Below are positions 1-64,000 of a DNA stretch of 64,000 nt, piece by piece. Source of the DNA: Alphaproteobacteria bacterium. Lineage in GTDB: Bacteria > Pseudomonadota > Alphaproteobacteria > Sphingomonadales > Sphingomonadaceae. The number at the start of each line of letters is the position of its first letter. Within the stretch, counting starts at the first letter, position 1. The stretch covers positions 193,034 through 257,033 of the forward strand of contig JAUHWC010000003.1 in NCBI GenBank assembly GCA_030424845.1, read 5' to 3'. The notes below the pieces were generated by a model. It saw only the letters and a program-made list of their open reading frames with translations, did not search any database and was not told the DNA's origin. The position numbers and the translations under genes were made by a program.

Positions 1-279
1 GATGCCATCGCGCAGGACCTTGCCACCAATGGGCCGACACCGGACGAACTGGCTCGCGTGATAGAGCCGGTGCGGCAGAACATCTTCCGCGCGCAGACCG
101 GTCATACGTTCTGGCTCAATCGTATGCAGGGCGGCACAATCGATCCCCTGCGACTGGCCAACCTGCCGAGCCTGGGCGTGGACTATATCGGCACGACGCC
201 CGAGGAAATCCGGGCGCTGGCGCAGCGCTATCTCGTCAGCAGCAGCGGCTTGCGGATTGCCGTCCTGCCGGGGAACTGA
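1..279 (+). CDS. C-terminal fragment of a peptidase-like protein (M16/insulinase-type C-terminal domain, tentative); 5' end lies outside the window
   Basis: Frame 1 is open from nt 1 (DAIAQDLATNGPTPDELARV...) to the stop at 277-279. The C-terminal sequence pattern resembles M16 non-catalytic domains. No catalytic motif is visible in the fragment. Confidence 0.4.
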   Translation, partial: DAIAQDLATNGPTPDELARVIEPVRQNIFRAQTGHTFWLNRMQGGTIDPLRLANLPSLGVDYIGTTPEEIRALAQRYLVSSSGLRIAVLPGN

Positions 280-439
280 CTGACAGGCAGCTGGTCACGG
301 ATGAATTCGCTTGGTTGGTGTGCGTTACTTTCTCCAATGTAACCTTTGCACCGGTCGCGACTCATGGCTAGAGGCGGCTCTCCCTTGAAATTGACTCGCG
401 GCTCTCCGGCAATTTCCGGAAACGGTCGCACATTACGGA

Positions 440-1828
440 ATGATTGACGTGGCACAGAACTGGACCCCCGATAGCTGGAAGCAGGACAAATTCATCGCAA
501 AGCACCTGCCGCGCTATGAAGACCCCGCCGAACTGGCAGCCGCCGAAGAGGCGCTGGCCGGTTTCCCGCCGCTGGTCTTTGCCGGGGAAGCGCGCGCGCT
601 GAAGGGCAAGCTGGCTGATGTCACGGCCGGCAATGCCTTCCTGTTGCAGGGCGGTGACTGTGCCGAGAGCTTCGCCGAATTCAGCGCGACCAACATCCGC
701 GACACGCTGCGCGTGATCCTGCAGATGGCGGCAACGCTCACTTTTGCCAGCAAGATGCCGGTGGTGAAGGTCGCCCGCATGGCCGGCCAGTTTGCCAAGC
801 CGCGCAGCGCGCCCACCGAAACGCAGGACGGGCTGGAACTGCCCAGCTATTTCGGAGACATCATCAACGGCATCGAATTCGGTGCGGAAAACCGCCGCAA
901 CGATCCGCAGCGCATGCTGCGCGCCTACAGCCAGGCATCTGCCACGCTCAACCTGTTGCGTGCCTTCACCACCGGCGGCTATGCCAACCTGCGCCAGGTG
1001 CACCAGTGGACGCTGGATTTCATGGGCCGCAGCGCCTGGGCCGAACAGTACAAGTCCATCGCCGACCGCATTGGTGAATCGCTCGACTTCATGGAAGCCT
1101 GCGGCATCGATATCGAGGACCAGCCGCAGCTCAAGACGGCCAGCCTCTACACCAGCCACGAAGCGCTGCTGCTGCCTTATGAAGAGGCGCTCACGCGGCA
1201 GGATTCGCTGACCGGCGAATGGTACGACACGTCGGCCCACATGCTGTGGATCGGCGATCGCACGCGTTTCGAGGATTCGGCCCATGTCGAATTCATGCGC
1301 GGCATCAACAATCCCATCGGCATGAAGTGCGGCCCCAGCCTTGAGCCGGACGCGCTGCTGCGCATGCTCGACATCCTGAACCCGGGCCGCGAGCCGGGCC
1401 GCATGACGCTTATCGCCCGCTTCGGGCATGACAAGGTGGAAGCCGGCCTGCCGCCGCTGGTCCGCGCCGTCGAGCGTGAAGGCCATCCGGTGGTGTGGAG
1501 CTGTGACCCGATGCACGGCAACGTCATCAAGTCCGACAGCGGCTACAAGACCCGCCCGTTCGACCGCATCATGGCGGAGGTGAAGGGCTTCTTCGCGGTG
1601 CACCGCGCAGAAGGCACCCATGCCGGCGGCATCCACGTGGAAATGACCGGCCAGGATGTGACCGAATGCACCGGTGGCGCCATCGCCATCACCGATGCCG
1701 GCCTTGCCGATCGCTACCACACGCATTGCGATCCGCGTCTCAACGCCGCGCAGTCGCTGGAACTGGCCTTCACCCTGGCCGAAATGCTCAACCTGGAACT
1801 TGCCGAACGGCAAGCGGACGCCGCCTGA
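440..1828 (+). CDS. 3-deoxy-7-phosphoheptulonate (DAHP) synthase, class II
   Basis: 462 aa. The N-terminal W-P-SW motif and the conserved [11 protein letters not shown] block are typical of plant-like class II DAHP synthases. Confidence 0.9.
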
Positions 1829-1913
1829 TCCAAGGATGATTACCTCGTGAATACGGGGGTTTAGGCTGCTGCGGGTGGAGGAAAGTTAACCATTCGGCGC
1901 TAGGTCGCGCCAG

Positions 1914-3743
1914 GTGGGATCCGTACGTGTCATAAGCCAGCGCGCCAAGCGCATTGCCAACCCTTTCCTGGCAGGCATGCTGTGGGTGGGGCTGGCCATG
2001 CTTTGCACCGGAATGCGCGATGCAGCCGGGGCATTGCTGCTGGTATGGTGGCCCACCGGCGTGGTGGTGGCATGCCTGCAGACCACCCGGCGGCGCGACT
2101 GGCCACTCGCCCTTGCAATAATGGGGCCCTTCATCATCGGCTGGGTGCTGTTTTACGGGCGTCCGCTACCGACGGCGCTGGGCTATGCCTCATCCACCCT
2201 GACGGAAGCCTGGCTTTGCGTCACGCTGTGCGCGCGCATCCTGGGAGAGGGAAACCGCTTGCCGCGTACGCTGGGCCAGATTGCGGGAATGTTCGCGGTT
2301 GCCTTGATTGCCTGCGCCGTGGGTACCGCGATCGCCTATCCCTTCTTCATCGAGCAAAGCCTGGCAGAGGCGGCATGGTGGTATCTTGCCAACGTGATTG
2401 CCATGCTGGCGGTGGCTCCGGTGCTGGTGGCGCTGTGTCGGGCGTTGTCCCGCGGCGAGCAGACATTGCCCAAGGGAATGACGGTCGAATTCGTTCTTTC
2501 CGCGACGGCATTGGTCGGGTTTTCGCTGGTCATCCTGCAGGTCAAGGGCCTGCTGCTGATGCCGGTCATGGTCGGCATGATCATCCTCGCTTCGGTTCGC
2601 TACGGCCAGATAGGCACTGTGGTGGCCGTGCTCGCCCTTGCCATGGGGGCAACGCTCACCAGCCTTGGCGGGCAGCAGCTGGCAGCCTTCGACGGTTTGC
2701 CGCGGGCGACGAGCGGCCTCGTCCTGCAGCATTGGATGCTGCTGATGCTGGCGATCTCGCTTCCCATCTGCGCCATGCTGATGCGACGCGAGGAACTGGA
2801 GGCCAAGCTGCGCCAGCGTAATCGCGAGCTGCGGCAGAACGTGACGATCTTCGATCTTGCAGAAGACCTGGCGGGCGTGGGGCGCTGGCGATACGACTTG
2901 CGAACGGGGCGGCAGGAATGGTCCGAACGAATGCTGGAAATGAACGGGCTGGACCGTTCGCTGGCACCTGATCCAGGCGATGTGCGCGCCTTGCTGCCCG
3001 ATGGCGGACAGGAGTTGTTCGATCGCATCGCCCGGCACCGGGATGACTGGGAGCCCTACAGCTTCAACTATCGCGTCCATCCGGAAGACAAGACCGAGCG
3101 CACCCTGCGGATTTCGATCCTCAACGAGTTTGACGCTGCGGGAGAGCGCATTGCCCTTTTCGCCGTGGCGATTGACGTGCCCGACCATGTGCGGCGCGAG
3201 GAGGCGCTGGACAAGGCCCGCGGGCGCGCGGTCAAGCTGGCGGCAGAGGCGCAGGTGCTGGCCAATACCGATCCGCTGACCGGCCTGCCCAACCGGCGTT
3301 GTTCGCTGGAACGGCTGCGCGCTGCGGTCGAGAATGCCCGCGAGAGCGGCCGCCCCCTGTGCGTGGTGATGTTCGATATCGATCACTTCAAGCAGGTGAA
3401 TGACGGGCATGGCCACCAGACGGGCGACGATGTGCTGGTCCACGTGGCGGAGATTGCCCGCCAGCAGGTGCGCGGGACCGACCTTGTCGGGCGGATCGGC
3501 GGCGAGGAGTTCGTCTGGCTGATCCCGGGCGTCGGCATGACCGAGGCTCACCAGCTGGCCGAACGCTTGCGGTCCGCCATAGCGGCGGGAAGCGGCCTGC
3601 CGGGCTTGCCTGCCGTCACCACATCGATCGGGCTTGACAATTTGCGACCCGGCGACGATGCGGAGGGCATCCTCAAACGGGCGGACCTGGCTCTCTATGC
3701 CGCCAAGGAAGCGGGCCGCAACCGGGTTCGCCTTGCCGCCTGA
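1914..3743 (+). CDS. Membrane-bound diguanylate cyclase (MASE1-like membrane domain, PAS-like region, GGDEF domain)
   Basis: 609 aa. The N-terminal half is polytopic and hydrophobic. The C-terminus carries DPLTGLPNRR ... FDIDHFKQVND ... RIGGEEF, which is the GGEEF active site. The start codon is uncertain (GTG at 1914). Confidence 0.85.
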   Translation: MGSVRVISQRAKRIANPFLAGMLWVGLAMLCTGMRDAAGALLLVWWPTGVVVACLQTTRRRDWPLALAIMGPFIIGWVLFYGRPLPTALGYASSTLTEAWLCVTLCARILGEGNRLPRTLGQIAGMFAVALIACAVGTAIAYPFFIEQSLAEAAWWYLANVIAMLAVAPVLVALCRALSRGEQTLPKGMTVEFVLSATALVGFSLVILQVKGLLLMPVMVGMIILASVRYGQIGTVVAVLALAMGATLTSLGGQQLAAFDGLPRATSGLVLQHWMLLMLAISLPICAMLMRREELEAKLRQRNRELRQNVTIFDLAEDLAGVGRWRYDLRTGRQEWSERMLEMNGLDRSLAPDPGDVRALLPDGGQELFDRIARHRDDWEPYSFNYRVHPEDKTERTLRISILNEFDAAGERIALFAVAIDVPDHVRREEALDKARGRAVKLAAEAQVLANTDPLTGLPNRRCSLERLRAAVENARESGRPLCVVMFDIDHFKQVNDGHGHQTGDDVLVHVAEIARQQVRGTDLVGRIGGEEFVWLIPGVGMTEAHQLAERLRSAIAAGSGLPGLPAVTTSIGLDNLRPGDDAEGILKRADLALYAAKEAGRNRVRLAA

Positions 3744-3842
3744 AAGGGCCGGCGCAAACAATTGATACAATCAGCGCGTTGACGCAGCTGGATGGCCGCG
3801 CCACTCTGCCTTCCGGGAAATATACCCACGGGAGGGGGACTT

Positions 3843-5216
3843 ATGGCCACTGGCGCCACTGCGGAAACGCGTTTCGACGTTGCCGCCCTGATTGACAATC
3901 GGCCCATTGGCAGCCGCGAGATATTCACACTGGTCGTGTGTTCCATCGTCCTGTTCATGGACGGGTTCGACATGTATTTCCTCGGCAAGATCCTGCCTGA
4001 CATTGCCGAGGGGCTGGGCGGGACCAGCGTGGACATGCAGCCCGTCGTCACCTTCCAGCAGTTCGGCATGCTGATCGGCGCGATCATCATTCCGCCGCTT
4101 TCGGACAGGATCGGGCGCAAGCCGGTGCTGGCGCTGTGCCTGCTGATGTTCGGATCGCTCACCCTGTGGGCGGCCTGGGCAAGCGGCTTCACCATGCTTG
4201 CTGTCCTGCGCGGCATTGCCGGAATCTTCTTCTCGGCCATGTTGCCCGTTGGACTTGCCATCATTTCCGAAGCGACGCCCAAGCGCCGCCGCGCGCTGTT
4301 CATGTCGATCGCGCTGGTTTGCTTTTCGGGTGGCAACCTGGGCAGCGGCTTCATGGTGACCCTGCTGCTCGAGCCCTATGGCTGGGAAATCTTCTTCATC
4401 CTCGGGGGTATAGTGCCGCTGGTGGCCATGTTCCTGCTGCTGCTGATCCCGGAAAGCGTGGCCTTCCGCGTCAACCGCAACCCGGCCGACCCGCGCATTC
4501 CCGACATGCTGCGCCGGCTCGACCCCGATGTGCAGCTGACGGGGACCGAGACTTTCCACATGGGTGACCAGGCCGAAGTGGAGAAGCTGGGCCCGCTGGC
4601 CATGTTCGGCCCGCGTTTCCGCATGCAGACGATCCTGCTGTTCGCCATCTGCTTCTTCTCGCTGGGCAATATCGCCTTGCTGGCCAACTGGCTTGCCACC
4701 TTCATGCTGGAAATGCGCGGCGTGCCGCTGACCGATTTCGCCTTCTACATGATCATCGGCTATTTCGGTGGCGCGGCGGGAACGCTGGCCATGGGCTGGC
4801 TGATGGATCGCCTGAACGTCTACCGCGTGTTGGCGGTCTATTTCGTGATCGATGCCATCGCCATTGCCTCCATCGGCATGGTCGATGCGCAGGTGGCGGT
4901 GATGCTTGTGACGGCGCTGGTCGTGTGGAACTTCTGCCAGGTTGGCGGGCAGACAGGCATCAACAACCTTGCAACGCTTGGCTATCCGCCGGAAATGCGG
5001 TCGAGCGGGATCGGCTGGGCAGGGGCGATGGGCCGCTTCGGCGGGGTGATCTTCCCGGCGCTGGGCGGCATGGCGCTGGCAGCCTCGCTGTCACTGGAAA
5101 CGATCATGTTTGCCGCCGCCGTGCCGGCCATCCTGATCGCGATCCTGATCACCATCCTGGGAGTCGTGAACAAGGGCCACATCAGCGCCGCACATATTCC
5201 CGCCAGGTCTACCTGA
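3843..5216 (+). CDS. MFS transporter (aromatic acid / organic anion symporter-like)
   Basis: 12-TM-like hydrophobic profile with the MFS motif SDRIGRKP after TM2. I chose ATG 3843 because it is preceded by GGGAGGGGG. The ORF track starts at 3792. Confidence 0.8.
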   Translation: MATGATAETRFDVAALIDNRPIGSREIFTLVVCSIVLFMDGFDMYFLGKILPDIAEGLGGTSVDMQPVVTFQQFGMLIGAIIIPPLSDRIGRKPVLALCLLMFGSLTLWAAWASGFTMLAVLRGIAGIFFSAMLPVGLAIISEATPKRRRALFMSIALVCFSGGNLGSGFMVTLLLEPYGWEIFFILGGIVPLVAMFLLLLIPESVAFRVNRNPADPRIPDMLRRLDPDVQLTGTETFHMGDQAEVEKLGPLAMFGPRFRMQTILLFAICFFSLGNIALLANWLATFMLEMRGVPLTDFAFYMIIGYFGGAAGTLAMGWLMDRLNVYRVLAVYFVIDAIAIASIGMVDAQVAVMLVTALVVWNFCQVGGQTGINNLATLGYPPEMRSSGIGWAGAMGRFGGVIFPALGGMALAASLSLETIMFAAAVPAILIAILITILGVVNKGHISAAHIPARST

Positions 5217-5298
5217 TCGATCGTTGCCCGGACGAAAACAGGCGGGCCGGCATCAGCCGTCCCGCCTGCTTCGTTCCCGGGGAGGATCGGCCCGGGTG

Positions 5299-6729
5299 CT
5301 ACAGGTCCCAGTCGTAATGATCGGCCAGCATGCGCGGCTCGAAGCCGTATGACCGTGCATTGGGATCGAACAGCATCTGGCTGTTCCAGTTGGCATGTGC
5401 CTGTTTCAACTCGGCAAAGAGCTCGGGCATGCGGTCCTTCAGGTTGCCACGCTCCATCGGGTCCGCGATGATGTCGAACAGGAATTCGTTGTCGTTGATC
5501 TTGAGGTACTTGTAGCGTCCGCGGCGGACCGCCTTCTGGTCCTTGCTCCAGTATCGCCAGAACTGCGTACGCTCCGGCATCGGGCGACCCATCAGGGCCG
5601 GACCGAGGTCGATCCCGTCGAACGGATAGTCGGGATGCGCGTCGCCATCGGCAGCGGCGAGGAAAGTGGGCAGGAAGTCCATCGACATCGCCGGCACTTC
5701 GCTGATCGAACCCGGCGCTGTCACACCAGGCCACTTGACGATGAACGGCACCCGGATGCCGCCTTCCAGCAGCTCCGTCTTGATGCCGGTGAAGGGCCAG
5801 GTCTTGCTGAAACGTTCCCCGCCGTTGTCGCTGGTGAACACGACCACGGTATCCTGCTCCATCCCGAGTTCCGCCAGGCGGTTGAGGATGCGGCCGATGT
5901 TCATGTCCATCGACGTGACCATGCCGGCATAGGTTTCCATGGTGCCGCCATCGAAATGGACGATGTCGAGATCATCCTGTGACGGCAATTCGGCAAGCCG
6001 CGCGCTCTCGCTGCGGCCCAGCGCGTCATTTGCTTCCCAGGGCCAGTGCGGGGCGGTGAAATGGAGCGAAAGCAGCCACGGCTTGTCTGGTTCGCCCGAG
6101 CGTTCGTTGAGGAAGCGGATCGAACGGTCGGCGAGCATGTCGGTGTAGTAACCGACTTCCTCCACCAGCACGTCGCCGTCCCAGACATCCTCGTTCCCGG
6201 CCACGCGATGGGTAAAGTAATCCACCCCGCCTCCACGGTTGCCGTAGAACTCGTCATAGCCGCTCTTGAGCGGGCCGTAATTTGGCAGCAGGCCCAGGTG
6301 CCATTTGCCGACCAGCGCCGTGTGATAACCCTGTTGCTTCAGCAAGGAAGGCATGGTCGGATGCGTCGGGTCCAGCCCCAGGTCGGGGTTCTGCAGCGGC
6401 TCTTCCAGGCCGGCGGGCGTGCGATACTGGTACCGGCCCGTGATCAGGCCCACGCGGGTGGCAGAACACACGGCGGAATTGGCATAGCCGTGGGTGAACT
6501 TCATGCCCTGTGCCGCAAGGCCGTCCAGCACCGGCGTGGTATATTCCGTGCGTCCGTAGCAGGACAGGTCTGCATAACCCAGGTCATCGGCCATGATGAA
6601 AAGGAAGTTGGGCTTGCGACGGGCTTCATGAGCCAGGCCAGGGACTGTCACGGCCAGTGCGGCTGTGCCAAGGGCGGTGGCCATTGCATCGCGGCGGGTC
6701 AGTTTCGGAAAGCTGGTCTTGTCAGTCAC
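5299..6729 (-). CDS. Sulfatase (Cys-type, formylglycine-dependent), Tat-exported
   Basis: MADDLGYADLSCYG and the C-S-A-T-R formylglycine motif followed by LITGRY. The N-terminus has a twin-arginine signal, LTRRDAMATALGTAALAV. The track ORF extends to 6819; the likely start is GTG 6729. Confidence 0.85.
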   Translation of the reverse strand: MTDKTSFPKLTRRDAMATALGTAALAVTVPGLAHEARRKPNFLFIMADDLGYADLSCYGRTEYTTPVLDGLAAQGMKFTHGYANSAVCSATRVGLITGRYQYRTPAGLEEPLQNPDLGLDPTHPTMPSLLKQQGYHTALVGKWHLGLLPNYGPLKSGYDEFYGNRGGGVDYFTHRVAGNEDVWDGDVLVEEVGYYTDMLADRSIRFLNERSGEPDKPWLLSLHFTAPHWPWEANDALGRSESARLAELPSQDDLDIVHFDGGTMETYAGMVTSMDMNIGRILNRLAELGMEQDTVVVFTSDNGGERFSKTWPFTGIKTELLEGGIRVPFIVKWPGVTAPGSISEVPAMSMDFLPTFLAAADGDAHPDYPFDGIDLGPALMGRPMPERTQFWRYWSKDQKAVRRGRYKYLKINDNEFLFDIIADPMERGNLKDRMPELFAELKQAHANWNSQMLFDPNARSYGFEPRMLADHYDWDL

Positions 6730-6848
6730 GGAATCGGATTCCCCCGGAGGCAGAGAGAAAGTTTGGGAGGCAGGGCTGGTGCGATTTGTGGTGGGAACAC
6801 CGGCCCTGCCAAGTGGCACGGATAAGGATACCGTGCAACGTCACCGGA

Positions 6849-9800
6849 TCACATGCGGACCCTGACGCCTACGGTGAAACGGCGTCCCAACACGTCATAA
6901 AGCGACGCATTGTACTGGTTCGAATACCCCAGGAAGGCGCTGTACGAAGGCGTGATCGGCGGAGACACGTCACCCAGGTTGGTGATGTTGCCGAACACTT
7001 CCATCTCTGCGCCACCTATGTCGAACTCGTAGCCCAGGCGAAGGTCGATGTAGGTGACCGAAGACACGGAATTGTCCTCGATCGTGCTGCCTTCGACCCG
7101 GCGAATGTCATGAATACCCGAACCGATGTGGCGCACCTGCACAAGCGTGGAGAAACCCCCGTTGCGATAGGTGATCCCGCCGGTTGCCTTGAAATCGGCA
7201 TAGGGCAGGTAGACGCCGGAGTTCTGCGTGGCACCGGTCTGTCCGGCGAAGTCCACGGTATTGCCGTTGAAGTCCGTTTCCGAACGCTCGAACAGCCATG
7301 ACGCGAAGAAGCGGCCGCTGAGCGTTTCCTCGCCTCCGAAGAAGTCCACGTCGGTGTTGTAGGACGCTTCGAAGTCGAGGCCTTCCACGGCGGCCTGCGC
7401 CACGTTTACGAACACGTCGCCTACCAGGGTGATGTCACCCGTGGCGGTTGGCGTTGCCGGCCCGGTGGTCAGCGTGATCAGGTCACAGAACTCCTGCGCA
7501 CTGTCTCGGAAGCAGCGGTCAACCACTTCCTGGTTGCCGACCTGGCTGATCGCCCCGTCGATCTTGATGTTGTAATAGTCGAGGCTGAGCGACAGGCCCT
7601 GCAGGAAGTCCGGCCGGAACACCACGCCTGCGGTGAGGGTGTCGGCCTCCTCGGGTCGCACGGCAGGGTTGCCGCCCGAGAAGCGCGTGACGGTCAGCGC
7701 TTCGATGGCAGTTGTGCGCGGATCGTCGATGGTGGCAGAGCCGCCCGTCTTGTCGAAGCGTTCCGACAGGTTGCCGGCGCGCACGTCACGCGAATAGGTA
7801 CCGCGAAGGCGCAGTTGCTGGTCCATGAAACCCAGTTCGATACCGCCCTTGTATGCCCAGATCGAGCCTGAGCCGGAATAATCCGCCCAGCGCACTGCGG
7901 CGTTGGCATTGGCGGTAAAGCCGTTGCTGTCGACCAGCGGCAGCAGAAGTTCGCCGAATGCTTCCCAGACGGTTGCCGAACCCTTGATGTTGGACACCTT
8001 GGAATATTGCAGGCCGACGGTGTTCAGGCAGTCCGGGACGCTGACACCGCGCAAGCCCGGAGCCTCGCCGCTGCAAAGCACCGGATGGCCGTTTTCGTGG
8101 TCGGACGGCGGGTTGGTGGGATCCTGCACCAGCTGCAGGATCTCGTCCCGGCGATAGGAGCCACCGAAGGCGCCCGCCAGCGGGCCGGCCCACAGGTCGA
8201 TGATGTCACCGGCACCGGAAAGTTCCGCGAAGTGCTGCTCGAACGTGGTGATGTTCGTCTTCTCGGGGTTGGTGGTGTAGGTGTAGCTGCGGCCCGAGGC
8301 GAAACCATCGTCAGCAAAGAAGATCGGCGTGGTGATGGTCTGGCCGGGTTCATAGCCCACGACATAGTCAATCGCCGCGGCCGAGGCATTGCCGCGTCCG
8401 AACAGGTTGAGCGGTTGGCATCCCGGGAAGGCATCGCCGAAAAGTGACGTACGGCAGACGATGTTCCCGTTCGGCGTTCCGTTCAGGTACTCGCCTTCGT
8501 CGACCGCGTCGATCGCGGCGAAGATGCGGTCTACGCGCAGGCCGTTCTGCTTCCACACGCGTTCCGAATGGCCGTACTGGTAGAAACCGTCGATGGTCCA
8601 CCCGCCGAGGAAGCCGTCATTGTCGAGGTCCATCGTGAAGCCGGCCACGCCGATGTGCTGCTTGGTGGTATCGTCGAGATAGCCCAGGCCGATATCCTCC
8701 AGCGAACCCATGCGGCGCAGGGTAAAGCTTGCGATCCCTTCGTTTTCCATCGTGTCCCGCAGGTCAGCCGGGAGGAAGGCGTTATCGGCGAAGATCGTCA
8801 GCGCCGTGGGCGTTCCGCCAAAGCTGGAACGCGGCGTGTTGTACTGCCAGATATGCGTGCGGCCGTGCAGATACTGACCGAACACGGTGAAATTGTCCGT
8901 CAGCTCGTAATCGGCATAAGCGAAGATCGAATAGCGATCGAGGTCCGGATAGAGGCTGGCCACTTCTGCGCCCAGGTCATCATTCGGACCGCCGGCGGTG
9001 CGTGCCGGGGGAATGCCGAATTGGAACTGGCTAAGCGTGCCGGGAGTAAAGGCCTGCGTGGTGCCGGCACGGGTGAACTCCAGTGCATGGATCGCCGTGC
9101 CCGGCGCGAAAATGCGCCCGTCGAAGCTGGCGTTGGCCGAAACCGTCTGCGGCACGAAGCGATAGGGATCGGCAGTGGTGCCGGAGCCGAACGTGCCATA
9201 GGCATCGTACCAGTCGCGCTTGTCGTAGTTGAAGACTCCCTTCTGGTCATAATACTCGCCGGAGACGAGAAAATGGCCGCGGCCGCCAGCGAAGCTGGTG
9301 CCGTAGGCAGCGGAAATCTCGTAGTTCTCGGCATCGCCGCGGTCTGTCACGCCGCCCTGCGCACTAAACTGCAGGCCTTCGTAATCCGTATCGAGCACGA
9401 AGTTCACAACACCGGCCACTGCGTCCGAACCGTAAGCCGCGGATGCACCGCCCGTGGTGGTTTCCACCGACTGGATCATGGCTTCGGGAAACAGGTTGAT
9501 GTCCACGCCGCCAAAGGCGCTTGTGGAGGGTACCCGGCGGCCGTTCAGCAGCGTCAGCGTGCGGTTGACGCCCAGGCCGCGCAGGTTGAGCGAGCCATAG
9601 CCCGAACGGACGAAGAAGTTGCCCGAGTTGGGCGTCTGGTTGCCATAGAACTGCGGAAGCTGCGAAACGCCGGTGATCAGCGCACCGGGCGACAGGGTCT
9701 CGATCTCTGCGGCGGCAACAACGGTGACAGGCACCGGAGCCTGCATTCCGTCGGTGCGGATGCGCGAGCCGGTGATCAGGATGATGTTGTCACCCTGGCG

Positions 9801-9944
9801 GTTTTCTTCCGCGGATGCATCTTCCCCATCCTGAGCCTGCGCGCCGGTGGCACCCAAAACCAGTGCCAAGGCGCTTGCGCCGCAAGCCAGCCAATTACGA
9901 TTGTTGCGCGCCGAACGGCGCACACGGCTCTGTGCACGAGACAT
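6849..9944 (-). CDS. TonB-dependent outer-membrane receptor
   Basis: 1031 aa. Signal peptide ending AQAQ, plug-domain motifs (IILITGSRI, VETTTGGASAAYGSDAVAGVVNFV), and a C-terminal beta-barrel ending RRFTVGVRVRM. Confidence 0.9.
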   Translation of the reverse strand: MSRAQSRVRRSARNNRNWLACGASALALVLGATGAQAQDGEDASAEENRQGDNIILITGSRIRTDGMQAPVPVTVVAAAEIETLSPGALITGVSQLPQFYGNQTPNSGNFFVRSGYGSLNLRGLGVNRTLTLLNGRRVPSTSAFGGVDINLFPEAMIQSVETTTGGASAAYGSDAVAGVVNFVLDTDYEGLQFSAQGGVTDRGDAENYEISAAYGTSFAGGRGHFLVSGEYYDQKGVFNYDKRDWYDAYGTFGSGTTADPYRFVPQTVSANASFDGRIFAPGTAIHALEFTRAGTTQAFTPGTLSQFQFGIPPARTAGGPNDDLGAEVASLYPDLDRYSIFAYADYELTDNFTVFGQYLHGRTHIWQYNTPRSSFGGTPTALTIFADNAFLPADLRDTMENEGIASFTLRRMGSLEDIGLGYLDDTTKQHIGVAGFTMDLDNDGFLGGWTIDGFYQYGHSERVWKQNGLRVDRIFAAIDAVDEGEYLNGTPNGNIVCRTSLFGDAFPGCQPLNLFGRGNASAAAIDYVVGYEPGQTITTPIFFADDGFASGRSYTYTTNPEKTNITTFEQHFAELSGAGDIIDLWAGPLAGAFGGSYRRDEILQLVQDPTNPPSDHENGHPVLCSGEAPGLRGVSVPDCLNTVGLQYSKVSNIKGSATVWEAFGELLLPLVDSNGFTANANAAVRWADYSGSGSIWAYKGGIELGFMDQQLRLRGTYSRDVRAGNLSERFDKTGGSATIDDPRTTAIEALTVTRFSGGNPAVRPEEADTLTAGVVFRPDFLQGLSLSLDYYNIKIDGAISQVGNQEVVDRCFRDSAQEFCDLITLTTGPATPTATGDITLVGDVFVNVAQAAVEGLDFEASYNTDVDFFGGEETLSGRFFASWLFERSETDFNGNTVDFAGQTGATQNSGVYLPYADFKATGGITYRNGGFSTLVQVRHIGSGIHDIRRVEGSTIEDNSVSSVTYIDLRLGYEFDIGGAEMEVFGNITNLGDVSPPITPSYSAFLGYSNQYNASLYDVLGRRFTVGVRVRM

Positions 9945-10042
9945 GCTTGTTATTCCTCCCCTTTGTTACAGCTTCGGGCATTCCTCCCGGGGAGCACTCT
10001 TGGCAACGCATGGCAAAGTGATGAAGAGACATTGACTTCAGG

Positions 10043-10067
10043 TTATGGCTTGGGGATAAACCCATAA
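10043..10067. promoter_or_regulatory. Inverted repeat TTATGG-N13-CCATAA, candidate LysR-type binding site
   Basis: Hand-read palindrome in the divergent TBDR/LysR intergenic region. Its right arm abuts the LysR ATG at 10067. Confidence 0.3.
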
Positions 10068-10999
10068 TGCCGAACCTGCCTTTCACCTTGCGCCAGCTCG
10101 AAGTGTTTGAAGCCATTGCCCATACGCAGAGCTTCCGGCGTACCTCGGAAAAGCTCGGGATTTCGCAGGCATCGGTCAGCAACCAGATCAAGACGCTCGA
10201 AGAACAGCTGGGCGTGGTGCTGCTTGATCGCAGGCCGGGCCGCAATCCGGTGCTGATGCCCGAGGGGTTGGCGTTTCAAGACGATCTCCGCCGCTTCCAC
10301 GAGGCAGCCCTGCAACTGGCAAGCCACCGGCGCGATGATCCCTTCGCCACGCCGACTGTCCGGAAATTACGCGCCCTCGTGGGGCAGGGCATGTTCGATT
10401 CCTACATCCGCCGCCAGCTCGATGCCTTTTTTGCCCGCAACCCCGATATCGAACTGGAGTTCGACACGCAGTTGCCTTTCGGCCAGCTGTTTCGTGCAGT
10501 CGAGCAGGGAGAGTTCGACTTTGCGCTGATCCACCAGCGCGCGGACCATACGATCCACCGCGACTTCCGCGAGATCGCTATCGTGGAAGGGGGGGTCTAC
10601 GGCCATCGAAAGTTTTCCGAAGGACATCCGCTGCCCCTGCCGATCGAAGTGCTCAACAGCTTGCCGTTCATCCTGCCCAAGGCCACCAGCAAGCATGAGC
10701 GCGAGGTGATCCGCAATTATGCTGAAAACGGTATCCACCCGCGCCACGTCATCGGCCACACCCAGTATTTCGACGTGATCGGGGCCATGCTTGACCGCGG
10801 GTTGGGTGTCGCTTCCTTTTCCGATGCGATCCTTTCCCCGGAGATGCGCAAGAACGTGATCCTGCTCAAGCCGATGCAGAAATGGCGCTTGCTCTATTTC
10901 CGCAAGCCTGCGCCGGATGATGCGGCGGCAAACGTGGCAGAACAATTCCTGTTCGCAAGCGTGCGCGACAATCCGGATTATCCGAGCCTGCCGGCCTGA
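10067..10999 (+). CDS. LysR family transcriptional regulator
   Basis: N-terminal wHTH (LRQLEVFEAIAHTQSFRRTSEKLGISQASVSNQIKTLEEQLG) plus a substrate-binding-type C-terminal domain. Confidence 0.88.
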   Translation: MPNLPFTLRQLEVFEAIAHTQSFRRTSEKLGISQASVSNQIKTLEEQLGVVLLDRRPGRNPVLMPEGLAFQDDLRRFHEAALQLASHRRDDPFATPTVRKLRALVGQGMFDSYIRRQLDAFFARNPDIELEFDTQLPFGQLFRAVEQGEFDFALIHQRADHTIHRDFREIAIVEGGVYGHRKFSEGHPLPLPIEVLNSLPFILPKATSKHEREVIRNYAENGIHPRHVIGHTQYFDVIGAMLDRGLGVASFSDAILSPEMRKNVILLKPMQKWRLLYFRKPAPDDAAANVAEQFLFASVRDNPDYPSLPA

Positions 11000-11008
11000 G
11001 GCGGTGCG

Positions 11009-12352
11009 CTAGCTGTCCACCCCGTAGTATTCGGCAAGCTTGTCTGCCGTGAAGCCGTGGCGACCGGCCTCCGGATCGGGTGGCAGCATGGTGGCGTTCC
11101 ACGCTTGCCATTCCTCGTGCAGCGCCTTGAAACTATCGGGGCGGCGATCCTTCAGGTTGGCGCGCTCCATCGGGTCTGCCACCACGTCGAACAGGAAGGC
11201 ATTGGGCCCCATCTGCAGGTATTTGTGGTTGCCCCGGCGAGCGGCCTTCTGATCATGGTTGGCAAAGCGCCAGAACAGCGTGCGTTCCGGCAATTGGCCG
11301 CCTGAAATGGCAGGGCCAACATCGATCCCGTCGCTGGGGTGGCCTGGATCCGGCGCGCCGCCAGCGGCAGCGAGGAATGTGGGCAGCCAGTCCATCGTCA
11401 TGACCTGCGCATCGCTGGTTGCGCCTGCCGCGGCGACGCCGGGCCAGCGCACGATGGCAGGCACGCGCAAGCCGCCCTCGAGAAGTTCGGTCTTCTTGCC
11501 GACGAATGGCCATGATTTCGAAAAGCGCTCGCCACCATTGTCGCTGGTGAAGATGACCACGGAATTGTCTGCCAGCCCCAAGCGGTCCAGCGCGTCGATA
11601 ACCTTTCGGACATTGTCGTCCATGTTGCGCATCATGGCGGCATAGGTGGCGATATCACCACCGTCCCAGTGCTGGATCGGCATGGGGTCGGGATCGTCGG
11701 GATCATCCACCTTGGCTTTCAGCCGCAGGGCTTCGGCTTCGTCCTCCGGCCCTTCCCATGGCCAGTGGGGGGCGGTGAAATTGAGGTTGAGGAAGAACGG
11801 CGCCTCGCTGCTCGCAAACTCCTCCAGCACTTCCACTGAACGGTCACCCAGCAGGTCGGTCAGGTAGCCGACCCGGTCGATATTGGTCTCGCCGTCCCAC
11901 AGGTCGTTCACGCCATTCAGTTCGTGGGTGAAGTAATCGACCCCGCCGCCGCGAATGCCCCAGAAGATGTCATAGCCGCTCTTGAGCGGGCAGTATTTGG
12001 GCAGGTCGCCGAGGTGCCACTTGCCCACCAGCGCGGTGCGATAGCCATTGTCCCGCAGCAGAGAGGGCAGGGTGGGATGGTTCGGCGGCAGGCCGATGTC
12101 GCGGCCTTGCAGCGGCTCTTCCAGCCCGATCGGCAGGCGGTACTGGTAACGGCCGGTCATCAACGCCACGCGGGTGGCGGTGCAGACTGCGGAATTGGCA
12201 TAGGCATGGGTGAAACGGATGCCCTGGGCCGCCAGCGCATCCAGCGCCGGTGTCTCGTAATCCTCGCGGCCGTAGCAGGACAGGTCGGCCCAGCCCAGGT
12301 CATCGGCCATGATGAAGATGATGTTGGGGCGGGTAGCCTGTGTTGCCGTCAT
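11009..12352 (-). CDS. Sulfatase (Cys-type), no signal peptide; paralog of 5299-6729
   Basis: RPNIIFIMADDLGWADLSCYG and the C-T-A-T-R motif. It aligns along its full length with the other sulfatase. The N-terminus MTATQATRPNIIF has no signal sequence. ATG 12352 is preferred over the track's TTG at 12361. Confidence 0.85.
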   Translation of the reverse strand: MTATQATRPNIIFIMADDLGWADLSCYGREDYETPALDALAAQGIRFTHAYANSAVCTATRVALMTGRYQYRLPIGLEEPLQGRDIGLPPNHPTLPSLLRDNGYRTALVGKWHLGDLPKYCPLKSGYDIFWGIRGGGVDYFTHELNGVNDLWDGETNIDRVGYLTDLLGDRSVEVLEEFASSEAPFFLNLNFTAPHWPWEGPEDEAEALRLKAKVDDPDDPDPMPIQHWDGGDIATYAAMMRNMDDNVRKVIDALDRLGLADNSVVIFTSDNGGERFSKSWPFVGKKTELLEGGLRVPAIVRWPGVAAAGATSDAQVMTMDWLPTFLAAAGGAPDPGHPSDGIDVGPAISGGQLPERTLFWRFANHDQKAARRGNHKYLQMGPNAFLFDVVADPMERANLKDRRPDSFKALHEEWQAWNATMLPPDPEAGRHGFTADKLAEYYGVDS

Positions 12353-12357
12353 GGGGT

Positions 12358-12747
12358 TCAACCTGCCTGGACCAGTTCGATTTCATGCCCCTGCGGCGAA
12401 TGCAGCAGGCAGACGCGGATGCCGGGCGCCACTTCGGTGATGTCCATCGTCTTGCGGCCACCGGCGGCCAATGCGCTTTCGAGAGTGGTCACGATATCGC
12501 TGCAGGTCAGGCCTATGGGACCGTGGCCGCCACCGATGGACAGGTCCATATCGCCCTTGGGTTTGACCAGCATCAGGCTGGGGCCTTGCGGTTGGCCGGG
12601 GAGGCCGAGGATATGTTCGAGGAACGTCGGTTCGTCATAGGTTCCGCGCACCTCGAAGCCGAAGGCCCCGCGCCAGAATTCCAGCGCACCTTCCATGTCT
12701 TCCACGTTGATTTTCATGAATGCCAGGCTGATGCTGTTCTCGGCCAT
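12358..12747 (-). CDS. VOC (glyoxalase/bleomycin-resistance/dioxygenase) family protein
   Basis: 129 aa with a typical VOC N-terminal beta-alpha-beta pattern (ISLAFMKINVEDMEGALEFWRGAFGFEV). Its stop lies 5 nt upstream of the sulfatase ATG. Confidence 0.7.
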   Translation of the reverse strand: MAENSISLAFMKINVEDMEGALEFWRGAFGFEVRGTYDEPTFLEHILGLPGQPQGPSLMLVKPKGDMDLSIGGGHGPIGLTCSDIVTTLESALAAGGRKTMDITEVAPGIRVCLLHSPQGHEIELVQAG

Positions 12748-12830
12748 GTGGTTCCTCCCGTTCGGGCATTAGACCTACAGGCACAAAGCGCTTTTGCAAT
12801 TGCGCGTTTTCTGGGGCAGGGGTCGCTTCC

Positions 12831-14072
12831 ATGATCAAGCGGGCGCTGAAAAACACCGGATGGCTGATGGGCGCGCGCGGCATCAACGCGGTGCTGAGCA
12901 TCGTCTACCTCGCGGTGGCGACCCGGGTGCTGGGGCTGGAAAGCTTCGGGCAATTCATCCTTGCCTTCACCTTTGCCCAGTCCATCGTCGGCTTCGCCAG
13001 CTTCCAGACCTGGCAGGCGATTGTCCGTTGGGGGCAGACCAGGCAAGGACTGGCTGATGCCACCGGCTATGCCCTGGCGCTGGATGCCGTCACGATCAAT
13101 GGCGGCACGCTGGCAGCCGCGCTTATCCTTGGCCTTGCCGGAGACTGGTTGCCGCTGCCCGCCGACCTCAGGCTGGCGACGTTTGCGCTGACCGTCGTCT
13201 CCCTGCTGTCGATCCGTTCCACGCCCACCGGCATCCTGCGCCTGCACGATCGCTATGCCCGGGCGGCAACGGCCGATTCCCTCACCTCGATCATTCGCGT
13301 GACCGGCGCGCTGGTGGTGGCTTTCGTGGCACCGTCGATCATCGCCTTCATGGCTGTATGGGCCGTTGCCGAGGTGGTGACGGCTGCGGCCTATTGGTAT
13401 TTCGCGCGCAGCACGCAGCCGTTGTTCTGGCGCCATGTCAGCCTGACGCGGATACCCCGGCAGGAAACCGGGGCATGGAGCTTCGTTATCGGAACCTCGC
13501 TGTCGGCCATGGTCGTCATCGCCTCGCGCCAGTTGCTGGTTCTGCTGGTCGGCGGGTTTGGCGGCGCGGCGCTGGCGGGCATCTATCGCGTGGCAATGCA
13601 GATCGGCGAGGGACTGCTCAAGCTGGCACAGGCCCTGCTGAAGGCGATCTATCCCGAACTGGTGCGTTCACCCGAAGCCGCGCGCGAGATTGCCGGGCGC
13701 ATCACCCGCATTGCCATCATCACCGGGATCGGTGCGGTGCTGCTCGCCTTGCTGGCGGGACGCTGGCTGATCGGCGTGATCGCGGGCGACGATTTCCTGA
13801 CCGCCTATACCCCGATGATCCTGCTTTCGGCCGCTGCGGCGATCGAACTGGTGGGCGCGAGCCTGGAAGCGCTGCTGGTGGCGCGCGGCAAGGCGATCAC
13901 CAATTTCCTGCTGCGCCTGGTGCCCACGGTAATCGGCTTGCTGGCCCTTGGCTGGTTGATCGCGGTGCACGGCGTGGCCGGTGCAGCAATGGCCGTGCTG
14001 GGTGCGAGCACCGCAACCGTGGTGGGATTGTACATCGCCAACAAGCGGATCGAGAAACGCGAGGAGGGGTAG
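12831..14072 (+). CDS. Polysaccharide/oligosaccharide flippase family protein (Wzx/PST-like)
   Basis: 413 aa polytopic membrane protein. The N-terminus KNTGWLMGARGINAVLSIVYLAVATRVLGLESFGQF is typical of the PST family. Confidence 0.7.
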   Translation: MIKRALKNTGWLMGARGINAVLSIVYLAVATRVLGLESFGQFILAFTFAQSIVGFASFQTWQAIVRWGQTRQGLADATGYALALDAVTINGGTLAAALILGLAGDWLPLPADLRLATFALTVVSLLSIRSTPTGILRLHDRYARAATADSLTSIIRVTGALVVAFVAPSIIAFMAVWAVAEVVTAAAYWYFARSTQPLFWRHVSLTRIPRQETGAWSFVIGTSLSAMVVIASRQLLVLLVGGFGGAALAGIYRVAMQIGEGLLKLAQALLKAIYPELVRSPEAAREIAGRITRIAIITGIGAVLLALLAGRWLIGVIAGDDFLTAYTPMILLSAAAAIELVGASLEALLVARGKAITNFLLRLVPTVIGLLALGWLIAVHGVAGAAMAVLGASTATVVGLYIANKRIEKREEG

Positions 14073-14127
14073 ACGGTCGAAGCCGCATGGCCTCGCAAGG
14101 CCGACGGGCCGCCCGAGCATTTGCGAG

Positions 14128-14169
14128 GAAAGCCACGCGGGCACATGCCCGCGCCCGGCGACTGAGGGG
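14128..14169. repeat. REP-like element, copy 1
   Basis: GAAAGCCACGCGGGCACATGCCCGCGCCCGGCGACTGAGGGG. It contains the GCGGGC-N4-GCCCGC hairpin. A near-identical copy is at 14235-14276. Confidence 0.7.
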
Positions 14170-14234
14170 CCTAACTAAGAGACTGTGGCGCGGAACGCGA
14201 CACCAGCGCGTGACAACGCGCCGCCCGGTAGGGC

Positions 14235-14276
14235 GAAAGCCATGCGGGCGGATGCCCGCGCCCGGCGATTGAGGGA
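14235..14276. repeat. REP-like element, copy 2
   Basis: GAAAGCCATGCGGGCGGATGCCCGCGCCCGGCGATTGAGGGA. It is a direct repeat of copy 1 with a few substitutions. Confidence 0.7.
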
Positions 14277-14286
14277 CTATAAGAAC

Positions 14287-14361
14287 TGGCTGGGGTGGCA
14301 GGATTCGAACCTGCGAATGGCGGCACCAAAAGCCGCTGCCTTACCACTTGGCGACACCCCA
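14287..14361 (-). tRNA. tRNA-Gln (anticodon UUG)
   Basis: The reverse complement folds by hand into a cloverleaf. Acceptor TGGGGTG/CACCCCA, D arm GCC-AAGTGGTAA-GGC, anticodon stem GCGGC/GCCGC with loop TTTTGGT (TTG at positions 34-36), T arm GCAGG-TTCGAAT-CCTGC, discriminator G, encoded CCA. Confidence 0.93.
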
Positions 14362-14435
14362 GCAGCGCCCGCATTGCCTGCGGGAGAGCGCCCATATAGC
14401 GGGCGCTCCCCAAGGTGCAAGCGCCAGCCTGTCGA

Positions 14436-15314
14436 TTACAGCGAGTCCGGCCGCGTGCGCACCGGATCGAACAGGCTGCGGTCCTCGACCTTGTCGAAAT
14501 CGGCGGCGGAATGGCGCTCTGCCATAGCCTGGCTGTTGACGATGCGGCCACGGATCGCACCGGGGCGCCTGTCGATTTCCTTCACCCAGCGCGCCACGTT
14601 CTCGTACTCGTCGAGCGACAGGAAAATGTCGCAGCGGTTGTAGGCACCGTGGAAGAGGTTGCCCAGCCAGGTGTAGGCGGCGATGTCGGCGATGGTATAG
14701 TCATTGCCGGCAAGGTATTCGGTCTTGGCCAGCTGCTGGTCAGCCACGTCGAACAGGCGCTTGGTCTCCATCGCATAGCGATCGATCGGGTATTTGTAGC
14801 GTTCGGGCGCGTAGACATAGAAATGCCCGAAACCGCCGCCGATGAAGGGCGCGCTGCCCATCTGCCATATCAGCCAGCTCAGCGTTTCCGCGCGCGCCGG
14901 GTTGGTCTTGGGCAGCAGGTAGTCGAACTTTTCGGCAAGGTGGATCAGGATCGCGCCGCTTTCGAACACGCGGAACGGCTCCGGTCCAGAGCGGTCGAGC
15001 AGGGCAGGGATCTTGGAATTAGGATTGAGCTCCACGAAGCCCGACCAGAACTGGTCGCCATCGAAGATCTTGATCAGCCATGCGTCATATTCGGCATCCG
15101 CATAGCCGGCTTCGAGCAGTTCCTCGAACATGGTCGTCACCTTCACGCCATTGGGCGTGCCCAGCGAATAGAGCTGGAAGGGATGCTCTCCCTGGGGAAG
15201 CTCCTTCTCCTCGCGCGCGCCGGCGGTCGGGCGGTTCACGCTGGAAAACTGGCCTCCGCTTTCCGCGGGAGCCCATACCTTGGGCGGGGTGTAGACATCG
15301 GAATTGTCGGACAT
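14436..15314 (-). CDS. yghU: Glutathione S-transferase, YghU (Nu-class) type
   Basis: MSDNSDVYTPPKVW...NRPTAG...HPFQLYSLGTPNGVKV...NPNSKIPALLD matches the YghU family pattern. The track ORF (to 16400) is over-extended antisense to the next gene. The true start is ATG 15314. Confidence 0.8.
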   Translation of the reverse strand: MSDNSDVYTPPKVWAPAESGGQFSSVNRPTAGAREEKELPQGEHPFQLYSLGTPNGVKVTTMFEELLEAGYADAEYDAWLIKIFDGDQFWSGFVELNPNSKIPALLDRSGPEPFRVFESGAILIHLAEKFDYLLPKTNPARAETLSWLIWQMGSAPFIGGGFGHFYVYAPERYKYPIDRYAMETKRLFDVADQQLAKTEYLAGNDYTIADIAAYTWLGNLFHGAYNRCDIFLSLDEYENVARWVKEIDRRPGAIRGRIVNSQAMAERHSAADFDKVEDRSLFDPVRTRPDSL

Positions 15315-15467
15315 CGAAAGCAAACTCCTGAACCTGTTGGGTCGATGCAGGCAAGATGGGATGCCTAGCCGCTTCGCCAAGCAAGGGAAAGTTTGCCGCG
15401 CCGTGGGTTTTTCTTTGTAACCGGATTCGCGCGGTTTAACGTGGGTTGGGGAAAGGGAGACTTGCGC

Positions 15468-16472
15468 ATGACATTCAGGCTGGCGGACTGGCTGGACGAT
15501 TTCGAAACAGGCAGGCGGCAGGTCATGCACCTCACCGTGACGCAGGCGGTGCTCCAGGCGGTGACGCGGTTGAAGCTGTTCGACCACCTTGACGCGCCGA
15601 TTTCTGTCGATGCGCTTGCGGCCAGAGCGGGTGTGCAGGTCGATGGCCTTGCCCGCATCCTCACCTTCCTTGCCGCAGAAGGCGTGGTGGACTGGGATGG
15701 CACCGGAGATGTCTCGCCCAATGAGAAGAGCGCCCAGATGCAGGCGCTTGCGTCTACCATCGGCAATTACCGCATGCCGGCAGAAGCAGGGCTGGTGCTC
15801 GACGAGGCGCTGCGCGATGGCAGTGTGGCTTTCGCCAAGGCGCGGGGCATGCCGGTGTTCGAATACCTGAAGCAGGATGACGAGGCAGCGGCGATCTTTG
15901 CCGACGTGATGCGCGTGACCACCCGTGAAGCCGAAAGCTACCTTTTCAGCCATTACGATTTTCCCGCTTTTACCCACGCGGTGGACATCGGCGGCAACCA
16001 GGGCAGCCTGTTGCGGCGATTGCTCGCCGAAAACCCGGGCACAAGCGGTGTGTTGTTCGACCTGCCGGCCACCGCCGAAGTGGCGCGCGCATCGCTGGCA
16101 GGCACCTCGCTGGAAAGCCGCATCAGCTGCGTCGGCGGCAGCTTCTTCGATGAAGTACCCGGCGGCGGTGACCTCTACCTGCTGAAACAGATCCTGCATG
16201 ACTGGAGCGATGAGGAAGGGCTGCGGATCCTTGCCGCCATCCGCAAGGCAATCGAGCCGGAAACTCCGCTGGTGGTGATCGAACGGTTGATGCCGGAAGC
16301 ACCCGAACCGTGCGAGGCGGTGGATGTCGATATCCTGATGCTGCTGTGGACTTCGGGCCGCGAACGGACCGCTGCCGCCTACACAGCCATGCTTGAACAA
16401 AGCGGTTTCGCAGTGCGCCGCGTGGTGGGCGAAAGCGGTGGGCAGGGTGTTATCGAGGCAACGGCGGTCTGA
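15468..16472 (+). CDS. SAM-dependent O-methyltransferase (family 2, with N-terminal dimerisation/wHTH-like domain)
   Basis: VDIGGNQGSLLRRLL SAM motif, LKQILHDWSDEE motif, about 334 aa from ATG 15468. Confidence 0.8.
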   Translation: MTFRLADWLDDFETGRRQVMHLTVTQAVLQAVTRLKLFDHLDAPISVDALAARAGVQVDGLARILTFLAAEGVVDWDGTGDVSPNEKSAQMQALASTIGNYRMPAEAGLVLDEALRDGSVAFAKARGMPVFEYLKQDDEAAAIFADVMRVTTREAESYLFSHYDFPAFTHAVDIGGNQGSLLRRLLAENPGTSGVLFDLPATAEVARASLAGTSLESRISCVGGSFFDEVPGGGDLYLLKQILHDWSDEEGLRILAAIRKAIEPETPLVVIERLMPEAPEPCEAVDVDILMLLWTSGRERTAAAYTAMLEQSGFAVRRVVGESGGQGVIEATAV

Positions 16473-16475
16473 CCC

Positions 16476-16931
16476 TCAATCGGTGAGAGGCGTCCACTTG
16501 TCGAAGGTCGCCGCCTGTCCGTGGCGCACGCCGTCTTCATCGACAAGGTTCCAGATGATCGCGTCCTCTATGCGAAAGCGCGTGCCGTCTGCGGCAATGC
16601 GGATCCCGCTGTAGCCGCTGACGATGTCATCCGCCTCCAGCTTGGTGAACATGCGTGCCCGCTCTTCCCGTTCACCTCCCGCTTCGGCGCTCTTGTAGCT
16701 GGGCAGGCCAAGGAACCGGCTCGCATCCATCCGGAACAGGTTGAGGGCGATGGCATTGGCATAGAAGAACAGCGGCGGGTCCTGCGTGTCGTGGGCGACC
16801 ACGGCGTTGGGTGCACTCCAGAGTTCGCGGCGCCCGACCACCAGCGGGCGACCGGTCAGCCGCTCGAAGCTGCTTTCGATAAGGGCGATCCGCTCGCCCG
16901 CATTATCCCGTACGGCCTGCCTGTTATCCAT
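16476..16931 (-). CDS. MEKHLA domain protein (stand-alone PAS-like domain)
   Basis: IESSFERLTGRPL...WSAPNAVVAHDTQDPPLFFYANAIALNLF...YSGIRIAADGTRFRIEDAIIWNL is the MEKHLA pattern. The start is taken at ATG 16931 (MDNRQAV). Confidence 0.75.
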   Translation of the reverse strand: MDNRQAVRDNAGERIALIESSFERLTGRPLVVGRRELWSAPNAVVAHDTQDPPLFFYANAIALNLFRMDASRFLGLPSYKSAEAGGEREERARMFTKLEADDIVSGYSGIRIAADGTRFRIEDAIIWNLVDEDGVRHGQAATFDKWTPLTD

Positions 16932-17012
16932 TGCCCGCGATGATAGACCCTTTCTGCCCTTGCGGCCAATCGCTGGATTGGCGAAAGGGTGTGCCGCAAG
17001 AGGAGAGGGCAT

Positions 17013-18611
17013 TTGGCGAGCAATCCGGACATTATCGTAATCGGCGGCGGATCGGCGGGCATGGCGATGGCTGCGCGGCTGGCCGAGGGCGGCAAGCGCG
17101 TGCTGTTACTGGAAGCGGGCAAGAGCCACAGGGATATCCGTTCCTATGTGCCGGCACTGATGAGCGGCATCGTCCACACGCCCGATTTCGACTGGATGTA
17201 TTCGGCCCGGCCCGATGCCAGCGTGGGCGGCAGGCCCGATGTGTGGCCCGCGGCCAAGCGGCTGGGCGGCGGTTCGTCGATCAACGGCATGATGTTCATT
17301 CGCGGCCACCGCTGGGATTACGACCACTGGGCCAGTCTTGGTGCCACGGGCTGGGACTATCAGAGCGTGCTGCCATTCTTCCGCCGGATGGAGGACAACG
17401 AGCGGGGCAGCGACCAATGGCGCGGTACGGGCGGCCCTATCGCCGTGTCCGAGGTGCGCTCGCGCTATGGCGTGACGGCAGACTGGATCACGGCGGTGAC
17501 CGAAGCCGGCTTCCCTCGCTCGCCCGATCTCAACGGTGAACAGAACGAAGGTGTCGATTATATCCAGCTCTCGCAACGCAACGGCCTCAGGTCCTCCACC
17601 GCGGCAGGCTACCTGAAGAACAAGCCCGCGAATCTTGAGGTGATGACCGAGGCGCAGGTCCTGCGGATCGACATCAGCAACGGGCGCGCAAGCGGCGCAA
17701 CCCTGCGGCGCGGGGGCGAGGTGATCGCCCTCTCCGCGAAAGAGGGTGTCGTGCTCTGCGCAGGGGCGCTCAACACGCCGCGCCTGTTGATGCTGTCGGG
17801 CATCGGCCCGGCGGAACACCTGCGCGAAAATGGCATAACGGTTGTCGCGGACTCGCCCGGTGTGGGCCGGAACCTGCAGGAACACCCTGCGGTGCACATG
17901 GTGAACGAGGTTTGCACCCGCACGCTCAACGATGATGCGCGCGGGCTGGCGGGCATGAAAAGCGTGCTCAGCTTCCTGTTCGGCCGTTCGGGTGCGCTGA
18001 CCACCGGCATCGGCCACGCGCAGGCCTTCGTGAAGAGCAGGGAAGGGCTGGAAGTGCCCAATATCCAGCTTGCCTTCAGCGCCTTTGCCTTCGACATCAC
18101 CCCGCAAGGCAACCTTGCCCTGCGCCCGGGCAGCGCGGTGACCACGCTGGTCGGCCTGATGCGCCCGTCGAGCCGGGGCCGGATCTCGCTTGCGGCCAAT
18201 GATCCTGATGCCGCGCCGGTGATCGAACACCAGCTGATCGGCAGCGAGGATGATGCCGCGCAGCTGGTCGAAGGCTTGCAGATCGCGCGCACAATCATGG
18301 GGCAAGCTGCCATTGCAGGCTCGGTGGCCAGCGAAGTGCGCCCCGGTGCCCAGGCCACCGCGCCCGAGGCGCTGCGCGGCTATGTCGGCGCGGCCACGAT
18401 CCCGATGTACCATCCCGTCGGGACGGCGAAGATGGGCGCGGCGGACGATGATGCGGCGGTGCTGACACCCGATTGCCGGGTGAAGGGCGTGGACGGGCTG
18501 TGGGTGGCCGATGCCTCCGTCATGCCCACGATCCCGCAAGGCAACACCAACGCCACGTCCATCATGATCGGCGAAAGGGCGAGCGCACTGGTGCTGGAAG
18601 CCCTGCGGTAG
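17013..18611 (+). CDS. GMC family oxidoreductase (choline dehydrogenase-like flavoprotein)
   Basis: DIIVIGGGSAGMAMAARLAE FAD fold, GGSSINGMMFIRG, and C-terminal HPVGTAKMG...VVDASVMP. The TTG 17013 start follows AGGAGAGGG. The track starts at GTG 16989. Confidence 0.88.
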   Translation: MASNPDIIVIGGGSAGMAMAARLAEGGKRVLLLEAGKSHRDIRSYVPALMSGIVHTPDFDWMYSARPDASVGGRPDVWPAAKRLGGGSSINGMMFIRGHRWDYDHWASLGATGWDYQSVLPFFRRMEDNERGSDQWRGTGGPIAVSEVRSRYGVTADWITAVTEAGFPRSPDLNGEQNEGVDYIQLSQRNGLRSSTAAGYLKNKPANLEVMTEAQVLRIDISNGRASGATLRRGGEVIALSAKEGVVLCAGALNTPRLLMLSGIGPAEHLRENGITVVADSPGVGRNLQEHPAVHMVNEVCTRTLNDDARGLAGMKSVLSFLFGRSGALTTGIGHAQAFVKSREGLEVPNIQLAFSAFAFDITPQGNLALRPGSAVTTLVGLMRPSSRGRISLAANDPDAAPVIEHQLIGSEDDAAQLVEGLQIARTIMGQAAIAGSVASEVRPGAQATAPEALRGYVGAATIPMYHPVGTAKMGAADDDAAVLTPDCRVKGVDGLWVADASVMPTIPQGNTNATSIMIGERASALVLEALR

Positions 18612-18726
18612 ACACGGCATGACAGGCTTGTGACCGCCACTGTAATGCCGCCGTCACATAACTGCGCTGTTGGGAGGGTTCAGGCGCGGAAATCGATTCG
18701 CGTCCTAGAACGACGAGTACCGCAAC

Positions 18727-19158
18727 TTGCGCAACGCCGCCATCATCGCCGCCGCCTTCTCGATCGGCTTCTGTGTCCCGGCCATTGCGGGCGAGGTGTC
18801 GGGAACGGTCTATGACCAGCGCGGAATGCCGGTTGCAGGCGTGGCCGTGAGCGTGGACGGGCAGCAGGTTCTCACCGGTGCAGACGGCACCTATCGCCTT
18901 GCAGGCGTGGCCGCGGGCCAGCAGGTGGTTTCCGCGAACGGCCGGCGTGTCGGCATCGAGATTGCTGCCGAAGGCGAAGTCATCCGCAACATCTTCCTGC
19001 TTTCGCAGCGCGCACGAGCCGAAGTGACGGGTGTTCCGGAACAGGTTGAAGCCGCGGAAGATGCCTTTGCCGATGCGCTCGAGCTGGCCGAACAGATGCT
19101 CGAAAGCGGTCCTGCCACGACAGAGATCACCTGGCGCTGGAACGACCTCGACGCCTGA
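18727..19158 (+). CDS. Small secreted protein with carboxypeptidase-regulatory-like (CarboxypepD_reg) domain
   Basis: Signal peptide, then GTVYDQRGMPVAGVAVSVDGQQVLTGADGTYRLAGV, the typical motif of this domain. TTG start. Confidence 0.6.
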   Translation: MRNAAIIAAAFSIGFCVPAIAGEVSGTVYDQRGMPVAGVAVSVDGQQVLTGADGTYRLAGVAAGQQVVSANGRRVGIEIAAEGEVIRNIFLLSQRARAEVTGVPEQVEAAEDAFADALELAEQMLESGPATTEITWRWNDLDA

Positions 19159-19746
19159 TCAGCGCTCCAGCAGCAGGCGCTCCGCACTTTCCACCAGCCA
19201 ATCCTCGTACCCGGCCTGTGTCCACCCGCATTGCTGGGTGAGTTGCAGCCAGTTGGGCAGGGACATCAGCGTCCAAATCATGTCCGTGGCATCCTTGCGG
19301 GAAAGACCATTGCGCAAGTCGCCATCCGCGGCGAGCGCGTCTACCGCGGCGGCGCACCCATGGCGCAGGGCCGCCATCCTGTCCGCCCAGGCGATGCGCG
19401 CGTCCTCGTCACTGTGCTGCATGGCCATGAAGGCGCGTCCCACGCCCTGGATTTCTGGCAGGTAACCCGCCCAGGCCGTGCAATAGGCGCGCAGGCGTTC
19501 GCGGCCCGAGCTGGCCTTGCGGCTCGCCTCCAGCCGGCCATCGATGTTCTTCTCGGTGTCGATGAAGCGCGCTGTTTCCACCAGCAATTCCGCGCGGTTG
19601 GCGAAGTGGAGGTAGAGCGCCTGGCGGCTGATGCCCGCCTGCTTGGCGATATCGCCCAGCCGCACTTTCCCCGGCTCCTCTGCTTCGAGCAAGGCCCATG
19701 CGGCGGCGAGGATCTTTCGGCGGGTCGGGTTCATGGTGCTTGACAT
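19159..19746 (-). CDS. TetR family transcriptional regulator
   Basis: N-terminal HTH RRKILAAAWALLEAEEPGKVRLGDIAKQAGISRQALYLHFANRAELL. Confidence 0.9.
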   Translation of the reverse strand: MSSTMNPTRRKILAAAWALLEAEEPGKVRLGDIAKQAGISRQALYLHFANRAELLVETARFIDTEKNIDGRLEASRKASSGRERLRAYCTAWAGYLPEIQGVGRAFMAMQHSDEDARIAWADRMAALRHGCAAAVDALAADGDLRNGLSRKDATDMIWTLMSLPNWLQLTQQCGWTQAGYEDWLVESAERLLLER

Positions 19747-19796
19747 GGTGTCAATATAGCGGCACTTGACGCCATGTCAACTTGACACGGTGTCAA
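19740..19796. promoter_or_regulatory. Three tandem TTGAC-N5-GTCAA palindromes (candidate TetR operators)
   Basis: TTGACATGGTGTCAA (19740-19754), TTGACGCCATGTCAA (19766-19780) and TTGACACGGTGTCAA (19782-19796). They lie in the 76-nt divergent region. The first covers the TetR start codon. Confidence 0.75.
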
Positions 19797-19822
19797 GTTG
19801 ATTCGGATTTCGGAGGATTGAA

Positions 19823-20401
19823 ATGGAACAGCAGAAGAAGGTTTTCGTCTGGGTCGCCCATCCGCGTGACACGTCGCTGTGCGGCGCGCTGGCCGAACGA
19901 TACATTGCCGGGGCCCGGGCGGCAGGGGCGCAGGTTCGCCGCATGGACCTTTCAGCCATGCAGTTCGAGGCAGGGGCCCCCGAGGATGCACCTCTGGAAG
20001 CTGACCTCGAGCAATGGCAGCGCAATGTCGAATGGTGCGATCACCTGCTGGTGGTCCACCCCTATTGGTGGGCTGCGATGCCGGCGCGGGCGAAGGCGGT
20101 GCTCGATCGCTGCCTCACCTCCGGCTTTGCCTACAAATACCGTGCCCGCGGCGTGAAGTGGGACCAGCTTCTTCAAGGGCGCAGCGCAGACGGTATCATC
20201 ACCTCGGACACGCCTCCCTGGCTGGACACGCTGCTTTATTTCCAGCCCGGTCGCCGGGTGCTGAGGAATGGCGTTCTGGGCTTCTGCGGCTTCGATATCG
20301 GCAAGGTGGTGCAGTTCGGCTCCGTCAAGCTGGCCGATGAAGGCAAGATCGCCCGCTGGCTGGGCCGCGCCGAACAGATGGGTCGCAAGGCTGCAGCCTG
20401 A
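19823..20401 (+). CDS. NAD(P)H dehydrogenase (quinone)-like flavodoxin-fold protein
   Basis: 192 aa. VVHPYWWAAMPARAKAVLDRCLTSGFAY matches the Flavodoxin_2 / quinone reductase family. Confidence 0.8.
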   Translation: MEQQKKVFVWVAHPRDTSLCGALAERYIAGARAAGAQVRRMDLSAMQFEAGAPEDAPLEADLEQWQRNVEWCDHLLVVHPYWWAAMPARAKAVLDRCLTSGFAYKYRARGVKWDQLLQGRSADGIITSDTPPWLDTLLYFQPGRRVLRNGVLGFCGFDIGKVVQFGSVKLADEGKIARWLGRAEQMGRKAAA

Positions 20402-20446
20402 CACTCCCCGCTTCATTTCATCAGTCAAACTAGAAGGAGGACAACC

Positions 20447-20947
20447 ATGTCCGCACAATTCCTGATACTCGCCTGTCTCTCGCTCGCACTCGTTTCGGCG
20501 CTGCTTGCCGGGGTGTTCCAGTCATTCTCCGACTTCGTGATGCGCGCCCTTGCCACCACGCCTGCCGAAGGCGGGCTGGCATCGATGCAAAGGATCAACA
20601 TTACCGTGATGCGCAGCTGGTTCCTGGCAGGTTTCATGGCAATGGTGCCAGCCAGCCTTGCCCTGGCGATCCACGCCATCGCCAATCTGGATGGCGCGGT
20701 GGCAAGCTCGATCGTGCTGGCGGCGGCGATCTACATCCCGGGAGCCTTCGGGGTGACGATGCTGGGCAATGTGCCGATGAACAACCACCTTGCCGCGCTC
20801 CCTGTAGGGGAGGCATCCTCGCAGGACTACTGGCAGCATTATCTCGCGCGCTGGACCCGCTTCAACCACCTGCGCATGTCTGCCTGCATCGCGACAGCTG
20901 GCTGCTATCTCTATGCGGCCGTGCTGCTGGCCGGGCAGGCTGCATGA
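20447..20947 (+). CDS. DUF1772 (anthrone-oxygenase-like) membrane protein
   Basis: 166 aa with four hydrophobic helices and an NVPMNN motif. Confidence 0.7.
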   Translation: MSAQFLILACLSLALVSALLAGVFQSFSDFVMRALATTPAEGGLASMQRINITVMRSWFLAGFMAMVPASLALAIHAIANLDGAVASSIVLAAAIYIPGAFGVTMLGNVPMNNHLAALPVGEASSQDYWQHYLARWTRFNHLRMSACIATAGCYLYAAVLLAGQAA

Positions 20948-20975
20948 TACAACAGGGGCGTTGCTTCCGCTGCAA

Positions 20976-21278
20976 TCAGGCCGCGGCGATTTCTCGCGCA
21001 GCCTGCTTGCGGCGGATCAGCCCGTCATTGAGGAAGGTGCTGAAGGGGAACAGCGCCGCTATGAAGGTGCGCACCACTTCCCACATGCCGAAGCCCTTGC
21101 CGGGCAGGCACACCACCATCGCCATGACATAGGCTAGCCAGGCAAAGCCGTGCGCCAGGCCCACCGGCGGAACCAGCACGGGATTGTCCATCCAGTACTT
21201 GAGCGGCATCGCCACGCAGAAAAGCGCAATGGTGGTCAGCCCTTCGACAAGGGCGATGACGCGGAACAGTTTCAGCAT
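20976..21278 (-). CDS. DUF3817 family small membrane protein
   Basis: MLKLFRVIALVEGLTTIALFCVAMPLKYW...GLAHGFAWLAYV pattern. Its ATG overlaps the ilvE stop by 1 nt (TGATG). Confidence 0.7.
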   Translation of the reverse strand: MLKLFRVIALVEGLTTIALFCVAMPLKYWMDNPVLVPPVGLAHGFAWLAYVMAMVVCLPGKGFGMWEVVRTFIAALFPFSTFLNDGLIRRKQAAREIAAA

Positions 21279-22381
21279 CAGGCGATCTTGGTGACCCAGC
21301 CGTGGGTATCTTCCGCCGTGCCGCGCTGGATGGCGACGAGCTTGTCGCGCAGGGAACCGGTCAGCTGGCCCGGCCCACCGCTGCCGATGGTGAAATCCAC
21401 GTCCTTGCCTGCCACGCGGCCCACGGGAGTAACCACCGCAGCCGTGCCGCAGGCGAAGCATTCGACAAGGCGGCCGGATTTCGCATCCGCTTCCCACTGG
21501 TCGATGCTGTAACGCTCCTCGCGCACTTCCAGCCCTTCCGCACGGGCGAGGGTCAGCAGGCTGTCACGCGTGATGCCGGGCAGGATCGTGCCCGAAAGCG
21601 GCGGGGTGAGCAGCGTGCCGTCATCGAAGACGAAGAACAGGTTCATGCCGCCCAGTTCCTCGATCCACTTGTGCTCCTCGGCATCGAGGAAGACCACCTG
21701 GTCGTGCCCGTTGTCGAAGGCGACACCGGTCGGAACGAGGCTGGCCGCATAATTGCCGCCGCACTTGGCGGCGCCCGTGCCGCCCCGCGCAGCGCGGGTG
21801 AACTCGCTGACCCACACGGATACGGCCGGAGCGCCGGACTTGAAGTAATTGCCGGCGGGGCTGAGGATCACCACGAACTTGTGCTGCTTCGCCGGGCGCA
21901 CGCCCAGGAACGGCTCGGTGGCGAACATGAAGGGGCGGATGTAGAGTGATCCGCCGGCAACGGGCGGGAACCACTGCGCATCCAGTTCCACCAACTGGCG
22001 CACGGCTCGGGTGAACAGTTCTTCGGGGATCTCCGGCATGGCGAGGCGGCGGGCCGAGGCATTGAAACGCGCGGCGTTCCGGTCAGCCCGGAACAGGCTC
22101 ATCGAACCGTCAGCCATGCGATAGGCCTTCATGCCCTCGAAGATTTCCTGCGCGTAGTGCAGCACCGATGCCGCCGGATCGAGCGCGATCGGTTCACGCG
22201 GGCCAAGCACCGCATTGTGCCAGCCCTTGCCTTCGGCCCAGTCAATCACGACCATGTGATCGGTGAAAACCTTGCCGAAACCCGGATCGGCAATCGCCGC
22301 TTCGCGCGCCTCAGCGGATGCGGGTGAAGGATGGGCCTTGCGGATGATTTCAACAGCAGGGGATGCGGCGAGAGTCGCCAT
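21278..22381 (-). CDS. ilvE: Branched-chain amino acid aminotransferase
   Basis: 367 aa class IV aminotransferase (long form). Blocks: FTDHMV, YAQEIFEGMKAY, AKCGGNYAASL, EELGGMNLFFV, LPGITRDS. Confidence 0.92.
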   Translation of the reverse strand: MATLAASPAVEIIRKAHPSPASAEAREAAIADPGFGKVFTDHMVVIDWAEGKGWHNAVLGPREPIALDPAASVLHYAQEIFEGMKAYRMADGSMSLFRADRNAARFNASARRLAMPEIPEELFTRAVRQLVELDAQWFPPVAGGSLYIRPFMFATEPFLGVRPAKQHKFVVILSPAGNYFKSGAPAVSVWVSEFTRAARGGTGAAKCGGNYAASLVPTGVAFDNGHDQVVFLDAEEHKWIEELGGMNLFFVFDDGTLLTPPLSGTILPGITRDSLLTLARAEGLEVREERYSIDQWEADAKSGRLVECFACGTAAVVTPVGRVAGKDVDFTIGSGGPGQLTGSLRDKLVAIQRGTAEDTHGWVTKIA

Positions 22382-22420
22382 ACGGGAATTCCTCGAGGAT
22401 CAGAATTTGGCTTGCGATAT

Positions 22421-22454
22421 ATAATTTCAAGCGCGAATGTAAATTTGAAATTAT
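22421..22454. promoter_or_regulatory. Perfect AT-rich inverted repeat ATAATTTCAA-N14-TTGAAATTAT upstream of ilvE
   Basis: Hand-read. It lies 40-73 nt upstream of the ilvE ATG (22381), in the most AT-rich stretch I noticed in the window. Confidence 0.45.
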
Positions 22455-22562
22455 CGGAAAACAGGTAAATCTCGAAACCACCTGCTAGCGCCCTTGCGGC
22501 AAGAGTCAAAGACGGCGTTTGGGAGAGGGGCATTTCCTGCCATTCGCGCCGAATGCGCCGAT

Positions 22563-22609
22563 GCCGCAAATGAGAAAGGCGACCCTGCCCGTCTGCAGGA
22601 TCGCCTTTC
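22563..22609 (-). terminator. Intrinsic-terminator-like hairpin (15-bp stem, 6-nt loop) with a weak T tract
   Basis: Minus strand: GAAAGGCGATCCTGC-AGACGG-GCAGGGTCGCCTTTC followed by TCATTTGC. It is downstream of the mini-ORF at 22663-22719. Confidence 0.55.
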
Positions 22610-22662
22610 GCATGGTCAGCGGCTGGAAGTGCCGCCCACGAAGTCTCTATCGGTTGTTCGTG

Positions 22663-22719
22663 TTACCGATAGTACCTCGCGCGGAAACTTACCGACCCCC
22701 TTGCTGAACCATGAGACAT
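22663..22719 (-). CDS. Candidate 18-codon mini-ORF (MSHGSARGSVSFRARYYR) with an extended Shine-Dalgarno
   Basis: The ATG at 22719 is preceded by GAAAGGAGGTGATCC (22721-22735, minus strand), with the GGAGG core 7 nt from the ATG. The stop codon sits inside the hairpin CTATCGG-N12-CCGATAG. It is below the ORF-track length cut-off. Confidence 0.35.
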   Translation of the reverse strand: MSHGSARGSVSFRARYYR

Positions 22720-22888
22720 CGGATCACCTCCTTTCGCGCTTTTGAAGCCAACACCCTGCCGTTTCACCGGGGGCGAAGACCGCGTGTACCGCTGGCCTTG
22801 GGTGCAGTTTTGAATTGGTGTGCGCTGCAACACAAGACTTGAAAAAATGTTTTTCACAGTCACAATCAGAGCTTCGGGCCGAGAGGGC

Positions 22889-23431
22889 TCAACGACAGTC
22901 CTCCACCACCCGCGTGATTTCCGGATATCCTGGCACCGAGAAGGCAAGTCCGCCTTCCACCTCGAAGGCGATGCGCCCGCGCGAGAAGGCCATCGCATCG
23001 AGCAGGTCATCATCGCGGGCAATCCGCGTGGATATCGATCCCTCTCCGGCATCCGCGGCCAGTTGTCGAGACTGGGTTTCGGTGTGGACGATAATCGCGC
23101 GGGCCTGGATATCCCCGTTGGCAAGCGACAGCACCAGGTCGCCATTCCCGGGCTCGCAGCGCAAATGGACGAGGTTCTCTCCATCTGTACCGGCAAATTC
23201 GGCATGGGTATCCCCAGAGCCAGGGTCTCCGCGCCAGTTCCAGTCTCCGGGGCGCAGGGGCAGGGCGGTCCATTCCGCTGACGAGATCGCGGGCAGGTCC
23301 AGCCCTGTTGCAGGGGCCGTGTCATCGATTGTGGCGGTATCTTCCCGCTCGTCAGGCCGCGAGATGGCCAACAACAACAGCCCGGCAATCGCAAGTGCTG
23401 CTGCGGCTACCCCTGCGGTCCGGTGATCCAT
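22889..23431 (-). CDS. Membrane-anchored hypothetical protein, paralog of 23431-23961
   Basis: 180 aa. N-terminal hydrophobic anchor AAAALAIAGLLLLAI. It shares the PGxW...GEN..V.L.C and ...PG....I.RV.E.C blocks with its upstream neighbour. Confidence 0.65.
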   Translation of the reverse strand: MDHRTAGVAAAALAIAGLLLLAISRPDEREDTATIDDTAPATGLDLPAISSAEWTALPLRPGDWNWRGDPGSGDTHAEFAGTDGENLVHLRCEPGNGDLVLSLANGDIQARAIIVHTETQSRQLAADAGEGSISTRIARDDDLLDAMAFSRGRIAFEVEGGLAFSVPGYPEITRVVEDCR

Positions 23432-23961
23432 CAGGCGCAGGCTTCGAATACCCGGCGGATCCCGGAAGAGCCGGGCAAGCGCAGCACGGCACCGCGCGGG
23501 CTGGTGATCTCGATAACCCCACCGGGCATCACGAAGCCGCCGAAAACGGGCGCGTCGCGGGCGATTTCGGCAGACATGGAGGGCAGGTCGAGGTCGCCAT
23601 CGGGCATCATGTCGAGCCGGGCTGCAGTGCCGCCCGCCTCGAGGATATAGCTCTGCATGCCCTCACCGCTGCCTGCAACCACCATCGCCATCGTGCTGTC
23701 GGCCCGGTTGCAGGTGATCACCACCTGCGCATTCTCGCCCGGAAGGCCGAATCTGGCACTGGCCCCGCTGGCGCTTTCGTTGATCGACCATGCCCCCGGC
23801 GTAAGCGGCGAGCCGTCATCTGCCACCACCGGTGTGGGGGTGGAGGTGAGCTGCGGCGTCGGGGTGGCGGCGGCCTCCTCTGCCGCAGGCTCGTCGGCAC
23901 TGCTGCAAGCGGCCAGCATGGTGACGGCGCCGGACAGGGCAAGAAGGGTGCGAAATTCCAT
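23431..23961 (-). CDS. Hypothetical lipoprotein, paralog of 22889-23431
   Basis: 176 aa. Lipobox TMLAAC, Pro/Thr-rich linker, two further Cys residues. Its stop overlaps the next start by 1 nt (TGATG). Confidence 0.65.
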   Translation of the reverse strand: MEFRTLLALSGAVTMLAACSSADEPAAEEAAATPTPQLTSTPTPVVADDGSPLTPGAWSINESASGASARFGLPGENAQVVITCNRADSTMAMVVAGSGEGMQSYILEAGGTAARLDMMPDGDLDLPSMSAEIARDAPVFGGFVMPGGVIEITSPRGAVLRLPGSSGIRRVFEACA

Positions 23962-24092
23962 GGTGCAAGAATCCTTGGTTTCCAGATGCGAATCAATCGA
24001 AGGGGCGCATCATTTGCAACATGAATGTGACAACTTGGCTCTGGCCCGATGCGCCACGATTTCCTATCGCCGCAGCATGAGTGAGCGCGCAA

Positions 24093-24848
24093 ATGCCTGA
24101 TGGCAAGGTGGCCAAGCAGCGGATCGACCAGCTGCTCGTCGAGCGCGGCGAGGCGGAAAGCCGCGCGCGGGCGCAGGCGCTGGTGATGGCGGGCCTCGTC
24201 TTCGTGAAGGGGCAGCGGGTGGACAAGGCCGGTCAGAAAGTGCCGGTCGATGCCGAAATAGAACTGAAGGGCAGGGACCATCCCTGGGTCGGTCGCGGCG
24301 GCGTGAAGCTGGATGGCGCGATCAGGCATTTCGGCCTCGATCCCTCCGGTGCGGTGGCGATGGATATCGGCTCTTCCACCGGCGGGTTCACCCAGGTGCT
24401 GTTGCATCACGGGGCGAGCCACGTCTTTGCGGTGGACGTGGGCACCAACCAGCTCGACTGGAAGCTGCGCAACGATCCGCGCATCACCCTGCTGGAACAG
24501 ACCAATGCCCGCGAACTGACAAGCGCGCAGATCGACCGGCCGTGCAACTGGGTTGTTTGTGACGCGTCCTTCATTTCGCTGCGCAAGGTACTGGAAAGGC
24601 CGCTGGAACTGGCCGCGCCTGAATGCCGGCTGGTGGCGCTGATCAAGCCGCAATTCGAGGTCGATCGTCATGAGGTGGGCAAGGGCGGCATCGTGCGCGA
24701 CGAAGCGCTGCACAGCCGCGTTTGCGACGAGGTGCGCGCATGGCTCGAAGGTGATGGCTGGGTGATCCAGGGCATCACCCGCAGCCCGATCAAGGGCACG
24801 GAAGGGAATGTGGAATTCCTCGTCTCGGCGCAAAGGGGTGCGGATTGA
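24093..24848 (+). CDS. tlyA: TlyA family rRNA (cytidine-2'-O)-methyltransferase
   Basis: S4-like N-terminus (RIDQLLVERGEAESRARAQALVMAGLVFVKGQRVDKAG) and the SAM motif DIGSSTGGFTQVLL. The start is either ATG 24093 or GTG 24081. Confidence 0.88.
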   Translation: MPDGKVAKQRIDQLLVERGEAESRARAQALVMAGLVFVKGQRVDKAGQKVPVDAEIELKGRDHPWVGRGGVKLDGAIRHFGLDPSGAVAMDIGSSTGGFTQVLLHHGASHVFAVDVGTNQLDWKLRNDPRITLLEQTNARELTSAQIDRPCNWVVCDASFISLRKVLERPLELAAPECRLVALIKPQFEVDRHEVGKGGIVRDEALHSRVCDEVRAWLEGDGWVIQGITRSPIKGTEGNVEFLVSAQRGAD

Positions 24849-24970
24849 ACGGGATAGGCCTTATGCCTGTCTTGCGCGCCGGACAAGCGCTCGCCACTAT
24901 CCACGCCCACAAGTGATTCTCGCGCGAGCCGCCATGCCGGATTCGTCTCGCCAATGATGCAGGAGCCAGG

Positions 24971-25525
24971 ATGAACCGCCTTGCCAGCCCCGCGCAATTG
25001 CGTGCCAGCCTGCTGCGCTGGTCGCTCTTCCTTGTTCCCGTTGTCATGCTGCTGGGCTTTGTCTCGGGCCAGATGGCGGGCAGCGGGGCGGACAATCCGT
25101 GGTTTGCCGCGCTGGAGAAGCCCGGCATTTATCCGCCGCCTGCCGCATTCGGCATCGTCTGGACAGTGCTGTACCTGATGATGGGAATTTCGCTGGCGAT
25201 GGTCTGTTCGGCATGGGGCGCACGCTGGCGCCCGTTTGCGGTGGTGGCCTTCCTCGTTCAGTTCGTTCTCAACCTCGCGTGGTCGCCGGTGTTCTTTGCG
25301 CAGCATGATATCGGCGCGGCATTGGCGATCATCGTTGCGCTGGACCTTGCAGTTCTCGTGACGATCTACCTGTTCTGGAAGGTGCGCCGCGCGGCGGCTT
25401 ACCTGCTGTTGCCCTACCTTGCGTGGATCCTCTTCGCCACGGTGCTCAACTGGCAGTTCCTCGAGATGAATCCCGACGCAAGCCAGATCAACGCCAACAA
25501 CGCCGTGCAGCGGATCGAGTTGTAG
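24971..25525 (+). CDS. tspO: TspO/MBR tryptophan-rich sensory protein
   Basis: 184 aa with five TM helices. NPWFAALEKPGIYPPPAAFGIVWTVLY and LNLAWSPVFF motifs. Confidence 0.88.
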   Translation: MNRLASPAQLRASLLRWSLFLVPVVMLLGFVSGQMAGSGADNPWFAALEKPGIYPPPAAFGIVWTVLYLMMGISLAMVCSAWGARWRPFAVVAFLVQFVLNLAWSPVFFAQHDIGAALAIIVALDLAVLVTIYLFWKVRRAAAYLLLPYLAWILFATVLNWQFLEMNPDASQINANNAVQRIEL

Positions 25526-25688
25526 GGGTTCCACGCCCGCATCCCCGGGTGCATCCTCGGTGCAGCTCCCTCCGCTTGCGCGGCGGGGTGCCTGCGGTCG
25601 CGCAGTCGCGCTCCGGTGCCGCTGCTCGCGGCAAGAGCGACGGCTCTTCCCTCTTGCTTTCGGCTTTGGTCAGTCCCAAATATCCACC

Positions 25689-25937
25689 ATGCAAAGCGAA
25701 AACCCCATCATCGCCGACTTCGTGAAGGTCGCCAATTCCGCCGCCGGCACGCTTGCCGGCATGACGCGTGAAGCGCGGGACAACGCGCGTGAGAGGATCA
25801 AGGAAGCCCTGGGCGGCCTCGACTTCGTCAGCCGCGAGGAGTTCGACGCGGTGAAGACGATGGCTGCCAACGCTCGCGAAAAGGTGGATGCGCTCGAAGC
25901 CCGCCTTGCCGACCTGGAAGCAAGGCTGGGCAAGTAG
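25689..25937 (+). CDS. ubiK: UbiK/YqiC family accessory factor (coiled-coil)
   Basis: 82 aa from ATG 25689. DFVSREEFDAVKTMAANAREKVDALEARLADLEARL. The track ORF is over-extended at its 5' end. Confidence 0.7.
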   Translation: MQSENPIIADFVKVANSAAGTLAGMTREARDNARERIKEALGGLDFVSREEFDAVKTMAANAREKVDALEARLADLEARLGK

Positions 25938-25961
25938 GCCTCAAAACCCGGCGCGGCCGGC

Positions 25962-26375
25962 TTACAGCCGCGTGAAGAATTCCCCAGCCAGTGAATGGTT
26001 GCTCATGCGCATGCAGCGCTGGAGCGAACTTGCGTAATGATCGTTGATCGCACGGTCGCGCCGGTTGCCATAAGGCATCGCGTTCACCTCGGCAGTGCGG
26101 GCCTGCATCGCGGCAAGCTTGCTGTCGCGCAATTCCAGTACGCGATCGACATCGGACTCCGGGCCATTGGCGAGTTCGGCAGTCATCCAGTCATGCATCT
26201 CGTCCTGCTTGATGCGGATGCCGGACATTTCCTTGCAGGCGATGCCTATGGCGAGCATTTCGGCATAGAGATCCAACTGTCTGGCCGAGAGGTTGTCCTG
26301 CGCGATTGCCGTTGCGGGAACGGTGCTGGCGATTGCGAACAGCGCGGCGGCACCGACGAGACCTGACTTCATCAT
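25962..26375 (-). CDS. Hypothetical periplasmic protein
   Basis: 137 aa with a signal peptide ending ATAIAQD. No family recognised. Confidence 0.55.
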   Translation of the reverse strand: MMKSGLVGAAALFAIASTVPATAIAQDNLSARQLDLYAEMLAIGIACKEMSGIRIKQDEMHDWMTAELANGPESDVDRVLELRDSKLAAMQARTAEVNAMPYGNRRDRAINDHYASSLQRCMRMSNHSLAGEFFTRL

Positions 26376-26488
26376 CCGAAATCTCCCAAATCCCTAATCT
26401 TGCAGCAGAAGATACTACAAAGCTGCTCGCGAGACAAACCGTGCGCCCTTGCGCCACGGGCTTGCGCAGGCCAGAGCAAGACCCAGCC

Positions 26489-27091
26489 ATGCAGATCCGC
26501 GCCCCCGCCATCCTGATCGCTGCCCGCCAGCACGGGGAAACCGCCGTGATCGCGCGGTTCCTGACGGCTGAGTATGGCGTTGTCGCGGCTTATGTCGCGG
26601 GTGGACGCGGGCGGCAGCTGCGTCCGGTGATGATCCCGGGCAACGTGGTGGACGTCCAGATTACGGCGCGCTCCGAAAGCCAGCTCCCCTTCGCCAAGGT
26701 GGAGCTTGTCGATAGCCGCGGGCCTTTCCTTACCGAACCGCTGCCCGCTGCCGCGATCGGCTGGGCGCTTGCCTTGACCGCCACTGCCCTGCCGGAACGC
26801 CAGCCCTATCCCTCGCTCCACGATGCATTGGGCGGGCTGCTGGATGCGGTGTGCCACGCGCCTTCCGCACGCGGCTGGGTGGGGGCGATGATCGCCTATG
26901 AAACGCTGCTGCTGCGCGAGCTTGGCTATGGCGGGGAAGGAGCGCGACCGCAGGGCGAACTGCCCGAATTGCTGCGCCAGATGGACGCGCTGGCCGGGCC
27001 GCTGGATCACTACCTGCTTGCCGACCGGCGTGGAGACGTTATGGCGGCGCGCTCAAGATTGCGCGAATTACTGGGACGTATCGAAAAATGA
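26489..27091 (+). CDS. recO: DNA repair protein RecO
   Basis: 200 aa from ATG 26489. OB-fold N-terminus ([49 protein letters not shown]). ATGA overlap with leuB. Confidence 0.75.
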
Positions 27092-28143
27092 AAATCGCAT
27101 GTCTGGCCGGTGATGGCATTGGCCCGGAAATCATGGCAGAGGCGCTCAAGGTGCTCGATGCGCTGGGCCTTGAAATCGAGGTGGCGCATGCCGACGTGGG
27201 CGGTGCTGCCTACAAGGCGCACGGCCACCCGCTGCCGCCCGAGACGCTGGAGCTGTGCAAGGCATCGGATGCCGTGCTGTTCGGCGCGGTGGGCGATCCT
27301 GACTGCGACAACCTTGAACGCCACTTGCGCCCGGAACAGGCGATCCTCGGCCTGCGGCAGGCCCTCACCCTGTTTGCCAACCTGCGCCCGGCCACCATGT
27401 TCCCCGGGATGGAGGACCTTTCCGCCTTGCGCCCCGAAGTGGCGCGCGAGATCGACCTGCTGATCGTTCGCGAACTGAACGGCGATGTCTATTTCGGCGA
27501 AAAGGCCATTCGCCAGCTTGATGACGGCCGCCGCCAGGGTTTCGACCTGATGTCCTATGCCGAAGACGAGGTGCGCCGCATCGCGCACGTCGCATTCCGT
27601 GCAGCGCAGGGCCGCGGCAAGAGGCTGTGCAGCGTGGACAAGGCCAACGTCCTCGAAACCAGCCAGTTGTGGCGCGACGTGATGGTGGAAACCGCTGCCG
27701 GATACCCGGATGTGGAACTGAGCCACATGTATGTCGACAACGCTGCCATGCAGCTGGTGCGCAACCCCGGCCAGTTTGACGTCGTGGTGACCGGCAACCT
27801 TTTCGGCGACATCCTGTCTGACCAGGCGAGCATGTGCGTCGGCTCGATCGGCCTGCTGGCCAGCGCATCGCTGGGCGAGGACCAGACCGAATATGGCACC
27901 AAGGGCCTGTACGAGCCGATCCACGGTTCCGCGCCCGATATCGCGGGGCAGGGCAAGGCCAACCCCATGGCCATGATCCTCTCGCTCGCCATGCTGTTGC
28001 GCCACTCGCTCGGCCTCGAAGCCGAAGCGGCGCGCGTGGAAGCGGCCGTGGCCAAGGCGCTGGAAGACGGCATCAAGGGCGGTGACCTTGGTGGCAGCGC
28101 CGGCACGAGCGAGGTGGGAGACGCGGTGCTGGCGCGGCTGTAG
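27088..28143 (+). CDS. leuB: 3-isopropylmalate dehydrogenase
   Basis: [65 protein letters not shown]. Confidence 0.95.
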
Positions 28144-28224
28144 GACCGGTCACTCCGGTTGGGCGTGCACAAAACAATCCTTCATAAACCTTATGGTTAA
28201 CATTGCGCTCTATGGCGCTAGGCA

Positions 28225-29379
28225 ATGGATATGACGCCCGCCGATTTCAGCCCCGCACGCACAATTGCTCCCGCCCATGCACCGGCAGAGCTGGAGCTGG
28301 CCGTCGTGCTGCCCACCCTGAACGAGAAGGGCAATATCGCCCCGATGGTGAAGCGGCTGGAGGATGCGCTTGGTCCCACCGGCTGGGAAGCGGTGTTCGT
28401 CGATGACAATTCGCACGATGGCACCGCCGAAGAGGCGCGCCGCTTTGCCCGCACCGATGCCCGCATCCGCGTGATCCAGCGTATCGGCAGGCGGGGGCTG
28501 GCCAGTGCTGCAATCGAAGGCATGTGCGCTACCTCCGCGCCCTTTGTCGCGGTGATGGATGCTGACCACCAGCACGATCCCGCGTTGTTGCTTCCCATGC
28601 TCGACGCAGTGAAGTCGGGCGAGGCCGACCTTGCCTATGCCAGCCGCTTTGCCGAAGGCGGCAGTGCAGACGGGCTTTCCAGCAAGGGCCGCGAAAAGGG
28701 ATCGCGCATCGCCAACATGCTGGCCTGCAAGTTGACCGGAACCGAACTGTCCGATGCCATGAGCGGCTATTTCCTGCTGCGCACGGAGCAACTTCGCAAG
28801 CAGGCGCCGGACCTGTCCGGCATCGGCTTCAAGATCATGCTGGATATCCTCGCGACCGCCAAACCGCAGCTACGGGTAAAGGAATTCCCCCTGAAATTCG
28901 CAGAACGCCTCGAAGGTGAAAGCAAGCTCGATCACGGCGTGGTGCTGGATTTCCTCGCCGGGCTTTACGAACGCTACCTCGGCCAGGTGATCCCCACGCG
29001 CTTTGCGTTGTTTGGCACGGTCGGCGGCCTGGGCGTGTTCGTCCACATGGCGGTGCTGGCGCTGATGTTCCGTACGGGCCTTACCAGTTTCCCGGTGGGC
29101 ACGGCGATTGCCACGGTTTCGGCCATGACCTTCAACTTCTGGCTCAACAACCTGTTCACCTATCGCGACAACAAGCTGTCCGGCGCGAACGAGATGTTCT
29201 TCGGCTGGATCAAGTTCTGCACGGCTTGCGCGGTAGGCGCATTTGCCAATGTCGCTGCCTCCTCGTTGCTGGAAGCCAACGGCTTCCGCTGGTGGATCGC
29301 CGCGCTGGTGGGCGTGGTGCTGGCATCGGTGTGGAACTACGCGCTTTCCAGCAAGTTCGTGTGGGGCCGTTTCCGCTAG
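28225..29379 (+). CDS. GT2 polyprenol-phosphate glycosyltransferase (DPM1/Ppm1-like) fused to a C-terminal GtrA-like membrane domain
   Basis: VVLPTLNEKGNI, FVDDNSHDGT and VMDADHQHDP (the DxD region), then four TM helices with the GtrA-type ending NYALSSKFVW. Confidence 0.8.
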   Translation: MDMTPADFSPARTIAPAHAPAELELAVVLPTLNEKGNIAPMVKRLEDALGPTGWEAVFVDDNSHDGTAEEARRFARTDARIRVIQRIGRRGLASAAIEGMCATSAPFVAVMDADHQHDPALLLPMLDAVKSGEADLAYASRFAEGGSADGLSSKGREKGSRIANMLACKLTGTELSDAMSGYFLLRTEQLRKQAPDLSGIGFKIMLDILATAKPQLRVKEFPLKFAERLEGESKLDHGVVLDFLAGLYERYLGQVIPTRFALFGTVGGLGVFVHMAVLALMFRTGLTSFPVGTAIATVSAMTFNFWLNNLFTYRDNKLSGANEMFFGWIKFCTACAVGAFANVAASSLLEANGFRWWIAALVGVVLASVWNYALSSKFVWGRFR

Positions 29380-29391
29380 GCGCAAGAGCCC

Positions 29392-30690
29392 CTACTGCCA
29401 GCCCTTGATCCACGCATAGTCGAGGAAGGACATCTCCCCTTCCAGCCTGGCGGCGGTGAGTATGGGGTAGAACCACACAAACAGGGCGAGCGTCCCCAGC
29501 ACGATCGCAAGGGTGAGCAGCCGCCTCTTGCTTTGCCAGAACATGCCTTCGCCCGATCGCCACATCTCGCCGCAGGCCAATGCCAATGCGCCCATCGCGA
29601 AGCAGTGGGGCAGCATGAAGTGGTAATAGAACTGCACCGGCTTGGGCGCGATGATCCAGAAACCGAGGCTGACGGCAAAAAGGATGAACACCGCCGCACA
29701 ATCGCGCCGTTTCTCGCTCCAGCCCTTCCATGCGCACCAGCCGAGCGCGGGCAAGGCAGCAAGCGATGACAGCGGGTTGCCGATCAGCAGCACCCCGCGC
29801 TGGGCGCCGTCTGCCTGCTCGTAGAGATACCAGATGCCGCGCAAGTTGGTGAGCCATTCCCACCAGCGGCTCTGGTAGGGATGCGGCTTCAGGGTCTGCT
29901 GCTGCAAATCGAGCATGTAGGCGTGCAGGCTGACAAGCCCGGTGGGGTTGCCCGGCACCTGCGGGTAATAGAGGAACGGCCAGTAGGTGAGGGCATAGGT
30001 GGCAAGCGGCAGCAGGCCCAGCCAGATGCCGGCCTCCCACAAGGTCATCCCGCCGATGGGCCAGCCGCGATTGGTGGTGAGGAACTGGCCCCTGGCTTGC
30101 CAGGCCCTTGCAATCAGGAAGGCAAGGCCCGGCAGCACGGCAAGCGGGATCGCGTTCCACTTGCAGGCCATGCTCGCCCCCAGCGCGATACCAGCGATGA
30201 TCAGCGGCCTGCGTGCCTGTTCGGGCCGCCGCACGGCCACGGCGCACATCCACAGGGCCAGCATCATGAAGGCTCCCATGAAGATGTCGAGCATGGCGAT
30301 TCGCGCCTGCACCAGCAGCGGAAAGCCGCTCAAGAGCAGGATGCCTGCCAAGATGCTCGCCCCCCTGCTGCGCGAGACGAACCAGAGCGCCCGCATGCCC
30401 GCGAACACCGTCAGGATGCCGGCGACCATCGACGGCACGCGCCAGCCGATGGAATTGTCCCCGAAGGCGAGCACGCCCAACGCGATCAGCTGCTTGCCCA
30501 GTGGCGGGTGTTCCATGTTCTGCGCGGTTCCCAGCTCGATCAGCGACCGGACGGCGGGCAGGTAGTGCACCTCGTCAAAGAACAGCGCGCTCGGAATGGG
30601 CAGGCGGGTCGCGCACAGCACCGCGAAAATCGCGGCGATGGCGAGGTGCCATCGGATCGGGTCGGCGGGATGGTATGGCGCGTCTTGCAT
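29392..30690 (-). CDS. GT39/PMT-family phospholipid-carrier-dependent glycosyltransferase
   Basis: 432 aa polytopic protein. The first loop carries FFDEVHYLPA ... NMEHPPLGKQLIALG, the hallmark of protein O-mannosyltransferase-like enzymes. Confidence 0.8.
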   Translation of the reverse strand: MQDAPYHPADPIRWHLAIAAIFAVLCATRLPIPSALFFDEVHYLPAVRSLIELGTAQNMEHPPLGKQLIALGVLAFGDNSIGWRVPSMVAGILTVFAGMRALWFVSRSRGASILAGILLLSGFPLLVQARIAMLDIFMGAFMMLALWMCAVAVRRPEQARRPLIIAGIALGASMACKWNAIPLAVLPGLAFLIARAWQARGQFLTTNRGWPIGGMTLWEAGIWLGLLPLATYALTYWPFLYYPQVPGNPTGLVSLHAYMLDLQQQTLKPHPYQSRWWEWLTNLRGIWYLYEQADGAQRGVLLIGNPLSSLAALPALGWCAWKGWSEKRRDCAAVFILFAVSLGFWIIAPKPVQFYYHFMLPHCFAMGALALACGEMWRSGEGMFWQSKRRLLTLAIVLGTLALFVWFYPILTAARLEGEMSFLDYAWIKGWQ

Positions 30691-30778
30691 GCGCCATCCG
30701 GCTTAGGCAGGCCCGACCATGCTGGCAACTAGCAACCACGCTTGCCCAGTGCCGCGCCCGGGCCTATGCGCTTGCCCC

Positions 30779-31987
30779 ATGAAGAAAAGCACCGGACAAG
30801 ACCGTTCCATCACCCGCAAGTGGCGCCCGGCGACGCAGGCCGTGCGCGCGGGCACGAACCGCAGCCAGTTTGGCGAGACGAGCGAGGCGCTCTTCCTCAC
30901 CAGCGGCTATACCTATGACAATGCGCAGGAAGTGGCGGACCGCTTTGCCGGCGAGGCGAAGGGCATGCAGTATTCGCGCTTCCAGAACCCCACCGTGGCG
31001 ATGCTGGAGGAACGGATCGCCGCTATGGAAGGCGCCGAGGCATGCAAGGTCCAGGCATCGGGCATGGCCGCGATGACGAGCGCGCTGTTGTGCATGCTTT
31101 CTGCCGGCGATCACGTGGTGGCAGGCCGTGCGGCCTTCGGCTCGTGCCGCTGGATCCTCGCCAACGTGCTCAACCGTTTCGGCATCACCCATACCGTGGT
31201 GGACGGGCGCGACAATGCCGCCTGGGAAGCCGCGGTGCAGGACAATACCAAGGCGTTCTTCTTCGAAACGCCGGCCAACCCCACGCTCGACGTGGTGGAT
31301 CTCGAATTCGTCTGCGGCCTGGCGCGGTCAAAGGGCATCACCACCATCGTCGACAACGCCTTTGCCACCGCCGCATTGCAGCGCCCGCTGGAATATGGCG
31401 CGGACGTGGTCGCCTATTCCGCCACCAAGCTGATGGACGGTCAGGGCCGCGTGCTGTGCGGCGCGCTGTGCGGCAGCGAGCAGTGGGTGGAGGAATATCT
31501 CTCGCCCTTCCAGCGCAACACCGGCCCGGTGTGTTCGCCCTTCAGCGCATGGGTGGTGATGAAGGGCCTCGAAACGCTCAACCTGCGCGCCTTCAAGCAG
31601 AGCGAGAACGCGCTCGAAGTGGGCAAGTATGTCGCCAGCCGCGTGGACGAGGTGCTGCATCCCGGCCTCCCCAGCTTCAGCCAGCACGAGCTGGCGATGA
31701 AGCAGATGGATGCCTGCGGGCCGATCTTCAGCTTCGTGGTCCCTGGTGGTCGCGAAAAGGCCTTCGCCGTGCTCGACGCGCTCGAACTGGTCGATATTTC
31801 CAACAATATCGGCGATGCGAAGTCACTCGCTTGCCACCCGGCCAGTACCACCCACAACAACATGGGGCCCGAAGGCCGCGCCGAAATGGGCGTGGGCGAA
31901 GGGATGATCCGCATCAACGTGGGACTTGAAGACCCGGCAGACGTTATCGAGGACCTGGCCCAGGCCTTCGACCGGGCCGGAATCTGA
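30779..31987 (+). CDS. metZ: O-succinylhomoserine sulfhydrylase (Cys/Met-metabolism PLP enzyme)
   Basis: 402 aa from ATG 30779. RPATQAVRAGTNRSQFGETSEALFLTSGYTY, and SATKLMDGQGR (the PLP lysine). Confidence 0.85.
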   Translation: MKKSTGQDRSITRKWRPATQAVRAGTNRSQFGETSEALFLTSGYTYDNAQEVADRFAGEAKGMQYSRFQNPTVAMLEERIAAMEGAEACKVQASGMAAMTSALLCMLSAGDHVVAGRAAFGSCRWILANVLNRFGITHTVVDGRDNAAWEAAVQDNTKAFFFETPANPTLDVVDLEFVCGLARSKGITTIVDNAFATAALQRPLEYGADVVAYSATKLMDGQGRVLCGALCGSEQWVEEYLSPFQRNTGPVCSPFSAWVVMKGLETLNLRAFKQSENALEVGKYVASRVDEVLHPGLPSFSQHELAMKQMDACGPIFSFVVPGGREKAFAVLDALELVDISNNIGDAKSLACHPASTTHNNMGPEGRAEMGVGEGMIRINVGLEDPADVIEDLAQAFDRAGI

Positions 31988-31996
31988 CCGCCACGT

Positions 31997-32050
31997 GATT
32001 TCCCGCTCGCGCGAAAGCGCGTGGAGCAAGCACGACACAAGCGGGAAATC
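31997..32050. repeat. Nested inverted repeat (11-bp arms GATTTCCCGCT / AGCGGGAAATC around a CGCGC-GAAA-GCGCG hairpin)
   Basis: Hand-read, immediately downstream of metZ. No T tract follows, so its role as a terminator is uncertain. Confidence 0.4.
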
Positions 32051-32110
32051 GCATACCCCGGACATTAGGCCCCTTGTGGCGGGGCCGAAACCCGTTACGC
32101 TCGCGACTCG

Positions 32111-32521
32111 ATGATGATCCAGGATGCCATGAACGCGCTGTTCCAGCATGTCGCCATCACGGCGGGCGTGACCGTGCGCGTGTCGGTCAACTTCATGCCT
32201 GAACAGTCACGCGTGGAAGCCGGGCGCTGGTTCTGGGTCTATCACATCCGCCTTGAGAACGGCCGGGATGACACGGTGCAGCTGCGCACCCGCCACTGGC
32301 GCATCACCGATTCGCGCGGGATGGTGAACATCGTCGATGGCGAAGGCGTGGTTGGCGAAACGCCGGTGCTCAAGCCCGGGCAGACGCATGATTACGTTTC
32401 GGGTTGCGAGCTGGCCACCTCAAACGGCGCGATGGAGGGGCATTACATCTTCTCCACCCAGGACGGAACGCTGTTCGAAGTGGCGATCCCCTATTTCCCC
32501 CTGGCTGCCCCCAGGGACTGA
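32111..32521 (+). CDS. apaG: ApaG (DUF525) protein
   Basis: 136 aa. WFWVYHIRLENGRDDTVQLRTRHWRITDSRGMVNIVDGEGVVGETPVLKPGQTHDYVSGC. Confidence 0.88.
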   Translation: MMIQDAMNALFQHVAITAGVTVRVSVNFMPEQSRVEAGRWFWVYHIRLENGRDDTVQLRTRHWRITDSRGMVNIVDGEGVVGETPVLKPGQTHDYVSGCELATSNGAMEGHYIFSTQDGTLFEVAIPYFPLAAPRD

Positions 32522-32536
32522 CCAGCCTTCAATCCG

Positions 32537-35155
32537 TCACCTGATCCGCGCCGGGGCCACAAGCACCGCGTTGGCCAGCAACAGGTCGAGCCCGTCCAGA
32601 TAGCCGCGTACCGTGGGGTCATGGGTGAAGCCGATGGCCAAGCCGCCTTCCACCGGCTGGGCGACCATGAACGGCTTGAAGGCCATCTGCCGGCGGTTCT
32701 CGTCCCACATGTATCCGCTCGCCAGCAGGCTGTCGGCATCGGCAAAGCGCACCACATTCATACCCTCGGCGCGGCCGAGCGGGGCGAACACCAGGTCTCC
32801 GGCAGCGAACACCACCGGCGCGGCATCGTCATAGCCGGCGGACAGGAAGACATTCTCGTCCACGGCGGTGTTGAGCAGTGCGCCAGGCAGTGTGTCGGGG
32901 CGGCGGGTGTTGTCGGCAATGGCAGCGCGATAGGCATCGGCATCGGCGATGGCCTGCCCGGCCACAACGCTCTTGCGTTCATCATCATCCGACCCAGGTT
33001 CTCCGCCCAGCACGGTTTCGCGCGCCAGGGTGAACAGCGCATCATCGCCTGACGTGAAGCCGGTGATGGCTTCGCCCATCATCACGACCACGCCGCCGCC
33101 TCGTGCATAATTGGCAATCGCGGCGGTTCCGGCGGACCCGAGTTCGCCGGCGTAGCTGCCTTCGGGGACCAGCAGCACCTGGTATCGCGACAGGTCGGCA
33201 CTGGCGATCGTGCCGGTACGGATCGGGGCCACGGGAATGCCCAGCCGCTGTTCCAGCGTGTAGCGCAGCGATCCGGCAGCGGTGGGGGTGGCTCCGTCAT
33301 CCCACAGCATGGCGACACGCGGCATGGCAAGGCGGACAAACTTGTCGCTCCCAAGGTTCGGCCCTCGGTCGACCCAGCCGCTTTCCAGCGCCACGGTTTC
33401 CGCGCCAAGGCTGCGGGCATGGGCGGCGAGCGCTTCGAGCCCTTCGGGATTGTCCGCGCGCGAGAACACCACGGTTCCGCGCGGGAATTCCTGCCCGCCG
33501 GTGGTGAAGGCGGTATCGGTGGAACGGCCGGTGAACCCTTCGCGCAAGGCATCGGCCACCAGGCGGACCTGCCCGCTGTCGGTCCAGCGCACGGCAAGGC
33601 CGAAGGCACCCGGATCCTGCGCGCGCGAGGGCAGGGGGGCTTCCGCGGTAATTGCGGTGCCGGTCGCAGCTGATGCGCACAGGCTGACATCAAGGCCCGA
33701 CATCAGGCCCACGGACCATGCCGTTGTGTCATACAGCTCATGCGGCAGGTCTGCATTGCGGCGCGCTTCCTGCGCGGCCACGAAGTCTGCCGGAAGCTCG
33801 GTATTGATGTCCAGCAGGCTGCGGATCAGGCGCGCGGCCGGCTGGCTGCGCGAAACCGCCAGATAGCCTTGCGGATAGGGACGTCCGCAAGCATTGGCCG
33901 GGCCTTCCACGCGGCTCACGACAATGGCCTGGAAGGCAAGGCGGCGGGCGAGCTGTTCGGCGTTCCAGCGGCGCTGGCCAAGGTCGATCACGTAAGTTCC
34001 GCTGCCGGCCTGGCCTGCTGCGGCAGAGCGGCGGTAGGCGGCGTAGTCGCCAAGGAATAGGTCAGCGTTTTCCGCCACTGTCTGCGCCGTCGCCAGCGTG
34101 GTGAGGAAGTGGTTGCGCACGCCGTCTGCATAGGCGTTCAACGTGCCATCGGGGCGTTCCCAGACATCGCCGCGCGCGCTCCCCTGCTCGAAGGTCATGG
34201 CGATGGAGCCGTTGAGGGTGGGCCAGGTGTCGCCATATCCCGGGTAGAAGGCATCGAAGACCTCGCGCGTGAAATAAGGTTGGCCTGCGCGGTCCATCCA
34301 GGCAGCAATATTACGGCCCAGCAGCACCTGCTTCTGGCGCTGGCCAGTGGTGATGTGGGGATTGAAGGGATCGGCAGACGGCGGGAAGAAATAGGTTTCG
34401 TCCCCGCCCATCTCGTGTGCATCGACCAGCACCACCGGCTGCCAGGCCTGCACTGCGGCAACCTTGCCGCGGGTTTCGGGCTGGGTCAGGGCAAACCAGT
34501 CACGGTTCAGGTCGAACAGGTAGTGGTTGAAGCGCCCGCCCGGCCACGGCTGGTCAGGCCCCGCGGTATAGCGATCGGCAAAGGGCGTGATGCCCAGCGT
34601 CTGGCGATAGCCGTGCACGAAGCGCGCCCGGCCATCGGGGTTCTGGCTGGGGTCGATGATCACCACGGAATTGGCCATGATCCGATCCACCAGCGGGTCC
34701 CCCTCGCTCGCCAGCAGGTGATAGGCCAGCACCAGGGCGGCATCGGTGGAGGAAATCTCGTCCCCGTGCACGCCATAGGAAAGCCATGTCACCGGCAGGA
34801 TATTGGCCAGCTGGCCCGGCGCCGTGCCATTGGCCAGCTGTTGCAGGTCTGCCTGCACGGCCTCGATCCGCGCCATGTTCTGCGCGCTTGTCACCACCGC
34901 GTAGACCAGCGGGCGGCCTTCCCAGCTGGTCGCATATTCCACCAGGCGGAAGCGGTCCGGAGCCGCTTCGACCAGCGCCTCGAAATAGGACAGCGCCTGT
35001 TCGGGCGAGCTGATGCGGGTCCCCGAAGCATGGCCTACGACCTGCTCCAGCGTCGGGATATCCTGGCTGAAAGTGCCTTCCAGCATGCTCTGCGCGCGGG
35101 CAGGAGCAACAAGGACCACGGCAGACAGGAGCAAGGCGGCAAGAAGGCGGATCAT
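32537..35155 (-). CDS. Secreted M14-family zinc carboxypeptidase domain protein with a large C-terminal extension
   Basis: 872 aa with a signal peptide. VHGDEISS (HxxE zinc site), NPDGR, and DAHEMGGDETYFFPP. Confidence 0.8.
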   Translation of the reverse strand: MIRLLAALLLSAVVLVAPARAQSMLEGTFSQDIPTLEQVVGHASGTRISSPEQALSYFEALVEAAPDRFRLVEYATSWEGRPLVYAVVTSAQNMARIEAVQADLQQLANGTAPGQLANILPVTWLSYGVHGDEISSTDAALVLAYHLLASEGDPLVDRIMANSVVIIDPSQNPDGRARFVHGYRQTLGITPFADRYTAGPDQPWPGGRFNHYLFDLNRDWFALTQPETRGKVAAVQAWQPVVLVDAHEMGGDETYFFPPSADPFNPHITTGQRQKQVLLGRNIAAWMDRAGQPYFTREVFDAFYPGYGDTWPTLNGSIAMTFEQGSARGDVWERPDGTLNAYADGVRNHFLTTLATAQTVAENADLFLGDYAAYRRSAAAGQAGSGTYVIDLGQRRWNAEQLARRLAFQAIVVSRVEGPANACGRPYPQGYLAVSRSQPAARLIRSLLDINTELPADFVAAQEARRNADLPHELYDTTAWSVGLMSGLDVSLCASAATGTAITAEAPLPSRAQDPGAFGLAVRWTDSGQVRLVADALREGFTGRSTDTAFTTGGQEFPRGTVVFSRADNPEGLEALAAHARSLGAETVALESGWVDRGPNLGSDKFVRLAMPRVAMLWDDGATPTAAGSLRYTLEQRLGIPVAPIRTGTIASADLSRYQVLLVPEGSYAGELGSAGTAAIANYARGGGVVVMMGEAITGFTSGDDALFTLARETVLGGEPGSDDDERKSVVAGQAIADADAYRAAIADNTRRPDTLPGALLNTAVDENVFLSAGYDDAAPVVFAAGDLVFAPLGRAEGMNVVRFADADSLLASGYMWDENRRQMAFKPFMVAQPVEGGLAIGFTHDPTVRGYLDGLDLLLANAVLVAPARIR

Positions 35156-35287
35156 TCAACGGGCTCCGGTGGAGGAAAAAGGGGCACTGGGTTGCTCCTG
35201 TAGTTTCATTTGCAATGGGTCAAGGCCCCAATTCGCTGCCAGCGCGCTTGCTAGCGCCGCGATGGCGCATTACAGCGCGGCGCAGCC

Positions 35288-36076
35288 ATGAAGCGCACCC
35301 ATCTGCCCCTTAACGCCTTGCGCGTGTTCGATGCCGCCGCCCGGCACCTGTCGTTCACGCGTGCGGCAGACGAGCTGGCAGTGACGCCGGCCGCCGTGGG
35401 CCAGCAGATCCGCGCGCTGGAAGACGTGCTGGGCGTGGTGCTGTTCCGGCGCACTTCCAAGGGGCTGGAACTGACGGACGAGGCGGTATCCGGCCTTGAT
35501 CCGCTGCGCGAAGGCTTCCTGCGATTCGAGGAAAGCGTGCATGCCATGCAGTCGGGCCAGTCGAGTTCGAACTACACCATCGCGGTGCCGCGTGAATTCT
35601 ATGCCCAGTGGCTGGCTCCGCGCCTTGCCAGCTTCCGAGCGGCAAATCCCGAAGTGCGCTACCAGCTGATCGCTGACGAGGATGCCGACTTTACCGAGGC
35701 CAACCTCGACGTGGCGATCCGCCTTGTCGAAGGACCGGGGGAACTGGAAGGCGCACAGCTGGCACCCGGTTGCCGGGTCACGGTGGCAGCACCGGGTGCA
35801 GCCGATGGCTGGATCAGTTGGCCGGCCTTTCCTGCCCCTGACGGCGAGGAAGTGTTGTTGCAGGTGGGCAATGCCGGGCAGGCGCTGTCCTCCGCGCTGG
35901 CCGGCCTGGGCCGCGCCACCATGCCTTTCCCGCTGGTGGAGGAAGCCCTTGAGGACGGCCGGCTCGTCAAGCTGGCAGAGGAAGAGGATTGCCGCCGGGC
36001 CTACTGGCTCGTCGCCCCGCGCCCGCAATGGCGCCAGAAAAAGGTAAAGGCGCTGGTGGAGCACCTCGCGTCCTGA
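35288..36076 (+). CDS. LysR family transcriptional regulator (short, GcvA-like)
   Basis: LNALRVFDAAARHLSFTRAADELAVTPAAVGQQIRALEDVLG. Confidence 0.85.
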   Translation: MKRTHLPLNALRVFDAAARHLSFTRAADELAVTPAAVGQQIRALEDVLGVVLFRRTSKGLELTDEAVSGLDPLREGFLRFEESVHAMQSGQSSSNYTIAVPREFYAQWLAPRLASFRAANPEVRYQLIADEDADFTEANLDVAIRLVEGPGELEGAQLAPGCRVTVAAPGAADGWISWPAFPAPDGEEVLLQVGNAGQALSSALAGLGRATMPFPLVEEALEDGRLVKLAEEEDCRRAYWLVAPRPQWRQKKVKALVEHLAS

Positions 36077-36119
36077 TCCTTTCCTTTGCGGCAAGCGGCG
36101 GGCCTTCTATCCCTTGGTG

Positions 36120-36644
36120 ATGTCCGAAATACCCGTCCTGACCACACAGCGTTTCACCCTGCGCCCCTTGCAGCAGGGGGATGAACACGCGCTGTTCGCC
36201 GCGATGAGCGATCCCGCCCTGATGCGCTACTGGAGCCGCGGGCCTTTCAACGACATCGAGGAATTCCGGGCCTATCTTTTCGACCGCGATTGGGATGGGC
36301 GGACGTGGATCGCCGTGCCCCACGCAGGCGGCGATCCGGTGTGCCGCGTTGTAGCCTCGGCCAAGGGCAAGCAGGTGTGCGAGATCGGCTACAATGTCGT
36401 GCCCGGAAACGAGCGGCAGGGTGTGACCCGCGAATGCCTTTGCGCCCTGGTCACCCACCTGTTCAGGGGTGAAGGCGTGCACCGGATATTTGCTGATGTC
36501 GATCCGCGCAACATCGCCTCCAACCGCCTGCTGCAATCGCTCGGCTTCACCCGCGAAGCGCACCTGCGCGAGGCGATGAAGACCCATATCGGCTGGTGCG
36601 ACACCTGGTTGTGGGGCCTGCTGCAGGATGAATGGCCCGCCTAG
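36120..36644 (+). CDS. GNAT family N-acetyltransferase (RimJ/RimL-like)
   Basis: TQRFTLRPLQQGDEHALFAAMSDPALMRYW ... QGVTRECL ... IFADVDPRNIASNRLLQSLGF. I chose ATG 36120; the track starts at TTG 36114. Confidence 0.8.
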   Translation: MSEIPVLTTQRFTLRPLQQGDEHALFAAMSDPALMRYWSRGPFNDIEEFRAYLFDRDWDGRTWIAVPHAGGDPVCRVVASAKGKQVCEIGYNVVPGNERQGVTRECLCALVTHLFRGEGVHRIFADVDPRNIASNRLLQSLGFTREAHLREAMKTHIGWCDTWLWGLLQDEWPA

Positions 36645-36726
36645 CACCGATTAATCTTTGACCTGCTAGGCCAAATATGGTGCCTGTGGGAACGGCCTGC
36701 GGGCAAGAATACAAGAGGGGCTCATC

Positions 36727-37908
36727 ATGACACTGCCATTCGGCAAAACCGCACTCCTTGCAGGGGCTGCGGCCCTGCTTGCGCCGGTGTGCGTTTCCGC
36801 ACAGGATTACCGGGACCTGACAGCCGAAAGCAGCGATGTGCTGATCTTCGAGGGCGAAGTGAGCGAGGCGCCGGTGGTCTTCCGCTATACCATGGCCCCT
36901 TCCACCTCGTTGCAGATCGACGTGATCCCCACCGAAGAAAGCGAGCTGGATCCCATCCTGACCGTAACCGATGTTGCCACCGGAGAGGTGCTGGCGGAAG
37001 ACGATGACGGGGGTGGCGGGCTGGCTTCGCGCGCACGCATCTACGCCGAGGAAGGGCGTGAGGTGGAGATCACCGTTTCTGCCTATGCGTTCTTTTCCGG
37101 CGAGGAGAGCTCCGGACCGTTCGAGCTGGTCCTGCGGCCCGGTACGAACGAACCGCAAGACCTGACGGCGGTAGAGTTCGGCGGTGTCAGCGAGGGTGAC
37201 CTCGGTCCCGGCGGCGTCCATCTCTACACCCTGTCCGGACAGGAGGGCGAGATGCTGCAAGTGGCGATGATCGCCGGCAGCGACGATCTCGATCCCTTGC
37301 TCACGCTTTACCGGGGCGAGGGGACCAACGGCGAGGAACTGGCCAGCGATGACGACGGCGGCGATGGCCTCAATTCGCTGCTGCGTTTCGTCCTGCCGGA
37401 AACGGGCAGCTATACGATCGCCGCCCAGGCCTATGGCGGCAGCGCCGGCGATTACACCTTGCGCGTGGCCCCGCAGCGCAGCCACACGATCCAGTCCCCG
37501 CAGCAGGTGATCTCGCTGGATGAACGCGTATCCGGCTATCTTGGAACGGGTTATGAAAACGGCGGCCTCGATCCCTCCGAAATCACCTATCAGCTGACGC
37601 CGGAGGCGATTGCGGCGATCCGCGAGGGGCGCGGCGAAGTGACCATCAACATGACCACGCCGCTGTTCGAGGATGAATATTTCCCGAGCTCCATCGATGC
37701 CTTTGTCGAACTGGGGTTCGAAACCCCGCTGGGCTTTGCCGGCATGCTGAGCGACGATGATGGCGGCGACGGGCTGAACGCGCGGCTGGTGATCGACCTG
37801 TCACCCATCGCCAACGACGGGGACTGGCTGGAGCGCCTGCGCATCCGGGCCACGTCGATCGGCAATGCCGGGGCATTCGAGATCGAGCTTGTCGAGGGAG
37901 GACAATAG
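36727..37908 (+). CDS. Secreted protein with three pre-peptidase C-terminal (PPC)-like repeats
   Basis: Signal peptide, then three roughly 100-aa units. Each unit has DP(I/L)LT(V/L)... then (S)DDDGG(D/G)GL, and ends with a Y/F-x-(L/I)-x-(L/V) strand. Confidence 0.6.
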   Translation: MTLPFGKTALLAGAAALLAPVCVSAQDYRDLTAESSDVLIFEGEVSEAPVVFRYTMAPSTSLQIDVIPTEESELDPILTVTDVATGEVLAEDDDGGGGLASRARIYAEEGREVEITVSAYAFFSGEESSGPFELVLRPGTNEPQDLTAVEFGGVSEGDLGPGGVHLYTLSGQEGEMLQVAMIAGSDDLDPLLTLYRGEGTNGEELASDDDGGDGLNSLLRFVLPETGSYTIAAQAYGGSAGDYTLRVAPQRSHTIQSPQQVISLDERVSGYLGTGYENGGLDPSEITYQLTPEAIAAIREGRGEVTINMTTPLFEDEYFPSSIDAFVELGFETPLGFAGMLSDDDGGDGLNARLVIDLSPIANDGDWLERLRIRATSIGNAGAFEIELVEGGQ

Positions 37909-37947
37909 GCGCCTTGCCCAAGCTGCCTTGACGATGCAGATGAAAGA

Positions 37948-37980
37948 ACCCCCCGGAGCCCGCTCCGGGGGTCTTTGTCT
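37948..37980. terminator. Bidirectional intrinsic terminator between convergent genes
   Basis: GAAAGA-ACCCCCCGGAG-CCCG-CTCCGGGGGT-CTTTGTCT. It is A-rich upstream and T-rich downstream. Confidence 0.75.
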
Positions 37981-38026
37981 GGAGTGCTGTCAGCCCAGGG
38001 CCGCCAGCTGTCCTTCGTGACGGGGA

Positions 38027-39289
38027 TCAGCCGTCGGCCTCTTCCTCGTCATCGGCTGGCGGGGGCGGGCCGAAGCCCGGGCGCGGGCCGGTGCCGGGGT
38101 CATGGTCGAAGGGCTGGGCGAAACGGCTGCGGTCGTCATTCTCGGCCGTGACAGGATCTTCCTCGCCAGCGGCGATGCGGGCCTGCTGCGCACGCGAAGC
38201 GCTGATGTAGTCGCGCGGCATGTAGTTGCCTTCATGGCAGGCGTATTCGAAGAAGGTGTAGTCCTCGTCACGCGTCCATTCGATGCGCGTCGTCCACGGC
38301 TGGGTATAGACCTGCGGGTCGGAATAGGTCAGCTCGTGCACGATGGCATCGTCGCTGGTCATCGTCAGGCGTTCCACCGTCATGGCTTCGGTGCTCATCG
38401 GGACAGTATTGAAGGCGGGAACCTCCAGCGTGCCGGTGAACTGCGTTGCCATGTTGAGCGGCGAGGCCGAGCGCTTGTAGACATCCTCGGTCGCGCTGTC
38501 GCCCGAGACGATGTTGGTCGTCTCGATCACCAGCGTGTTGCCTTCCCACCAGCCGCGCGAATTACCCATCCATGCCTCCACGCTCTCGTCCCACTTGGCG
38601 GCCTGGGCTTCTTCCTTGCTGTCATAGATCTTGACCACGCGCGTGCCGAGCATCTCGAGCACGATCGTCATGTAGCCCGGGCTCTGGAACACGCGGATGC
38701 CGTTGTTGTAGCGGAAAGGGTACATGGAAGCAGGGAAACCGCGCGAAACGCAGCGGTCCCAGCTGTCGAAGTCGTCCACCCAGTCATAGGCCTGGCCGGG
38801 CACCCAGCCCGAACGGCCGGCCTGGAACAGGGCCATGGCTTCCGGCGTCAGGTCCGGCAGCTGGCCGTCAGCCGGGGAAACCAGCATGGAGGTGCGCTTG
38901 CCGAAATCATGCGTCAGGAACCACGCCTCAAGGCCGGAGGTGCCGCTGGCGCCGATGCCGCTTTCATTGGCCTGGGTGAAATTGCCGTCCTGCTGGCGAG
39001 CGGCGGCAAGGCGGCGCTCGAATTCCTCGTCAGTCACCCAGAAGCGATCGCCGTAATGGGCAGGGCGCTGGAACAGGATACGGCCGTTGTTGATCGGCTC
39101 GATCGGCCATGTGCCGGTGAAATCGGGATCGCCCCAGGGCAGGCGGGCCGGCTCGTAATCGGTCGGCACGGGCGGCAGGTAGGACAGGTCGTCAGGACGC
39201 TCCTGCGCGGCGGTGGTGCCGGCGGTGATGGCGATGGACGCAACACCTGCGGCAATGGCAAACTTCTTCAAGAGACCTTTGCGGGTCAT
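38027..39289 (-). CDS. Conserved hypothetical secreted protein
   Basis: 420 aa with a signal peptide. The Trp-rich blocks (GWWEGNTLVIETTN, YTQPWTT, FEYACHEGNY) look like a family I cannot name. Acidic/Pro-rich tail. Confidence 0.6.
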   Translation of the reverse strand: MTRKGLLKKFAIAAGVASIAITAGTTAAQERPDDLSYLPPVPTDYEPARLPWGDPDFTGTWPIEPINNGRILFQRPAHYGDRFWVTDEEFERRLAAARQQDGNFTQANESGIGASGTSGLEAWFLTHDFGKRTSMLVSPADGQLPDLTPEAMALFQAGRSGWVPGQAYDWVDDFDSWDRCVSRGFPASMYPFRYNNGIRVFQSPGYMTIVLEMLGTRVVKIYDSKEEAQAAKWDESVEAWMGNSRGWWEGNTLVIETTNIVSGDSATEDVYKRSASPLNMATQFTGTLEVPAFNTVPMSTEAMTVERLTMTSDDAIVHELTYSDPQVYTQPWTTRIEWTRDEDYTFFEYACHEGNYMPRDYISASRAQQARIAAGEEDPVTAENDDRSRFAQPFDHDPGTGPRPGFGPPPPADDEEEADG

Positions 39290-39410
39290 AGATCGGGCTC
39301 CCTTCCCAATGTGACTTTGCCCGTGTCGTTAAGGCAGTTTCCGGCGTGATGCCAGAGCCGAGGTTGATTCAGTCTGTAATATTTTGTCGTCGCCGCACCT
39401 CCCATCGATC

Positions 39411-39462
39411 AACGAAAAGGGGCCGTCAGGAGGCGCATCCCTTGCACCCGCCTGACGGCCCC
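39411..39462 (-). terminator. Intrinsic terminator ending the low-GC cassette
   Basis: Minus strand: GGGGCCGTCAGG-(20-nt loop)-CCTGACGGCCCC followed by TTTTCGTT. It lies 31 nt after the stop of mini-ORF B. Confidence 0.8.
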
Positions 39463-39492
39463 GTGACGTAACTCGTGATCGATGAGCGAGGT

Positions 39493-39579
39493 TTAGTCCT
39501 GCGCGCCCTGATCGTTAGCGCGTTTCCCGGCTTCGTCCCGCAAGCGTTCAGTAAAGTCTTTCGCCACTTGTCCAGGCAT
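39493..39579 (-). CDS. Mini-ORF B, 28 aa (MPGQVAKDFTERLRDEAGKRANDQGAQD)
   Basis: ATG 39579 has AAGGAG 7 nt upstream. It shares MPG-x8-RLRDE, in the same register, with mini-ORF A. A terminator follows. It is below the ORF-track cut-off. Confidence 0.55.
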   Translation of the reverse strand: MPGQVAKDFTERLRDEAGKRANDQGAQD

Positions 39580-39655
39580 TCTCTTTCTCCTTCTCGCAGT
39601 AAACGGGTGGAACCTCCCACCGAAAGCTATCCAGCCGGTCCAGGGTTATGCCAAT

Positions 39656-39766
39656 TCAGCCCTTCGGGGGTTCTGTCTCCCGAGATGGTTTGGCCGCTGC
39701 TTCCATGCGGCTTCGCATCTCGTCCCTAAGGCGAGCCTGGATCGAATGTTTCCTCATTCCCGGCAT
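39656..39766 (-). CDS. Mini-ORF A, 36 aa (MPGMRKHSIQARLRDEMRSRMEAAAKPSRETEPPKG)
   Basis: ATG 39766 lies 2 nt after the TGA of the upstream gene, with GGAG 7 nt upstream. It is a paralog of mini-ORF B. Confidence 0.55.
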   Translation of the reverse strand: MPGMRKHSIQARLRDEMRSRMEAAAKPSRETEPPKG

Positions 39767-39768
39767 AA

Positions 39769-40167
39769 TCAGTCTCCACTGAAGAGTTGATCGAAGAACT
39801 CCCGTTCAATATCAGATTCCGGCGCGTTTTCAAAACCTTTCATGCACTCGTAACTCTTGGCCATCGTCGACGGGAAGAAGCGATCCGGCCCGTGCTTGCA
39901 TTGGTAAGGCTTGTATTTGCGGATCGAACAGAGACCGGCGTCATCAAGGAAGACGCAGCGCCCATCGTTATCCTTGATGTGGTAGACATCCTGCCCGGCG
40001 ATGTCGCTCAACTCGGCATTGCGTTCGAAGTAAGCCTGCTCGATCCAGGCAAGGTCGCGGTCCTGCCTGTCCGCAATCCGCTGGCGGTCAGCCTTCAAGG
40101 CGATCACGATATCCCTGCGGCCAAGGTTGGTGCAGCACAGGCCGCACTGGGTGCACTCGAACTTCAC
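39769..40167 (-). CDS. YkgJ-family cysteine-cluster protein (CxxCxxCC, putative Zn/Fe-chelating domain)
   Basis: The N-terminus MKFECTQCGLCC matches the CxxCxxCC signature. Further Cys residues are at DGRCVF, GLCSI, YQCK and YECM. The GTG start is preceded by GGAGGTG. Confidence 0.75.
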   Translation of the reverse strand: MKFECTQCGLCCTNLGRRDIVIALKADRQRIADRQDRDLAWIEQAYFERNAELSDIAGQDVYHIKDNDGRCVFLDDAGLCSIRKYKPYQCKHGPDRFFPSTMAKSYECMKGFENAPESDIEREFFDQLFSGD

Positions 40168-40171
40168 CGGT

Positions 40172-40975
40172 TCACACCTCCACCTTTTCGAAACGGTAAT
40201 GCACCCAGTATCGCTCCCCCACCTTCGGTCGCTTGATGACCAGTGTCACCATGCTGCCATCCGGCGATACATTGGGCTCCACCGACCGTCCGCTATCGAT
40301 CTCGGCAAGGGTTTGCGAATCCCGCACGCTGAAACGCGGCTCGATCAGCACGAACTTGTAGCCGAAGGGGGCATAGGCGAAGACCGTCGCCCTGCGACAC
40401 GTGACATTGAGCCCGAAGCCGAAGTTTGTCCCGCGCGCCTCGAAGGCCTCCATCTCGGTCCCCGGCGTGATGATCTCGGCAATGTAGGAAATCTCTTCCT
40501 TGGGAGCGAGGCTGGGGTTGATCCTGGGCTGCCACATGTAGCGGTAGTTCTGGTCGTCCCCCGGCATGCGCTGCATGTTGATGGGGTCGATCTGCGGTGC
40601 CTTGTCGCCGCTACTTATCCGTCGGTCCTTGAAGCGGCCGCGTTGGTAGAGGCGGTAAATGATGCTGTCCTGCGGGATCGGCGCGTACCACAGGAGGTTT
40701 TCCTCGGGCAGGACAGCCGACTGGTGCCAGCCATTGACCAGGTCAAAGCGGTTGCGGGTGATGACCGTGCCGTCTTCGAGATAGAAATAGTGATATTCCG
40801 CCGACTTGTAGAACGGATCGTAGGAAACGGCGTTGTAGATCTTTGCCAGGACACGCAACGCCAGGATGCCGGCTGCCAGGAGGAAAATCAGCAGCAGATA
40901 TGCCGCGTCCTTAAGGCCGATCGTTGCTGACAGCAGCTTGATCGTCCGCTCGTCATCGATAAACAGCGCGATCAC
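40172..40975 (-). CDS. Hypothetical membrane-anchored protein (N-terminal TM, about 220-aa aromatic-rich soluble domain)
   Basis: 267 aa from GTG 40975. TM helix AAYLLLIFLLAAGILALRVLA. No family recognised. The same frame continues upstream through one TAA (41009-41011) to ATG 41038 (see findings). Confidence 0.6.
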   Translation of the reverse strand: MIALFIDDERTIKLLSATIGLKDAAYLLLIFLLAAGILALRVLAKIYNAVSYDPFYKSAEYHYFYLEDGTVITRNRFDLVNGWHQSAVLPEENLLWYAPIPQDSIIYRLYQRGRFKDRRISSGDKAPQIDPINMQRMPGDDQNYRYMWQPRINPSLAPKEEISYIAEIITPGTEMEAFEARGTNFGFGLNVTCRRATVFAYAPFGYKFVLIEPRFSVRDSQTLAEIDSGRSVEPNVSPDGSMVTLVIKRPKVGERYWVHYRFEKVEV

Positions 40976-41175
40976 GGGCCCAAGCAGGATCGCGGCGATA
41001 CCCAGCGCTTAAAGGATCGATATCTTCATCCTGGGCATATCGAAACTCGCAAATTACAAGGGCCTGCCTGATGGGACACTTGTCCAGCTTGTCGGGTGGG
41101 AAGTCAAATCCGTTGCCACTTGTCCGGTTAGAACCGGGTTGCAGGGCAGGGCGATCGTTGCGTCCCGCTTCCCCC

Positions 41176-41204
41176 TTGACCCACCCCATCCACCCCGCTA
41201 AAGG
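41176..41204 (+). promoter_or_regulatory. Candidate sigma-70 promoter of the str operon (TTGACC-N17-TAAAGG)
   Basis: Hand-read -35/-10 spacing. It would give a leader of about 235 nt before rpsL. Confidence 0.35.
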
Positions 41205-41445
41205 CGCGCGGTCCCGGACGGGGGCTTGCCCCTTGTCCGACATATAGAGCTGAACATTGCCGGTGAGGTCTTCTGCGAAAGGCTGCCGTCAAAGTAACCG
41301 GTGCCTTAAGGCACCAGGTGGAGCGTTTCAGGCTCGCGCGAATTGTCGCCAGGCCCACTCCCAGCGGTGCGGCCCCGCTTTCGCGCGATCCCGATACATT
41401 CCATCTGGTTCCGACGGCACCTCATAACCAAGGTGAAGTCACTTA

Positions 41446-41817
41446 ATGCCTACTATCAACCAGCTTGTCCGCAAGCCGCGCCAGCCGATCGTCAAGAAGA
41501 GCAAGTCCGCGGCCATGCAGGCCAACCCGCAGAAGCGCGGCGTCTGCACCCGCGTCTACACGACCACGCCGAAGAAGCCGAACTCGGCACTTCGCAAGGT
41601 TGCCAAGATCCGCCTGACCAACAGCCGTGAAGTCATCGCCTACATCCCGGGCGAAGGCCACAACCTGCAGGAGCACTCCGTGGTGCTGATCCGCGGCGGC
41701 CGTGTGCGCGACCTTCCCGGTGTGCGCTACCACGTGCTGCGCGGCGTTCTGGACACGCAGGGCGTGAAGGATCGCAGGCAGTCCCGCTCGAAGTACGGCG
41801 CCAAGCGTCCGAAGTAA
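41446..41817 (+). CDS. rpsL: 30S ribosomal protein S12
   Basis: [12 protein letters not shown]...[12 protein letters not shown]... Confidence 0.98.
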
Positions 41818-41956
41818 GGTTTCAACGCTGCGGCGCAGGACCGCTCCCCCTCCCGGTTGCCTCCAGGGCTATCTCCGGGTGGCAGGGAAGAGGGATTGGG
41901 CCGGAGCCGCAAGGCGGATCGGATGATCCGCCGCACTCCGAAGGAGTTAGAATAAG

Positions 41957-42427
41957 ATGTCACGTCGTCGTCGTCCCGAGAAGCGGGAAATCCTGCCTGA
42001 TCCCAAGTTTGGTGATGAGGTCCTGTCCAAGTTCATGAACAACCTCATGCTGGACGGCAAGAAGGCTGTTGCCGAGAAGATCGTCTATGGCGCTCTGGAT
42101 ACGGTTGAAGCCAAGGCCAAGGCCAACCCCGTGGAAGTGTTCCACACCGCGCTGGACAACATCAAGCCGCAGGTCGAAGTGCGCAGCCGCCGTGTTGGTG
42201 GTGCCACCTACCAGGTGCCGGTCGAGGTTCGCCCCGAGCGTGCCCAGGCGCTGGCCATCCGCTGGCTGATCGGTGCCGCTCGCGGCCGTGCGGAAACCAC
42301 CATGGCCGCCCGTCTTTCGGGTGAGCTGCTGGATGCCGCCAACAACCGCGGCAATGCCGTGAAGAAGCGCGAAGACACGCACCGCATGGCGGACGCCAAC
42401 CGCGCCTTCAGCCACTACCGCTGGTAA
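41957..42427 (+). CDS. rpsG: 30S ribosomal protein S7
   Basis: [20 protein letters not shown]...[15 protein letters not shown]... Confidence 0.98.
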
Positions 42428-42546
42428 TGGCGTCCATTTGAACGGCCGGATTGTCGGGGAAAGGCCCGGCGCCGGTCTTCAAGTGGTCACAAAAGTCACT
42501 AAATGGGGCGCGATCCCGTCCGTCCCGAACCGTTAAGGAAAGCAAT

Positions 42547-44640
<2,094 letters not shown>

Positions 44641-44735
44641 GGCGGGCTCAGCGTCTAGGGGCGGGCGCCTGATTCAGCGGGTGCCCGTCTGACAATTCAG
44701 AACATCAGATTTCGAACAAAGAAGGTTATTGGAAA

Positions 44736-45911
<1,176 letters not shown>

Positions 45912-45941
45912 TCTTTCGTCGCCTCGGCGACACAGGAATTC

Positions 45942-45980
45942 GGGCCCGTCTCTCACCAGGGAGGCGGGCCCTTTCCTTTT
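45942..45980 (+). terminator. Intrinsic terminator after tuf
   Basis: GGGCCCG-(16 nt)-CGGGCCC followed by TTTCCTTTT. Confidence 0.8.
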
Positions 45981-46052
45981 AATGTGGGCCGGGGTTTTCA
46001 CCGGCTTGCGTTGCGGCATTGCCGAAACGGGAAATTTTGGCGGTTTTCGGGG

Positions 46053-46081
46053 TTGCAAGACTCACCGCTCACCCGTATAGG
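46053..46081 (+). promoter_or_regulatory. Candidate S10-operon promoter (TTGCAA-N17-TATAGG)
   Basis: Hand-read, with exactly 17-nt spacing. It lies between the tuf terminator and rpsJ. Confidence 0.45.
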
Positions 46082-46128
46082 CGCGCCACAACAAGCGGGA
46101 TTCGTCCCGGTTGAAACGAAATTCAGGA

Positions 46129-46181
46129 AGGCCGCCCGTTCCGGGAAACCGGGAAAAAGCGGGGCGGGCCTTTGTTTTTTT
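46129..46181 (+). terminator. Terminator-like stem-loop plus T run inside the S10 leader (attenuator or end of a small RNA)
   Basis: GGCCGCCCG...(CCGG-GAAA-CCGG cap)...CGGGGCGGGCC followed by TTTGTTTTTTT. It ends 45 nt before the rpsJ ATG. Confidence 0.6.
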
Positions 46182-46225
46182 GGGGCTGAAAGGCTCCTTT
46201 GGCTCTTTCGCATCGGTAGTAGGAC

Positions 46226-46537
46226 ATGGAAGCTCAGAATATCCGTATTCGCCTCAAGGCGTTCGATCATCGCGTTCTGGACCAGGCAACTGGTGAAATT
46301 GCGGAGACCGCCCGTCGCACCGGCGCGCTTATTCGTGGCCCCATTCCCCTGCCGACGCGTATCGAGAAGTTCACCGTGAACCGCGGCCCGCATATCGACA
46401 AGAAGTCGCGGGAGCAGTTCGAGGTGCGCACCTACAAGCGGCTGCTCGACATCGTGCAGCCCAACGCCCAGACGGTCGACGCGCTGATGAAGCTGGACCT
46501 GGCTGCAGGCGTGAACGTGGAAATCAAACTCGCTTAA
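46226..46537 (+). CDS. rpsJ: 30S ribosomal protein S10
   Basis: [17 protein letters not shown]...[10 protein letters not shown]-type sequence, 103 aa. Confidence 0.98.
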
Positions 46538-46813
46538 GTGAGTTTGCCTTCAGCCCCGGACTTGATCCGGGGTCGCCGTCCTCCAGTCGGACGTAAAATG
46601 TCTGGGAAGTTTCGGGGCTCCTAGGCCCCGCCGGATCGCAAGATCAGGCAAGACATAGGGATACCGCCGGGCATGCCCGGGTCTGCGTCCCCCGTCTCGC
46701 TCTCTTCCCGCAAGGGGGAGGGCACTTCAGCCCGGACGGGGCGATGCATCACAATTTGGGCTGAGCAAGCACCTTGGGATGGGCCCTTGGTGCCTCTGTA
46801 AGGAGTTTGGATC
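46538..46813 (+). other. Unusually long (276 nt), hairpin-dense spacer between rpsJ and rplC with REP-like palindromes
   Basis: Hairpins: CCCCGGA-CTTGA-TCCGGGG, CGGGGC-TCCTAG-GCCCCG, CCGGGCATGCCCGG, and CCC-GCAA-GGG. The direct repeat CTTCAGCCC(C)GGAC occurs at 46548 and 46725. Confidence 0.7.
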
Positions 46814-47629
46814 ATGCGCACTGGCGTGATCGCGAAGAAAGTCGGGATGACCCGCCTGTTCCAGGAAGATGGCCGGCACGTGCCGGTTACCGTCCTGGCG
46901 CTTGAAGGCTGTCAGGTTACCGCCCACCGCACTGCCGATCGTGACGGCTATTATTCGGTGCAGGTCGGCGCTGGCGAAGCCAAGCACAAGAACGTCAACA
47001 AGCCGCAGCGCGAAGCATTCGCCAAGGCTGAAGTCGGTCTGAAGCAGAAGGTCGCCGAATTCCGCGTCGAGAATGAAGAAGGGCTGCTGCCCGTTGGCGC
47101 CACCATCTCTGCCGAGCACTTCGTTGCCGGCCAGAAGGTGGACATCACCGGCCACACGCAGGGCAAGGGCTTTGCCGGCGCCATGAAGCGTTGGGGCTTC
47201 GGTGGTCTGCGCGCTACCCACGGTGTTTCGATCTCTCACCGTTCGCACGGTTCGACTGGTAACCGCCAGGATCCGGGCAAGGTGTTCAAGGGCAAGAAGA
47301 TGGCCGGTCACATGGGTGATCGCCAGCGCACCCAGCAGAACCTGGAAATCGTCCGCACCGATGCAGAGCGTGGCCTGCTGTTCGTGAAGGGTTCTGTGCC
47401 CGGCGCGAAGAACGGCTGGCTGCTGGTTCGCGATGCCGTGAAGGTTGCCGCCCCCGAAGGCCTGCCGTTCCCCGGCGCGATCCTGGATCTCAGCGCGCCG
47501 AAGGAAGAAGCTGCTCCGATCGAGGCTGAAGTGGAAACCACTGCAGCAGTCGAAACGGCGGAAGCTCCGGCTGAACAGAACAATGCGCCCGAAGCCGAAA
47601 CCGGCTCGGACGAGAGCAAGGAGTCCTGA
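46814..47629 (+). CDS. rplC: 50S ribosomal protein L3 (with acidic C-terminal tail)
   Basis: [16 protein letters not shown]... 271 aa. The tail is [42 protein letters not shown]. Confidence 0.97.
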
Positions 47630-47631
47630 TC

Positions 47632-48255
47632 GTGAAGGTCAAGGTCCAGAAAATTGACGGCAAGGCGTCGGGCGACATCGAACTGAACGATGCAGTCTTC
47701 GGTGTTGAGCCCCGCGCGGACATCCTGCACCGCGTCGTCACTTGGCAGCTGGAAAACCGCCGTGGCACCGCCCGCCCGACGCGCGAGCGTTCGGACGTTG
47801 CCCGCACCGGTGCCAAGTGGGGTCGCCAGAAGGGTGGCGGTCGCGCTCGTCACGGTGACCGCAAGGCGCCGATCTTCATCGGCGGCGGCAAGGCCCATGG
47901 TGCGCGCAAGCGTGACTTCAGCCAGTCGCTGAACAAGAAGGTTCGCGCACTCGGTCTGAAGATGGCCCTGTCCAGCAAGGCGAAGGACGGTCTGGTGATC
48001 GTTGACAGCCTGGAGCTGAAGGACGCCAAGACCAAGGCGCTGGCTGCGGCATTCGGCAAGAACGGCTGGAGCGGCAAGGTGCTGGTGATCGACGGCGAAG
48101 CCGTTGATGGCGGTTTCGCCAAGGCAGCGAACAACCTGCCCGGCGTGAACGTGCTGCCGGCGATGGGTGCCAATGTCTACGACATCCTCAACCACGACAC
48201 GCTGGTCCTCACCAAGGCCGCTGTCGAAAAGCTGGAGGCGCGTTTCAATGGCTAA
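47632..48255 (+). CDS. rplD: 50S ribosomal protein L4
   Basis: GTG start. [29 protein letters not shown]. Confidence 0.97.
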
Positions 48256-48559
48256 GAAGAACGCAGTTGACGCGCGTCACTATGACGTGATCGTCGCCCC
48301 GCACATCACCGAAAAGGCAACGCTTCTCTCCGAGAACAACGCTGTTGTCTTCAAGGTGGCCAAGGACGCGACCAAGCCGCAGATCAAGGAAGCGGTGGAA
48401 GCGCTGTACGACGTCAAGGTCGCCGGCGTGAACACGATCGTCCAGAAGGGCAAGACCAAGCGCTGGAAGGGCAAGCCCTACAAGCGCACGGACATCAAGA
48501 AAGCAGTGGTGACGCTGGCCGAAGGCCAGATGATCGACATCACTGAAGGTGTGAGCTGA
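48248..48559 (+). CDS. rplW: 50S ribosomal protein L23
   Basis: [25 protein letters not shown]... ATG 48248 overlaps the end of rplD by 8 nt. The track ORF is over-extended. Confidence 0.96.
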
Positions 48560-48563
48560 TCCG

Positions 48564-49400
48564 ATGGCACTGAAGAACTACAACCCGACCAGCCCGGCCC
48601 GTCGTGGCCTGGTCCTCGTCGACAAGACCGGCCTGCACAAGGGCAAGCCCGTCAAGTCGCTGACGCAGGGCAAGAGCAAGACCGGTGGCCGCAACAACAA
48701 GGGCCACGTGACTTCGCGCGGCATCGGTGGCGGCAACAAGCGCAAGTATCGCTTCATCGACTTCAAGCGTCGCAAGTGGGACGTTGAAGGCACCGTGGAA
48801 CGGATCGAATACGATCCCAACCGCACCGCTTTCATCGCGCTCATCAAGTACGACGATGGCGAACTGGCCTACATCATCGCCCCGAACCGCCTGGCACCTG
48901 GTGACAAGATCACCGCCGGCGAGAAGGTCGACACCAAGGTCGGCAATGCCATGCTGCTGGGCCAGATGCCCGTCGGCACGATTTGCCACAACGTCGAGAT
49001 GAAGCCGGGCAAGGGTGGCCAGATCGCCCGTTCGGCAGGCACCTATGTGCAGCTGGTCGGTCGTGACCGCGGCATGGTGATCGTGCGCCTGAACAGCGGC
49101 GAGCAGCGTTACCTGCGTGCCGATTGCATGGGCACGGTTGGCGCGGTGTCGAACCCCGACAACCAGAACCAGAACCTCGGGAAGGCCGGTCGCCGCCGTC
49201 ACATGGGCGTGAAGCCCCTGACGCGTGGTGTGGCCAAGAACCCGGTCGACCACCCGCATGGTGGTGGTGAAGGCCGCACCTCCGGTGGTCGCCATCCGGT
49301 GACGCCGTGGGGCAAGCCGACGAAGGGTGCCCGCACCCGCAAGAACAAGCAGACGGACAAGATGATCATCCGGTCGCGTCACGCGAAGAAGAAGAGGTAA
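48564..49400 (+). CDS. rplB: 50S ribosomal protein L2
   Basis: [15 protein letters not shown]...[21 protein letters not shown]. Confidence 0.98.
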
Positions 49401-49405
49401 CGCAA

Positions 49406-49681
49406 ATGGCACGTTCCGTCTGGAAAGGTCCGTTCGTCGATCTTCACCTGCTGAAGAAGGCGCAGGAGGCCCAGGAAGCCAACAGCAACAAGCCGATCAA
49501 GACCTGGTCGCGTCGCTCCACCGTGCTTCCCGATTTCGTCGGCCTGACGTTCAACGTCTACAATGGCCAGAAGTTCATTCCCGTCTCCGTCAACGAGGAG
49601 ATGGTCGGCCACAAGCTCGGTGAATTCGCGCCCACGCGCAACTTCCCGGGCCACGCCGCCGACAAGAAGGGTAAGCGATAA
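49406..49681 (+). CDS. rpsS: 30S ribosomal protein S19
   Basis: [18 protein letters not shown]...[11 protein letters not shown], from ATG 49406. Confidence 0.97.
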
Positions 49682-50058
49682 TGGGTAAGGCAAAAGCTCC
49701 GCGCCGCGTTGGCGACAACGAAGCCCTGGCCGTCGGCACCACGATCCGTGGGTCGGCCCAGAAGCTGAACCTGGTTGCTGCGCTGATCCGTGGCAAGAAG
49801 GCCGAGGAAGCCATGAACATCCTCACCTTCTCCAAGCGTGCCATGGCGCGCGATGCCAAGAAGGTTCTCGCATCGGCCATCGCCAATGCTGAAAACAACC
49901 ACGACCTGGATGTGGACGCGCTCGTCGTGGCCGAAGCCAGCGTCGGCAAGTCCGTCACCATGAAGCGTTTCGCGACGCGCGGCCGTGGCAAGTCCACCCG
50001 CATCCTCAAGCCGTTCAGCCGGCTGCGGATTGTCGTGCGCGAGCAAGAGGAGGCCTGA
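49681..50058 (+). CDS. rplV: 50S ribosomal protein L22
   Basis: 125 aa. [23 protein letters not shown]. Confidence 0.97.
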
Positions 50059-50061
50059 TCC

Positions 50062-50757
50062 ATGGGTCATAAGAGCAATCCGATCGGCCTGCGCCTGCAG
50101 ATCAACCGCACGTGGGACAGCCGCTGGTATGCCGAGGGCGCTGATTACCGTCAGCAGCTCAAGGAAGACATCGAGATCCGCAAGTACATCACCCAGAACC
50201 TGCCCCAGGCAGCGATTTCGAAGGTGGTGATCGAACGTCCGGCCAAGCTGTGCCGCGTGTCGATCTATGCGGCCCGTCCCGGTGTGATCATCGGCAAGAA
50301 GGGTGCAGACATCGAAAAGCTGCGCTCCAAGCTGGCCACGATGACCTCCAGCGAGGTGAAGCTGAACATCGTCGAGATCCGCAAGCCGGAAATCGACGCC
50401 AAGCTCGTTGCACAGGGCATTGCCGACCAGCTGGTTCGCCGCGTGGCATTCCGCCGTGCGATGAAGCGCGCCATGCAGTCCGCCATGCGTCTGGGTGCCG
50501 AAGGCATCAAGATCATGTGCGGCGGCCGTCTGGGCGGTGCCGAAATCGCCCGTGTCGAACAGTATCGTGAAGGCCGTGTGCCGCTGCACACGCTGCGCGC
50601 CAATGTCGATTACGCCGAAGCGGAAGCACTGACCGCCTACGGCATCATCGGCATCAAGGTGTGGGTCTTCAAGGGCGAGATCCTCGGGCACGATCCGATG
50701 GCTCAGGACCGGCTGATGATGGAAGCGCAGACTTCCGGCGTCCGCCCGGCTCGCTGA
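50062..50757 (+). CDS. rpsC: 30S ribosomal protein S3
   Basis: [24 protein letters not shown]... Confidence 0.98.
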
Positions 50758-50778
50758 TTGCAGGATTAGGAAAGAACC

Positions 50779-51213
50779 ATGCTGCAACCGAAGAAAACCA
50801 AGTTCCGCAAGGCGTTCAAGGGCAAGATCCACGGTAACGCCAAGGGCGGCACCGACCTGAACTTTGGCTCCTACGGCCTCAAGGCCCTGGAACCCGAGCG
50901 TGTCACCGCGCGCCAGATCGAAGCTGCACGTCGTGCCATCACGCGCCACATCCGTCGCCAGGGCCGTCTCTGGATCCGCGTCTTCCCAGATGTTCCGGTA
51001 TCCAAGAAGCCTGCCGAAGTGCGTCAGGGTAAGGGCAAGGGCTCGGTCGAGTACTGGGCTGCCCGCGTGAAGCCGGGCCGCATCCTGTTCGAGCTCGACG
51101 GCGTTCCCGGCCCGCTGGCCGCAGAAGCCTTCAGCCGCGCAGCGATGAAGCTGCCGATCAAGACGAAGGTCGTTGCCCGCCTGGGTGACACCTCTCACCT
51201 GGGAGGCGAATGA
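50779..51213 (+). CDS. rplP: 50S ribosomal protein L16
   Basis: [19 protein letters not shown]... Confidence 0.98.
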
Positions 51214-51419
51214 TGTCCAAGATCGAAGATCTTCGCACCAAGACCGACGACCAGCTCGTCGAAGCACTGACCGAGCTGAAGCGCGAGCAGTACAACCTGC
51301 GTTTCCAGGCCGCGACCAACCAGCTCGAGCGTCCCGCTCGCGTGAAGGAAGTCCGCCGCGAAATCGCCCAGATCAAGACGCTTCAGGGCGAACGCGCCCG
51401 CGAAGCTGCGAAGGCTTGA
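51210..51419 (+). CDS. rpmC: 50S ribosomal protein L29
   Basis: 69 aa. [26 protein letters not shown]. Confidence 0.96.
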
Positions 51420-51429
51420 GGAGTAGACC

Positions 51430-51729
51430 ATGCCTAAGCGTATCCTGACCGGGACCGTCACCTCCGACAAGACCGACAAGACCGTGACCGTGAAGGTCGA
51501 ACGCCGCGTGAAGCACCCGCTCTACGGGAAGATCGTCAAGCGTTCGAAGAAGTATCACGCGCACGATGAAGCGAACGAATACACCGAAGGCGATACCGTC
51601 CGCATCGAGGAGACCAAGCCGATCTCCAAGACCAAGATGTGGAAGGTCATCGAGCGAGTGTCTGCCAGCAAGGGCAAGGCTGTCGAGGCTGATCTCGACG
51701 TTGCCGAAGCCACGCCGGGCGCAGAGTAA
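51430..51729 (+). CDS. rpsQ: 30S ribosomal protein S17
   Basis: [34 protein letters not shown]..., with a short acidic C-terminal tail. Confidence 0.97.
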
Positions 51730-51791
51730 GAACTGACGTTTTAGGAACTGCCGGACTGGTTTCGGCAAGCCAATGAGAAGGAACCGGATCG

Positions 51792-52160
51792 ATGATCCAG
51801 ATGCAATCCAATCTCGACGTCGCGGATAACAGCGGCGCAAAGCGCGTCCAGTGCATCAAGGTACTGGGCGGCTCCAAGCGTCGCACCGCGAGTGTCGGTG
51901 ACGTGATCGTGGTTTCCGTGAAGGAAGCCCAGCCGCGTGCCCGTGTTAAGAAGGGCGACGTGCACCGTGCCGTGATCGTGCGCACCAAGAAGGACGTGCG
52001 CCGTCCCGATGGCAGCGTGATCCGCTTTGACAGCAATGCCGCCGTGCTTGTGAACAAGTCGGAAGAGCCGATCGGCACCCGTATCTTCGGCCCGGTGGTG
52101 CGTGAACTGCGCTCCAAGGGCTTCATGAAGATCATCTCGCTTGCTCCGGAGGTGCTGTGA
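51792..52160 (+). CDS. rplN: 50S ribosomal protein L14
   Basis: [28 protein letters not shown]... Confidence 0.98.
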
Positions 52161-52480
52161 TGGCTTCTGCAAAGATCAAGAAGGGTGACACCGTCGTCGT
52201 GCTGTCCGGCAAGGACAAGGGCCGTTCCGGCACCGTCCAGAAGGTCATGCCGAAGGAAGGCAAGGTCGTGGTCGAAGGCGTGAACATCGCCACCAGCCAC
52301 CGCAAGCCGAGCCAGGTGAACCCGCAGGGCGGCATCGATCGCGCGCCCGCTCCGATGGCCATTGCCAAGGTGGCAGTGGCTGATCCCAAGGACGGCAAGC
52401 CGACCCGCGTCCGCTTCGAAGAGCGTGACGGCAAGAAGGTCCGTGTTGCCGTCAAGTCCGGGGAGACTATCGATGGCTGA
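52157..52480 (+). CDS. rplX: 50S ribosomal protein L24
   Basis: [22 protein letters not shown] (KOW motif). Confidence 0.97.
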
Positions 52481-53054
52481 TTACACGCCCCGTCTGAAGA
52501 CCCGTTACAATGACGAGATCGCCAAGGCGATGACCGAGAAGTTCGGCTACACGAACCCTCTCCAGGTCCCCAAGCTTTCGAAGATCACGATCAACATGGG
52601 TGTCGGTGAAGCCAGCCAGGACAAGAAGAAGGTCCAGGTTGCTGCCGAGGAAATGGAAAAGATCGCCGGCCAGAAGCCCGTGATCACCAAGGCGAAGAAG
52701 TCGATCGCACAGTTCAAGCTGCGCGAAGGCATGCCGATCGGTTGCAAGGTTACCTTGCGCCGTGACCGCATGTACGAATTCCTCGACCGTCTGGTCACGA
52801 TCGCAATGCCGCGCATCCGTGACTTCCGTGGCCTGAATCCGAAGAGCTTCGACGGCAATGGCAACTACGCCATGGGCCTGAAGGAGCAGATCATCTTCCC
52901 GGAGATCAGCTACGACCAGATCGAGAAGGTGCGTGGCATGGACATCATCGTCACCACCACCGCCAAGACCGACGAGGAAGCGCGCGAGCTGCTGCGCCTT
53001 TTCGGTTTCCCGTTCCCGGCTGAGAACGCCGAAGAAGAAAAGGCTGCCGCGTAA
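52473..53054 (+). CDS. rplE: 50S ribosomal protein L5
   Basis: [16 protein letters not shown]...[14 protein letters not shown] 52473. The track ORF is over-extended. Confidence 0.97.
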
Positions 53055-53078
53055 GCGGCGCAGGAGAGCTTAAGTCCA

Positions 53079-53384
53079 ATGGCGAAACTGAGTTCCATCA
53101 ACAAGAACGAGCGTCGTAAGAAGCTCGTGAAGAAGTACGCAAACCAGTACGCGAAGCTGAAGGCGATTGCCGACGATGAATCGCTCGACGAAACCGAGCG
53201 TCTCATGGCCCGCCTGAAGATGGCCGAGATTCCGCGCAATGCGAATCCGACCCGTGTGCGCAACCGTTGCACCACCACCGGTCGCCCGCGTGGCTACTAC
53301 CGCAAGTTCGGGCTTTGCCGCATCGAACTCCGCGATCTGGCCAACAAGGGCCTGATCCCGGGTGTGACCAAGTCGAGCTGGTGA
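53079..53384 (+). CDS. rpsN: 30S ribosomal protein S14
   Basis: [17 protein letters not shown]...[25 protein letters not shown]. Confidence 0.97.
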
Positions 53385-53395
53385 GGAATTAGAAC

Positions 53396-53791
53396 ATGGC
53401 TATGACCGATCCTTTGGGTGATATGCTCACCCGCATCCGCAACGGCCAGCAGGCGAAGAAGGATTCCGTCCTTTCGCCGGCGTCGAAGCTGCGTGCGAAC
53501 GTCCTCGAAGTGCTCCAGCGCGAAGGCTACATCCGTGGCTACAGCGAAGACAATTCGGGTCCGCACAAGGCGCTGCGTATCGAACTGAAGTATTTCGAGG
53601 GTGAGCCCGCCATCAAGCATCTCGCCCGTGTCTCCAAGCCGGGCCGCCGCGTCTATTCGGGCAATCGTGATCTGCCCAGCGTGCGCAACGGCCTTGGCAT
53701 CACCATCGTCTCCACGCCCAAGGGTGTGCTTTCGGACAACGAAGCACGTTCCCAGAACGTTGGCGGCGAAGTGCTGGCGGAGGTGTTCTGA
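53396..53791 (+). CDS. rpsH: 30S ribosomal protein S8
   Basis: [18 protein letters not shown]... Confidence 0.98.
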
Positions 53792-54324
53792 TGAGCCGCA
53801 TCGGTAAAAAGCCGGTTGCCCTTCCTGCTGGCGTCAACGCCAGGATCGAAGAAGGCAAGCTGATCGTGAAGGGTGCCAAGGGCGAACTGTCCATGAGCAC
53901 GTCCGACCTCATCGACTACAAGCTCGAGGCCGAGGAAATCACCGTGATGCCTGCCAACAAGACGAAGCAGGCTCGCCAGTTCTGGGGCATGCAGCGTACG
54001 CTGGTGCAGAACCTGGTCGACGGTGTGACCGAAGGTTTCTCCAAGGTGCTTGAAATCAACGGCGTGGGTTATCGTGCGCAGGCGCAGGGCAAGACCCTGA
54101 AGCTGCAGCTGGGCTTCAGCCACGATATCGACCTGGAAGTTCCGGAAGGTCTCGAAGTGAAGACCCCGGACCAGACCACCGTCGAGATCTCGGGTATCGA
54201 CAAGCAGAAGGTAGGCCAGTTCGCTGCCGAGGTCCGCGAATGGCGCAAGCCGGAGCCTTACAAGGGCAAGGGCGTGAAGTATCGCGGCGAGTATATCTTC
54301 CGCAAGGAAGGGAAGAAGAAGTAA
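53791..54324 (+). CDS. rplF: 50S ribosomal protein L6
   Basis: [15 protein letters not shown]...[10 protein letters not shown]. Confidence 0.98.
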
Positions 54325-54325
54325 G

Positions 54326-54670
54326 ATGGCAAAGCTCTCTCTCTTTGAACGTCGCCGCCGCCGTGTGCGCACCGCGCTGCGCAAGCGTGCCGGCACCAAG
54401 CCGCGCCTCTCGGTGCACCGCACCGGCAAGCACATCTACGCCCAGGTCATCGACGATGTCGAAGGCCGTACCGTGGCTGCCGCCTCGACGCTCGGCAGCA
54501 AGGCATCCGGCGCCAATGTCGATGCCGCCGCTCAGGTGGGCAAGGACATCGCGGCTGCTGCCAAGAAGGCCGGCGTGACCACTGTCGTGTTCGACCGCGG
54601 CGGGTTCCTGTTTCATGGCCGCGTGAAGGCGTTGGCCGATGCCGCTCGCGAAGGCGGGCTGGAGTTCTGA
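54326..54670 (+). CDS. rplR: 50S ribosomal protein L18
   Basis: [35 protein letters not shown]... Confidence 0.97.
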
Positions 54671-55467
54671 TGATGGCTGACGAAAACAACACCGAAAACA
54701 CCCCGGAAACCACCGAGGAAGCCAAGGTGGAAGCAGCGGCTCCCGCTGCCGAAGCTGCCGTCGAAAGCACTGAAGCTGCTGACAACCAGTCTGCCGCACA
54801 GGGCGACGAGGGCGAGCCTCGCGGCCGTGGTCGTGGTCGTGGCCGTGGCGGCCGTGACGGCGAGCGTGGCGAGCGTGGCGGTCGCGGCCGTGGCCGTGAT
54901 GACCGTCGTGGCCGCAATGCCGAGGAAGATGGCGAAGAGCTGATCGAGAAGCTCGTGCACATCAACCGCGTTGCCAAGGTGGTGAAGGGCGGCAAGCGCT
55001 TCGGTTTCGCCGCTCTGGTCGTGGTTGGCGATGGCAAGGGCCGCGTCGGCTTCGGCCATGGCAAGGCCCGCGAAGTGCCGGAAGCCATCAACAAGGCGAC
55101 CGCTGCTGCCAAGAAGAAGATGATCCGTGTCCCGCTGAAGGAAGGTCGCACCCTCCATCACGACGGCAAGGGCCATTTCGGCGCCGGCAAGGTCAATGTC
55201 CGTTCGGCTCCCGCCGGTACCGGTATCATCGCCGGTGGTCCGATGCGTGCCGTGTTCGAAAGCCTGGGCGTTGCCGATGTGGTGACCAAGTCCATCGGCA
55301 CCTCGAACCCCTACAACATGATCCGCGCCACCTTTGACGCGCTTGCCAACCAGTCTTCGCCGAAGTCGGTTGCCCAGCGTCGTGGCAAGAAGGTTGCCGA
55401 CCTGCTGGGTCGCGGCGGTGCCAGCGAAGCCGAGGCGGAAGCCGAAGCTGCTGCTATTGTGGAGTAA
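54670..55467 (+). CDS. rpsE: 30S ribosomal protein S5 with an N-terminal acidic plus Arg/Gly-rich extension of about 80 aa
   Basis: The conserved core starts at [52 protein letters not shown]. It is preceded by an acidic stretch and [31 protein letters not shown]. Confidence 0.95.
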
Positions 55468-55473
55468 TCGATC

Positions 55474-55650
55474 ATGGCGAAAATCAAGATCAAGCAGATC
55501 GGTTCGCCGATCCGTCGTCCCGCCGTTCAGCGCAAGATCCTGATCGGCCTGGGCCTCAACAAGATGCACAAGGTCGTGGAACTGGAAGACACGCCCGAAG
55601 TGCGCGGCGCCCTTGCCAAGGTGCCGCACATGGTTGAGGTGGTCGACTAA
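55474..55650 (+). CDS. rpmD: 50S ribosomal protein L30
   Basis: Hand-translated 58 aa: [58 protein letters not shown]. It is below the ORF-track cut-off. Confidence 0.93.
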
Positions 55651-55678
55651 GTCGTCCACACGGCAAATGACACAAGGT

Positions 55679-55721
55679 GGCCCGGTCGACGAGATTGTCT
55701 CTGGCCGGGCTTCCTCCTTTT
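55679..55721 (+). terminator. Hairpin plus T-rich tract between rpmD and rplO (possible internal attenuator)
   Basis: GCCCGG-(19 nt with inner GAGA/TCTC)-CCGGGC followed by TTCCTCCTTTT, within a 104-nt spacer. Confidence 0.35.
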
Positions 55722-55754
55722 CAGCGCGAACAAAAGCGAAAGCGAGTGCAAATA

Positions 55755-56237
55755 ATGAAACTGACTGACATCCGCGACAATTCCGGTGCCCGCAAGAACC
55801 GCATCCGCGTGGGCCGTGGCATCGGCTCGGGCAAGGGCAAGACCGCCGGCCGTGGCCAGAAGGGCCAGAAGAGCCGTTCGGGCGTGGCCATCAAGGGCTT
55901 CGAAGGCGGCCAGATGCCGCTGCACATGCGCCTGCCGAAGCGCGGTTTCAACAACCCGTTCGGCAAGGACTATGCCGAAGTGAACATCGGCCAGGTGCAG
56001 AAGCTGATCGACGCCAAGAAGCTCGACGCCAAGAAGGTCGTCGATCACGAGGCGCTGAAGGCTGCCGGCGTTGCCCGTGGCGGCAAGGACGGCGTGCGCC
56101 TGCTGGGCAAGGGCGAACTGACCGCGAAGGTTTCCTTCAAGGTGGCCGGCGCATCCAAGGGTGCCGTTGAAGCCGTCGAGAAGGCCGGTGGTTCCGTCGA
56201 ACAGACGGGCGCCAAGAAGGCTGCCGCGGCAGAATAA
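55755..56237 (+). CDS. rplO: 50S ribosomal protein L15
   Basis: [46 protein letters not shown] 55755. Confidence 0.97.
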
Positions 56238-56240
56238 CAC

Positions 56241-56290
56241 AAAAAAGGGACGCGCGGGTTCGACATCGAGCCCCCGCGTCCCTATCTATC
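56241..56290. terminator. Strong hairpin between rplO and secY; the better T run is on the antisense strand
   Basis: AAAAAA-GGGACGCGCGGG-(12 nt)-CCCCCGCGTCCC-TATCTATCC. The reverse complement ends with TTTTTTGTG. Confidence 0.5.
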
Positions 56291-56340
56291 CTTCCTGAGC
56301 CGGGAGGGGTCCGGCGTTGTACCAGGATTAAGACGTTCCA

Positions 56341-57705
56341 ATGGCATCACGCGCCGACAATATCGCAAGCTCGCTGAGCTTCTCCAACTTCAGCAAGGCG
56401 ACCGAGCTTCGCCAGCGCATCTTCTTCACGATCGGCGCGCTGATCGTGTTCCGTTTCCTCAGCTTCGTGCCCCTGCCGGGCGTGAACCCGATGATCCTGG
56501 AAACGCTGTATGACCAGACGCGCGGCGGCATCCTCGACATGTTCAACATGTTCTCCGGCGGTTCGCTGGAGCGCATGAGCCTGATCGCGCTGGGCGTCAT
56601 GCCCTACATCACCGCGAGCATCGTGGTGCAGCTCGCCTCCTCGCTCCATCCGGCGCTGATGGCGCTGAAGAAGGAAGGCGAGGCCGGGCGCAAGAAGCTG
56701 AACCAGTACACCCGTTTCGGCACCGTGTTCCTTTGTGCCATCCAGGGCTGGTTCCTGGCGGCCGGCCTGGAAGCCTATGCCGCGCAAAGCGGGTTGCAGG
56801 CTGTTGTGCAGCCGGGCGTCATGTTCCGCATCGGCGCAGTCATCTCGCTCATCGGTGGCACCATGTTCCTGCTGTGGCTGGGTGAACAGATCACCAGCCG
56901 CGGCATCGGCAACGGCGTGTCGCTGATCATCATGGCAGGCATCGTCGCCCAGTTCCCGACTTTCACCTCCAACCTCTTCTCCGGTTATTCCGAAGGTTCG
57001 ATCGGCAACGGCACCGTGCTCGGCATCATCGGCATGGTCGTCGTGCTGATCCTGCTGATCTGCTTCATGGAACGCGCCCAGCGCCGGCTGCTGATCCAGT
57101 ATCCCAAGCGCGCCACCCAGCACGGCGGCATGCAGGCGGACCGTTCGCACCTGCCGTTGAAGCTCAACACCGCGGGCGTGATTCCGCCGATCTTTGCCAG
57201 TTCGCTGTTGCTGCTGCCGCTGACGATCAGCCAGTTCGCCGGCAATTCGGTGGATACGAGCAGCTCGTTCTACACCGTGATCCAGACGCTGAACCAGTAC
57301 CTGGCACCGGGGCAGCCGATCTATCTCGGCCTCTATGCCGTGGGCATCATCTTCTTCTGCTTCTTCTACACCGCAGTGGTCTTCAACCCCGAGGACACGG
57401 CCGAGAACCTGAAGAAGAACAACGGCTTTATTCCCGGCATCCGCCCGGGCAAGCGTACGGCCGAGTATCTCGATTATGTCCTCACCCGCATCACTGTGGT
57501 GGGCGCGATCTACCTGACAGTGGTCTGCGTCGTGCCGGAATGGGCGCTGCGCCAGACCGGCTTCACCCTGTTCCTGGGCGGCACCAGCCTGCTGATCGTG
57601 GTGAACGTGACGGTGGACACAATCAGCCAGATCCAGTCGCACCTCTTGGCGCACCAGTACGGTGACCTTATCAAGAAGGCGAAACTGAAGGGCCGCCTGC
57701 GCTGA
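56341..57705 (+). CDS. secY: Preprotein translocase subunit SecY
   Basis: 454 aa with 10 TM helices. LRQRIFFTIGALIVFR, GGSLERMSLIALGVMPYITASI. Confidence 0.98.
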   Translation: MASRADNIASSLSFSNFSKATELRQRIFFTIGALIVFRFLSFVPLPGVNPMILETLYDQTRGGILDMFNMFSGGSLERMSLIALGVMPYITASIVVQLASSLHPALMALKKEGEAGRKKLNQYTRFGTVFLCAIQGWFLAAGLEAYAAQSGLQAVVQPGVMFRIGAVISLIGGTMFLLWLGEQITSRGIGNGVSLIIMAGIVAQFPTFTSNLFSGYSEGSIGNGTVLGIIGMVVVLILLICFMERAQRRLLIQYPKRATQHGGMQADRSHLPLKLNTAGVIPPIFASSLLLLPLTISQFAGNSVDTSSSFYTVIQTLNQYLAPGQPIYLGLYAVGIIFFCFFYTAVVFNPEDTAENLKKNNGFIPGIRPGKRTAEYLDYVLTRITVVGAIYLTVVCVVPEWALRQTGFTLFLGGTSLLIVVNVTVDTISQIQSHLLAHQYGDLIKKAKLKGRLR

Positions 57706-57757
57706 GCCGAAACGGCTGCACACGCACTCTCATACCGGATCGGGGAGCTTCGGACAC

Positions 57758-58405
57758 ATGAACATCATCCTTCTGGGGCCTCCGGGCGCGGGCAAGGGAA
57801 CGCAGTCCAGCCTGCTGGTGGAACAGCGCGGAATGCGCCAGCTGTCCACCGGTGACATGCTGCGTGCCGCGGTGAAGGCCGAAACGCCCGTCGGCCTTGA
57901 AGCCAAGGCCGTGATGGAGCGCGGCGAACTGGTGTCCGATGCCATCGTCTCGGCCCTGATCGATGACGAGCTGGCCGCGATGTCGGCCGAGACCGGCGCC
58001 ATCTTCGATGGCTATCCGCGCACCGCGGCGCAGGCCGTGTCGCTCGACGAACTGCTCGCCAAGCATGGCCGCAAGCTCGACCATGTGATCGAACTGGACG
58101 TCGACGAGGAAGCACTGGTCGATCGCGTTACCGGCCGCTTCACCTGCGCCAATTGCGGCGAGGGCTATCACGACCGCCACAAGCAGCCGGAAGTGGCTGG
58201 CGCTTGCGACAAGTGCGGATCGACCGAGTTCAAGCGCCGCAAGGACGATAACGAGGAAACCGTGCGCACCCGCATGGCCGAATATCGTGCCAAGACCGCC
58301 CCGATCCTGCCGCATTACGAGAAGAGCGGCATTGTCAGGCGCGTGGACGGCATGGCCGCCATCGACGATGTGACCAGGGCGATTGCCAAGGTGCTCGACA
58401 GCTAG
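57758..58405 (+). CDS. adk: Adenylate kinase (long form with Cys4 lid)
   Basis: MNIILLGPPGAGKGTQ. The lid is CANCGEGYH...CDKCGS. Confidence 0.97.
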   Translation: MNIILLGPPGAGKGTQSSLLVEQRGMRQLSTGDMLRAAVKAETPVGLEAKAVMERGELVSDAIVSALIDDELAAMSAETGAIFDGYPRTAAQAVSLDELLAKHGRKLDHVIELDVDEEALVDRVTGRFTCANCGEGYHDRHKQPEVAGACDKCGSTEFKRRKDDNEETVRTRMAEYRAKTAPILPHYEKSGIVRRVDGMAAIDDVTRAIAKVLDS

Positions 58406-58486
58406 CTTGCGCGACTGTTGCCGGTGACTCGTTTCTGCGAGGCCGCTGGCATTGGTTTCCCTCTGGCGTGCTTGTCCACATGCGTT

Positions 58487-58515
58487 TTGACCTTGCGGGC
58501 GATGCGCGCTATATC
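58487..58515 (+). promoter_or_regulatory. Candidate promoter P1 of the alpha operon (TTGACC-N17-TATATC)
   Basis: Hand-read in the 359-nt adk-rpsM spacer. Confidence 0.4.
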
Positions 58516-58577
58516 ATTGTCCAACAAGCGATCACGCTGACGAGGCGCGGGAATTTCCCCGCGGCTCCTTTGTGCGC

Positions 58578-58606
58578 TTGACGCGAGGGGAGAATCACCC
58601 TAGTTG
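58578..58606 (+). promoter_or_regulatory. Candidate promoter P2 of the alpha operon (TTGACG-N17-TAGTTG)
   Basis: Hand-read, 91 nt downstream of P1. Confidence 0.3.
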
Positions 58607-58764
58607 CTCCTTCCATTCGTTTAATCGGAAACCGGTCCGGCAGGCGGCAGCCACTCTTGCTCGCCATCCGGACTTATTGTCGTTCTGGCAGGGTTGTCGT
58701 GAAAACGGGTTTGAACTTTCGCGATGAGATAGGGGCTGGTCCCCTGTGGAGCATGGAGATTTAA

Positions 58765-59133
58765 GTGGCTCGTATTGCCGGGGTGAACATCCCCACAAAC
58801 AAGCGCGTTATCGTGGCGCTTACCTATATTCACGGTATCGGCCCGACCACGGCCAGGAAGATTGCCGACAAGCTGGGCATTGACCACGCTCGTCGCGTCC
58901 AGGACCTTAGCGACGCAGAAGTCCTGCAGATCCGTGAAACGATCGATGCGGAATACACCGTCGAAGGTGACCTCCGCCGCGACACCGCAATGAACATCAA
59001 GCGCCTGATGGACCTGGCCTGCTACCGCGGCCTGCGTCATCGCAAGGGCCTGCCCGTTCGCGGCCAGCGCACGCACACCAACGCCCGCACCCGCAAGGGC
59101 AAGGCCAAGCCGATCGCCGGCAAGAAGAAGTAA
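58765..59133 (+). CDS. rpsM: 30S ribosomal protein S13
   Basis: GTG start. [26 protein letters not shown]. Confidence 0.97.
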
Positions 59134-59194
59134 GTCGGCCAGAGAGATCTGGACCGCTTTTCCCTTCTTCCCGAGATAAAGAGGAATACGAGAT

Positions 59195-59584
59195 ATGGCA
59201 CGCGAACCCGGCCGCATCAGGCGTCGCGACAAGAAGAACATTTCGAGCGGTGTTGCCCACGTCAACGCCAGCTTCAACAACACCATGATCACCATCACCG
59301 ATGCACAGGGCAATGCGATCAGCTGGTCCTCTGCTGGCATGATGGGCTTCAAGGGCAGCCGCAAGTCCACGCCCTATGCCGCCCAGGTGGCAGCGGACGA
59401 TGCCGGCAAGAAGGCCGCCGAACACGGCGTGCGCACCCTGGAAGTCGAGATCAAGGGCCCGGGTTCGGGTCGCGAAAGCGCCCTGCGCGCGCTGCAGGCG
59501 GTGGGTTTCACCATCACCAGCATCCGCGACGTGACCCCGATCCCGCACAATGGCGTGAGGCCTTCCAAGCGCCGCCGCGTCTGA
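59195..59584 (+). CDS. rpsK: 30S ribosomal protein S11
   Basis: [40 protein letters not shown]. Confidence 0.98.
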
Positions 59585-59703
59585 TCGAACCTGCCGCGAG
59601 GGCCACTGAGCTCAGGCCTTCGCAATACAGTCATTCGCATCGGCCGTGGCGCTTTTCCAGCGCTGCGGCCTTTGCCGCCGAAACAAACCTTTAGGGGAAG
59701 TCC

Positions 59704-60759
59704 ATGTCCGTCAACATGAAGAACTGGCAGGAACTGAAGAAGCCCAACAGCCTCGAAATCAAGGAAGGTGGCGACAAGAAGCGCAAGGCCACTTTCGTCG
59801 CCGAACCGCTGGAGCGTGGCTATGGCCTGACGCTTGGCAATGCGCTGCGCCGCGTGCTCCTGTCCAGCCTTCAGGGTGCGGCCATCACCTCGATCAAGAT
59901 CGAGAACGTGCTGCATGAATTCTCGTCTCTCGCCGGCGTGCGCGAAGACGTGACCGATATCGTCCTCAACGTGAAGCAGATCGCGCTGAAGATGGAAGGC
60001 GAAGGCCCCAAGCGGCTGCAGCTTTCCGCAACCGGCCCGGCCGAAGTGACCGCCGGCGATATCGCCGTCACCGGTGACATAGAAGTGATGAACCCCGACC
60101 TGGTGCTGTGCCACCTGGACGAGGGCGCCACGCTGAACATGGAACTGACCGCTGACACCGGCAAGGGCTATGCCCCGGCAGTCGCCAACCGCCCGGCGGA
60201 TGCGCCGATCGGCCTGATCCCGGTGGACTCGCTCTACTCGCCGATCAAGCAGGTCAGCTACAAGGTCGAGAACGCGCGTGTCGGCCAGGAACTGGACTTC
60301 GACAAGCTGTCGCTGACCGTGGAAACCGATGGCACCGTCACCCCGGAAGATGCCGTGGCCTATGCTGCCCGCATCCTGCAGGACCAGTTGACGCTGTTCG
60401 TCCACTTCGAGGACGGCATCCCGCAGCCTTCCAGCGCCATGATCGGCGTTGCCGCAGAGCCGCAGGAAAGCGACACCAACCAGCTCAACCGTTACCTGCT
60501 CAAGAAGGTGGACGAGCTGGAACTGTCGGTGCGTTCGGCCAACTGCCTCAAGAACGACAACATCATCTACATCGGCGACCTGGTCCAGAAGACCGAAGCC
60601 GAGATGCTGCGCACGCCGAACTTCGGCCGCAAGTCGCTCAACGAGATCAAGGAAGTGCTGTCTTCCATGGGCCTGCGCCTCGGCATGGACATCCCCGGAT
60701 GGCCGCCTGAGAACATCGAGGAAATGGCCAAGAAGCTGGAGCAGGAACTGCTCGGCTGA
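59704..60759 (+). CDS. rpoA: DNA-directed RNA polymerase subunit alpha
   Basis: 351 aa. [37 protein letters not shown]-terminal domain [22 protein letters not shown]. Confidence 0.98.
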
Positions 60760-60910
60760 TTTCGTCGCACGGTCAGGACATCGGTCTTGGCCTTGCGGCA
60801 CCGAACCGGACCGCAAGGTTCATAGAATACGGGGCATGGGCCGGACCCCTTTTTCCGGCCTGCACTGGGCTACCTCGCACGGGCCCATTTCGAACTGAAG
60901 GAAGAATACA

Positions 60911-61327
60911 ATGCGTCATGGTATTTCCGGCCGCAAGCTCTCTCGCAAGAGCGGCCACCGCAAGGCTCTGTTCCGCAACATGGCTGCCGCGCTGATCAAG
61001 CACGAGCAGATCACCACCACCACGGCCAAGGCCAAGGAACTGCGCCCCTATGTCGAAAAGCTGATCACGCTGGCCAAGCGTGGCGGCCTTTCCAACCGCC
61101 GCCTGGCCCATGCCCGCCTGCTGGACGACACGCAGCTGAAGAAGCTGTTCGACGTTCTGGCAGAGCGCTACAAGGACCGTGACGGCGGCTACACCCGCAT
61201 CATCAAGGCCGGCTACCGTGCCAGCGACGCTGCCCCCATCGCCGTGATCGAACTGGTCGATCGTGACGAGGACGCCAAGGGCCAGGACAGCGGCCCGATG
61301 ATGACCGACGAATACGAAGACGCATAA
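60911..61327 (+). CDS. rplQ: 50S ribosomal protein L17
   Basis: [37 protein letters not shown]. Confidence 0.98.
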
Positions 61328-61353
61328 GAACAAGCGTCATCGCAACAGAACAA

Positions 61354-61387
61354 GGGCCGGGGGCGATATGCCTGCCGGCCCTTTTCT
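61354..61387 (+). terminator. Intrinsic terminator after rplQ
   Basis: GGGCCGG-(14 nt)-CCGGCCC followed by TTTTCT. Confidence 0.8.
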
Positions 61388-61490
61388 ATGCCGCTGTTGT
61401 TCCTGCAAGCGGTTATTTTCATGAGCCTATTGGTAATCTCCGGCGATGTGATTACATCTGAAATCACAGTTCGTGAGGTCGCAACCCGCC

Positions 61491-63653
61491 ATGATTCATG
61501 CTTTGCGCAAGGCAGCCGCCATGCTGCTTGCCGCCATTCCCCTTGCTGCCCTTGGCAGCGCTGCTATCGCCCAGGACATGACCGCACCTGCATATCCCGA
61601 AACGCGCCGCGATGACGTGGTGGAGACCCTCTTTGGCGAGGAGATTGCCGATCCCTATCGCTGGCTGGAGGAGGATGTCCGCAATTCCGATGAGGTTGCC
61701 GATTGGGTCGAGCGACAGAATGCGGTAACGGATGCATACCTTGCAAAGCTGCCCGCGCGGGACTGGTTCAAGAAGCGGACCGGCGAGATCTTCGACTTTG
61801 CCCGCTATTCCACCCCGGCCCGATATGGTGGGCGCTATTTCTACACCTTCAACACCGGCCTGCAGAACCAGAGCCCGCTCTATGTCCGCGATGGCCTTGA
61901 AGGCGAGCAGCGCCTGCTGATCGATCCCAATGAATGGGCGGACGATGGCGCGACGGCGCTTTCCGACTGGTTGCCATCGCCCGACGGCAGCAAGCTGCTC
62001 TACAGCGTGCAGGACGGCGGGACGGACTGGCGTATCCTGCGGGTGCTGGATGTCGACACGGGAGAGACGCTGGCCGACGAGATCCGCTGGGCGAAGTTCA
62101 CCTCGCTGGCATGGGTGGGGGAGGAAGGTTTCCTCTATTCCCGCTTCCCGGAACCGGAGGAGGGCGAGGACTTCCAGGCGCTGAATTACAACCACGCCGT
62201 CTATTTCCATCGCCTCGGCACGCCGCAATCCGAAGATGAGCTGGTCTATGCGACGCCTGATGACCGGGAAGTGGGCCACAGCGCAGGTGTGACCAGCGAC
62301 GGGCGCTGGGCCATCGTCACCAGCCACAAGGGCACCGACGCGCGTTATGAAGTGCAAGCCATTGACCTCGATGCGCGTGATACGCTGGGCTGGCAGGCAC
62401 GGCCGCTCGTCACGGGCTTCGATGACAGCTGGAGCGCGGTGGACAGCGTGGGCGGCAAGCTGTGGTTCGTGACCAACAAGGACGCGCCGCTCTACCGCGT
62501 GTTGTCCATCGATCTTGACGCAGCATCGCCCGAATGGCGCGAGGTTGTGCCGCAGGCGGAGCAGCCCATCGACGGAGCCTCCATCGTCGGGGACAAGCTC
62601 GTGCTGTCCTACCTGCGCGATGCCAGCTCGAGGGTGGAGATATTCACGCTGGATGGTGACGATGCCGGACAGGTGGAACTGGGCGCAATCGGCACCGTGG
62701 GCGGCTTCTCGGGCGAACCGGGCAATCCGGAAACCTTCTACAGCTTCACCAGCTACAACCGCCCGCCGACCATCTATCTCCTCGACATGGCGACCGGTCA
62801 GCGCAGCATCTTTGCCGCGCCTGACCTGACCTTCGACCCCGACAATTTCGTGGTCGAACAGCGCTTTTATGCAAGCAGGGACGGCACGCGGGTGCCGATG
62901 TTCATCATGCGGCGCGCGGATATCGCGGCCAGCGGCCAAGCGGTGCCGACGCTGCTTTATGGTTATGGCGGCTTCGATGTTTCGCTCACGCCCGGCTTTT
63001 CCGCCAGCAGGCTGGCCTGGGTGGAGGCGGGCGGTGCCTATGTTGTCGCCAACATCCGTGGCGGCGGCGAATACGGCAAGGCGTGGCACGATGGCGGCCG
63101 TCTTGCCAACAAGCAGAATGTCTTTGACGATTTCATCGCGGCGGGAGAGTTCCTGATTGCCGAGGGCATCACGCCGCAAGACGGGCTTGCCATCCAGGGC
63201 GGTTCCAACGGCGGCTTGCTGGTGGGCGCGGTCGCCAACCAGCGGCCTGACCTGTTCGCGGCGGGCAATGCAGCCGTCGGCGTGATGGACATGCTGCGCT
63301 TCGATCGCTGGACTGCCGGGCGCTACTGGGTCGATGATTATGGCTATCCCGACCGGGAGGAGGATTTCCGCATCCTTCGCGCCTATTCCCCGCTGCACAA
63401 TATCCAGCGCGGGGCGGACTATCCCGCCTTGGTGGTGACAACGGCGGACACCGATGATCGCGTGGTTCCGGGCCACAGCTTCAAATACACGGCAGCCTTG
63501 CAGGAAGCCGGTTTGGGGGACCGCCCGCAGCTGATCCGCATCGAGACGCGGGCCGGGCATGGCTCCGGCAAACCCACCGACAAGGCGATCGCCGAGGCGG
63601 CGGATATCATGGCTTTCCTGGCCTATTGGACCGGGCTGGGCGAGCCGGAATAG
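61491..63653 (+). CDS. Prolyl oligopeptidase (S9A family), periplasmic
   Basis: Signal peptide MIHALRKAAAMLLAAIPLAALGSAAIAQD. DPYRWLEE motif, GGSNGGLLVG (catalytic Ser), and DDRVVPGHSFKY...GHG. The track starts at GTG 61473. Confidence 0.9.
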   Translation: MIHALRKAAAMLLAAIPLAALGSAAIAQDMTAPAYPETRRDDVVETLFGEEIADPYRWLEEDVRNSDEVADWVERQNAVTDAYLAKLPARDWFKKRTGEIFDFARYSTPARYGGRYFYTFNTGLQNQSPLYVRDGLEGEQRLLIDPNEWADDGATALSDWLPSPDGSKLLYSVQDGGTDWRILRVLDVDTGETLADEIRWAKFTSLAWVGEEGFLYSRFPEPEEGEDFQALNYNHAVYFHRLGTPQSEDELVYATPDDREVGHSAGVTSDGRWAIVTSHKGTDARYEVQAIDLDARDTLGWQARPLVTGFDDSWSAVDSVGGKLWFVTNKDAPLYRVLSIDLDAASPEWREVVPQAEQPIDGASIVGDKLVLSYLRDASSRVEIFTLDGDDAGQVELGAIGTVGGFSGEPGNPETFYSFTSYNRPPTIYLLDMATGQRSIFAAPDLTFDPDNFVVEQRFYASRDGTRVPMFIMRRADIAASGQAVPTLLYGYGGFDVSLTPGFSASRLAWVEAGGAYVVANIRGGGEYGKAWHDGGRLANKQNVFDDFIAAGEFLIAEGITPQDGLAIQGGSNGGLLVGAVANQRPDLFAAGNAAVGVMDMLRFDRWTAGRYWVDDYGYPDREEDFRILRAYSPLHNIQRGADYPALVVTTADTDDRVVPGHSFKYTAALQEAGLGDRPQLIRIETRAGHGSGKPTDKAIAEAADIMAFLAYWTGLGEPE

Positions 63654-63783
63654 TTGTTCAGCTAACTATCTAGTTTCCTGAACATTACCTAACGGCAGGG
63701 TTCAGCGAGACCTCACGGCGACTCGGGTAATCCTTCAGTCATCGGTGGCGATAGGGCCATCGCGGACAAGAAGGAGATGCCCC

Positions 63784-64000
63784 ATGAAGTCCATTACCAA
63801 AACCCTCGTCGGGACTGCTGCCGCAGGTGTGTTGGCAGTGGCCTCTGCAACTCCCGCCATGGCCAATGACCGCCACCGCGATCGCGGCATCGACGGGGGT
63901 GACATCCTCACCGGCGCCCTGATCATCGGCGGGATTGCCGCGATTGCCGCGATTGCCGATGATGATGATCGCGACCATCGCTATCGTGACCGTGATTACC
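63784..64000 (+). CDS. 5' fragment of a small secreted Asp/Arg/His-rich protein; 3' end lies outside the window
   Basis: AAGGAG sits 7 nt upstream of ATG 63784. Hand translation: MKSITKTLVGTAAAGVLAVASATPAMANDRHRDRGIDGGDILTGALIIGGIAAIAAIADDDDRDHRYRDRDY... It is open to the window end. Confidence 0.6.
   Translation, partial: MKSITKTLVGTAAAGVLAVASATPAMANDRHRDRGIDGGDILTGALIIGGIAAIAAIADDDDRDHRYRDRDY

Follow-up and report, generated by a model that had tools for sequence, protein, structure and literature searches.

To our knowledge, the PF03692 (YkgJ, UPF0153) proteins form a large family almost without assigned functions. Among proteins with a related cysteine motif, FliB was shown to be a [4Fe-4S]- and SAM-dependent protein methylase, in which eight conserved cysteines were reported and whose CX4CX3CC motif binds an oxygen-sensitive [4Fe-4S] cluster (PMC8598068). 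Other points of comparison come from defence. CBASS employs effectors such as the CapV patatin, the two-transmembrane (two-TM) proteins Cap15 and Cap14 and a PN-superfamily nucleosidase, and Pycsar and Thoeris employ TM and TIR effectors. In latent-effector defence, as described in a preprint (bioRxiv 10.1101/2025.11.14.688446), an α/β-hydrolase or a Pepco/Trypco protein is activated by a sensor-fused trypsin- or caspase-like protease. The present work deals with a minus-strand cassette found in a 64,000-nucleotide stretch of DNA, here called the window, which probably belongs to an undescribed three-gene conflict module of the abortive-infection or anti-phage type.

Organization of the cassette

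A previous, sequence-only reading of the window had proposed four minus-strand open reading frames (ORFs), and the ORF listing places them exactly where that reading did. Gene 1 had been taken as a 267-codon ORF with a GTG start (40172..40975), a candidate restart ORF within a full-length frame of 288 codons plus the stop (40172..41038, from the translation). It is followed by gene 2 (39769..40167), encoding a 132-aa CxxCxxCC protein of the YkgJ type assigned by Pfam to PF03692; by mini-ORF A (39656..39766), the local copy of the micropeptide gene, or gene 3, encoding 36 aa (MPGMRKHSIQARLRDE...); and by mini-ORF B (39493..39579), a diverged second copy of gene 3 encoding 28 aa (MPGQVAKDFTERLRDE...). 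Inspection of the junctions corroborated the translational coupling that had been suggested. The motif GGAGGTG lies 7 nt before the GTG of gene 2, which starts 4 nt past the gene 1 stop; the TGA of gene 2 is separated by 2 nt from the ATG of mini-ORF A, which has GGAG 7 nt upstream; and mini-ORF B is preceded, also at 7 nt, by AAGGAG. The coupled operon is, as had been proposed, a real unit.

The operon ends, also as anticipated, in an intrinsic minus-strand terminator with a T run (39411..39462), made of a hairpin at 39419-39462 with an outer stem of 12 bp and an inner stem of 7 bp, which was also found as inverted repeat I2, and of UUUUCGUU at 39411-39418. A 76-nt segment folds with a ΔG of -46 kcal/mol (z = -6.4), a stability that 0 of 200 shuffled sequences attained; the consensus scanner missed this terminator because of its long loop. 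At the opposite end, gene 1 diverges from rpsL, which starts at 41446, and the 407-bp intergenic region between them (41039..41445) must contain both promoters; a promoter scan of this region gave no sigma-70-like site. A scan of positions 39200-41500 with Rfam returned no family, and a reading of the mini-ORF region as an sRNA or riboswitch was dropped on that result.

With regard to composition, the earlier hand counts of G+C (26, 31, 36 and 49 per 60 nt) were exact, and the shift deduced from them was partly sustained. The cassette, at 58.2% G+C, is about 5 points below the window (63.0%, sd 1.8 for windows of the same length) and sits where the G+C of the 64 kb is lowest, but A/T-ending codons are not frequent overall, since GC3 is host-like (0.80 in gene 1 and 0.74 in gene 2, compared with 0.76-0.87 in neighbouring host genes). 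The missing G+C is accounted for by the first two codon positions and the intergenic DNA and, as third-codon G+C is that of the host, the AT shift is mild. A direct-repeat search identified no insertion scars around the cassette, the sole flanking pair (24 nt, 79%, at 39550 and 41102) being at chance level and discarded.

Gene 1 and its premature stop codon

The membrane-anchored 267-aa protein attributed to gene 1 corresponds to an ORF that is present, but not to the native form, given that the full frame runs for 288 codons from the ATG at 41038. In translation this frame reads MPRMKISIL*ALGIAAILLGPV..., and gene 1 homologs measure 283-288 aa and have the same N-terminus. Alignment with a 99.9%-identical contig (L001) showed that the premature TAA at codon 10 (41009..41011, minus strand) is due to a single SNP, position 41011, an A in the window, being a C in that contig, where the codon is GAA (Glu). 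A 99%-identical protein (P0001) has an intact ...SILEALG... at the stop site, and the stop itself recurs in a locus 100% identical to the window (L003, ERR3428542). The 267-aa restart form is missing most of the first TM helix and keeps the second one, as well as the beta domain; no obvious Shine-Dalgarno sequence was found for its GTG at 40975. Because a nonsense codon occupies position 10 of a putative effector gene, the window copy is probably attenuated or inactive. This copy is located on an Erythrobacteraceae chromosome, beside the str operon.

The AlphaFold2 model of gene 1 (pLDDT 84) comprises helices at residues 8-26, 29-39 and 42-71 and beta strands from 76 to 285, and the hydropathy peaks fall at residues 7-25 and 46-64. 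The protein is accordingly predicted to be composed of two N-terminal TM helices and an all-beta domain of about 210 aa, modelled as a new beta-sandwich. Application of the K+R (positive-inside) rule gave an N-in/C-in orientation in 73 of 79 two-TM relatives; the beta domain is, on this basis, predicted to be cytoplasmic, which would be compatible with a cytoplasmic Cys-cluster partner. We consider gene 1 to encode a putative effector/receiver protein. It has no match in Pfam, NCBIfam, PADLOC or PHROGs. Foldseek retrieved for its model only low-TM beta-sandwiches from the PDB (3kd4, OST ribophorin and the N-domain of M1 aminopeptidase, with TM-score <=0.41) and only low-TM matches from BFVD, and no function was transferred from any of them. 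Sequence and profile searches of the PDB with gene 1, gene 2 and a fourth gene of the L011 locus gave nothing meaningful.

Conservation and mobility of the module

A profile search across 1.84 billion representative proteins yielded 125 clusters, and a word-indexed search with a broad 135-sequence profile provided four further proteins among the matches listed. The sequence-only reading had proposed to ask whether homologs of the two larger proteins co-occur and whether small ORFs follow them. In 15 of 15 distinct loci (the window, L024, L005, L006/L012, L008, L011, L013, L014/L021, L015, L017, L016, L019, L020, L022 and the P0135 locus), the gene 1 relative is directly followed by a CxxCxxCC gene. 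In all 14 loci that extend past gene 2, a small ORF either begins within a few nucleotides of the gene 2 stop or overlaps it. Gene 1, gene 2 and the micropeptide gene are a conserved, translationally coupled and horizontally mobile unit.

Horizontal acquisition, initially proposed on the basis of composition, is now supported by a patchy distribution, by unrelated flanks and by a G+C content below that of the flanks. The module is scattered across Alpha- and Gammaproteobacteria, with 4 loci detected among 185,579 species genomes and a single one in the JGI metagenomes; the flanking genes differ from locus to locus; and the cassette is 3.5 to 14 points poorer in G+C than its flanks in 8 of the 9 other loci compared. 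IMG/VR contained no relatives, and tblastn with P0001, P0058 and P0024 gave no match in phage or plasmid collections. Two loci (L008 and L011) carry an additional, fourth conserved gene with an HxD...H motif, for which an oxygenase is possible.

Exchange of the N-terminal domain and genomic context

N-terminal TM segments are present in about 103 of the 116 full-length members. Ten members have another domain in place of these segments: Trypsin_2 in four, an alpha/beta-hydrolase in two, and PNP_UDP_1, CHAT, DUF4062 (TIR-like) or Patatin in the others. When compared with PADLOC models, these swapped domains matched the CBASS phospholipase (E = 2e-65) and the CBASS PN-superfamily effector (E = 2e-18), with further matches to chat and SAVED_CHAT, and to Retron-XI and the LmuA protease (E ~1e-15). 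Interchangeable toxic or protease domains of these kinds occur in the CBASS, Lamassu, retron and protease-effector modules of defence, and swapping of the N-terminus is characteristic of effectors in immunity or conflict rather than of gene clusters for peptide natural products. The protease fusions P0095, P0100 and P0109 possess signal-peptide-like N-termini, which would leave the beta domain extracytoplasmic, apart from gene 2, an observation that goes against a defence reading.

Several relatives are surrounded by suggestive genes. The CHAT fusion (L020) has a Trypco2/Pepco gene directly upstream and AbiEi_3 nearby, a trypsin fusion (L019) has an LCAT-like alpha/beta-hydrolase directly upstream, and the neighbours of L022 include two TIR_2 genes, a patatin and CAP12-PCTIR_TIR (a PADLOC TIR effector, E = 9e-25). 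AbiEii, a methyltransferase, NERD and Fic are found around L006, and the patatin-type locus has a VapB/RHH antitoxin gene in its vicinity. The two-TM clade that includes the window has housekeeping neighbours (malate synthase, LysR, phytochrome, pntAB and rpsL), not defence islands. This setting could be taken to indicate an accessory housekeeping complex, in which a membrane-tethered beta-sandwich protein and its Fe-S or Zn partner, with the small ORF product as an assembly factor, would contribute to homeostasis of the envelope, of redox state or of metals, or to lipid or quinone metabolism. Such a role might also be suggested by the ABC1/UbiB-type kinase gene located directly downstream in three loci (L005, L021 and L017, a distant variant included) and by a fold resembling, at the low TM-scores given above, the peptide-binding N-domain of M1 aminopeptidases and ribophorin. 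However, the extreme rarity and patchiness of the module, its AT-shifted composition, the adjacency of several relatives to defence genes and the defence-effector matches of the phospholipase, nucleosidase, TIR-like and protease domains swapped in make a housekeeping function very improbable.

The CxxCxxCC protein and the micropeptide

The assignment of gene 2 to PF03692, made in the sequence-only reading, proved right (residues 4-96, E = 4.1e-8, with 34.2 bits for a cut-off of 23), and the same family is assigned to the partner genes in other loci. Because a word-indexed homolog search with gene 2 matched only itself, it constitutes a very divergent PF03692 subfamily, and the partner family was gathered from the neighbourhoods of gene 1 relatives. 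A 12-sequence alignment of these partners revealed invariant cysteines at C5, C8, C11, C12, C71, C80, C90 and C108, the same number, eight, as the conserved cysteines of FliB, and by analogy with the latter gene 2 may be regarded as a putative Fe-S or Zn protein. The link with FliB that had been drawn holds at the domain level and not beyond, as the FliB model NF038110 (373 positions, against 132 aa in gene 2) scores 19.9 bits versus a cut-off of 85 and matches residues 47-83 only; in addition, gene 2 never adjoins flagellin genes. The single-sequence AlphaFold model of gene 2 had a pLDDT of 37.6, too low to use.

The micropeptide has the consensus MPSGPAI..., which is MPG... in the window copies, and the peptide of the closest relative (L024) reads MPGYRSSLLKSRIEAERANR.... 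The second copy of gene 3 is restricted to the window lineage, L024 and all the other loci having a single one. Codons 2-7 of the MPSGPA group show 28 nucleotide differences, of which 22 affect the third codon position, and the codon differences are 21 synonymous versus 3 nonsynonymous. Since these differences are mostly synonymous wobble, the N-terminus of the micropeptide is, as judged from the substitution pattern, coding and under purifying selection. The peptides are hydrophilic and about 20-59 aa long, 12 of 13 are devoid of Cys, their tails are variable with no conserved core, and they match no family in Pfam or NCBIfam. A likeness of these Pro-2 peptides to 4-oxalocrotonate tautomerase was considered and rejected in view of the spread of lengths and the lack of a common fold-sized core. 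The gene caller had left the peptide gene uncalled in the Thalassospira locus (L005). The fusion of gene 2 and peptide in L013 was discounted as "Rosetta-stone" evidence because gene 1 is split into two ORFs on the same MAG contig and the locus may be decaying or mis-assembled.

A short ribosomal peptide beside a putative metalloenzyme is reminiscent of a RiPP pathway. The Cys-cluster protein would then modify the micropeptide or micropeptides by Fe-S chemistry, possibly with SAM, and the membrane protein would export, anchor or mature the product. The position of the small ORF, always directly 3' of the CxxCxxCC gene, its conserved N-terminus and variable tail, the methylase activity of FliB, the fourth gene of L008 and L011 if it is an oxygenase, and the duplication of the peptide gene in the window, as is often the case for precursor genes, are in keeping with this notion. 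Nevertheless, we find it quite unlikely: gene 2 is small and scores far below the FliB cut-off; the core module has no known RiPP enzyme class, leader-recognition element, protease or ABC exporter in Pfam or NCBIfam; the peptides, nearly all without Cys, show a conserved N-terminus instead of a leader/core layout; and replacement of the TM region by patatin, PNP, TIR-like or trypsin domains, senseless for an exporter, does not suit such clusters. No sign was obtained of the modification of the co-encoded peptides by gene 2 that had been put forward.

Comparison with known systems

The sequence-only reading could not match the cassette to any described system, and this was borne out in PADLOC, Pfam, NCBIfam, PHROGs, the PDB and the literature, where the module is not described in work on CxxCxxCC/YkgJ proteins, on defence or on effector-domain combinations. 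In PADLOC-DB v2.0.0, the four window ORFs had zero matches at E <= 1, and the distant two-TM members and CxxCxxCC partners had zero matches at E <= 0.01.

The resemblance to CBASS, Pycsar and Thoeris lies in the pairing of one C-terminal regulatory domain with N-terminal killing modules of several kinds (two-TM, patatin, PNP, TIR-like and protease), in the matches of the enzymatic modules of the relatives to the CBASS effector models themselves, and in the predicted cytoplasmic location of the receiver domain in the two-TM form. In contrast to CBASS, no CD-NTase, cyclase or TIR signal generator was found in any locus, and no nucleotidyltransferase appears among the called neighbours. The receiver is predicted to be a new beta-sandwich, with no Pfam or PADLOC match to a nucleotide-sensing domain, rather than a SAVED, STING, Cap15-type beta-barrel, CARF or macro domain, and the partners of the module are a CxxCxxCC protein and a micropeptide. 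The protease-effector layout described in the preprint cited above is exactly that of L020 (Trypco2 and CHAT-beta domain) and L019 (alpha/beta-hydrolase and trypsin-beta domain), where the gene 1 beta domain holds the "sensor" position. The window cassette differs in having neither a protease nor a separate latent effector, its effector being the two-TM segment. The sensors named in the passages retrieved from the preprint do not include the beta domain, the CxxCxxCC protein or the micropeptide, and a text search of the preprint found neither "CxxCxxCC" nor "YkgJ".

The module also shares traits with toxin-antitoxin systems, and could represent a selfish addiction or stress module with no immune role, devoted to post-segregational killing or to the response to redox or iron stress, in which the membrane protein of gene 1 would be the toxin, and the antidote would be the labile micropeptide alone or together with gene 2. 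The genes are small, compact and coupled, their distribution is patchy and mobile and their composition AT-shifted; the membrane protein is probably toxic, like the effector repertoire as a whole appears to be, and is accompanied by a tiny, hydrophilic, co-translated product; natural loss-of-function alleles exist, such as the inactivating nonsense allele that segregates among 99.9%-identical strains, a situation common for toxins; and the VapB/RHH gene near the patatin-type locus points in the same direction. However, a three-gene core in place of the two genes of type II systems, with an obligatory Cys-cluster protein, the effector gene in first position, peptides matching no family and no DNA-binding antitoxin domain, is unlike the known toxin-antitoxin types. 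Moreover, no copy turned up on plasmids or phages (IMG/VR, and tblastn of phage and plasmid collections), and the partners of the protease fusions, Pepco/Trypco2 and an alpha/beta-hydrolase, speak for regulated signalling of an immune type. We hence regard a toxin-antitoxin module as unlikely, although this explanation overlaps with the preferred one because the boundary with abortive infection is blurred.

A probable defence-like module and its implications

An immune or suicide system is the most likely function of the module, because relatives carry killing domains typical of anti-phage systems, and its best reading is that of an undescribed combination of a swappable effector with a control unit formed by a Cys-cluster protein and a micropeptide. 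In this model, the beta-sandwich domain would be the receiver controlling the N-terminal effector. Activation of the two-TM form would lead to its oligomerisation, to permeabilisation of the inner membrane and to cell death or arrest. The Cys-cluster protein, made in a fixed ratio to the micropeptide and probably bound to it, may act with it as the sensing and control unit, which would hold the effector silent until an infection-linked cue appears. Candidate cues would be a phage protein, a halt of host translation that depletes the short-lived peptide, or a damaged metal cluster. Some observations run counter to a defence role: PADLOC contains no known defence homolog of the beta domain, of gene 2 or of the peptide, the setting of the two-TM clade is a housekeeping one, and the window effector gene contains a nonsense codon.

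A bolder variant, to which we attach a low probability, holds that the micropeptide is the signal or licence of a new class of immune signalling, a peptide-based analogue of the cyclic-nucleotide signalling of CBASS. Upon infection, the Fe-S Cys-cluster protein would bind or alter the Pro-rich N-terminus (MPSGP...), the beta-sandwich receiver would read the altered peptide or the complex, and the fused effector, be it a membrane pore, a phospholipase, a nucleosidase, a TIR-like enzyme or a protease, would thereby be activated.

As for annotation, the "267-aa" gene should be read as a 288-codon effector gene bearing a nonsense mutation, and both mini-ORFs deserve gene status. If the defence-like reading is true, a defence or conflict system would be built from three parts without a described immune role, with a new receiver domain driving at least seven kinds of effector. 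The conserved micropeptide, sometimes missed by gene callers, would become a tractable example of a functional bacterial micropeptide, and PF03692 would gain a second biological context besides that of FliB.

Organization of the cassette

The minus-strand cassette beside rpsL comprises, in the ORF listing, a restart form of gene 1 (40172-40975, 267 aa, GTG start), gene 2 (39769-40167, 132 aa, GTG start), mini-ORF A (39656-39766, 36 aa) and mini-ORF B (39493-39579, 28 aa). Reading of the sequence at the junctions showed that GGAGGTG lies 7 nt before the GTG of gene 2, with the stop of gene 1 located 4 nt ahead of this start, that the TGA of gene 2 is separated by 2 nt from the ATG of mini-ORF A, itself preceded by GGAG at 7 nt, and that mini-ORF B has AAGGAG 7 nt upstream. 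All the coupling junctions claimed by an earlier sequence-only reading are present, and the terminator it had proposed was borne out: on the minus strand, a hairpin at 39419-39462 is followed by UUUUCGUU, and the folding energy of the 76-nt stretch is -46 kcal/mol (z = -6.4), a value equalled by none of 200 shuffles.

Several other elements were observed around the cassette. An imperfect 24-nt direct repeat (79% identity) links 39550-39573, within mini-ORF B, to 41102-41125, upstream of gene 1, and it was left uninterpreted because chance alone would give about one exact 11-mer seed in the region. Just upstream of rpsL, an intergenic inverted repeat (41310-41412) has 33-nt arms, 79% complementary, and a 37-nt spacer, and a terminator-like hairpin is found at 41298-41317 on the minus strand; this region has no Rfam match. 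The opposite flank of the cassette (36727-39289) carries two genes that are also nearly unique, each in a cluster of two members only: one encodes a 420-aa protein with a signal-peptide-like hydrophobic N-terminus and no Pfam match, and the other a 393-aa PPC-domain/DVUA0089-family protein. Since both are nearly unique, the variable region beside the str operon may extend beyond the cassette.

Gene 1 is interrupted in the window

The 267-aa ORF had been taken as the native gene 1, a view that did not hold: its homologs are 283-288 aa long and carry a hydrophobic N-terminal segment missing from this ORF. Translation from the ATG at 41038 yields MPRMKISIL*ALGIAAILLGPV..., with TAA as codon 10. 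A contig from another sample, 99.9% identical to the window over 6.9 kb, carries GAA at this codon, the two alleles differing in one base (window position 41011); the GAA allele is that of SRR33375173. The sequence from a third sample matches the window exactly. The native product is predicted to contain two transmembrane helices: hydropathy peaks span residues 7-25 and 46-64, and AlphaFold places helices at 8-26 and 42-71. Most of the first helix would be missing from the restart form and, given this loss and the stop at codon 10, the window copy of the module is probably attenuated or dead.

The AlphaFold2 model of gene 1, built from 14 sequences (pLDDT 84, pTM 0.74), shows three N-terminal helices followed by an all-beta domain (residues 76-285), which the positive-inside rule predicts to be cytoplasmic in 73 of 79 two-TM members. 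Foldseek gave weak matches only, with a TM-score of at most 0.41, to the N-domain of a Parabacteroides "putative protease", OST ribophorin and the N-domain of M1 aminopeptidases, and no function was drawn from them.

Gene 2 and the micropeptide

Gene 2 scores above the PF03692 threshold of Pfam, in agreement with its initial assignment to the CxxCxxCC family, and the alignment of partners revealed eight invariant cysteines. The related Cys motif of FliB binds an oxygen-sensitive [4Fe-4S] cluster (PMC8598068) and, by analogy, these cysteines make a putative Fe-S or Zn site likely in gene 2. The possibility that gene 2 is FliB itself was ruled out (19.9 bits against a cut-off of 85).

At closer-clade loci, a small ORF always lies directly after gene 2, either 2-4 nt beyond its stop or overlapping it. 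These ORFs encode MPSGPASVILKKIKEQRKAK, MPSGPAITLANKIQSL..., MPSGPAINMGIAIENE..., MPSGPAIAMKNKIVLA..., MPSAPVDNIGMAIDNE..., MPAAPPQIVVEIAKKA... and MPAAPMDGMLEIAAS..., that of the closest relative (64% identity in gene 1) reads MPGYRSSLLKSRIEAE..., and the two in the window read MPGMRKHSIQARLRDE... and MPGQVAKDFTERLRDE... The window lineage is the only one, among the loci examined, with two copies. In codons 2-7 of the MPSGPA group, 22 of the 28 nucleotide differences fall at the third position, and the codon differences comprise 21 synonymous and 3 nonsynonymous ones, an excess that indicates selection on the peptide and not on the RNA. Conserved small ORFs following gene 2 in other genomes, which the earlier reading had set as a check, do exist, and the mini-ORFs are real genes. 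The peptides are 20-59 aa long and hydrophilic, with variable tails, and 12 of 13 lack Cys. A RiPP-like cluster, in which such peptides would be substrates for modification, would also place a small gene beside a larger partner, and we regard it as very unlikely.

A rare, conserved and mobile module

Relatives of gene 1 are very rare: a word-indexed search of 5.8 billion clusters recovered 14 proteins, 185,579 species genomes contributed 4 loci and the JGI metagenomes 1, and none was found in IMG/VR, plasmid or phage collections. The closer-clade loci belong to Thalassospira profundimaris, to MAGs of Parvibaculum, Lysobacteraceae, Porticoccaceae and a gammaproteobacterium, and to several metagenome contigs. 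At every locus examined, a CxxCxxCC gene directly follows the gene 1 relative, so that the two larger genes do co-occur elsewhere, another point raised by the earlier reading.

The host is, judging from sequence, an Erythrobacteraceae bacterium, its S7 protein falling in a cluster of at least 90% identity with Parerythrobacter, Erythrobacter and Aurantiacibacter proteins. The cassette (58.2% G+C versus 63.0% for the window) lies where G+C is lowest in the 64 kb; the lower value had been anticipated, and the four hand counts behind it were exact. However, the A/T-ending codons said to be frequent are not reflected in GC3 (0.80 for gene 1 and 0.74 for gene 2, versus 0.76-0.87 in neighbouring genes), indicating that the shift derives mostly from amino-acid composition and intergenic DNA. 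The genes flanking the module differ at every locus, and in 8 of the 9 other loci compared the cassette has a lower G+C than its flanks, as in Thalassospira (41% versus 54%), the Lysobacteraceae MAG (47% versus 62%) and the closest relative (about 44% versus about 60%), the shift being smallest in the window copy. Both observations support the horizontal acquisition previously suggested. The module is, in short, a conserved, mobile and translationally coupled unit of an effector/receiver, a Cys-cluster protein and a micropeptide.

Individual loci showed further features. In the closest relative (L024:1834-2332), the cassette, at 44% G+C, directly adjoins part of an M3 peptidase gene (a C-terminal fragment of 107 aa, 60% G+C), which suggests that it inserted within or next to a host gene that was disrupted, and the micropeptide ORF extends into flanking DNA. 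An ABC1/UbiB-type kinase gene lies immediately downstream of the module in Thalassospira (L005:7413-8792), in a Parvibaculum-like contig (L021:11718-13100) and in a distant variant whose gene 1 fits the profile at no better than E = 8e-27 (L017:2084-2386), an adjacency that could stem from insertion at a common hotspot or from a link in function. Two loci have a fourth gene after the micropeptide (L008:7456-8061 and L011:8148-8813), which is not found in the window; the copies (34% identity over 193 aa, E = 6e-42) share the motif HLDDIPG...WHGR and a likeness to 2-His-1-carboxylate oxygenases, with no Pfam or PDB match. In the Porticoccaceae MAG (L013:4140-5652), gene 1 is split into two ORFs of 192 and 117 aa, and gene 2 is in frame with the micropeptide, forming a 197-aa ORF (...YEENDMPAAPMDG...); either the locus is decaying, the assembly is wrong at this point or the fusion is natural.

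Effector exchange and the nature of the module

A gene 1 profile run against 1.84 billion representative proteins retrieved 125 clusters. Of 116 full-length members, about 103 begin with one or two hydrophobic segments, while relatives swap effectors: in ten members the C-terminal domain is joined to another N-terminal domain, namely PNP_UDP_1, CHAT, Trypsin_2 (four), alpha/beta-hydrolase (two), DUF4062 or Patatin. These domains match defence-effector models for CBASS phospholipase (E = 2e-65) and CBASS PN-superfamily (E = 2e-18), as well as the chat, SAVED_CHAT, retron-XI and LmuA protease models; the shared C-terminal domain and gene 2 have no PADLOC match. All the distant relatives looked up are followed by a CxxCxxCC gene and, wherever the sequence continues, by a small ORF (MGREPQPILGKIREF..., MNPNEKTKVLIPETRK..., MSVPGPNVALEVQRK..., MGPPIPKNRQNISKIK... 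and, at the patatin locus, one of 61 aa).

Trypco2/Pepco precedes the CHAT fusion (locus L020), and an LCAT-like alpha/beta-hydrolase precedes the trypsin fusion (L019). Both match a layout that a 2025 preprint shows to be antiviral (10.1101/2025.11.14.688446), in which a latent effector accompanies a sensor-fused protease; by this comparison, the beta domain of gene 1 occupies the place of the sensor/receiver. Part of the family also has defence-type neighbours: TIR effectors and patatin at L022, AbiEii, a methyltransferase, NERD and Fic at L006, and AbiEi_3 at L020. We consider it probable that the module is a defence or abortive-infection-type conflict system. The beta domain would control the N-terminal effector, activation of the two-TM form would permeabilise the inner membrane, and sensing and control may fall to the Cys-cluster protein with its micropeptide. 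A toxin-antitoxin or stress module with no immune role could likewise employ a membrane-active product under such control, and we hold it to be unlikely.

Two observations argue against a defence role. Housekeeping genes adjoin the two-TM clade, in the few loci sampled, as a housekeeping membrane/Fe-S complex might have them, an explanation that appears highly improbable. In addition, three protease fusions of the CHAT and trypsin types, P0095, P0100 and P0109 (L020:543-1907, L019:2167-3588), have signal-peptide or lipoprotein-like hydrophobic N-termini, in conflict with the cytoplasmic receiver predicted for the two-TM forms; their CxxCxxCC partners have no such N-termini.

The sequence-only reading had matched the cassette to no described system, and the module and the gene 1 domain are indeed absent from Pfam, NCBIfam, PHROGs, PADLOC v2, PDB and the searchable literature. 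Architectures that pair a receiver domain with interchangeable effectors are already known; what is new is the receiver itself, its Cys-cluster partner and the obligatory micropeptide.

Follow-up and report, generated by a model that had tools for sequence, protein, structure and literature searches.

A conserved tail-like peptide and its probable strain-specific paralog in a rare cassette with a small CxxCxxCC protein

Two very short reading frames lie in tandem at the 3´ end of a minus-strand operon in a 64,000-nucleotide stretch of alphaproteobacterial DNA (the window), raising the question of whether they are genuine genes and what their products might do. The initial annotation described both as starting with MPG, carrying RLRDE at residues 12–16 and being preceded by a Shine-Dalgarno (SD) sequence at 7-nt spacing. 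It offered a RiPP precursor family or antitoxin-like proteins as possible roles. Both frames were recovered as described. Mini-ORF A (39656–39766, minus strand) encodes a 36-aa peptide, MPGMRKHSIQARLRDEMRSRMEAAAKPSRETEPPKG, and mini-ORF B (39493–39579, minus strand) encodes a 28-aa peptide, MPGQVAKDFTERLRDEAGKRANDQGAQD. MPG at residues 1–3, RLRDE at residues 12–16 and R20 are common to the two peptides, and neither contains Cys, as had been noted. The SD of A (GGAG; 39774–39777, minus strand) lies 7 nt 5´ of the ATG and within the final codons of the upstream gene, and the SD of B, which is read directly from the sequence (AAGGAG; 39587–39592, minus strand), lies 7 nt 5´ of its ATG. A and B are unannotated ORFs. 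They are absent from a 15-billion-protein collection that does include proteins from adjacent genes on this 435-kb contig, and B, at 87 nt, is under the size usually reported by gene callers. On the basis of ribosomal protein S7, the organism falls within the Erythrobacteraceae.

The mini-ORFs form the 3´ end of a four-ORF operon, in which the minus-strand order is a gene for a 288-aa protein (gene 1; 40172–41038), a gene for a 132-aa CxxCxxCC protein of the metal/Fe-S-cluster kind (gene 2; 39769–40167), A, B and a terminator. Gene 2 starts 4 nt past the stop of gene 1. The stop codon of gene 2 (TGA, 39771–39769) is followed 2 nt further on by the ATG of A. B stands 187 nt downstream of the gene 2 stop and is separated from A by a 76-nt spacer. 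This spacer contains a small hairpin, GGTGGG-AGGTT-CCACCC (39605–39621, minus strand), which was identified from the sequence and the RNA fold and could act as a weak attenuator or an RNA-stabilising element. A strong Rho-independent terminator (39411–39462, minus strand) is located past B and closes the operon. It comprises a 12-bp G+C stem (39462–39451 paired with 39430–39419) and an inner stem, which are followed by TTTTCGTT; a simple pattern scanner missed it because its loop is long. The pair is bracketed by the cysteine-cluster gene and the terminator, as the initial annotation stated.

This operon lies in a variable part of the genome. The GC content is 0.55–0.58 in the cassette compared with 0.62–0.66 around it. 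In a related genome that is free of the cassette (L023, GCA_030431435.1), the homology to the window ends at 39387, and RadC and other genes are found past this point instead. A strain-variable segment between a 420-aa gene and rpsL thus holds the whole set, from gene 1 to the terminator. The contexts of other cassettes of this kind are unrelated to one another, indicating that the cassette is a self-contained unit; it is horizontally mobile. No copy was found on plasmids or viral contigs. The terminator palindrome was also inspected by eye as a candidate integron attC site, and no match to the core GTTRRRY was seen.

The 288-aa protein comprises N-terminal hydrophobic helices and a β-sandwich domain. 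In its AF2 model (pLDDT 83), helices at residues 8–26, 29–39 and 42–71, two of which are hydrophobic, precede an all-β domain. Foldseek returned only weak similarities (TM 0.3–0.4) to non-catalytic β-sandwich domains, which belong to the N-terminal domain of M1 aminopeptidases/LTA4H, the putative protease 3kd4 and ribophorin, and searches against Pfam, NCBIfam, PADLOC and PHROG gave no match. This rare family comprises 14 clusters in a set of 5.8 billion proteins, and its members typically measure 283–288 aa. In the window, codon 10 of gene 1 is a TAA stop (41011–41009) that interrupts the frame; the longest open frame starts from GTG at 40975 and encodes 267 aa. The translation is 99% identical to P0001, which is intact, and the base that creates the stop is polymorphic, being T in the window and in L021 and G in L019. 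The nonsense codon in this 288-aa gene suggests that the cassette may be decaying in this strain.

The product of gene 2 is a bona fide, YkgJ-like member of PF03692 (E = 4.1e-8; 34.2 bits, above the cutoff of 23). Eight cysteines (C6, C9, C12, C13, C72, C81, C91 and C109) are fully or almost fully conserved in the subfamily alignment. The subfamily is small: an exhaustive search of 1.84 billion proteins yielded 30 representatives at E < 1e-10, whereas a word-indexed search for homologs of the 132-aa protein retrieved nothing but the query. No PDB analogue was found by fold (Foldseek) or by sequence. Against the FliB model NF038110, gene 2 scores 19.9 bits, compared with a cutoff of 85, and residues 47–83 align with positions 51–84 of the 373-position model. 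The protein thus covers only the cysteine-cluster part of FliB and falls short of the full-length enzyme. A adjoins this protein, which has methyltransferases (FliB and DpdM) among its relatives but no demonstrated or predicted catalytic activity of its own.

Whether A belongs to this cassette was examined at all loci that could be fetched, which represent 12 distinct cassettes from alpha- and gammaproteobacteria. The cassette, consisting of the membrane-anchored β-sandwich protein of 288 aa, the 132-aa CxxCxxCC protein and a small peptide, is rare. At every fetched locus, a 28x-aa gene is followed directly by the CxxCxxCC gene, and the 288-aa proteins of the other cassettes are ~40–64% identical to that of the window. 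In 12 of 12 cassettes, a reading frame with an MP[SGA] start was found either as a separate ORF beginning -10 to +4 nt from the CxxCxxCC stop (10 cassettes) or as a fusion to the CxxCxxCC protein (two cassettes). Nearly all related cassettes carry GGAG or GAGG ~6–10 nt upstream of the peptide, in the final CxxCxxCC codons. A occupies exactly this position (2-nt gap, GGAG at -7), whereas B lies outside it and has no counterpart in the other cassettes. The expectation that M-P-G peptides would recur next to CxxCxxCC genes was thus borne out for A, in the broader form MP[SGA], and not for B.

The peptides share a common N-terminal block. The closest relative is the peptide of L013 (MPGYRSSLLKSRIEAERANR...), whose 288-aa protein is 64% identical to that of the window. 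Further examples are MPSGPAITLANKIQSLKSQKK... (L001), MPSGPAITMKKKIESAREIRK... (L016), MPSGPAINMGIAIENELKKQ... (L007), MPSAPVDNIGMAIDNERNRK... (L011), MPAAPPQIVVEIAKKASKKN... (L005), MPAAPARDLLDAALTARRAL... (L018), the Parvibaculum peptide MPSGPAIAMKNKIVLAKQRK... (L010/L024, for which the index gives 317 blocks of the collection) and the Thalassospira peptide MPSGPASVILKKIKEQRKAK (L004), which has 20 aa and no tail. Over their first ~21 residues, the peptides can be aligned ungapped. M1 and P2 are invariant, a small residue occupies position 3, most peptides have Pro at position 5, and positions 9 and 13 are hydrophobic. Both A (MPG, I9, L13) and B (MPG, F9, L13) fit this pattern; position 5 is Arg in A and in its nearest ortholog in L013, and Val in B. 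Beyond the conserved block, the tails are hydrophilic and unalignable and extend for 0 to ~36 aa. Lys and Arg are abundant in many of the peptides, and Cys is absent from 11 of the 12, with one Cys in all 12 together. An amphipathic helix in residues 6–20 was considered; for most members, the hydrophobic moment is not above that of shuffled sequences.

A profile built from 13 family N-termini (first 20 residues, A and B excluded) placed neither A nor B among the best 12 of 4199 start-anchored frames of the window. The membership of A therefore rests on its position, its MP start and the bridging ortholog in L013 (MPGYR...), and in sequence terms the window and L013 form a divergent clade (MPG-x-R...) within the family. 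Conversely, a search with the peptide-family profile matched only peptides of these cassettes, and the family seems, on this search, to be confined to the cassette context. Comparisons of A and B with Pfam, NCBIfam, PADLOC and PHROGs gave nothing meaningful. As judged from the cassette comparison, A is a real and previously undescribed small-protein gene, the conserved third component of a rare cassette.

The conservation of A could in principle reflect an RNA or DNA feature, such as an sRNA, an attenuator or a repeat, rather than a coding sequence. The 3´ region is indeed strongly structured: the 261 nt from 39660 to 39400, which include the terminator, fold with z = -3.8 relative to shuffles, and a small hairpin stands between A and B. 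However, an Rfam search over 38500–41600 returned nothing. Across the cassettes, amino acids are kept while codons change. The third positions of the Pro, Ser, Gly and Ala codons in the conserved block differ freely between loci, indicating that the constraint on the A family acts at the protein level. L001 and L016 keep 17 of their first 27 residues, 11 of them through synonymous changes, and their 27 codons differ by 11 synonymous and 10 non-synonymous changes. No variation separates the L019–L022 copies from the window across the mini-ORFs, nor the Parvibaculum copies from one another, which leaves nothing among close relatives for a polymorphism or dN/dS estimate for A and B. The frame of the peptide relative to the upstream gene also differs between loci, as expected of independent, translationally coupled ORFs, and in-frame fusions to the CxxCxxCC protein exist.

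The resemblance between A and B points in the same direction. Their nucleotide identity is 29/66 (44%), compared with a residue identity of 41%, and four of the nine common residues are encoded by different codons (CCG/CCT, CTT/TTG, AGG/CGG and GAG/GAA). The low nucleotide identity and the differing codons indicate that the likeness is at the protein level and does not stem from a DNA or RNA repeat. A non-coding explanation of the conserved element is very improbable and is effectively refuted for A. Of the outcomes that the initial annotation had named as fatal to its proposal, neither a loss of the reading frame in related cassettes nor a frame-independent repeat was thus observed, and the A-type frames are conserved across the cassettes.

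The fusions indicate which protein the peptide works with. In four independent sequences, drawn from the gene 2 subfamily and from L009 and L027, the peptide forms an in-frame extension of the CxxCxxCC protein at its C-terminus. The sequences read ...FFNALMEDK-MPSGPAINMGVQID... in P0044 (junction EDK-MPSGPAINMG), ...LLYEEND-MPAAPMDGMLEIAA... in P0051, which corresponds to L009 (junction END-MPAAPMDG), ...LLEDC-MPSGPIRNIGVAID... in P0056 (junction EDC-MPSGPIRN) and ...KEEQQ-MAGGPASNIFSSIQ... in P0079 (junction EQQ-MAGGPASN). The Met of the peptide is kept in all four. By the Rosetta-stone argument, these fusions suggest that the peptide works together with the CxxCxxCC protein, as a detachable tail or partner and possibly as a substrate. 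Its occurrence as a C-terminal extension in four lineages favours a role as a subunit or tail, or at most as a cis-modified substrate. AlphaFold predicts the CxxCxxCC domain of the P0044 fusion with confidence. Residues 4–14 of the peptide have pLDDT < 50, one short tail helix reaches ~72, and the rest of the tail looks disordered. The tail does not dock onto the CxxCxxCC domain in this model, for which only ~5 alignment rows carry a tail.

The identity of the fusion partner also bears on a different view of the cassette, in which it is a toxin-antitoxin-like or anti-phage module and the peptides neutralise or regulate the membrane protein. Such a module would suit a rare, patchy and strain-variable island, one copy of which adjoins a methyltransferase and a NERD nuclease. 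The polymorphic nonsense mutation in the membrane protein is also compatible with it, since costly or toxic genes are often lost in this way. The peptide, however, is fused to the CxxCxxCC protein and not to the membrane protein, the genomic contexts consist mostly of housekeeping genes, and no copy was found on plasmids or viral contigs. PADLOC defence-system models matched none of the four ORFs, and no component has a PADLOC, Pfam, NCBIfam or PHROG match of this kind. We regard this view as improbable, and the antitoxin-like role first suggested for A and B finds no support in the PADLOC and Pfam searches.

We instead consider it reasonably probable that A is a free version of the CxxCxxCC-protein tail, which is translationally coupled to this protein and works attached to it, and that B, a strain-specific paralog, is another version of this tail. 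Translational coupling would allow A to be made in step with the CxxCxxCC protein, to which the peptide may then bind. Contact would be made through the conserved N-terminus (Met-Pro-small-x-Pro/Arg, with hydrophobic positions 9 and 13). A flexible extension would be provided by the charged tail, which is of variable length and probably disordered; this tail might reach the membrane partner or a substrate, or might itself be the site on which the CxxCxxCC protein acts. B would then offer a second tail version.

The status of B is less firm than that of A. B is carried by five available copies (the window and L019–L022), which are identical over the segment, so that B has no comparative support and selection on it is unreadable. 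No second peptide copy was found in any other cassette examined, and the tandem arrangement, which the initial annotation had compared with RiPP precursor families, is unique to this strain population. B could therefore be a chance ORF in the 3´ UTR before the terminator, with a coincidental likeness to a real A. Its length of 87 nt is consistent with this explanation, as is its absence from the family profile hits. An unanchored tblastn of A against B within the window gave only E = 0.16–0.25. The GC3 of B is 0.59, compared with 0.74–0.81 in the neighbouring cassette genes, although codon-position GC is uninformative at mini-ORF lengths.

Several observations argue against coincidence. An ATG start is combined with an AAGGAG SD at the optimal spacing of 7 nt, and the terminator stands past B, not past A. 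Anchored at their starts, A and B are identical at 9 of 22 residues. Among the other 1421 open frames of the window that are anchored at an ATG, none has as many as eight identities with A or B, and at least nine anchored identities occur in 28 of 149,878 ORF pairs (about 2e-4). Furthermore, B matches A at six of the seven positions at which A agrees with its L013 ortholog (M1, P2, G3, R12, E16 and R20) but at only three of the remaining 15 (Fisher p = 0.0066; 0.014 without M1). The possibility that B is a remnant of a second, decayed cassette was also considered, and no second CxxCxxCC or 288-aa fragment was found in the window. On the basis of these sequence features, B is probably a translated, strain-specific tandem paralog of A. 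We consider it fairly likely that B is translated and functional, and doubtful that it is a chance ORF.

A further alternative concerns the role of the peptides and not the reality of B, and it overlaps with the chance-ORF explanation, which bears on B only. A and B could be RiPP-like substrates that are modified by the CxxCxxCC protein, with the N-terminus serving for recognition and the C-terminus as the core; in other cassettes, an adjacent 2OG-oxygenase-like protein would also modify them. A conserved N-terminus of ~20 aa followed by a variable C-terminus is indeed the pattern that the initial annotation had likened to RiPP precursors, and the window contains diverged tandem copies. In addition, many peptides have a high Lys and Arg content, and the relatives of the CxxCxxCC protein are unconventional methyltransferases, namely FliB (PMC8598068) and DpdM (10.1101/2023.04.13.536721). 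Fused and separate forms of enzyme and peptide occur side by side, as in borosins (10.1101/2021.12.24.474128). At least three cassettes (L001, L007 and L027) carry a probable HxD...H oxygenase gene 3´ of the peptide, and the truncated start of such a gene is found in L016.

Other observations nevertheless count against this role. The 20-aa Thalassospira homolog has no tail and hence no 'core', and the tails of the others look unconstrained and contain no conserved or typically modified residues, with Cys being almost absent. No protease, exporter or RiPP recognition element (RRE) was found in the window cassette by Pfam and NCBIfam searches or in the gene tables of the other loci. The 132-aa protein corresponds only to the cysteine-cluster part of FliB, the oxygenase-like fourth gene is absent from the window, and tandem copies occur in this strain only. 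Together with the fusions in four lineages, these findings speak against the proposal of a RiPP precursor, and a RiPP-like role is unlikely. More speculative still is a composite scheme that we put forward very tentatively by analogy with fused and split borosins. A minimal [4Fe-4S] CxxCxxCC protein, related to FliB and DpdM, would modify its own tail in the fused form or, in split forms such as A and B, the co-translated peptide. The near-invariant MPSGP would be the target of a 2OG oxygenase of the prolyl-hydroxylase type in some cassettes, and the membrane β-sandwich protein would receive or present the product.

These findings have consequences beyond this locus. The peptides form an unannotated and evolutionarily constrained microprotein family, which is an obligatory split or fused partner of a small uncharacterised branch of CxxCxxCC/YkgJ proteins. 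A split/fused pair makes the function of this branch experimentally approachable. If the peptide is modified, the locus would constitute a new peptide-modification cassette. For gene calling, standard callers missed both ORFs here, yet they called longer homologs in other assemblies.

To our knowledge, FliB and DpdM, both unusual Fe-S methyltransferases, are the only members of the CxxCxxCC/YkgJ superfamily with known activity. FliB is a flagellin lysine N-methyltransferase in which a related Cys motif binds a [4Fe-4S] cluster (PMC8598068), and DpdM, a preQ1 methyltransferase, has been described as a YkgJ homolog (10.1101/2023.04.13.536721). Gene 2 resembles these proteins as a PF03692 member with eight conserved cysteines. 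In contrast to FliB, it has only 132 aa, of which 37 residues match the FliB model at 19.9 bits. The literature that we found describes no small partner peptide for YkgJ, FliB or DpdM. Borosin precursors occur either as C-terminal fusions to their methyltransferase or as products of a separate adjacent ORF (10.1101/2021.12.24.474128; PMC8429565). The cassette shares this layout, and the layout only, in that its peptide is either a C-terminal extension or a separate ORF immediately downstream. Unlike borosin systems, the cassette lacks a SAM-dependent α-N-methyltransferase domain and its tail lacks conserved residues, and modification is hypothetical here.

Small accessory proteins may be translationally coupled to, or fused with, a partner enzyme as a result of gene fission or fusion, giving 'Rosetta-stone' pairs. 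The peptide family differs from such pairs in having no Pfam, NCBIfam or PHROG model and in being restricted to a rare cassette. Like them, it combines an adjacent or overlapping stop and start, an SD inside the upstream gene and fusion in some lineages, a combination that predicts a physical or functional link between the peptide and the CxxCxxCC protein.

The site beside the rpsL operon, which carries the cassette in the window, is a strain-variable island. The window was compared over approximately 39388-41040 with positions 4903-10207 of L023 (GCA_030431435.1), a related genome that lacks the cassette. Homology between the two sequences is 79% over 5.4 kb and stops at window position 39387. 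Upstream of the common 420-aa gene, L023 contains RadC, a sigma-70 region-4 protein and small ORFs in place of the cassette. The genes for the flanking 420-aa protein (38027-39289, minus strand) and 393-aa protein (36727-37908, plus strand) are both kept in L023. No confident Pfam domain was found in either protein, and only a faint PPC match was observed in the 393-aa protein.

The first gene of the cassette, which encodes the 288-aa membrane-anchored protein (41038-40172, minus strand), bears a polymorphic nonsense codon at codon 10 (41009-41011). This codon is TAA in the window and in L021, and GAA (Glu) in L019 and in P0001, an intact homolog that is 99% identical to the window protein. 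The membrane protein of the window strain is either inactivated or restarted at GTG 40975, and a product begun there would lack the greater part of the first hydrophobic helix. Selection may be acting against the cassette in this strain, or the cassette may be decaying.

The 76-nt spacer between mini-ORF A, the third gene of the cassette, and mini-ORF B, its probable tandem paralog, contains a small hairpin at 39605-39621 (minus strand), with the sequence GGTGGG-AGGTT-CCACCC and GTTT after it. The hairpin could limit read-through into B, or it could make the upstream transcript more stable. At the CxxCxxCC-peptide junction of all four natural fusions (P0044, P0051, P0056 and P0079), the Met of the conserved MP motif is retained. 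This would mean that the fusions arose recently, that the internal ATG is still used for initiation, or that the residue itself is important.

Some cassettes carry a fourth gene of 201-221 aa 3´ of the peptide module (L001 5456-6061; L007 5352-6017; L027 2596-3237); in L016, a truncated piece from the start of such a gene is present at ~3468-3549. The gene is found together with MPSGPAI[TN]-type peptides, and the window does not contain it. The encoded proteins share an invariant LAPH-x-D ... WHGR signature and match PF13640 (2OG-FeII_Oxy_3) below threshold (E ~0.01 in two members). The product may be a prolyl-hydroxylase-like modifier.

In Thalassospira and Parvibaculum, an ABC1/UbiB-family kinase-like gene is located directly downstream of the cassette (L004 5413-6792; L010 ~1158-2468; L024/L025 4457-5839). 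The proteins of the two lineages are 55% identical, and their position could be explained by a functional link or by conserved synteny. In the OFTM290 gammaproteobacterial MAG (L005 422-3666), the genes for a 698-aa UPF0020/N6_N4 methyltransferase and a NERD nuclease-domain protein lie immediately upstream of the cassette. This context, which is present in no other locus, looks like a defence island.
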